Shown: positions 1 to 30,613, counted from the stretch's first letter. The stretch is DNA of 30,613 bases from Oligoflexales bacterium (GCA_045105515.1 JBGCDR010000050.1:1-30613), one strand, 5' to 3'. Notes: generated by a model not told the origin, from the letters alone. A program made the numbers and translations.

Positions 1-172
1 CATTGTTAGATTATGCTTGAATAGTCAAAAAAATACATCTCAAATATTTTTGACAACAAAAATTTTGTTAAAAAAATATGCTGAACCCATTTTAACGTAC
101 TTCAAAATTTGGTTAAAAGCTTACTTGAATCAACCCTGACACTAATTGAGTTTATTAAAACACGTATATATA

Positions 173-199
173 TCATCGGCAAAACTATATATTATTTGT
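173..199 (-). promoter_or_regulatory. Candidate sigma28 (FliA)-type promoter facing out of the left window edge
   Basis: Minus strand reads GCCGATGA (consensus GCCGATAA), with a weak ACAA/CAAA -35 at 14-15 nt. The target gene is not in the window. Confidence 0.3.
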
Positions 200-358
200 G
201 CTTACCTGATTTATTCAAAATATACAGCATGATACATCCCTAATTTTTTCAAACTTACAAATTATATTGGCCCCATAGTCCTTCTTTACTGCATAGTCAT
301 GAGTTTACTTGGGAAACTCTAATTTTCTCCACTCGTGAGTCGGACCAACCCAAATCTG

Positions 359-1180
359 TTACTGCTTTAGAGAAAAATATTTATCTTTAAGTTTGGCAAC
401 AAAAGCTGTGTCTCTGATCTCTTCGAGATTTTTCCAAATGCTCTCAGCTAGACTCTTATTTCCTTTATAAAACTGATGAGAAAACATTAAAAAGTATGCT
501 TTAGTTTTTAATGGAGGGTTTAGTCCTGTTAAACTGAATTTACTTTTTCTAATTTCGTGTTCAGCCGGTAAATCAATCAAAGCAGCACCATCTACTCTAT
601 TTTCTTTAACCATATTAAGAGCTTGAGATAGTTTATCCACTTCATGCACTTCGGCCCCTTCTTTTTCTAAAAAAGATTTAATGGAAAATCCTCTTAAGGT
701 GACTATTTTTAACTTACTAGACGAAGGATGGGAGAGCTTACTGTTAGTCCAGAAATGAGAAGAATTTGGTCTCGTATATAGGATATATGATGAGTCCATT
801 AAACGTTTAGTATTATCTACGACTCCCGATTTTTTTGGGTATACGCCTAGTTTTTCTCTCTCTTTCTTATAACTAGCGCTAAAACAACCATCATAAATAC
901 CTTTCTCCATCAAGTGCAGGCAACGATTCCAGGGAAACCTTTTGAACTTAATCTTGATATTTACTTTTTTTGCTACTTCATTAAGAATTTCTATTGCCAG
1001 TCCAGGATTTGGATTTGAGATATTTTCTGAATTTCCTATTACATATGGAAAGTCGCTTGAATTTTCTAATGCAAGCTTAACTTCTCTGTTTCCATAGCCT
1101 GGGGTAGCTAGGAAGCTCAGTATACATGCTAATATCACATTGATATTTAAATAATAAAATACTACTTTTTTTTGGTTCAT
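359..1180 (-). CDS. Periplasmic substrate-binding protein (family 3 / polar amino acid type), orphan
   Basis: N-terminal hydrophobic segment. Motifs FPY, GLAIEILNEVAKK, FPWNRCLHLMEKG and NRVDGAAL are typical of SBP_bac_3-like proteins. No ABC permease adjacent. Confidence 0.85.
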   Translation of the reverse strand: MNQKKVVFYYLNINVILACILSFLATPGYGNREVKLALENSSDFPYVIGNSENISNPNPGLAIEILNEVAKKVNIKIKFKRFPWNRCLHLMEKGIYDGCFSASYKKEREKLGVYPKKSGVVDNTKRLMDSSYILYTRPNSSHFWTNSKLSHPSSSKLKIVTLRGFSIKSFLEKEGAEVHEVDKLSQALNMVKENRVDGAALIDLPAEHEIRKSKFSLTGLNPPLKTKAYFLMFSHQFYKGNKSLAESIWKNLEEIRDTAFVAKLKDKYFSLKQ

Positions 1181-1304
1181 ATAATCTCCGAATAAAAATT
1201 GCAGGATAACAATCTTATTGATTAGATTTTAACAGTCATCTTTAATAAAAAAAATTAAATCCGAATATATGTACTGGTATATTTAGAGATAAGGTGAAAA
1301 AGAT

Positions 1305-3182
1305 TTGCGACTTAAAATATCCTATCAGCTTATATCTGGATTGATAATTTCAAGTGTTTTGATTACCTTGCTCACTACATTAATAGGTGCTTTTCAAGTC
1401 TACCAAATGGAATATGCACGGTTAAATAAACAGATGGGAGACTTGCTAAAAGTAGATGCGCAAGCTCTCGCAGAAAGCATTTGGGTTCTAGATCAGATAA
1501 AGATGCAAACGATTATTGACCAAATTTACGCCTACAAACCCGTTGATTTTATCGAATTGAAATTTGCAGATAAATCTCCAATTAAAACATTAGGTTTTAA
1601 ACCTTCAAAATCAATTGAATTTAGCTTCGATCTTAAACACTCAGATGTAGAATTAGCCAATTTAAAAATATATACTAATTTTAACTACTTAGTAAACAAA
1701 GTCAAATCAAGCATCTTAAACAATATTATGAATTTCTTTTTTCTAACTTTTATGACTTGCCTCCTACTATATATGGTTATTCACTTCTTCCTGACCAGAC
1801 ACCTATTGAATATCTCAGGCTATCTAAAAAATCTTGATTTTAAGAAACCTGATAAATTGAAGTTAAATAGATCAGAACTAAATATGTTTAAAGGTGATGA
1901 GTTAGCTGGAATAGTTGAAAGTATTAATGAAATGGTACAAAAATCATATTTGAACAATGAAAATTTGGAAAAAAAGGTTGCAGAACGTACTCAGGATTTA
2001 GAAACAGCCATTAAGCAAGTGAAAAAATCTAGTGAAATTAAGTCTCAATTTTTGGCGAATATGAGCCACGAAATCAGAACACCTTTGAATGGAATTGTTG
2101 GAATATCTGATATGCTAGTTTCAAAAATAAAAGATCAGTCATTGCAAAAATATTTGCATTATCTATCCGAATCTAATACGCTTCTCTTAAAAATTGTAAA
2201 TGATATATTAGATATTTCAAAAATAGAAGCCGGAAAGATTACTTTAGAAAAAACCACAATAAACTTCTATCAGTTGTTAAATGATATAATTGATACTTTG
2301 AAAATTAGAGCAAATAAGAAGAGTATTCAATTAAATTGTCAGATAAGCAACAGTCTACCAGAGTTGATATGTAGTGACCCTGTCAGGCTGAGACAAGTAC
2401 TAACAAATGTCTTAGATAATGCTATAAAATTTACCAATGAAGGAAAAATAAACTTAGAATGTGACTCAAAAAAAAACCAAAACGAAGTAGAGATTTTCAT
2501 TCTTGTTACTGATACTGGAACTGGTTTTGATGAAGAGCGAAAAAAGTACTTATTTGATATTTTCACCCAAGAAGATGACTCGACTACAAGAAGGTTTGGA
2601 GGATCAGGTCTTGGCCTTTCTATCTGCAAAGGCATACTTAATTTGATGAATGGATCTATTGATCTAAATAATAGGCCCGAAGGGGGTACCGAGTGTAAAA
2701 TCAGCTTTTTTGCATCACTGCACACTATCCAAAAAACTGAAATTAATAAAATCGATTCAATCAAAGTCTTAAATAATAAAGTGCAGGAACATATTTTAGT
2801 TGTAGAGGACAATGAAATAAACTTGGAATTAATGAGATCTTTTGTTGAGGATTTAGCTATTAGTGTCACATATGCAAACAATGGAAAAGAAGCTATTGAA
2901 CTTTGCAAAGAAAATTTTTTCCCTTTGATACTAATGGACTGCCATATGCCTGTTATGGATGGATATGAAGCAAGTCGTTATATCCGGAAATTTCATCAGG
3001 AAAGTACTCGACCTTACATTGTTGCAGTAACTGCCAGTGCTATGGAGGCTGATATCAAAAAATGTAAAGACGCAGGGATGGACTATATTCTTACTAAACC
3101 TATAAAAAGACATAAGTTGGCGGAGTTGTTCAAGAAGTTAATAGCTCGAAAGATAGTTTCAATTTCTCAGAATGTTGCATAA
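1305..3182 (+). CDS. Membrane-bound hybrid sensor histidine kinase/response regulator
   Basis: Two TM segments and a HAMP-like linker. H-box FLANMSHEIRTPLNG, N-box NVLDNAIKFT, G boxes DTGTG and GGSGLGLSI, C-terminal receiver (ILVVEDN, LILMDCHMPVMDG, KP). TTG start. Confidence 0.95.
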   Translation: MRLKISYQLISGLIISSVLITLLTTLIGAFQVYQMEYARLNKQMGDLLKVDAQALAESIWVLDQIKMQTIIDQIYAYKPVDFIELKFADKSPIKTLGFKPSKSIEFSFDLKHSDVELANLKIYTNFNYLVNKVKSSILNNIMNFFFLTFMTCLLLYMVIHFFLTRHLLNISGYLKNLDFKKPDKLKLNRSELNMFKGDELAGIVESINEMVQKSYLNNENLEKKVAERTQDLETAIKQVKKSSEIKSQFLANMSHEIRTPLNGIVGISDMLVSKIKDQSLQKYLHYLSESNTLLLKIVNDILDISKIEAGKITLEKTTINFYQLLNDIIDTLKIRANKKSIQLNCQISNSLPELICSDPVRLRQVLTNVLDNAIKFTNEGKINLECDSKKNQNEVEIFILVTDTGTGFDEERKKYLFDIFTQEDDSTTRRFGGSGLGLSICKGILNLMNGSIDLNNRPEGGTECKISFFASLHTIQKTEINKIDSIKVLNNKVQEHILVVEDNEINLELMRSFVEDLAISVTYANNGKEAIELCKENFFPLILMDCHMPVMDGYEASRYIRKFHQESTRPYIVAVTASAMEADIKKCKDAGMDYILTKPIKRHKLAELFKKLIARKIVSISQNVA

Positions 3183-3243
3183 TAACCCACAATTCCAATT
3201 GCCCTTACATTTTTTATTGGCTTAAATATTAGCAAAAGCCCAA

Positions 3244-4431
3244 TTAGTTGGCTTTTAAAGGGCGAAAAAGTAAGAAAACACCCAAGGACCCTGCTATCAA
3301 TGATGCGATCAATATTGCCAATCTAGACTCATTATTCAAAACTGGGTTTTCGAATGCCAAGGAACTGACAAAAAGTGACATGGTAAATCCAATTCCAGAC
3401 AAGAAACCTATCCCGATTACCTGCCTCCAACTTGTTCCTTCAGGCAGCTCAGCTAGATTCAAAACACTTGCCAAATAAGCCGCGCCAGCAACACCAATGG
3501 GCTTCCCTAACACCAAACCCGCAATTATTCCGATGGAAATAGATCCAAATTCGACTGAATTTAACGGAACTCCTGAATTACTAAATGCAAAAATTGGTAC
3601 CACCACAAAACCAATCCATTTAACGAGTGATTTTTCGAGGAAAACTGCTGGACTATCTAAGGGTGATGCCGCTTTCGAATATATATCACCTATTAGTTTT
3701 GCACGACTAATTTTTTTTGGAGCAAGAGGAATTGTTGTAGCTAATAGTACTCCTGCAATAGTAGCATGAACTCCTGACTTTAACATAAAGTACCAGAGGG
3801 GTACTCCGATCAAAAGATATACAGATAGTTTTACAATACCTAACTTATTTGCAGCTATACAAAACCCAAAGCATCCTAATGCCATTGCCAGAGATTGTGA
3901 ATCAAGCTTAGCTGTATAAAACAGAGCTATTACCAGAATAGCGCCAAGATCATCTACAATTGCTATTGCAGCGAGCATAACTTTCAAAGGAGCAGGAACC
4001 CTCGAACCAAGTACAGCTAGGACTCCCAAAGCAAAAGCAATGTCCGTTGCCATTGGAACCCCCCAACCGTTAGAGGCTTCACCAATGGGATTAAAACTAT
4101 AATAAACTAATGCTGGTATCAACATGCCACCGATTGCCGGAAAAATGGGAAGTAGGGCTTGTCGGAAATCAGATAGTTCTCCAACCAATATTTCTCTTTT
4201 TAATTCGAGGCCAATAAACAGAAAAAATATCGCCATCAAGCCGTCATTAATTAAAAGTAATATGGACTTGTCAATGATTGGTGAGCCACCTGCACTAAGC
4301 AGGATCTTGCTTACTAAAATATTTTCATAACTACTGGCAAATTTTGAATTTGCACATGCAAATCCAGCTACAGAGGCAAATAGCAGAAGAGCCGGAGCAA
4401 TTAAATCTGCTTGTTCATTGCTATGAGCCAT
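3244..4431 (-). CDS. nhaA: Na+/H+ antiporter NhaA
   Basis: Signature motifs INDGLMAIFF, GLELKRE, GWGVPMATDIAFALG, AIVDDLGAI, KSGVHATIAGV and GIGFTMSLF. Confidence 0.97.
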   Translation of the reverse strand: MAHSNEQADLIAPALLLFASVAGFACANSKFASSYENILVSKILLSAGGSPIIDKSILLLINDGLMAIFFLFIGLELKREILVGELSDFRQALLPIFPAIGGMLIPALVYYSFNPIGEASNGWGVPMATDIAFALGVLAVLGSRVPAPLKVMLAAIAIVDDLGAILVIALFYTAKLDSQSLAMALGCFGFCIAANKLGIVKLSVYLLIGVPLWYFMLKSGVHATIAGVLLATTIPLAPKKISRAKLIGDIYSKAASPLDSPAVFLEKSLVKWIGFVVVPIFAFSNSGVPLNSVEFGSISIGIIAGLVLGKPIGVAGAAYLASVLNLAELPEGTSWRQVIGIGFLSGIGFTMSLFVSSLAFENPVLNNESRLAILIASLIAGSLGVFLLFRPLKAN

Positions 4432-4813
4432 TACAACTCCCTCGTTTGTTAATATTAAAAATTTTCGACTAAATTGATTTCTAGTCGTTTTTTATTTACA
4501 AGTTATTTTAGCATATTTCATTGATTTAAATGTTTTTCCAAATATCTCATTTCACTATTCAATAGAATGGTAAATAGGACTTCTTTATTTATATGTATAA
4601 ACTTAATGCAAAAAAATTTTAAGTTGCAGTTACATTGTATTGCGACAGTTTTCCCGTTATTTTTCCATACTTCTACCAATGAAACTTAGAAAAATAAATT
4701 CAATTTATATGTTTAAAATTTGATCTAGCCTATCAGCTTGAGAATAATGCATATTGATTTTAGCAATAAAATATAATACCAGTCATTCTGCCAATTAAAT
4801 ATGGAGGCCTATT

Positions 4814-5878
4814 TTGATTTTCAAATTACTTATAACGATGTCTGCTTTTTCAATAACTGCTAATTCCACTAGATGTATGGCTGTAAATTTAGCAAAGCCA
4901 TTAAAATATATTGCAGCTATGACAGCTATTAGTGGTGTTAATATTGTCGATGCTAAGTATTTATCACAAAGAAAGAACAGTAGATCCCTAACAAAAGATG
5001 TTTGCGAAGAGAATAAAATTTCATGTGAAGAAAGAGATATCTATTTATTACTGGATTCATCTGGATCCGTTGGATCCAATGAATGGGACAAGGTAAAAAA
5101 TATTTCCAAGTCTATTGTTTCGAATTTGGATCCGCAAAACCAAAAAATAAGATTTGCGCTTTTGCAATTCTCAGATGAAGTAAATGTGTTGGCAACACCA
5201 CTGGAAGACTTCGATAGAGAAGATGTAAATAATATAACTGAAACACTACCATTTATTGGAGGTGATACGCATACATTTACAGCTATTAATGCCATTATCG
5301 ATCTTTATGATTTAGTTAACAGTAAGAGTGAAGTAAGTACTTTATCTGAAATTATTATAGTAACAGATGGTAGAGTTGCTCCCAATTCTGAAGTTCCTTG
5401 CCCTCTAAAGGGTGATCTTGAAAATCGAGGAATCAGGGTACATATTGTTGCGGCTGGTGAAGCTGATTTAGCCGAAGTACAATGTCTAACAGACCTTGGC
5501 AACACAACGATTTTCAACGATACTGATGTACTGAATAATGACAAAGAATTTTCAAAGCAGGTATGCCAAAAGCCAATTAATTATTGTCCTGAAACTTACG
5601 TTGGTCAAGGAGGTGATTTTATTCCATCTATGTACCAGGTTAATCTTGAAGAAGGTGAACTAAGATGTACCTATTATTATGAAGGAACTTTTAGTTGTCC
5701 TACAGATAGTGACATGGCTAGTATATCAGAACACCCACATTTCCTGTTTCACTGGAAAGATAGAACTTCATATTTGGGATCGGATCGCTTGCTTAGATGT
5801 AATTATCACTTAAAATGCGCAAACCCTGAAAAAAGCGAATGGACAAAACCTAAGGATTGCTTTGACCGCAGAAAATAG
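4814..5878 (+). CDS. Secreted von Willebrand factor A domain protein with Cys-rich C-terminus
   Basis: GGAGG 6 nt before TTG and a signal-like N-terminus. DIYLLLDSSGSV (MIDAS DxSxS), RFALLQFS, GGDTHT, IIIVTDG. Two CP...LRCxY segments at the C-terminus. Confidence 0.85.
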   Translation: MIFKLLITMSAFSITANSTRCMAVNLAKPLKYIAAMTAISGVNIVDAKYLSQRKNSRSLTKDVCEENKISCEERDIYLLLDSSGSVGSNEWDKVKNISKSIVSNLDPQNQKIRFALLQFSDEVNVLATPLEDFDREDVNNITETLPFIGGDTHTFTAINAIIDLYDLVNSKSEVSTLSEIIIVTDGRVAPNSEVPCPLKGDLENRGIRVHIVAAGEADLAEVQCLTDLGNTTIFNDTDVLNNDKEFSKQVCQKPINYCPETYVGQGGDFIPSMYQVNLEEGELRCTYYYEGTFSCPTDSDMASISEHPHFLFHWKDRTSYLGSDRLLRCNYHLKCANPEKSEWTKPKDCFDRRK

Positions 5879-5929
5879 CTGGCTAATGTGGGTGTCTAGA
5901 CAATATAAGGTGCCAATTGTCTTTGATAG

Positions 5930-8900
5930 CTAGTATGAAGACTGAATGATATGAATATCTTCAAGACCTGTGGCACTTACATTAGCAGGAGGCACACTCA
6001 ACTGCTCGTAGCTGATATTTTTGCCATTTTTTTTAAAGCTCGCATGACTTGATTGCAAAAACCCATAATTAAGCAATGAATTAAGCAAGAGATCAAAAGT
6101 ATCGCGATCAACCATCAGTTTCTTCTTCGAAACGTACTGAAATAAAGAAGTTTTAGACCAAGACTTACGTTCTTTAGCAAAATTCCAAACATCTTTTAAA
6201 ATCTGTTTCTCTCTTTGTGATGGAGTACGTAGAGACTTAAACTCGCTGACGCCTGGAATACAAATATCACAGCTCTTACACGGTTTTGAATCTTCGGTAT
6301 CACCAAAATAACGAATTAGTTGCACCATCCTACAGGCATTTGCTTCTTTTGCAAAATTCCACACAGAATCCAACTGCCCAAGACGAAATTCTTTTTGCTT
6401 GCGATAGCTGTCTTCCCAAGACTCTTTGCTAGGGTAAATCATAGAACTATGCTCATTAACAATAGCACCATGAATCCATAACTTTTCTAAAAAAACTTCC
6501 CCCTCTTCATGGTCTAAGAGTTCCAAAAGCTCATGTCTGCTAATGCCTTCCTTGGGAATTTTTTCGTAAATATCAGCTAAAAGAGAAGGTTCAGGATAAT
6601 TGACGTCATGTAAAAATAGATGAGTCTTTTGATCTACATATGAGTAAAGCATGATAGCCTTGGAAGGTTTACCATCTCGTCCAGCACGTCCAATTTCTTG
6701 GTAATAGCCCGCAAGTGTCGAAGGAAGTGCCATGTGAATTACTGAGCGAATATTATTTTTATCTATTCCCATTCCAAAGGCCACGGTAGCAACGACGACA
6801 TCAGTCTTGCCACTCATGAACTCGTCTTGAACTTTTTGTCTATAATCTGTACTTAGACCAGCATGATACGCTCGTGCTGGTACCACAGCGGATAAAGATG
6901 CAGCTATTTTTTCAGTTTCTTTGCGAGTAAGTACATAGATAATAGCCGGTCTATTTTTCTTATGTTGTAGAAAAGACATGATTGCAGCAAAACGCTCATT
7001 TTTTGGTATATTAACTACTTCTAGCTGCAAATTTTTTCGCCGAAACCCAGCAATAAACTTACTACTAGATTCTAATGAGAGCTGCTCAAGAATATCTTTC
7101 TGCACTTCTTTGGTAGCTGTAGCTGTTAAAGCTATCTTGGGTACCTTTGCGAAGACCTCTAAGCGTTCTCCGATTTTTCTATAATCTGACCTAAAATCAT
7201 GGCCCCACTGGGAAATGCAATGAGCTTCATCAATCGCTACAAGAGCTAGCTGCTTTTGAGCGAGAAGCTGCATAAATCCAGGCAGACCAAGACGCTCAGG
7301 AGCAACAAAAAGAAAGTCTAAATTGCCTTTCAAGTATTGTCGACAAACCTCTCGTGATTCTTCTCGACTTCGCCCAGAGTGAATACGCTCTGCACGCAAC
7401 CCTAAGTCATTCAACTTAGTAACCTGATCTTCCATCAATGCAATCAGAGGACTAATAATCAAGCCAGTCCCCTGGCGTGCAAGGCTTGGAAGTTGATAAC
7501 AAAGAGACTTGCCTGCGCCAGTAGGCATAACAATAAGAGCATCCTCACCCTTAAGTAGAGCAGCACATACCTGTTTTTGTGGTTTGCGAAAGCTTTTCAA
7601 ACCAAAGCAATCACGCAAAATATCCTCTAAGGAAGCTTTATTCGTCTCGTATTGTGTTTTTTGCACAGACGCTTCTTTACTTACCGAGTTTTGAGGCTCC
7701 TGCTTATAATGGGATGCCAATGTCCTAGCTTCGGGAATAGGTCTACTCGCTTGTTGACTAATCATTTGGCTTGGACTTTCCCCCACCTTTGCAGAAAGCG
7801 GAGCTAGATTTGTAACAAGCTTACTTACATGAGCTTCGATCTTAGTCATAAATGAGTCAAGAGGCAGTTGTCCCCTAGAAATCTTGTCAAGCAACGATTC
7901 CCACTCACCAGTCATTTTAGGGCTTTTAAGATCGACATTAACCAAGTCAATGAGCTGCATCCCTTTGTCCTTAACCCTTAGCGACTTACCATCACGCAAA
8001 ATATAATCGCGTTTGATCAGAGTTTCAATTATTGCTGCCCTAGTCGCTGGAGTGCCTAGTCCTGTATCTTTCATAGCATTAGAAAGATCCTTTTCCTCCA
8101 ATAAACTACCAGCTGTTTCCATACCTGTTAGCAGCCTTGCCTCTGTCATAGGTGGAGGAGGTTTAGTACTAGCCTCACGTTTCTTTACCTGGATAGGGTA
8201 GACATGCATGCCTTGCTGAAGTTCAGTAGGAAGAATAGGCTCCCCCGATTTCTTGGCAGCTCGCATAGGAATTTCTTCCTCTAAAGCTTTCCAACCCAAT
8301 TGTAAAACGCGAGTTCCCTTGCTAGCAAAATAGTAGCATTTTTCGTTAACCTGACTTAATTTTGATGTCAAACTAGTTAAAAGTGTCGTGGTGGAACTTT
8401 TATAGGAATCCTGATAGGCGCTCAACAACCTAATACACACTAAGTCGTAGATCAGCCTCTGATCCTTATTTAAACCAACCGGCTCTACTCCTGTAGGTAG
8501 AATACCATGGTGTTCACCAACCTTTGCATCATTAACATGCCTTTTACCAAGTTTAACGTGGCCTGTTTCTTCTTTTATTATCAGAGCATAAGGTGCTTTT
8601 ACTGCTTCAACAACCTTAGGGAGAATTTTTGCTTCTTCCTTTGAAATATAACGACAATCGGTACGAGGATAACTAATACATTTTTTTTGCTCATAAAGTG
8701 ACTGAGCAATATCCAAGGTTTTCTTGGCACTGAAACCACATAAACGATTTGCATGCCGTTGCAACTCAGTCAAATCGTAAAATAAAGGTGGCAAAATTTC
8801 GTTTGTTTTTTCGGCTATTTTTTCAAGCTTAGCACTTGCACCCTTGAACGTCTTTAGAATCTCGTCAAGAATAGAGTCCTTTGGCGAAAGCCTTCTTGCC

Positions 8901-9700
8901 TTGAGCCAATCAGTTTTTTCCTTGCACGTACTTAAGAAGTTATGTGCCCATACAGGGCCTACATACCAACCTATATATGCATGATCTTGGTCTCTACGAA
9001 TATCGAAATCTAAGTTGTCTACATCTGTCGATAAACAGCTGAACACCCCCTTAATTTCTGCATATTTTTCAGGTACAAAGTTCAAAATTTCTTTTTCTCT
9101 TTGAACTAGAATTGCCAGAGTGGGAGTTTGAACCCTTCCAATGGATAACACATCTTTGTAAACAAGTGAGTAAGCGCGCGATAAATTCATACCCACAAGC
9201 CAGTCAGCACGGCTGCGACCTCTAGCACTATCTGCTAGATTGTTATAAAGCTCCCCATCCTTCAGATTCTTAAAACCTTTTTGAATGGCTGACTTTGTGA
9301 GAGAAGAAATCCACAAACGCTTGATGGGTTTAGAGCATGAAGCTTCTTCGTAAATAAACCGAAAAATCAGCTCACCTTCTCTGCCTGCATCCGTAGCGCA
9401 GATTACCTCGGAAGTTTCCCTAGCATTTAAAAGGCGCTTAACAACTTTGAACTGATCTATGGTTTGAGTGCTGACTTTTAATATCCATCCTTTTGGAATC
9501 ATCGGCAATTGTCGCAGGTTCCACGACTTCCATGCGGGCTCCATATCAGCAGGATCACCAAGTTTAACAAGGTGGCCTATAGCCCAAGTGATCTTGTAAG
9601 CTTTGCCGGCGAAATATCCTTTATGCCTCTCTTTAATCCCTAATGCTGCAGCAATGTCCCTTGCAACTGAAGGCTTCTCTGCAACAACTACGGCAACCAC
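5930..9700 (-). CDS. topB-recQ: DNA topoisomerase III - RecQ helicase fusion protein
   Basis: Single open frame. Topo IA motifs: AEKPS, ATDAGREGE, GRVQTPTL, catalytic SYPRTD, GLGTPATRA. RecQ motifs: MPTGAGKSLCYQLP, DEAHCISQWGHDFR, ALTATA, AFGMGIDK, YYQEIGRAGRDG and RQC cysteines. Start placed at GTG 9700 after a GGGGG SD rather than at the track's 9766. Confidence 0.95.
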   Translation of the reverse strand: MVAVVVAEKPSVARDIAAALGIKERHKGYFAGKAYKITWAIGHLVKLGDPADMEPAWKSWNLRQLPMIPKGWILKVSTQTIDQFKVVKRLLNARETSEVICATDAGREGELIFRFIYEEASCSKPIKRLWISSLTKSAIQKGFKNLKDGELYNNLADSARGRSRADWLVGMNLSRAYSLVYKDVLSIGRVQTPTLAILVQREKEILNFVPEKYAEIKGVFSCLSTDVDNLDFDIRRDQDHAYIGWYVGPVWAHNFLSTCKEKTDWLKARRLSPKDSILDEILKTFKGASAKLEKIAEKTNEILPPLFYDLTELQRHANRLCGFSAKKTLDIAQSLYEQKKCISYPRTDCRYISKEEAKILPKVVEAVKAPYALIIKEETGHVKLGKRHVNDAKVGEHHGILPTGVEPVGLNKDQRLIYDLVCIRLLSAYQDSYKSSTTTLLTSLTSKLSQVNEKCYYFASKGTRVLQLGWKALEEEIPMRAAKKSGEPILPTELQQGMHVYPIQVKKREASTKPPPPMTEARLLTGMETAGSLLEEKDLSNAMKDTGLGTPATRAAIIETLIKRDYILRDGKSLRVKDKGMQLIDLVNVDLKSPKMTGEWESLLDKISRGQLPLDSFMTKIEAHVSKLVTNLAPLSAKVGESPSQMISQQASRPIPEARTLASHYKQEPQNSVSKEASVQKTQYETNKASLEDILRDCFGLKSFRKPQKQVCAALLKGEDALIVMPTGAGKSLCYQLPSLARQGTGLIISPLIALMEDQVTKLNDLGLRAERIHSGRSREESREVCRQYLKGNLDFLFVAPERLGLPGFMQLLAQKQLALVAIDEAHCISQWGHDFRSDYRKIGERLEVFAKVPKIALTATATKEVQKDILEQLSLESSSKFIAGFRRKNLQLEVVNIPKNERFAAIMSFLQHKKNRPAIIYVLTRKETEKIAASLSAVVPARAYHAGLSTDYRQKVQDEFMSGKTDVVVATVAFGMGIDKNNIRSVIHMALPSTLAGYYQEIGRAGRDGKPSKAIMLYSYVDQKTHLFLHDVNYPEPSLLADIYEKIPKEGISRHELLELLDHEEGEVFLEKLWIHGAIVNEHSSMIYPSKESWEDSYRKQKEFRLGQLDSVWNFAKEANACRMVQLIRYFGDTEDSKPCKSCDICIPGVSEFKSLRTPSQREKQILKDVWNFAKERKSWSKTSLFQYVSKKKLMVDRDTFDLLLNSLLNYGFLQSSHASFKKNGKNISYEQLSVPPANVSATGLEDIHIIQSSY

Positions 9701-10178
9701 ATGCAACCCCCTGCCCAAATTAAAAGCTTGCCGAGTATTCTCATTTTTATGGCAATGCCTGCACAAGCTAACAACTAAAGGCCATAATGTCCACTGACAC
9801 CCTACGGCTTTAAGTATTGTAGATGGGATTGGTATAAGGAAACACGCAAAATTTATAGCATTCCAATGTATGAGCCCTATATTTACATGAAACCGCCCCC
9901 GTACTTTTTATAAGCAATTGAATTTATTGGGGACAAAAACATAAGAAACTGGCCAGTCAGTCAACTTGATATCCTCATTCGCTAAAATCCTTAAACCCCT
10001 TGGTGTTTATTATCTAGCGAGATAGTGTTCGTACACAACGGCTAATCCAAATAAAATATTATGAGAGTATCAGAGAACCTTGTCCAAGAACCTACATAGT
10101 GCAGGCCTATTGCGGCACAGGATTTGGCATGTTTGCTGGTCGACGACAAACCAAAGCAGGAAGGTAAAGGATCGAAGC

Positions 10179-12635
10179 ATGGATTTAAGCACCATCAAAA
10201 AACGCAAGTTAGTCGCTCCCATGATGATGAGCCTATGGTTGTTGCCAGTAAGCTCTGCGTGGGGATTTGTTCAACCTGAGGCACCAGCTCAAAAAGGCTT
10301 CACTCCACTTTTGGTATTCAAAGAGCAAGTCTTACGGACAAGCACAGAAAATGATCCCTCGAACAAGTTTTCATCAAGTGGAGCAAGCCAGCTTAAACGA
10401 GATCGAATCTCAGGTGAAACCCGCTTATTGTCTGGAAAGATTCCATTTAATATGGGACTAGAACTCTCTGCTGATAGTTTAGAAGCAGCATGCCTTACTT
10501 ACGTAGATGCACACCCTGAGATATTTGGAGTAAGCTCTAAAGATCTAAACTTGCTTAAGAATTCTTTCTATTTTGGCAAAGAAGAACAATTTTTAAAATT
10601 TGGTATCAGCCGCAATGGCTTGATGGTTTTTGATGCGAGCATTGATTTTCGATTTAAAATGGGAAATTTGGTACAAATTGCTAATCACAGTTTCTCCGAA
10701 GCTAAACTTGTCAACACCGAGGCAAGGATAGATCTAGACGAAATTGCCGAAGCGGAAACAGGTGCCGAGTCCATTAACGAAGGCCAGTTTCTTTACCGCG
10801 TAAGAGCACATAAAGATTCTTATGAGCTGGTAAAGGTAAAGGAATATCAAATTCAAACTTTCCTAGGCCAGCGAGTAAGCATCCAGTTAGAAGCGGAGTC
10901 CGGCGAGGTATTCCAACTCAAGAATAAAGAATATCACGTAAGTAAAGCCCAAGCTCAGGTCCATCCACGTTGGCACAATGAAAATTTGGAAGTTAAGCCA
11001 CTACCGTACCTTAAAGTTGACACTGGTGATGGTAGCAAGGTCTCAGATTCTCAAGGCAATTTTGAGTCTACTCAAAACCAAGCTCCGTCTATCAATGGGT
11101 TGCGTGGGACATTTGTAGAAATTAGTCCTAGTTCAGGTGGGAAAATATCTAAAACTGCAGTTGCAGCTGAAGATGGTTGGCTTATAGATCTGGCAAAACC
11201 TGGTGATGACTCTGCGTGGCTTGATAAATTTATCGCTCAAACCATGGTGTACTACCACACAAACCTCATCATTTTAAAGGCTAAAGAATATATCACCAAC
11301 GATTGGTTAAACGAAACATTAACCGCAAATGTAAACCTGACTCGTACTTGTAACGCCCACTGGGACGGAGATACAATCAACCTTTACTCAGGGAACAGTC
11401 AATGTGCAAACACTGGCATCATCGCAGATGTTATCTATCATGAATGGGGACATGGGCTTGACACGAAAACCGGCGGAATTGTAGATGGCGCGTTTTCAGA
11501 AGGCTACGGTGACATAATGTCCCTCCTAATGACAGGCAGCAGTCAGCTAGGAATAGGATTTAGAATACCAAGCAATGGACCAGTTAGGGACTTAGAACCA
11601 AACAAAATCTACCCTGACGATCGAGGGGAAGTACATGCTGAAGGACTTATCATTGGCTCTACTTTTTGGGATCTGTTTTTAGAACTACAAGCTAAACATA
11701 GCCGCGAAGAAGCCCTGGATATTCTTGCTAACTATGCATTTAAGATGATCTTCACCGCAGACCGATACACAGAAGTGTATGATGCAATCCTGGTGATTGA
11801 TGATGACGATGGCAACCTTGAAAACGGCACGCCCCACAAATGCATCCTAAATAAAGTTTTTACTGAGCATGGCCTAGCCAATGAGGAATTAACATGCAAG
11901 TTAGCTGCACCAGAAGAGTTTCAGCTTAATGACACAGATGGAGATGGTTACATCGAACCATCAGAAACTATATCTATAAAAGTCTTAGCTAAAAATTCAT
12001 CTCCTGCAACCTTAGCAGGATTAAACGGAAGCATCAGCCTCAAAGCAGGAAACGACATTGTCATAGAAAGTAGTGACATCAGTTGGGCTGATATTGCTTC
12101 TGGAGAAGCAAAGCTAAGTGACACGTCAGCGAGTATTAAGATCAGCGAAACAGCTCAGTGCGGCAGCAGCTTTAAACTAGGCCTAAAACTCTTTGCAGAT
12201 AGCCGAGAAGTTACAAGCGAGCATACTTTCAGCATTGGAAAAAACTTAGGAGAAGCTCAAAGCTTTTCCGGAACCGACTTACCCGCCCCCATCACAGATT
12301 TTGAGACCACAACTTCAAGTACTAGTGTGAGTAGTGATGACTGGGGTGATGAAACAACCGTTAACAAAGCTCACCTCAAATTCTTTATAACCCATACCTA
12401 CCAAGGAGACATAAGAGTTAAACTTATCGCTCCAGATGGACAAGAGTTTGAAATCTTCAAAGGCAATGGCAATACCGATGATGTGGACTTTGATCAAGAT
12501 ATTACCGACATTATTTCTGGAGTTAAGGGGCTTGGAGATTGGACCTTATCAGTCTATGACAAAGCTCGAAGGGATACTGGAACCTTAGACGAATTTAGCT
12601 TGACATTAACTCCCAATAAATTTGTTTGTGATTAA
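10179..12635 (+). CDS. Secreted zinc metallopeptidase (M4/M36 gluzincin-like) with propeptide and C-terminal proprotein convertase P domain
   Basis: Signal ending SSAWG, CNAHWDG, HEWGH zinc motif, third ligand in FSEGYGD, EVH, and a P-domain (ITHTYQGDIRVKLIAPDG...GDWTLSVYD). ATG 10179 after AAGGA is preferred over TTG 10080. Confidence 0.9.
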   Translation: MDLSTIKKRKLVAPMMMSLWLLPVSSAWGFVQPEAPAQKGFTPLLVFKEQVLRTSTENDPSNKFSSSGASQLKRDRISGETRLLSGKIPFNMGLELSADSLEAACLTYVDAHPEIFGVSSKDLNLLKNSFYFGKEEQFLKFGISRNGLMVFDASIDFRFKMGNLVQIANHSFSEAKLVNTEARIDLDEIAEAETGAESINEGQFLYRVRAHKDSYELVKVKEYQIQTFLGQRVSIQLEAESGEVFQLKNKEYHVSKAQAQVHPRWHNENLEVKPLPYLKVDTGDGSKVSDSQGNFESTQNQAPSINGLRGTFVEISPSSGGKISKTAVAAEDGWLIDLAKPGDDSAWLDKFIAQTMVYYHTNLIILKAKEYITNDWLNETLTANVNLTRTCNAHWDGDTINLYSGNSQCANTGIIADVIYHEWGHGLDTKTGGIVDGAFSEGYGDIMSLLMTGSSQLGIGFRIPSNGPVRDLEPNKIYPDDRGEVHAEGLIIGSTFWDLFLELQAKHSREEALDILANYAFKMIFTADRYTEVYDAILVIDDDDGNLENGTPHKCILNKVFTEHGLANEELTCKLAAPEEFQLNDTDGDGYIEPSETISIKVLAKNSSPATLAGLNGSISLKAGNDIVIESSDISWADIASGEAKLSDTSASIKISETAQCGSSFKLGLKLFADSREVTSEHTFSIGKNLGEAQSFSGTDLPAPITDFETTTSSTSVSSDDWGDETTVNKAHLKFFITHTYQGDIRVKLIAPDGQEFEIFKGNGNTDDVDFDQDITDIISGVKGLGDWTLSVYDKARRDTGTLDEFSLTLTPNKFVCD

Positions 12636-12642
12636 TGATTCG

Positions 12643-12664
12643 TGACTGCTGCACGCAGCAGTCA
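12643..12664 (+). terminator. Hairpin directly after the peptidase stop codon
   Basis: TGACTGCTG-CACG-CAGCAGTCA is a perfect 9-bp stem. The U-tract is weak, so it may instead be a stabilising hairpin. Confidence 0.5.
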
Positions 12665-12805
12665 GTTCCCTCTTGCCATAGCCGCCCATCGGCCTCGTAT
12701 TCTAAAGAAACTTGCCTAGTCCAAAAATAATCCCTATCATCAAGACCAATCATTAAATATTCAGAAGTAAATTCTATGTAATTCAAAATTTAAAGGAGAA
12801 ACGCA

Positions 12806-13336
12806 ATGTTAAAATTCATGATCCCAATATTTTTCTTAGGCTTTTTTCAGCAACTCCAAGCACATCCTACTACAATGGGTTCTATTTCAGGAGAGCACAT
12901 AAGCTTACAAACTATTGGACACTCTTTTGCTGGCTCCATAAAAGATCGTATTATTTTAGGCCGAAAACTCCCTGGGCAATTTATTTCTGAAATTAAAATC
13001 GTTGACCATGACCACGAGTCAGTTTCCTACTTTAAAAGTAATAATAACAATGTCTTTGGTGGAGAAATAAATATCCGCACTGCTGACACTTCTAAAACCA
13101 TGCAAATAGAATTTGTCGAACTAGTGAAAGAAGAAAATCGCTATACTCTTAAATTTGATGGCAAACTTACCAATGTTATTGTCACTGCAGATGACTTCTC
13201 AGACGGACATTTTATTAATCCTGAGTACACGATGGAATACAAAGGAGAAGTTCACCAATTTAAGCTAAATGGTCAAGCATGCTATGGCTACTCTCTACAT
13301 CTGATTGCTATGATTATGGGAGCATTAATCATCTAA
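12806..13336 (+). CDS. Secreted hypothetical protein, beta-rich with a hydrophobic C-terminal helix
   Basis: AAGGAG SD, signal peptide ending LQA, 176-aa ORF. Confidence 0.8.
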   Translation: MLKFMIPIFFLGFFQQLQAHPTTMGSISGEHISLQTIGHSFAGSIKDRIILGRKLPGQFISEIKIVDHDHESVSYFKSNNNNVFGGEINIRTADTSKTMQIEFVELVKEENRYTLKFDGKLTNVIVTADDFSDGHFINPEYTMEYKGEVHQFKLNGQACYGYSLHLIAMIMGALII

Positions 13337-14211
13337 CTCTCAGGATTATAACTATCATAAAAAAACAGAAATTGGATACGATCTTCCTCAACAATACGAG
13401 GGGCTCGGTGAATAACGCCGGAGCTTGGAAAACCTGCACCAGCTAGCAAGTAGTCTACCCCTTTTCTGATAGGCTGAGCGGTTATCTCTTCCTCATACCA
13501 TGTGTTCATATGGTAAGCGTTACACTGCCGGCTTGCTACAAATTTACCTGAATAAATAGTCTCTCTAAGCAAAAAATTTGGATAAAACTTGGTGTGATCT
13601 TGATCACACCCTAGCATTGTCAGCATTCCAGCATCAGACCTTATGTTATCAAGATGCCACTTTGTTGCGTCAAGTTGAGTACGGTCACGGGTATTAGACT
13701 TTGCTCTAGCAAATCTAATTGCACCAAGCAAATTGGTCTCACCGCTTTCAAACCTACGTCCTAATCTCTTAGTATCCTTATAAATTTGGGCTGTTTCAAT
13801 AAAGTTCCTAACTAATGATTCTTCAATCTTTTTTCTATTTTTCGAGCGAATATATTTTTTTTCTTTATTAATTTTATGCATCATATTTTTAAAAGTTAGA
13901 TCGTAGTTTTCCTCTAAAAGATCTTCACTAGATAGAACAAAGTGTATCTGACCAGAATCTATTAAAGACGATCGATAACCTTTCCACAAACCTTCAAAGG
14001 CTCCTTTTTGTTCATAGCGAACTTCTGTACGAATCCTTTGCCTCAATGGATGCCCTATATCTACAACATGAGAAATATAAAAACTTCTTGCAGCAACTGC
14101 AGCAAATGTGGCTCCTTTTATCAATCCAATGACACTAACCATATACATATTCCTATTTCTATTCTTTATCTTCATTTTTATAATTAAAAAAAAATGAATC
14201 ATACTTACCAA
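13333..14211 (-). CDS. Hypothetical protein with a C-terminal DUF1826-like / Fe(II)-2OG oxygenase-like motif set (start uncertain)
   Basis: WHLD (HxD) ... GVDYLLAG...GVIHRAP...DRIQFLFFYD resembles the DUF1826 pattern FHVD...GDVALLKG...GLVHRSP...RLLLTLD. Confidence 0.55.
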   Translation of the reverse strand: MVSMIHFFLIIKMKIKNRNRNMYMVSVIGLIKGATFAAVAARSFYISHVVDIGHPLRQRIRTEVRYEQKGAFEGLWKGYRSSLIDSGQIHFVLSSEDLLEENYDLTFKNMMHKINKEKKYIRSKNRKKIEESLVRNFIETAQIYKDTKRLGRRFESGETNLLGAIRFARAKSNTRDRTQLDATKWHLDNIRSDAGMLTMLGCDQDHTKFYPNFLLRETIYSGKFVASRQCNAYHMNTWYEEEITAQPIRKGVDYLLAGAGFPSSGVIHRAPRIVEEDRIQFLFFYDSYNPES

Positions 14212-14388
14212 TTCCCAAGGAACTTAAGCATAATGACCGCAAATCTCAATAGTTTTATATATAGATAGTTTTATAGTCCAATATATAAAGATGTGTATTT
14301 AGCAGATCCCACTTTAGGTGTTTAAGGAACAAGCAATCAAATCAGTAAGCTAGCCACTTATAATCTTTAGGAATATATCTTGAAGTAT

Positions 14389-14415
14389 TAAAATATCTCT
14401 GTATAGATCCGAAGT
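14389..14415 (+). promoter_or_regulatory. Candidate sigma28-type promoter of the SRAP-family gene
   Basis: TAAA-N15-TCCGAAGT, ending 7 nt before ATG 14423. Confidence 0.3.
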
Positions 14416-14422
14416 ATAAATC

Positions 14423-15361
14423 ATGAGGTACTTAAAGTTAAATCACAATATCAGAGAAAATTTAGATCGATTCAATGTAAAAATTGACCACGATAGTTTT
14501 GTCAATTTTTTTTCTAAAAGGTATGAGTTCCCCGAGCTAAAGTTACCTATGATGGTAGAGGAACTACTTAGTGCAGACCCTAAGTGTTCAAAGCTGATAG
14601 ACGCTTTTCACGAAAAACAAAAAGCTTCTGAACTTGACGAACTGGCAAAGAACAATAAAAAATTCGATGAACTTTTGGAAAAGCTAAAAAAGAAACCAAG
14701 CAAGACTACAAAAATTACCAAAGAACGAACCGAACGGAAAATTTCCAAGCTTGAGTTGAAGATTAAAAAGCATGATAGTAAAAAAATGTATGATTATGAT
14801 TATCGAGTTTATCCACTTTTCTATACCCCTATAGTAGTTATGGGGCCGGATAAAAATCCAATTCTAAAACCCATGCGCTTTCAATGCCTACCACGAACAA
14901 AAGACGAAGAATATGATAAAGAGCATGGTTTATATAAAGCTAAAAAAGAAAGCTTAACTGAAAAATACTTTGAAAGAATTAGGAAAAACAGTAGTACTAA
15001 AAGTGTATGGGAGCCACTTTTCGGACATAGTCATGGTATTATCATTCTTAGCGGATTTTACGAATATAATAAATCTGGAAAAAATATCGGGTTTGGTACA
15101 AGTAAGTCCGAATTTTTACTGGTTCCTTGTTTATACGATCTCTGGAAGTCAGCAGACGGCAAAAAGCAATTAGAGTCTTTTGCAGTAATAACTGATAAGG
15201 CGTCTAACCTCATTAAAGAGTCAGGATATCATCGTTGTCCAGTCAATATCAAGGCATGTCATTTTGAAGCATGGCTTAATCCTGATGGAATTTCTAATAA
15301 GGACCTTCATTCTATTTTAGAAGACAATATGCAAGAACCCTTTGTCGAGTTAGCTTCTTAA
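14423..15361 (+). CDS. SOS response-associated peptidase (SRAP/YedK/HMCES) family protein, long form, lacking Cys2
   Basis: RVYPLFYTPIV, PMRFQC, WEPLFGHSHGIIILSGFYE, LVPCLYDLW, LESFAVITD, HRCPVNI and WLNP match the long SRAP subfamily with a coiled-coil insert. The N-terminus is MRY instead of MCY. Confidence 0.88.
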   Translation: MRYLKLNHNIRENLDRFNVKIDHDSFVNFFSKRYEFPELKLPMMVEELLSADPKCSKLIDAFHEKQKASELDELAKNNKKFDELLEKLKKKPSKTTKITKERTERKISKLELKIKKHDSKKMYDYDYRVYPLFYTPIVVMGPDKNPILKPMRFQCLPRTKDEEYDKEHGLYKAKKESLTEKYFERIRKNSSTKSVWEPLFGHSHGIIILSGFYEYNKSGKNIGFGTSKSEFLLVPCLYDLWKSADGKKQLESFAVITDKASNLIKESGYHRCPVNIKACHFEAWLNPDGISNKDLHSILEDNMQEPFVELAS

Positions 15362-15652
15362 AATAATCGATAAAAGTAGATAATTCCTATAATTTTTTTG
15401 GGTGCCTGTAAACTGTAGTAGTGGTCCGATTATATTCAGGTTTACGAAAAAATAAATAAAAATTTTCCTATTATTTCATTAGGTTTAGAACTATTGTTCC
15501 ACTGTATGACCTTATGTGCAAGTCCATATGGCTTGTAAATTTTCTTTATCAATATTTATAGGATTTTTTTAAAGGGTATTGATAAGTCATGCTTTGAATA
15601 TTAAATGAAATGAATAACTATAGGTCTATACACATAGCCTAAACTAGAGCAA

Positions 15653-16414
15653 CTAACAGAAACGTTCAAAATCGTTGCAGACACTTTTTAAACGTGACTG
15701 ACAGTCGGGTTCAACCCAACTTAGTGGGGGAGAACTTTTATAGCGTGCTAATCGCTGATTAAATGACTGTTTAGTATTAAATGCAGAACTGGAAGCCGAG
15801 TTAGAAGCAAACCCTTCCCCTTCTTGAAGCACATCTACCCACATTGGAATCATAGCGCCTTCACACCAATTAACAATAGTTGAAAAGTCAAATGCTACAT
15901 GAGGAAACCTTAAGGGATCATTCTGCTCAACAAGCATTAATATCTGATTGTCGGGAACTCTGGGTAGAATCTGCTCAGAACCTGCTTTTCCAAGAGTCAC
16001 TACATGTACTTCAATGCCAAAACGCCAAATAGCTGCAATAGCCATGATCCAAATAGAAGGGCTAGGCTTGTGCTTACCGGCATTTGAGTTGAAAGCAAAA
16101 CCTTTGTTCAAATTGCCTTCTGTTTTAATTAAACTGGCTACAAAGCTACTCACATAAATAGAGTTTCTTTCTTCGTAGAAGGGGAATTTATGTTCCCAAG
16201 TATTTTCAAACTGTTGCAACAGAGTATTGACCCGGCTAAGTCTTTTCGATACGTCACAGACACTAATCCCAGAGCTACTAGAAAGAGACTTCAAATCCTT
16301 TTGGTAGCAGCACGAAAAGGCTTTAGATAAAAGTTCCGCTTTACCATCTTTGAGTATTATACCCATCAAATTATCACTGAAATTTCGATTCAATTCCTTT
16401 ATAAAGCAGCGCAC
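15653..16414 (-). CDS. Hypothetical protein, possible degenerate DnaC/IstB-like AAA+ paralog
   Basis: Starts 6 bp after the ATPase stop. Collinear motif remnants SNAGKHKP, LMLVEQ and QSRLKSVC. The ORF is well supported; the homology is by eye only. Confidence 0.6.
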   Translation of the reverse strand: MRCFIKELNRNFSDNLMGIILKDGKAELLSKAFSCCYQKDLKSLSSSSGISVCDVSKRLSRVNTLLQQFENTWEHKFPFYEERNSIYVSSFVASLIKTEGNLNKGFAFNSNAGKHKPSPSIWIMAIAAIWRFGIEVHVVTLGKAGSEQILPRVPDNQILMLVEQNDPLRFPHVAFDFSTIVNWCEGAMIPMWVDVLQEGEGFASNSASSSAFNTKQSFNQRLARYKSSPPLSWVEPDCQSRLKSVCNDFERFC

Positions 16415-16420
16415 TAAGCT

Positions 16421-17341
16421 TCAACCTTTCCGGTCCCGGTATCGATAGTCATCTCCCTCCATTTTCCAAAAATAACAGGTCTCAGATAAACGAGAAAAAA
16501 TCCGTTCACCAACAGCAGCCTTAAGAGTCGGAAAGTTATGAAAATCACTGGGATCTATGTTAGTGACGACATTTTCTAACGAACAGTTGGTTGATGCGAT
16601 GATAATTTTCTGTTGATTGTACCGACCCATCACCAACTGGTCTATAATTGTTTGTTCGAAATTAGTTCTACGGCCCTTTCCAAGCTCATCAATCAAAAGT
16701 ACATCCACCTTAAGAAGCGGGTTTAAAATACTTTCGTCTACATCTTGCTTTAGACTGTACTTCGCCTTAATCTCGGTGATTAATTGAAAGAAATCAACAA
16801 ACTTAACTGAAAGACCTTTAAAAATCAGGTGTTTTGCGATGGATGTTAGTAGGTAGGTTTTGCCGACTCCCACTCCACCTTCTACTATAATGCCTTTTTG
16901 CTGATTGAGGCTTTGGTTCTTGCCAATAAACTGTAACCAGCACTTTACTTTGTCTAAAATTTCTTTGACGTTGCCAGTAAAGTTTTTAAAATTTTCCAAT
17001 CTGGCGAGAGCATAGCGACTTGGTATGTTTGCTTGGTTAAAAAGGTTAACCATAATGGTAGGGCTTGGGCTATGACAAGGTCTCGCAGTACCTGAGCTTA
17101 CGTCCATTGCAGCCCCTTGACATTGTCTGCAAGTACGTACGCATTCACAAAGCTCTGAGTTAGCAAAAAAACCTTTGGGACTAAATACGATGCCGTACCC
17201 TCGACAATGCTCACATTTACCAGCAGCAAGAGCGCATGCATTTTGTGACAGAATGTCGCTTTTGGACTTTAGCGGTGATTCATCTTTATTAAGAGTATCC
17301 AGTCGCTCCAGCAATGATTGTTTTTCATGAGTTGGCTCCAT
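16421..17341 (-). CDS. DnaC/DnaI/IstB-like AAA+ ATPase with N-terminal Cys-rich Zn-binding region
   Basis: CEHC...CECVRTCRQC...C, IPSRY, Walker A GGVGVGKT, Walker B VLLIDELG, ASTN, GERIFSRL, GDDYR. Start placed at ATG 17341 (GGGGG SD) because the track start at 17398 lies within the rpsD terminator. Confidence 0.9.
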   Translation of the reverse strand: MEPTHEKQSLLERLDTLNKDESPLKSKSDILSQNACALAAGKCEHCRGYGIVFSPKGFFANSELCECVRTCRQCQGAAMDVSSGTARPCHSPSPTIMVNLFNQANIPSRYALARLENFKNFTGNVKEILDKVKCWLQFIGKNQSLNQQKGIIVEGGVGVGKTYLLTSIAKHLIFKGLSVKFVDFFQLITEIKAKYSLKQDVDESILNPLLKVDVLLIDELGKGRRTNFEQTIIDQLVMGRYNQQKIIIASTNCSLENVVTNIDPSDFHNFPTLKAAVGERIFSRLSETCYFWKMEGDDYRYRDRKG

Positions 17342-17390
17342 GCCAATGAACCCCCGAGCAGATAAGGCAAATTTGCGCAAAAAAAGCTGC

Positions 17391-17431
17391 AAAAACAAAG
17401 CCCAATCCTCCGGAATGAAGAATTGGGCTTT
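17391..17431 (-). terminator. Rho-independent terminator of rpsD
   Basis: Inverted repeat AAAGCCCAAT...ATTGGGCTTT followed by GTTTTT on the minus strand, about 30 nt after the rpsD stop. Confidence 0.75.
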
Positions 17432-17463
17432 GATTTTAACTGAAGAAATAAACTTAGGTAAGC

Positions 17464-18081
17464 TTATTTAACACTTTTGGCGTAGAATTCCACAATCAAA
17501 GATACTTCAATAGGGAATGGGAAAGAATCCCTGTCCGGAGAAGTGATCATCTTTGCTGCAGTCTTATCACTGTCAAAAGATAACCAAGCAGGCCTTGCAA
17601 GTGAGGGCTGCTCTAAGCTTGACATGATGGTAGGGATTTTAGCACCTTTTTCAGTTAAGGTGATTTCTTCCCCAGGAGTTACCCTGTATGAAGGGATGTT
17701 AACCCTTTTACCATTTACGTGTATATGATTATGGCGGATAAATTGTCGTGCTGCTGGAATAGTTGGTGCAATTCCAGCACGGAAGACAACACTATCAAGG
17801 CGGCTTTCCAGGAGTTCTAGCAGCTTGTAACCAGAGTGCTCGCGTGCACGGAAGGCTTCCCTAACTAATTTTCTTAAAACTTTTTCTGTGATCCCATAGT
17901 TAAAACGCAGCTTTTGCTTTTCTGCGAGGTGTAAACCATAGTCACTTTTCTTTCTGCGGAACTGGCCTTCCTTCATTCCTGGAGGATTAGGCTTGCGTTC
18001 GATACTCTTACGAGACAGTCCAGGTAGTTGGAGGCCTACGGAACGCATTAACTTTAATCTTGGGCCTGTGTAGCGTGCCAT
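17464..18081 (-). CDS. rpsD: 30S ribosomal protein S4 (stand-alone, cysteine-free type)
   Basis: MARYTGP, SDYGLHLAEKQKLRFNYG, LESRLDSVVFRAG, ARQFIRHNHIHVNG, LIVEFY. Confidence 0.98.
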   Translation of the reverse strand: MARYTGPRLKLMRSVGLQLPGLSRKSIERKPNPPGMKEGQFRRKKSDYGLHLAEKQKLRFNYGITEKVLRKLVREAFRAREHSGYKLLELLESRLDSVVFRAGIAPTIPAARQFIRHNHIHVNGKRVNIPSYRVTPGEEITLTEKGAKIPTIMSSLEQPSLARPAWLSFDSDKTAAKMITSPDRDSFPFPIEVSLIVEFYAKSVK

Positions 18082-18192
18082 GAAATCGTATTCCTTTTGT
18101 TTTCTACTTAAATAACTGTGTGTTAGCTAAGTACTGATAAGAATTGCCTGTACATTCGGCAGATAAAACAGTTCACTAACATAACCCAAGTT

Positions 18193-18213
18193 AATATGGA
18201 TTGCATCCATATT
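18193..18213. promoter_or_regulatory. Perfect 9-3-9 palindrome overlapping the probable rpsD -35 (candidate operator)
   Basis: AATATGGAT-TGC-ATCCATATT. The minus strand reads ATGCAA-N17-TATGTT toward rpsD. Confidence 0.45.
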
Positions 18214-18365
18214 TATGATTTTCCCTATCTTTTGTCATAAGATGCTGAATTAAATACTTATTTATCAATGCTAGAATCTCTCTAAATCGGCAAGAAACCC
18301 GTGTTACAATAGAGGAAGCTGACTTTTACGGAAGATAGATCGTACCTAACTCTTTGGGGGCCACC

Positions 18366-18755
18366 GTGAGCGTATCTGAGGATAAAAACCATCAGAATAT
18401 CTCTGTACTCATTGTCGACAATGAACCTGATTTAAGAGATATATACTCTTACAAGCTGGAAATCGAGGGGTACAAGGTCTCAACGGCGGATGGTGGTCAC
18501 GAAGCTATCGATATGCTCAAAAACAAGGAGCACAATATAGACTTGATCATAACCGATTTAATGATGCCCAATGGAAACGGAATTGAACTTGCGGCATTTT
18601 GCATCAGTCATAAAGTCCCAATATTAATCGCTTCAGCTTACATTGACTCTTTTAAAGGAAAAATACCTAAAGGTGCCTTGATCCTGCGTAAACCATTTAA
18701 CCTCGACGAATTAAATATTTGCATCCAAAAAGCCATCAAAAGTTCGGACGAATGA
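18366..18755 (+). CDS. Single-domain response regulator (receiver only)
   Basis: VLIVDNE, LIITDLMMPNGNG, ASA, RKPF. GTG 18366 after GGGGG is preferred over TTG 18354. Confidence 0.9.
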   Translation: MSVSEDKNHQNISVLIVDNEPDLRDIYSYKLEIEGYKVSTADGGHEAIDMLKNKEHNIDLIITDLMMPNGNGIELAAFCISHKVPILIASAYIDSFKGKIPKGALILRKPFNLDELNICIQKAIKSSDE

Positions 18756-18875
18756 GAACATAAGTACCTCTGATCCACTGCTTAGTTAGCTTAAGGCTGA
18801 AAATAGTAGCATAAAACACCTTGAGACGCGCTGAGGACAGGAGAAGAACTTCAAGTAGAATTGTCTTTAAACTTA

Positions 18876-20099
18876 CTACAAAAGCTCTTGATGATTGAGT
18901 ATAAAAATATCCGTGGTCGTGCTCAATTTTATTTGACACTCAGTAAAATAATAAATAAATTCTACAAAAAAAGCCTCCCACTTGCCCAGCATTTTTTGCG
19001 GTCTAATGCTCAGGTTACCACCTTCCAAATTGCAAATCTTCCTAGATGTAAATTGGGGGTAAGCTGGACCAAAACGGAAATCTCTTTGGTTTGCGGTTGC
19101 TTGCCAAAGATAAGCATCGAAAGGCTCACCTTGATAAGAAATACTTAACTCATCATCTTTCATCTGCCATTGGATCTCTGGAAATTTTATCCCCCTAAGC
19201 ATCAGCTGAAAGGCTGCATTTACGTCCTGCCAATAGTTCATACCTTGATCTTCTAAGCGGTGACCATGATTTGGTAAATACCGTAAGCCTTTCTCACCTT
19301 GGAAGCTTTTATAATAGTGCTGTGAGGAATCCGGAAGAAAATACTCATCGTTTGCTGCATTAATGATATATTTTGGAATTTTTAGCTTTTCTCTAAAAAA
19401 ATAGGGATCGATGAGTTTCGCTAACTGAGTGAACTCATGAGAATCTATGAAAGAAGGTATATCATGCTCATAATAAGGAGCCAGGGCATCAGCCCAAAAT
19501 CCGTATATTTTAAAGTGATGTCCCATATTTGCACGGATATTTAGTAAATCATAGACCATAGGAATGATACCAATAATTCGTTTATCCTTACTCGCACTCA
19601 ACCAGCAGAGCTGCGCTCGCTTAGATTGACCTGAAATGACCAAGCCCTTTAGGCGCAAACCCTTTAGATCACGAACCGAACATTCAATAAGATCTATCAC
19701 TTTACTTACCAGTTCTTGCAACTGTAGTTGAATTAGCTCAGATTCGCTCTGGGTTTGTAAATATCGCTTCCAAGACAAGGCTATGGCATGATCCTCACTA
19801 ATAATTTTTCCAGAGTTTTTATCAATGAGTGGACCATTAGTCAGAATTCGTAGTTGGGCAACCACTGTATTTGTATGATCCCTCAAATGTTTGATCTGAG
19901 GATGCATATCATGATGATCATTGTCACCACTGCTAAGATATAAGAAGCCATACTCTGGATTTAACTTTTTTGGGAATGAAACTAACAAGCTATTATGCCA
20001 GACCCTTGGTTCAATAGCTAAGTACGATGAAACCTTACTGTCCAATAGCGCTTTATAACAATCTCTATTAACATCATATTTCATGACAGAGTCAGGCAT
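18876..20099 (-). CDS. PqaA family (PhoPQ-activated pathogenicity-related) alpha/beta hydrolase-like protein
   Basis: EDHAIALSW, SGQSKRA (family GASKRG), IDPYFFREKLKIPKYIINAANDEYFLPD, PNHGH, WQAT..RDFR, WEAFFVE. Confidence 0.88.
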   Translation of the reverse strand: MPDSVMKYDVNRDCYKALLDSKVSSYLAIEPRVWHNSLLVSFPKKLNPEYGFLYLSSGDNDHHDMHPQIKHLRDHTNTVVAQLRILTNGPLIDKNSGKIISEDHAIALSWKRYLQTQSESELIQLQLQELVSKVIDLIECSVRDLKGLRLKGLVISGQSKRAQLCWLSASKDKRIIGIIPMVYDLLNIRANMGHHFKIYGFWADALAPYYEHDIPSFIDSHEFTQLAKLIDPYFFREKLKIPKYIINAANDEYFLPDSSQHYYKSFQGEKGLRYLPNHGHRLEDQGMNYWQDVNAAFQLMLRGIKFPEIQWQMKDDELSISYQGEPFDAYLWQATANQRDFRFGPAYPQFTSRKICNLEGGNLSIRPQKMLGKWEAFFVEFIYYFTECQIKLSTTTDIFILNHQELL

Positions 20100-20115
20100 A
20101 CCTAGGGGACCTTAG

Positions 20116-20949
20116 TTAAAATTTTGACTCGGAGTAAACCAAATAGATGAGCCCCAAACCACTAGTGATATTAAGCTGAGTTTCAACTAAGGGGCTATCA
20201 TAAAATACAGATGAACGTATACTATCGTATCTAAAAAAAACTCCATAGCCCCAATGCCCCCTCCAACCACTCATGCTACTGGTGTATTTATAACCTGAGT
20301 AACCACCTTTTGAAGCATAAACTAGCCTTTTTTCAGTTGCGTCACTCGCTTCCACATCATAAAAGAATGCATTGAATTCTTGACTCGCATAAATAGGGCC
20401 AAAAAAATGTGACCAACTCAGATCAAAATTCTTAGCTTTGATTTTGAATTCAATTAATATATAGGGATCAAAAACCAGGCCTTGGTAACCTATTTTCTCT
20501 GGTCCAAAAGATAAAGTTAAGCGCAAAGGCATACGCGTCTCAATTCTTAAATTCTCATAATTAAGGTGAAATATTTTCAACTGAGGCCCAAGCTGAGCAG
20601 TAGGATCTAAGTCTTCCATACCTTTCCTAGCTTCAATGTTCTTGCTATAAACTGGTAAAGTGCCTGCATAGCCAAGATCAAGCTCCCACAGCTCAGATTT
20701 GTAAAGAATTCCTTTAACTCCTTCATCATCAATATCAAGCACTTTTCCACGATAAATCACATATGGGAAAGGAATGTATAAATGATTCAAATGCTTGGTT
20801 CCACGGTAATCAGGAACCTTAGAATATAGCAAACCGACTCCGAATTCTTTCAATGCCAAGCCTTCTTGATCGGAGCAAAATGCTGGTAAAGCAGGACAAA
20901 CATTGATAATCAAAGCCCAATACCAAAGAACCTTGATGTGTAAATCCAT
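20116..20949 (-). CDS. MipA/OmpV family outer-membrane protein
   Basis: Signal peptide, PDYRG, PFPYVIYRG, ARKGMEDLDPT, YASKGGYSG, DSPLVE and a C-terminal Phe. Confidence 0.85.
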   Translation of the reverse strand: MDLHIKVLWYWALIINVCPALPAFCSDQEGLALKEFGVGLLYSKVPDYRGTKHLNHLYIPFPYVIYRGKVLDIDDEGVKGILYKSELWELDLGYAGTLPVYSKNIEARKGMEDLDPTAQLGPQLKIFHLNYENLRIETRMPLRLTLSFGPEKIGYQGLVFDPYILIEFKIKAKNFDLSWSHFFGPIYASQEFNAFFYDVEASDATEKRLVYASKGGYSGYKYTSSMSGWRGHWGYGVFFRYDSIRSSVFYDSPLVETQLNITSGLGLIYLVYSESKF

Positions 20950-21048
20950 AAAACCACAATATAAATAAGGGATTATATTTGTTGCATAGTATCTAGATTA
21001 TAGCATATGGGAGGGTCATGCTCATCCGCTCACACTGAGCAATAAGCA

Positions 21049-21798
21049 CTATTTACCTGTTTTGTTACTCATAAAGTTTAGAAACTCAACAGGAATTGGA
21101 AAGAAGGTAGTACTTTTTCCATCACCAGAAGAAATCTCTTTCATCGTATCAAGATAGCGGAGGACAATGGCATTTTCGTGAGTATTGAGGATACCCGCAG
21201 CTTCAGCAAGTTTCTTAGCAGCCTCAAATTCACCTTCTGCTGAAATTACTTTTGCGCGCTTATCTCTCTCAGCCTGGGCTTGTTTTGCCATTGCTGCCTG
21301 CATTTCACTAGGAAGGTCAATGGCTTTGACTTCCACTGCAGTAACCTTAACACCCCATGGTTCCGTCTGCTCATCTAGAATGTTTTGCAAAGTGTTATTG
21401 ATTTGCTCTCTTTGAGATAAAATTTCATCAAGTTCAAACTGCCCTATCACAGAACGCAATGTTGTCTGGGCAATTTGCCCTGTTGCAGATAAGAAATTTT
21501 CTACTCCTATCACCGACTTAGCTGGTTCATGAACCCGAAAGTAGACCACCCCATTGACCTTCAAAGTAACATTATCCCTGGTGATGATATCCTGTGAAGG
21601 AATATCCATAGTTAGGATTCTTAAATCGGAGCGCACCATGCGTTCAATTCCAGGAATGAGTATAATCAAACCTGGTCCACGAACTGAAGTAAAACGTCCT
21701 AGTCGAAAAACAACCGCACGCTCGTACTCTTTAAGGATTTTTAAAGTGTTGAACGCTAAAATCACAGCTAACATAATAACGACATAAAGAGGAATCAT
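21049..21798 (-). CDS. Stomatin-like slipin (SPFH/Band 7) protein
   Basis: EYERAVVFRLGR, GPGL, QDIITRDNVT, AQTTLRSVIG, WGVKVTAVEVK, AKQAQAERDKRAKVI. Confidence 0.96.
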   Translation of the reverse strand: MIPLYVVIMLAVILAFNTLKILKEYERAVVFRLGRFTSVRGPGLIILIPGIERMVRSDLRILTMDIPSQDIITRDNVTLKVNGVVYFRVHEPAKSVIGVENFLSATGQIAQTTLRSVIGQFELDEILSQREQINNTLQNILDEQTEPWGVKVTAVEVKAIDLPSEMQAAMAKQAQAERDKRAKVISAEGEFEAAKKLAEAAGILNTHENAIVLRYLDTMKEISSGDGKSTTFFPIPVEFLNFMSNKTGK

Positions 21799-23210
21799 TT
21801 ATTTTCTCCAATAAATAAAGTCATATCTTCATCTTGATCAGCAGCAATCACAGCTGCTTGTCCAATCTCAAACTTATCATTTGAGCGAGCCTTCCATATT
21901 TCACCACCTACCTTTACCTGATAAACAAATATGTCACTATCTTGCTCAGACTCAAGGCATGAAGTGACAGAACAGGTTTTACCCACTAAAGAATAATAGT
22001 TTTCCTTTGCCTTAGACTTACGCATATCTTTGAAAATAAAACCACCAACAAATAGTAAGAAACCTACAATCGTCGCAACTGCGGCAACAATAAGATTCAT
22101 ACTCAAACTAATATATGCATCATCAGTTCGAAACAAAAATAATGAGCCTGTGATAAGACTGATTAATCCAGCAAGCGCAAGAAGCCCATAACTGGTGATA
22201 TAGGCCTCCATAACAAACAGAATAAAAGAAACTAGGAGAAGCCCTAAGGCTCCAAGGTTAACCGGCAAAATCTGAAATCCAATGCCAGAAAGAATCAGGC
22301 AGATGAGACCTAATAGACCTGCAAGAAACCCGCCAGGAGCCTGCAATTCTAAATAAATTAAAACAGCCCCAAGCAGAAACAAAATATATGCGGCATTAGG
22401 ATCAGCAAAGATATTCATAAGCCGTTGCCCTAAATCCCAGTCTACTGCTACAAACTCAGGATGACGACAATCCAATTCTACAGTGCGTCCTTTAAGCTCA
22501 ATCTTGCGTCCATTGAGGGTTTGTACAAGTTCCGAGCGTGAGTTTACAATTGCATCAATTAGATTCTCTTTTAGTGCATTCTGCGAAGTGAAAGAACTTG
22601 CATCTCTGATAATTTTGGCAAACAGCGCTTTATTTCTCCCCCTAATTTCAGCTAAACTTTGCACCAATGCCACTAAATCATTGATAGCTTTGTTTCTTAG
22701 GTCTTCGTTTTTTATATCCTCTGACATCTGTATCGGGGTTGCTGCACCAATATTCGTACCACTAGCCATAAGTAGTATGTGGGCACTACTGGCTATGATA
22801 GCTCCCGCGCTCGTCGCTGATGCGCCTTCAGGACTAACCCAGATAGCAGTTGGAATATTAGATTCGCCAATAATACCCATAATAGCTTTGGTGGTGCTGA
22901 CCAATCCCCCTGGAGTATTAAGTTTGATGAGAATAAGTTGATGGCCTTCTCGAGCAGCTTTTTGGAAAGAGCTTTCGATATAATTATGAGTCGCTGGATT
23001 GATTGATGAATCAATGCTTAGAACCAATATCCGATCAATTTTGATTCTTTCAATGTGCTTGGAAATTGTTGGTCTTTCATCTGCTGGCTCTTCGGAAAAA
23101 CCTTTGCTAGCAAACGAAAAAAACAAAATCTTCGCTAGAAAAACCATGAAAACGTTTCTTGCTATGGTTTTGTACTGGCGATTTATTGATAGACCAAGCT
23201 TACTTGGCAT
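21795..23210 (-). CDS. nfeD: NfeD family membrane-bound serine protease (long form)
   Basis: LNTPGG, ATSAG (catalytic Ser), TNIGAATPI, NKAIND (Lys), TM bundle, C-terminal OB fold with GEIWKARS. Overlaps the slipin start by 4 nt. Exact start uncertain. Confidence 0.93.
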   Translation of the reverse strand: MPSKLGLSINRQYKTIARNVFMVFLAKILFFSFASKGFSEEPADERPTISKHIERIKIDRILVLSIDSSINPATHNYIESSFQKAAREGHQLILIKLNTPGGLVSTTKAIMGIIGESNIPTAIWVSPEGASATSAGAIIASSAHILLMASGTNIGAATPIQMSEDIKNEDLRNKAINDLVALVQSLAEIRGRNKALFAKIIRDASSFTSQNALKENLIDAIVNSRSELVQTLNGRKIELKGRTVELDCRHPEFVAVDWDLGQRLMNIFADPNAAYILFLLGAVLIYLELQAPGGFLAGLLGLICLILSGIGFQILPVNLGALGLLLVSFILFVMEAYITSYGLLALAGLISLITGSLFLFRTDDAYISLSMNLIVAAVATIVGFLLFVGGFIFKDMRKSKAKENYYSLVGKTCSVTSCLESEQDSDIFVYQVKVGGEIWKARSNDKFEIGQAAVIAADQDEDMTLFIGENK

Positions 23211-23325
23211 AAGTATCCCTTCATGCTAAAACCAATTTGGTATCATGGGATTTATCTATCCGCATCCAAGCATTGGAAGACCTAAGTCTGTAAAGCTTGA
23301 ACCTCAAACATAAAGGCCATTTTAC

Positions 23326-23622
23326 ATGAAAGCACTTGAAAACGAAGAAATATTTACAAGCTTAGCAGAATTGCCTGAATGGAGTTATAAAGATCGCAAA
23401 CTTTATTGCCAATACACATTCAAAGATTTTGTCGAAGCTTTTGGTTTTATGGCGCAGGTTGCCCTAGAAGCAGAAAAGTTAAACCATCATCCTGAATGGG
23501 AGAACGTATATAACAAGGTGAGTATTAAGCTCATTACCCACGATGCTGGACCAGCAATCACTGAGCTAGACTTTCAGCTAGCAACTGCTATCAATGCCCA
23601 CTACAAAAAATTTAAGGATTAA
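23326..23622 (+). CDS. phhB: Pterin-4-alpha-carbinolamine dehydratase
   Basis: [37 protein letters not shown]. Confidence 0.95.
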
Positions 23623-24205
23623 GAACTGAATAAGATTGACTCGCAGATTTGATTGGGTTTCCCCAATGGCTAACATGTTTAAGTTTCCAGAGCCTCTTCA
23701 ATCCAATAACATTATTAACTTGGTTATCATTGATCGATAACAAAACTAGATTGATGTTGGCTTCGATGGGCCCAATATCAAAAATAGCATTTGAGTCCAG
23801 CCAAAGCTTCTTAAGGGTTATTAAAGCTGAAATCGGTTCAATATTATTAATACGATTTTCACTTAAGTTGAGAGTCTGAAGCTGATCGAGGCTTCGCAAT
23901 GGCCTAAGGTCAATAATTTGGTTGGTCATCAAATTCAGCTGCTTAATGTTCTTCAATGTACCAATAGGATCTAGGACCTTGATCCCCTTATCTATGAGAG
24001 TAAGAGAATCAATTGATGCTAGGCGAATTGCAGCCTGTTCACAATTCGAAGCTTTTGCAACCGTTAGAAGTACTTGCAAGGTGTGCCTTTGATCCATATT
24101 TAACTCATTCTTCTGGAAACACATTTCAAGAAAAGAAGTTTCTTTTGCTAAGCCTATATTTGACCAGGTAAGGACCAAAAATAAGCCGAATATCAATTTT
24201 GGCAT
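23612..24205 (-). CDS. Secreted leucine-rich repeat (internalin-like) protein
   Basis: GGAGG SD, signal peptide, two-Cys N-cap, and about six 22-aa repeats such as [17 protein letters not shown]. Confidence 0.9.
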
Positions 24206-24242
24206 GAAAGCCTCCGTGTGGTTATTTAACTATAAGTAATTA

Positions 24243-24258
24243 TGCAGTTTTCATACCA
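24243..24258 (-). promoter_or_regulatory. Sigma54 (-24/-12) promoter of the LRR gene
   Basis: Minus strand reads TGGTATGAAAACTGCA (GG-N10-GC), about 38 nt before the start codon. Confidence 0.65.
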
Positions 24259-24371
24259 AACACAATAAGAAGTTAAGATGCCAAAATCATGGGACAATAT
24301 ATAATTGAATCCCATCAACTGTCTATAATTTACACAGATCCTGAATATCATATTGTTAGCAAACTGCTTGC

Positions 24372-24395
24372 CTTGTCAGAGCAATACCTGACAAG
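24372..24395. promoter_or_regulatory. Perfect inverted repeat, candidate enhancer-binding-protein site
   Basis: CTTGTCAG-N8-CTGACAAG, about 115-140 bp upstream of the sigma54 motif. Confidence 0.5.
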
Positions 24396-24471
24396 ATAGC
24401 GTTTGTTTGCATAAGAGGTTTTGATCTCCTAAAATAGTAATGAAACAGTCCATATATATTCAGGAATATTA

Positions 24472-25140
24472 ATGAGAGCTCAATTTTTTTTGTGCCTAAC
24501 AGTTTGCCTAAATCTCACTGCTTCATGCATAGCTTCCAGGGGTTACACAAAAGTTGATTACCTCGAAGATCGCTCGTTACCTGGGGTAAGCCGCAAAATC
24601 TCAATAAATTTTTCCAATCTTAGCGTGGTGCGTACCGAAAAAGGCAAGGAAAAGTCAGCGAGCATCAAACCTGTTGTAGAAGGCTTTATGCTTTCCAATA
24701 GTGGCTACTTTCTTACAATCCAATCCATTCAAGGTGAAGAAGACCTCTTTTTTCGATTCAAGACAGTTACTTTAGAGAAAGATCTTTCTTTCCTCGCAAA
24801 AGCCCCAAAATATCTTTACCTCACTGCTTCAATTTTATCCTTAACCGTGATCCCATTTTATGATCGCACTTATAGAAGACTTGAAGTAGAGGTCATCCAA
24901 GGGGGCAAGCTCTTAAAACGTTATAAATATAAAGACTACTACGTAAGGGTAAGCTGGTTTGGCATGCTTCCTTGGTGGCGGGTTTCCGACTTCGGCGATT
25001 TTTTCTATTGGGAGACCGAAGCTAGTCGCTCAGTTGACCACAACATGGTAAATCGCTTCTTAGCAGATTTCGGAAAGGACTTTCTGCCAAAACAAGTAAA
25101 AAAACAAAAAACCAGAACAAAAACAAAAACTAGAAATTAG
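24472..25140 (+). CDS. Putative lipoprotein of unknown function
   Basis: AGGA SD, short signal with lipobox-like LTASC, internal hydrophobic segment ILSLTVIPF, basic low-complexity tail. Confidence 0.75.
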   Translation: MRAQFFLCLTVCLNLTASCIASRGYTKVDYLEDRSLPGVSRKISINFSNLSVVRTEKGKEKSASIKPVVEGFMLSNSGYFLTIQSIQGEEDLFFRFKTVTLEKDLSFLAKAPKYLYLTASILSLTVIPFYDRTYRRLEVEVIQGGKLLKRYKYKDYYVRVSWFGMLPWWRVSDFGDFFYWETEASRSVDHNMVNRFLADFGKDFLPKQVKKQKTRTKTKTRN

Positions 25141-26516
25141 AAGTCATCAAATTCAACATCATAATCAGGCACATCTTCATAATCTATATCATCATCATCA
25201 AAGCTATCATCAAACATTTGTATTTCATCTACTTCAATTGGCACAGTATCGGGTAAGATTGTAGTCTCAGGCTCCTCCTGTTCGATGACTTTAAGCTCTT
25301 CTTCTCTAAATGCAGGATTTGCTTTGAAAGCTTCTAATTCAGTTTGCAGGTTTTTAAGCCTTTGACCACCCCAAGTATTTACAATACTCCGAGCATAAGT
25401 TCGAACGCGCATATCCGGATCTTCAAGTGCAGCAACTGGATAATAGTCTAAGGACTCTTTTTGGAATCCAGCTCTTTTAAAAGCTTTCAAAATAAACACC
25501 CTAGCAGCTGGATTGATCATTTTAATAGCATGCTTGAGTACATATCGCTCACCAGGAGAACTATTTACAATAAAGCGTTTCACAAAATTTGCTACCAGGC
25601 TTGGTCTAGCATCTCCCAGAGCCTTGTCGACATTTAGTTTTTTAACAGGCACTCCAAACTCCGCAAGAGCCATCACAGCACGCATTCTGGTCCAAAACAT
25701 TGTGTCATCGAGAGCATCCCACAATATGACACGACTTTGTACTAAACGACTACTCTTGACTTCTAGAACAGTCTTGTATCGCTGCCAGGGGTATCTGTTT
25801 GTAATCCCTACTCGCCAAACCTGCTCTTCTTGGGCACTCCAAATTCTTGACATTGGCTCGATCTCAGGTAGAGAGTTGGGTATATAGCTGTATACGCTAA
25901 TTTCTACTTTCCTTGGGCTTTTCGGGACCTTCACTTCCTCTAGCGCCTGAGGATTTACCGGTACTGGAGGTAAGAATGTATTGCCAGGAGCATCGATGCC
26001 CTCATCAGCTATTTTATCGCCTCCTGGAAAATTCTTAGGTTTAGCAGGCTTAGCTCTTGTAGGTTGACGTTTGGGTGGAGACGTCGGAAAGCTGTCTAAA
26101 TCTGGTTCTTCGATTCCTTGGACATTATTTATAAGATCTTGAATAGACACACCTTCTCCATCAAGGAAACTCAATCCTATGTAACCTAAGGCTACAATGA
26201 CCCCTAGAAGAATCACAAAACTAATAACCTTTTTGAGCACATCAGCAATATCAGATCCATCTTCTGGACTCAGCTGACCTTCCCCTCCAAAGCCATCATG
26301 TGGAGTATCAACACCTGGTACTCCTACATCCCCTGGAGCCCCGAAGTCTCCGCCTCCATGCCCTGGGACATAGTCCATGCTTTTGAAGCCCGAGGCAGTA
26401 TCATGACTATTAGTTAACGAAGTTTGGGCGTTATCGGCCCAATTCCCTCCCTGCCCTATATCATTAGAGAGGTTAATTTCGACACCATCAGTTGCGGGAG
26501 GAAAAGGGTTTGTCAC
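25137..26516 (-). CDS. Single-pass membrane protein with Pro-rich linker, HEAT-like helical domain and acidic tail
   Basis: GGAG SD and GTG start. TM VISFVILLGVIVALGYIGL. HEAT-like segments ALDDTMFWTRMRAVMALAEFG and ALEDPDMRVRTYA. Confidence 0.75.
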   Translation of the reverse strand: MTNPFPPATDGVEINLSNDIGQGGNWADNAQTSLTNSHDTASGFKSMDYVPGHGGGDFGAPGDVGVPGVDTPHDGFGGEGQLSPEDGSDIADVLKKVISFVILLGVIVALGYIGLSFLDGEGVSIQDLINNVQGIEEPDLDSFPTSPPKRQPTRAKPAKPKNFPGGDKIADEGIDAPGNTFLPPVPVNPQALEEVKVPKSPRKVEISVYSYIPNSLPEIEPMSRIWSAQEEQVWRVGITNRYPWQRYKTVLEVKSSRLVQSRVILWDALDDTMFWTRMRAVMALAEFGVPVKKLNVDKALGDARPSLVANFVKRFIVNSSPGERYVLKHAIKMINPAARVFILKAFKRAGFQKESLDYYPVAALEDPDMRVRTYARSIVNTWGGQRLKNLQTELEAFKANPAFREEELKVIEQEEPETTILPDTVPIEVDEIQMFDDSFDDDDIDYEDVPDYDVEFDDF

Positions 26517-26551
26517 AAAAACTCCATAAGCTTGCAGATCTTTCCCTAATC

Positions 26552-26578
26552 TTTTCGTAAAGCTTTAAAAAAATTTTA
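26552..26578 (-). promoter_or_regulatory. Candidate sigma28-type promoter of the HEAT-like membrane protein gene
   Basis: Minus strand reads TAAA-N15-TACGAAAA, 35 nt before the start codon. Confidence 0.35.
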
Positions 26579-26866
26579 GATAATTTTCAAAAATAATAGA
26601 CGAGCAAATTTTCTTATCGAGCACCATAAAGCAAATAAGGGACTGTAAAAACCTACCATTAATCGTTTTTTTTTAAATAAATTTAATCCCTTGACATTGC
26701 TGGCATAAAAAAAGAAACCTCTCTTAGGTGCTACAAATAATCATTGATTGGCCATTTAGCCAATGTTTAAGGCTTGCACTTTTGCTAGTTCATGATATCA
26801 ACCTGATACGCGTTATTGTGGTCTTTCCCGACATAAATACAGGTTTCAATCCTAGGGTTAAAACAA

Positions 26867-28993
26867 ATGGCAAAAAAGTATGAATTAGAAAATTTTCGTA
26901 ATATCGGTATTTCTGCACATATCGATTCTGGTAAGACAACCCTCACTGAGAGGATTCTATTCTATTGTGGAATGATCCATAAAATTCAGGAGGTTAGAGG
27001 TGACGGTGATGGTGCCAAAATGGACCACATGGAGCTAGAGAAAGAGCGTGGCATTACGATCACCTCCGCAGCTGTAACCGTACACTGGGATGAAACCCTT
27101 ATCCAGATCATTGACACCCCAGGTCACGTTGACTTTACCGTAGAAGTAGAGAGATCACTTAGGGTTCTTGATGGTGCAATATTAGTATTATGCGGTGCTT
27201 CTGGAGTTCAGTCCCAATCTATCACTGTAGACCGCCAGATGAAACGATACAAGGTTCCATGTATGGCATTCATCAACAAGCTTGACCGCGCAGGCGCGGA
27301 TGCTATGAATGTCATTGGACAATTGAAAGAAAAGCTTGGTCATAATGCAGTTCCAATGCAGATGCAAATTGGGCATGAAGATCAATTCGAAGGTGTAGTT
27401 AACCTTCTTACGATGAAAGCTTACTACTTCGATGGCTCTCATGGAGAGCAAATTCGCGAAGAAGAGATACCAGCAGATGAACTTGAGAAAGCTGAAGAGC
27501 TTCGTGCTGAGATGTACGATGCTGTTTCCATGTTCTCTGACGAAATGACTGAGCTTATGCTCGAAGAAAAAGAAGTTCCTGATGACTTGTTCCACAAAGT
27601 TTTACGGGAAGCTGTGATTGCAAGGCAGATCACCCCAGTATTTATGGGCTCGGCCTTCAAAAACAAGGGTGTGCAGTTGCTGTTGAACGCAGTCCAACGA
27701 TACCTACCAAGTCCTCTTGATCGTACATATGAAGCAATTGACAATGATAAAGTTAACGATGAGCATGCGAGCGAAAAAGACGCTAAAATCGAGATCGTTC
27801 CAGACAAGACCAAACCTCTCGTAGCAATGGCCTTTAAGATCACTGAGGAAACATACGGGCAGCTTACCTACACCCGGATTTACCAAGGAACCATGAAAAA
27901 AGGTGAATCTTTCTACAACCCACGCCTACGTAAAAAACAACGGATCGGCAGGATTGTAAGGATGTTCTCCAACGACCGTAAAGATATCGACTTTGCTGAA
28001 GCAGGTGATATCATTGCGATGATTGGTGTTGATTGTGCATCTGGTGATACTTATTGTGACGAAAACCTAAACGTAACCCTAGAAAGTATGCACGTTCCTG
28101 ACCCGGTAATCGAACTTGCACTTAAAGCAGAGAAGCAAGAAGACTTGGTTAAGGTTTCCAAAGCTCTCAACCGCTTTATGAAAGAAGACCCTACTTTTAA
28201 AGTAAGTGTCGATGAAGAGTCCAACGAGACCATCATCAAAGGCATGGGTGAACTCCACCTTGAAATTTACGTGCAACGAATTCAGCGAGAATACAAAGCA
28301 AACGTTGCAGTCGGCCAGCCGAAAGTAAACTATCGTGAAGCTCCTACCTTGCAGGCTGCTTTCGACTACAAACACAAAAAGCAAACTGGTGGTTCTGGTC
28401 AGTACGGTCACGTTGTCGGTAGCCTTGCTCCACTAGGTGAAGAAGCTGAAGAAAATTTCATGTTTAAAAGCAACGTTGTGGGCGGAACCATTCCCAAAGA
28501 ATACATCCCAGGTTGCGAAAAAGGCTTTAAAGAGTCTATGACAAAAGGACCTCTTGCAGGGTTCCAGGTTATTAAAGTAGAAATCAACCTCGATGAAGGT
28601 ACTTATCACCCGGTTGACTCTTCTGAAATGGCTTTCAAACTAGCCTCTCGCCAAGCCTTTAAGCAGGCTTTTTTAAACTCTAAGCCTGTTATTTTAGAGC
28701 CGATCATGTCCGTTGAAGTTGAAACCCCCACAGAGTTTCAAGGAACTGTACAGGGTGATTTATCTTCACGCCGTGGGTTCTTAACTGGAAGTGATATGCG
28801 GGAAGACTTCACCATCATCAACTGTGAAGTTCCTCTTGCTGAGATGTTCGGCTACTCAACTGAACTACGTTCCATGACTCAGGGCAAAGCTGGTTTCTCA
28901 ATGGAATTCTGCAAATATCGTCCTGTTCCAGCATCCATTCAAGAACAGCTTATTTCTAAATTCAAAGAAGCTCAGGCCAAGGGTAACAAGTAA
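26867..28993 (+). CDS. fusA: Elongation factor G (spdEFG1/mtEFG1-like subfamily)
   Basis: [71 protein letters not shown]. Confidence 0.98.
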
Positions 28994-29029
28994 ACAGACC
29001 CGACCGAATATTATTTGTATGCTCCTTTG

Positions 29030-29077
29030 AAAAAACACTGTCTTTGGCCCTTTGTGGGACTGGGGGCGGTGTTTTTT
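29030..29077 (+). terminator. Rho-independent terminator of fusA
   Basis: AAAAAACACTGTC...GGCGGTGTTTTTT, a G-U-rich stem followed by a T6 tract. Confidence 0.7.
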
Positions 29078-29080
29078 GCA

Positions 29081-29108
29081 TTGACGAAACCTTACTCAGG
29101 TTTAAACT
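29081..29108 (+). promoter_or_regulatory. Sigma70-type promoter for the small ORF
   Basis: TTGACG-N16-TAAACT immediately after the fusA terminator. Confidence 0.5.
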
Positions 29109-29165
29109 TTAATTACCAGTTCAATTTTGAAGGTACGTATTATTTCCCGTGAATAAGGCTGAGCC

Positions 29166-29333
29166 ATGACCCGTTATAACGAGCCCAGAAAACCAGTTAA
29201 GTCTCGTTCAGACCAAGAACAAGACCAAAATAAAAAGCCACTGCCTCTTAAAAGGCCTCCGCTCCTAAATTACTTGCAACAGTTGGCAGATCAAATAGAT
29301 GCTGATGTAGAAAAAATTATGGGCAAGACTTAA
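29166..29333 (+). CDS. Small 55-aa hypothetical protein (absent from the ORF track)
   Basis: ATG to TAA encodes MTRYNEPRKPVKSRSDQEQDQNKKPLPLKRPPLLNYLQQLADQIDADVEKIMGKT. TAAGG upstream and a candidate promoter. Fills the fusA-tRNA gap. Confidence 0.65.
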   Translation: MTRYNEPRKPVKSRSDQEQDQNKKPLPLKRPPLLNYLQQLADQIDADVEKIMGKT

Positions 29334-29367
29334 TCTAATCCTGCCAAATGTAAAAAACAATTGAGCC

Positions 29368-29396
29368 TTGCTTTTCGCAATAAGCTTCAGTATTAC
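29368..29396 (+). promoter_or_regulatory. Sigma70-type promoter for the tRNA
   Basis: TTGCTT-N17-TATTAC, 23 nt before the tRNA. Confidence 0.45.
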
Positions 29397-29419
29397 AGTT
29401 TCTGTCGTTTATACGATTC

Positions 29420-29496
29420 GCACCCTTAGCTCAGCTGGATAGAGCATCAGGCTTCGAACCTGAGGGTCGGGAGTTCGAATCTCTCAGGGTGCGCCA
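29420..29496 (+). tRNA. tRNA-Arg(UCG)
   Basis: Acceptor stem GCACCCT/AGGGTGC, D arm GCTC-AGCTGGATA-GAGC with A20, anticodon arm TCAGG-CT TCG AA-CCTGA, TTCGAAT T-loop, encoded CCA. 77 nt. Confidence 0.98.
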
Positions 29497-29743
29497 CCTC
29501 ATTTTATAAACAACAATAATCACTACATATATTCATAATATCAATCACATACAAGTACATATATTTCCCGCGATATCCCTAAAAATACCCCGATTTTGAC
29601 CCCAAAAACATCACAACATGCCCGAAATCAGGTCCGGATTTTTTAGTCACAACAATCTGGATTAATTTAAGTTAATTATATTATTTATTAAAATTTAAAC
29701 TAACAAAACGATGCTCAGATTACTTGGTCCTAAGCTAGCCGAC

Positions 29744-29772
29744 TTGCAAGAAAAAAAATTTGTGCATATGAT
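29744..29772 (+). promoter_or_regulatory. Sigma70-type promoter for the hairpin leader/HTH transcript
   Basis: TTGCAA-N17-TATGAT. Confidence 0.6.
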
Positions 29773-29863
29773 TAATTTAGTTGGAAGATTATAGCGAGCC
29801 TTGAAGTTGCTGGAACAACTACAAAGCTCTTAACAAACCCCTGCATCACCAGAGGAGTGCCTA

Positions 29864-29938
29864 GTGGCTATTATAGAATTCAATTCTCTTCGTATAAAGA
29901 TTAAAACCCCAAATACATCGAAAATACAGACAGGCTAG
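29864..29938 (+). CDS. Possible 24-aa leader peptide or gene remnant
   Basis: AGAGGAG-N6-GTG opens MAIIEFNSLRIKIKTPNTSKIQTG*. Confidence 0.3.
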   Translation: MAIIEFNSLRIKIKTPNTSKIQTG

Positions 29939-30124
29939 CATTTTAGACCTGTAATTTTAACAGTACGCCATTCGTCGGAACCTTATCCGAGATGGATCTG
30001 TATTGCCTAAATTTAGGAGGATTGTTCTCAGAAACATAAGACAGCCTAAGAGGTGCAAAGTTTTCGACGACTCGAACACCTCTTAGAACTCAAACCACTT
30101 TCATAGAAAGAGGATAGCATCATA

Positions 30125-30448
30125 ATGCCAAAAATGAGCACAAAAGACAAGATTCAAGACGATATATTACTAGTCCCCGCAAAGGGCTCTAGGAAGATCG
30201 AAAAACACCTTTCATGGCTACCTCTCAAAGGATCCGTTCAATCAATCTTTCTAATGATAGCTAAAGACACTCGAAATTGGGATGATGGCACACTTAAAAA
30301 AGTCACCATGACCAACAGAGAGATAGCTCGTCAGTTTCATTACTCTGCAAGAACAGTTCAAAGATGTACTAGCTTACTTCTTGAAAAAGGTTACATCGAA
30401 AAGCACGTGGATCGCAAAAATGTAGCTGGAAACGTAATTAGTGCCTGA
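30125..30448 (+). pseudogene. Winged-HTH (HTH_36-like) protein resembling the N-terminus of phage/plasmid replication initiators; probably truncated
   Basis: MTNREIARQFHYSARTVQRCTSLLLEKGYIEK. In-frame sequence after the TGA continues LETHRRLYM before another stop. Confidence 0.55.
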
Positions 30449-30613
30449 TTGGAAACACACCGCCGCCTTTATATGTAAGGCTTAGAGCACTATAATCTTT
30501 AGCGAATTTCCCCAGTTTCTCTAAAAAGGCTATAATTGTCGGAAAATCAAAAGATCTTGGGGGTGCCCATGCGCGCAACATGTAAAGAGTCTTATAGTTA
30601 TGTTATAAGGAAA

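Follow-up and report, generated by a model that had tools for sequence, protein, structure and literature searches.

Results

One reading frame encodes topoisomerase III and RecQ

The window, a 30,613-nucleotide stretch of DNA from an uncultured marine Oligoflexales bacterium (JBGCDR010000050.1), carries on its minus strand a single open frame (5930..9766 in the ORF list) in which topoisomerase III is fused to a RecQ helicase (Table 1). AGGGGG lies seven bases upstream of the probable GTG start (9700), and because this start gives a protein of 1256 amino acids, the same as database entry P0002, we take 5930-9700 to be the right coordinates of the gene. Residues are numbered as in P0002 except where P0001 is named, which is the 1278-aa frame (P0002 plus 22).

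Table 1 Features of the TopoIII-RecQ fusion gene in window coordinates.
Feature	Position	Strand	Basis
Whole TopoIII-RecQ fusion gene, 1256 codons; stop 5930-5932	5930..9700	-	ORF list, translation, identical database gene call P0002
GTG start 9698-9700 with Shine-Dalgarno-like AGGGGG ~9707-9712	9698..9712	-	Sequence; homologue N-termini agree
Toprim domain, P0002 4-133; Glu8 in AEKPS, acidic motif D104-A-G-R-E108	9302..9691	-	Pfam PF01751; E. coli topo III alignment
Type IA topoisomerase core, domains II-IV, P0002 151-618	7847..9250	-	PF01131; same coordinates in genome search
Catalytic Tyr344 codon (ISYPRTD)	8669..8671	-	Aligned to E. coli topo III active-site motif
Decatenation-loop equivalent, P0002 ~530-546	8063..8113	-	Ungapped against E. 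coli residues 502-519; family-conserved
Disordered Ser/Gln/Ala-rich linker, P0002 ~634-690, 57 aa	7631..7801	-	Gap-rich, unconserved; pLDDT under 50 at its end
RecQ RecA-like domain 1; Walker A (MPTGAGKS) with K731, DEAH 824-827	7100..7585	-	Pfam DEAD; D. radiodurans and E. coli RecQ alignment; AF2
RecQ RecA-like domain 2; arginine finger QEIGRAGRDG	6671..6994	-	Pfam Helicase_C; RecQ alignment; AF2
Insert of ~58-64 aa between RecA2 and zinc site, P0002 1035-1092; motifs YP, EKLWIHG	6425..6598	-	Alignment; AF2
RecQ zinc-binding subdomain; long helix; Cys1123, 1141, 1144, 1147	6260..6415	-	PF16124; RecQ structure alignment
C-terminal winged-helix (RQC-type) domain, P0002 ~1153-1249; no HRDC after	5954..6244	-	AF2, Foldseek, VIA-align

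The fusion gene is real, intact and chromosomal. Its junction is crossed by Logan contigs of 12.7 kb (run X1) and 25.7 kb (run X3), each covering 5800-9900 without a difference or a gap, and an X2 contig covering 5800-8681 includes the junction unchanged. As the three runs probably represent the source samples, the contigs are re-assemblies and not independent organisms. Runs X4-X6 contained only small shares of the stretch, and the X4 pieces were short, 98-99% alike and did not cross the junction. The same-genus genome G001 has the gene at full length and 81% identity, and fusions also lie on closed or very large contigs (G075, one contig of 7.6 Mb; Stigmatella, 10.3 Mb; Labilithrix, 12.2 Mb). 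The GC content of the gene resembles that of its flanks. Promoter and terminator scans at the gene gave no excess over shuffled sequence (9 vs 9.1 and 5 vs 3.7), and there was no RNA run among the runs listed as containing the stretch.

The gene is monocistronic, in a housekeeping setting of ordinary chromosomal genes. Next to it lie genes for a VWA protein, a secreted P-domain protein, NhaA and a sensor kinase, and none for an integrase, a relaxase, a transfer function or a defence partner. The source assembly is a metagenome-assembled bin of 461 contigs (90.9% complete, 4.8% contamination), and no other RecQ or TopoIII was found in it, the fusion gene giving the sole Topoisom_bac match and the sole recQ_fam match over cut-off. 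No topA was found in this genome either, most likely because of a gap in the assembly: in the order, topA passes its cut-off in 33 of 41 genomes, G001 among them. The topoisomerase half was matched by at least 5000 plasmid records, 3681 of them conjugative; the fused form was found neither in 72,556 plasmid records (0 with at least 80% coverage among 5000 matches scored) nor in 50,697 phage records (0 of 62 matches).

Both halves retain the motifs of their enzyme families

In Pfam, the topoisomerase half matched Toprim (PF01751; P0001 26-155, 43.5 bits, cut-off 23.1) and Topoisom_bac (PF01131; P0001 173-640, 332.5 bits). Among NCBIfam models it passed those for DNA topoisomerase 3 (PRK07726/NF005829; 626 bits, cut-off 597) and topB (TIGR01056; 527.1 bits, cut-off 515.75), and topA_bact gave only 179 bits (cut-off 456). 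Its best structural match was E. coli topo III (1d6m, 1i7d; 256 bits), with which the active-site tyrosine and the decatenation-loop region align: Tyr344 in ISYPRTDCRY pairs with the tyrosine of E. coli ITYPRSDCRY and is invariant in 120 fused relatives. The Toprim acidic cluster keeps Glu8, Asp104 and Glu108, whereas the middle Asp of DxDxE is Gly (DAGRE vs E. coli DPDRE). DAGREGE occurs in 241 of 241 sequences collected and DAARE in eight other TopBs of the order; since the Gly is the same throughout the fused clade, it is probably tolerated. The E. coli decatenation loop, which we take to be residues 502-519 and to set topo III apart from topo I, reads GIARFVQDKDLKKILRAT, and the equivalent region here, AGSLLEEKDLSNAMKDT, aligns to it without a gap and is less basic. 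Because the topo III cut-offs are passed and this region is kept ungapped, the topoisomerase half is predicted to be of the decatenase type.

The helicase half matched DEAD (P0001 728-889, 99 bits), Helicase_C (925-1032, 82.7 bits) and RecQ_Zn_bind (PF16124; 1119-1169, 40.6 bits, cut-off 25) in Pfam and the NCBIfam recQ_fam model TIGR00614 (408 bits, cut-off 219.8). The recQ equivalog TIGR01389 was not reached (465.4 bits, cut-off 640.2, over profile positions 2-335 only). E. coli RecQ (1oyw) aligned with this half at 304 bits. An AF2 model of the RecQ half (pLDDT 90.7, pTM 0.87) matched RecQ catalytic cores in Foldseek, winged helix included (4tmu, TM 0.66/0.74). RQC had no Pfam match in the fusion protein at E <= 0.01; the winged helix is seen in the AF2 models, and in VIA-align it scored Z 8.8 with DrRecQ, 8.6 with RECQ1 and 8.1 with the WRN RQC, tied with many other winged helices. 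Across the 120 fused relatives Glu8, Asp104/Glu108, Tyr344, K731, DEAH, the arginine finger and the four cysteines are invariant, and judged by their motifs both enzyme halves look active.

HRDC (PF00570) had no Pfam match in the fusion protein at E <= 0.01, and only 109 residues follow its last zinc cysteine. A C-terminal HRDC is present in 99 of the best 120 fused relatives and not in the nearest ones (P0003-P0010), and its absence here is apparently a lineage-specific loss. HRDC, found in E. coli RecQ and BLM, is not universal in the RecQ family.

These results bear out the parts list of an earlier note made from the sequence alone. That note had described topoisomerase III and RecQ in one uninterrupted frame, which is a single ORF identical to P0002 with Pfam domains of both enzymes; the architecture it named (Toprim, Topoisom_bac, DEAD, Helicase_C, RecQ_Zn_bind) was matched in full. 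Its complete type IA core with the catalytic Tyr in SYPRTD is upheld by the Tyr344 alignment and the PF01131 score, and its full RecQ helicase with cysteines by the motor motifs, RecQ_Zn_bind and four zinc cysteines aligned to RecQ structures. It was also right that HRDC and topoisomerase Zn ribbons are missing, neither having a Pfam match (for the ribbons, at E <= 0.01). The ~55-aa Ser/Gln/Pro-rich linker measured 57 aa and is rich in Ser, Gln and Ala, and the reads that the note proposed mapping across it are represented by the X1, X2 and X3 contigs, which pass the junction unchanged. The note gave no strand and mentioned neither the additional insert of the zinc domain nor that the HRDC loss is particular to this lineage.

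A variable linker and a conserved insert

Linker length across the family ranges from 23 to 167 aa (median 52; 116 of the 120 relatives measured). The linkers are Pro/Ala/Ser-rich and their sequence is unconserved even among relatives 80% identical, which marks the linker as, to all appearances, a tether and not a domain. Being long and variable, it argues for proximity only and not for mechanical coupling.

The region from RecA2 to the zinc site is ~100 residues long in the fusion protein vs 36 in E. coli RecQ. The insert is ungapped and conserved across the 120 relatives, and two AF2 models predict three helices plus a beta-hairpin (local pLDDT ~90 or more); we call it winged-helix-like from the predicted order of its secondary structure alone. 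A VIA-align search with the C-terminal module returned rows only on model residues 134-230 (the C-terminal winged helix) and none on the insert. The idea that the insert duplicates that winged helix received no support (hhalign probability 7.5%). For residues 1025-1120, the ESM Atlas yielded only RecQ_Zn_bind fragment clusters (0.93) and one ssDNA-exonuclease C-terminal cluster (0.90), with no new lead. Because stand-alone RecQs with the insert occur in genomes that have no topo-half match, it is probably not a dedicated topoisomerase latch.

The fused family is widespread and patchily retained

All of the best 120 database hits (120/120) are fused; they come from Myxococcota, Acidobacteriota and Bdellovibrionota at 45-83% identity, include named loci in Oligoflexus, Bryobacter, Solibacteraceae and Polyangiaceae, and are called 'DNA topoisomerase 3' or 'ATP-dependent DNA helicase RecQ'. 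The earlier note's mention of similar fusions annotated in myxobacteria proved correct (Stigmatella, Hyalangium, Labilithrix). Beyond G001, both halves lie in one open frame in nine further genomes of the order. In the phylum sample, 23 of 131 genomes, the closed G075 among them, have a frame of at least 1100 aa strongly matching the fusion protein; for 22 of these both halves or most of the length is listed, and for G066 the RecQ half only. A full-text literature search, with paywalled papers outside its reach, found no study of a natural TopoIII-RecQ fusion. This fits the note's view that the fusion may be uncharacterised rather than unseen.

Phylogenetic trees placed the RecQ halves in one clade (SH-aLRT 100) separate from canonical RecQ and the topoisomerase halves in one clade (97) separate from the other TopBs of the order, and both trees largely track taxonomy, with Oligoflexales, Myxococcota and Acidobacteriota groups. 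The two halves thus appear to have a long common history. RecQs of the fused clade stand alone in four Acidobacteriaceae genomes (G131-G134; no topo-half match at E <= 1e-40), and 17 TopoIII proteins have only a degenerate RecA1 domain left. The trees indicate a single old fusion that later broke up repeatedly, leaving genes for RecQ alone and TopoIII genes that still carry a vestigial half-helicase. Within the window's own family, neither half was strongly matched (E <= 1e-90) in 10 of 15 other genomes, and nine of these ten, searched separately as well, had best matches of ~1e-8 to 1e-15; the fusion gene would therefore be dispensable. Given such genomes, the RecQ-only genes and the half-helicase TopoIIIs, TopoIII-RecQ coupling would not be obligatory in evolution.

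Several apparent exceptions were rejected. In G039 the TopoIII and RecQ genes look 'split' because contig ends truncate both, and L026, seemingly without the catalytic Tyr, has a run of 100 N in that region. Many 'stand-alone' topoisomerase hits proved to be fused genes with a truncation or frameshift, which have Arg-rich tails or end inside Walker A.

Discussion

We favor, at a probability of about 75%, the reading that the gene encodes a single-chain TopoIII-RecQ enzyme of an old fused family with a tethered decatenase/dissolvase role. The RecQ motor would use ATP to unwind duplex DNA at gaps, at converging forks or at migrating Holliday junctions, and this unwinding would expose the ssDNA that a type IA enzyme requires. 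The flexible ~57-residue tether would keep the Topo III module within reach, which could then cut one strand via Tyr344 and pass the other strand through. Together, the modules could resolve late replication intermediates, precatenanes and hemicatenanes by unlinking them, and could dissolve double Holliday junctions with no crossover. Covalent joining would fix a 1:1 stoichiometry at high local concentration and would replace bridging factors, namely SSB in E. coli and RMI1 with the BLM/Sgs1 N-terminus in eukaryotes. We infer all of these activities and their coupling, including that the protein would be 'self-contained' as a dissolvase or decatenase.

Could the two halves instead form an ATP-driven topoisomerase with mechanical coupling, in effect a mesophilic equivalent of reverse gyrase in reversed order, in which helicase motion gates the topoisomerase and yields directional strand passage or supercoiling? 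In reverse gyrase an SF2 helicase and a type IA topoisomerase do acquire a new ATP-driven activity, according to PMC7245102 and PMC2504306; the fused clade conserves an extra insert beside RecA2, and the degenerate RecA1 retained on 17 TopoIIIs may point to a structural role next to the topoisomerase. We nevertheless consider this unlikely, and equally doubtful that the insert and RecA1 make up the interface of a coupled ATP-dependent machine directing Topo III strand passage. The domain order is opposite to that of reverse gyrase and the rgy score far below cut-off (124 bits vs 471.7), the linker is disordered and runs from 23 to 167 aa, and the same insert is found in stand-alone RecQs of genomes without a topo-half match. 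Docking of the topoisomerase core (1-640) with RecA1-RecA2 (690-1034) scored 0.00 and 0.00, without controls, and is no evidence either way. If true, such a machine would be a mesophilic reversed-order reverse gyrase analogue that has an ATP-dependent topological activity of its own.

An accessory or mobile-element gene, of the conjugative-element TopB type or a defence helicase, would fit the patchiness of the fusion among close relatives, the frequency of TopB on conjugative plasmids (at least 5000 matches, 3681 conjugative) and a sub-threshold DpdF defence-helicase match of the RecQ half (224 bits, cut-off 550). The gene, however, has no mobile or defence neighbors, its GC is like that of its flanks, its trees largely track taxonomy and no fused form was found among the plasmid and phage matches scored, making this origin improbable. 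Least credible of all, at very long odds, is an artefact, either two neighboring genes merged by an error of assembly or sequencing or a pseudogene in decay. The source is a MAG of 461 contigs with 4.8% contamination, and some 'stand-alone' relatives in the databases are frameshifted or truncated; yet the junction is unchanged in contigs of three runs, the fusion recurs in G001, in closed genomes and in cultured myxobacteria, and the catalytic motifs are all intact.

Read as a tethered single-chain enzyme, the protein would have close functional parallels. Eukaryotic dissolvasomes assemble non-covalently through the helicase N-terminus and the OB-fold subunit RMI1. BLM-TOP3A-RMI1/2 and Sgs1-Top3-Rmi1 likewise physically join a RecQ-family helicase to a topo III-type enzyme, and BLM core structures matched the RecQ half at 270 bits (Foldseek E 5.6e-35); BLM keeps HRDC, whereas the window's fusion lacks it. 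HRDC is reported to matter in double-Holliday-junction dissolution by BLM (PMC2995041), and its absence here counts against the favored reading. The RecQ-TopoIII partnership is itself established (Harmon, DiGate and Kowalczykowski 1999, cited in PMC8185306; also PMC7245102). The chemistry expected here is like that of E. coli RecQ, TopB and SSB, with helicase-made ssDNA feeding type IA strand passage, but E. coli RecQ and TopB are separate, while the fusion is one polypeptide without HRDC, with a ~60-aa extra insert and with DAGRE for DPDRE.

Reverse gyrase has its helicase at the N-terminus, and this helicase is not a true RecQ, having no RecQ zinc domain or winged helix. The fusion protein differs in its reversed order, long and variable linker, bona fide RecQ core and mesophile hosts; TIGR01054 (rgy) falls short of its cut-off, and Pfam places topoisomerase before helicase, the opposite order that the earlier note had pointed out. 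Among the papers found, none named a fusion of a helicase with a type IA topoisomerase other than reverse gyrase, and the recent PMC7245102 calls such a fusion unique to hyperthermophiles.

New here are the separate RecQ clade with its zinc-domain insert, the probable old fusion and its break-ups, the apparent HRDC loss and the finding of a sole RecQ/TopoIII in the assembly. Physical coordination between RecQ helicases and type IA topoisomerases is still studied for the most part in multi-protein assemblies such as BTRR, STR and E. coli RecQ/TopoIII/SSB. As a natural compact single-chain enzyme of mesophiles, of 1256 residues and with thousands of sequence relatives, the fusion lends itself to cryo-EM, single-molecule work and interface co-evolution analysis. 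The family's 23-167-aa linkers, HRDC loss, RecQ-only forms and TopoIII-plus-half-helicase forms show which parts are separable. Annotation is also affected, as fused proteins are currently named after one of their two halves. In Listeria monocytogenes the two functions are linked independently, as separate genes on one strand and in the opposite order: recQ comes first, the topoisomerase III gene follows after a gap of 23 bases, and identity to the window's protein is ~39%.

One polypeptide carries complete topoisomerase III and RecQ modules

Domain searches bear out the earlier description of this gene as topoisomerase III and RecQ in one polypeptide: Pfam places Toprim, Topoisom_bac, DEAD, Helicase_C and RecQ_Zn_bind in this order within a single open frame, each over its cut-off. 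Translation from the probable GTG start gives 1256 residues, the same protein as an existing database gene call (P0002, whose numbering is used here). NCBIfam models assign the N-terminal half to topoisomerase III (626 bits against a cut-off of 597; topB, 527 against 516) and the C-terminal half to the RecQ family (408 against 220), and the C-terminal half does not reach the E. coli-type recQ equivalog (465 bits against 640). The HRDC domain and topoisomerase zinc ribbons had been reported absent, and Pfam at E <= 0.01 likewise found no HRDC, RQC or topoisomerase zinc ribbon in the fusion protein.

Features of the fusion gene and of the broken-up forms of the family
Feature	Position or members	Strand	Remarks
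TopoIII-RecQ open frame	5930..9766, counted from first TTG	minus	ORF list
GTG start, probable	9700	minus	AGGGGG seven bases before
Linker	residues ~634-690 of P0002	minus	Ser-, Gln-, Ala-rich
Stand-alone RecQs of the fused clade	loci L022, L023, L025, L029, L031-L041, L043, L044; genomes G131-G134		with insert, mostly with HRDC; mainly Acidobacteriaceae
TopoIII + linker + RecA1 only, ~855-892 aa	proteins P0217, P0144, P0153-P0155, P0160, P0165, P0188, P0197, P0203, P0204, P0208, P0219, P0221, P0223, P0231, P0241		helicase motifs degenerate; chain stops where RecA2 would start

The closest solved structure to the topoisomerase half is E. coli topoisomerase III (256 bits), with whose active-site motif Tyr344 (ISYPRTDCRY) pairs in the alignment. 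The decatenation-loop stretch, which we take to be residues 502-519 of the E. coli enzyme in agreement with the alignment numbering, aligns free of gaps. The Toprim domain keeps Glu8, Asp104 and Glu108, and Gly replaces the middle Asp of DxDxE (DAGRE); the acidic motif reads DPDREGQ in E. coli topoisomerase III and DAGREGE in the window's protein and its relatives. This motif (window 9302-9691) does not vary among the 241 stored sequences, in which the window's own appears twice, and DAAREGE stands in eight further TopBs of the order; on this basis we read DAGRE as a feature of the clade rather than a defect. The middle Asp of the Toprim motif is missing throughout a whole TopB clade.

The RecQ half is closest to the RecQ proteins of D. 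radiodurans (330 bits), C. sakazakii (310) and E. coli (304), and alignment to RecQ structures locates the Walker A and DEAH motifs, an arginine finger and the four cysteines of the zinc site; these and the catalytic residues of the topoisomerase half (Glu8, Asp104, Glu108, Tyr344) are invariant across an alignment of 120 fused proteins. Linker length, measurable in 116 of these relatives (the anchor motifs are missing in four), runs from 23 to 167 aa with a median of 52. The linkers are Pro-, Ala- and Ser-rich and unalignable even between relatives that are 80% identical, and in the AF2 model of the RecQ half pLDDT below 50 is limited to the last linker residues.

The RecQ half contains an inserted domain

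From the end of RecA2, the second motor domain, to the first zinc cysteine there are ~100 residues in the RecQ half versus 36 in E. coli RecQ, an extra piece of ~60 residues (1035-1092). This insert is gap-free in all 120 fused relatives, and Y1035, P1036, EKLWIHG (1072-1078), W1095 and Y1099, at the insert and just after it, are invariant or nearly so. In an AF2 model of the RecQ half (pLDDT 90.7, pTM 0.87) the insert is predicted to form three helices followed by a beta-hairpin, the winged-helix order, and is succeeded by the long zinc-domain helix and the C-terminal winged helix; a second model, of residues 1020-1256, agrees with the first (pLDDT 90.6). Foldseek matched the RecQ half to RecQ catalytic cores (best 4tmu, E 3.6e-38, TM 0.66 for query and 0.74 for target). 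VIA-align placed the C-terminal domain among winged helices including the RQC of DrRecQ, RECQ1 and WRN (Z 8.1-8.8), tied with those of many regulators; its rows cover the C-terminal domain, and the winged-helix order of the insert rests on AF2 secondary structure. Recognising that the RecQ half falls in its own RecQ clade, marked by this inserted domain, is a new contribution of this window.

The fusion occurs in several bacterial lineages

All of the best 120 matches of a 5.8-billion-protein search have the fused domain set, under source names of 'DNA topoisomerase 3' or 'ATP-dependent DNA helicase RecQ', and come from Myxococcota, Acidobacteriota (Bryobacteraceae, Thermoanaerobaculia), Pseudobacteriovorax and unclassified proteobacterial bins. 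Species-representative genomes with full-length fused loci include Oligoflexus, Bryobacter, Solibacteraceae, Bryobacterales (a closed chromosome) and Polyangiaceae, and very large contigs of Stigmatella aurantiaca and Labilithrix luteola also carry the fusion. Counting the window's own, 10 of the order's 41 genomes encode both halves in a single open frame of at least 1100 aa. A frame of at least 1100 aa with a fusion match occurs in 23 of the 131 genomes of the phylum sample (among them G066, listed for the RecQ part only, and the single-contig G075), and contig ends interrupt the locus in six more. Full-text literature searches turned up no study of a naturally occurring TopoIII-RecQ fusion, and the abstract of one article calls the fusing of helicase and topoisomerase units unique to hyperthermophiles (PMC7245102). 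This fits the earlier note's suggestion that the fusion may be uncharacterised rather than unseen: this kind of fusion is already in databases and was not found in print.

In a Polyangiaceae bin (L030 / L111, G135:C64) the fused gene lies within a 1597-aa stop-to-stop frame; because the topoisomerase match starts ~268 residues into it, this protein may have an N-terminal extension. The same genome also holds a stand-alone RecQ of the fused clade and a canonical RecQ.

An old fusion with later break-up is the simplest reading

A RecQ tree was inferred (IQ-TREE quick search, LG+G4) from 59 rows, of which 30 were fused, 17 were stand-alone and 12 were canonical RecQs that served as outgroup. The set was chosen rather than exhaustive and included all 15 fused loci, 14 of the 120 fused database proteins, the 17 stand-alone loci matching the whole half, with two at contig ends omitted, and 12 of ~50 canonical loci. 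Canonical RecQ falls outside a single clade that unites the fused and the long-match stand-alone RecQs (SH-aLRT 100). The basal branches of this clade are fused forms, under a root that depends on the outgroup and the quick search, and within it 11 stand-alone RecQs of Acidobacteriaceae form the sister group of six fused RecQs of Bryobacterales type (SH-aLRT 99). AU tests, with groups named after the tree was seen, reject both a single clade of all stand-alone forms (p 0.00014) and a single clade of all fused forms (p 0.00037). A 52-row topoisomerase tree likewise separates the order's other TopBs from a clade (SH-aLRT 97) that holds the topoisomerase halves and their near stand-alone relatives.

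No topoisomerase was found within 3 kb of the stand-alone RecQs, and the topoisomerase half has no match at E <= 1e-40 in four of the Acidobacteriaceae genomes with a stand-alone RecQ (G131-G134). The 'DNA topoisomerase 3' of Telmatobacter bradus (876 aa, on a 5.0-Mb contig) is colinear with P0002 across the linker and the whole of RecA1, the first motor domain, and then ends; its RecA1 motifs are degenerate (DEAH to EEAH, TATAT to TYKVT). This TopoIII-plus-RecA1-only architecture, found in 17 of the 120 database proteins listed in the topoisomerase-half search, looks like a retained fossil of the fusion. A further protein of 840 aa (P0135), with precomputed Pfam domains Toprim, Topoisom_bac and HRDC and without helicase domains, may be an internal deletion of a fused gene. 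HRDC is present in 99 of the best 120 fused matches and in L023, a stand-alone RecQ from the window's own family, and its absence from the window's protein and its nearest relatives (P0003-P0010) is therefore a loss. The simplest reading is a single old fusion that was later broken up or partly lost on several occasions; that the two subfamilies were joined several times independently, always in this order, is less likely because it would require more events.

Genomic setting and proposed function

The fusion gene stands alone, convergent with a VWA-domain gene and divergent from the gene of a secreted P-domain protein; nearby are genes for a Na+/H+ antiporter, a hybrid sensor kinase, SRAP, rpsD and an EF-G paralogue. 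No other type IA topoisomerase, and no other RecQ over cut-off, turned up in its 90.9%-complete assembly. No topA was found in the 461 contigs of this assembly, which is probably an assembly gap because a same-genus genome (G001) has topA. Ten of the 15 other genomes of the family lack a strong match to either half, which makes the enzyme dispensable, though useful. In a 594-kb record of Listeria monocytogenes that is filed as a plasmid (NZ_LR134400.1, locus L110, 2534-6483), 23 bases separate recQ from topB; the two are distinct genes on one strand, in the order RecQ then TopoIII. Their adjacency points independently to a link between the two functions.

The analysis shows that both catalytic modules are complete, that a flexible tether joins them and that they have long evolved together. 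The RecQ/TopoIII partnership is established (cited in PMC8185306), and the mechanism proposed here is drawn from it; the fusion is a covalent variant of this known partnership. By analogy, RecQ would open duplex DNA using ATP, and the tethered topoisomerase III would move strands through a transient single-strand break. Together the modules would unlink converging forks, precatenanes and hemicatenanes and dissolve double Holliday junctions. We put the probability of such an unlinking or dissolving enzyme at roughly 75%. Within the reach of sequence analysis the earlier note's reading is supported, with the self-contained dissolvase/decatenase as a putative activity, and the observation behind it is confirmed.

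We consider a truly coupled, reverse-gyrase-like machine unlikely; the protein scores far under the cut-off of the NCBIfam reverse gyrase model (124 bits against 472). We give still less weight to a mobile or defence role, and the matches scored in plasmid and phage collections included no fused form. An artefact is very improbable. Logan contigs from three runs cross the linker, where the earlier note had suggested mapping reads, with zero differences and zero gaps; these runs probably come from the window's own samples, so they confirm the assembly and are not an independent occurrence. The same-genus G001 carries the fusion gene at 81% identity. This window also contributes a compact HRDC-less member of the fused family, evidence of an ancestral fusion with later decay, and a case of the fusion as the sole RecQ/TopoIII found in its assembly.

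Elsewhere in the window, ORFs at 12806-13336 (+), 13333-14211 (-), 24472-25140 (+) and 25137-26516 (-), of 176-459 aa, match no Pfam family at E <= 1e-4. The SRAP (SOS-response-associated peptidase) gene lies at 14423-15361 (+), with neighbours at 15653-16414 (-) and 16421-17398 (-). Next to it, an IstB/DnaC-like ATPase follows a 253-aa ORF without a Pfam match, and the two could be an IS21-type or helicase-loader pair.
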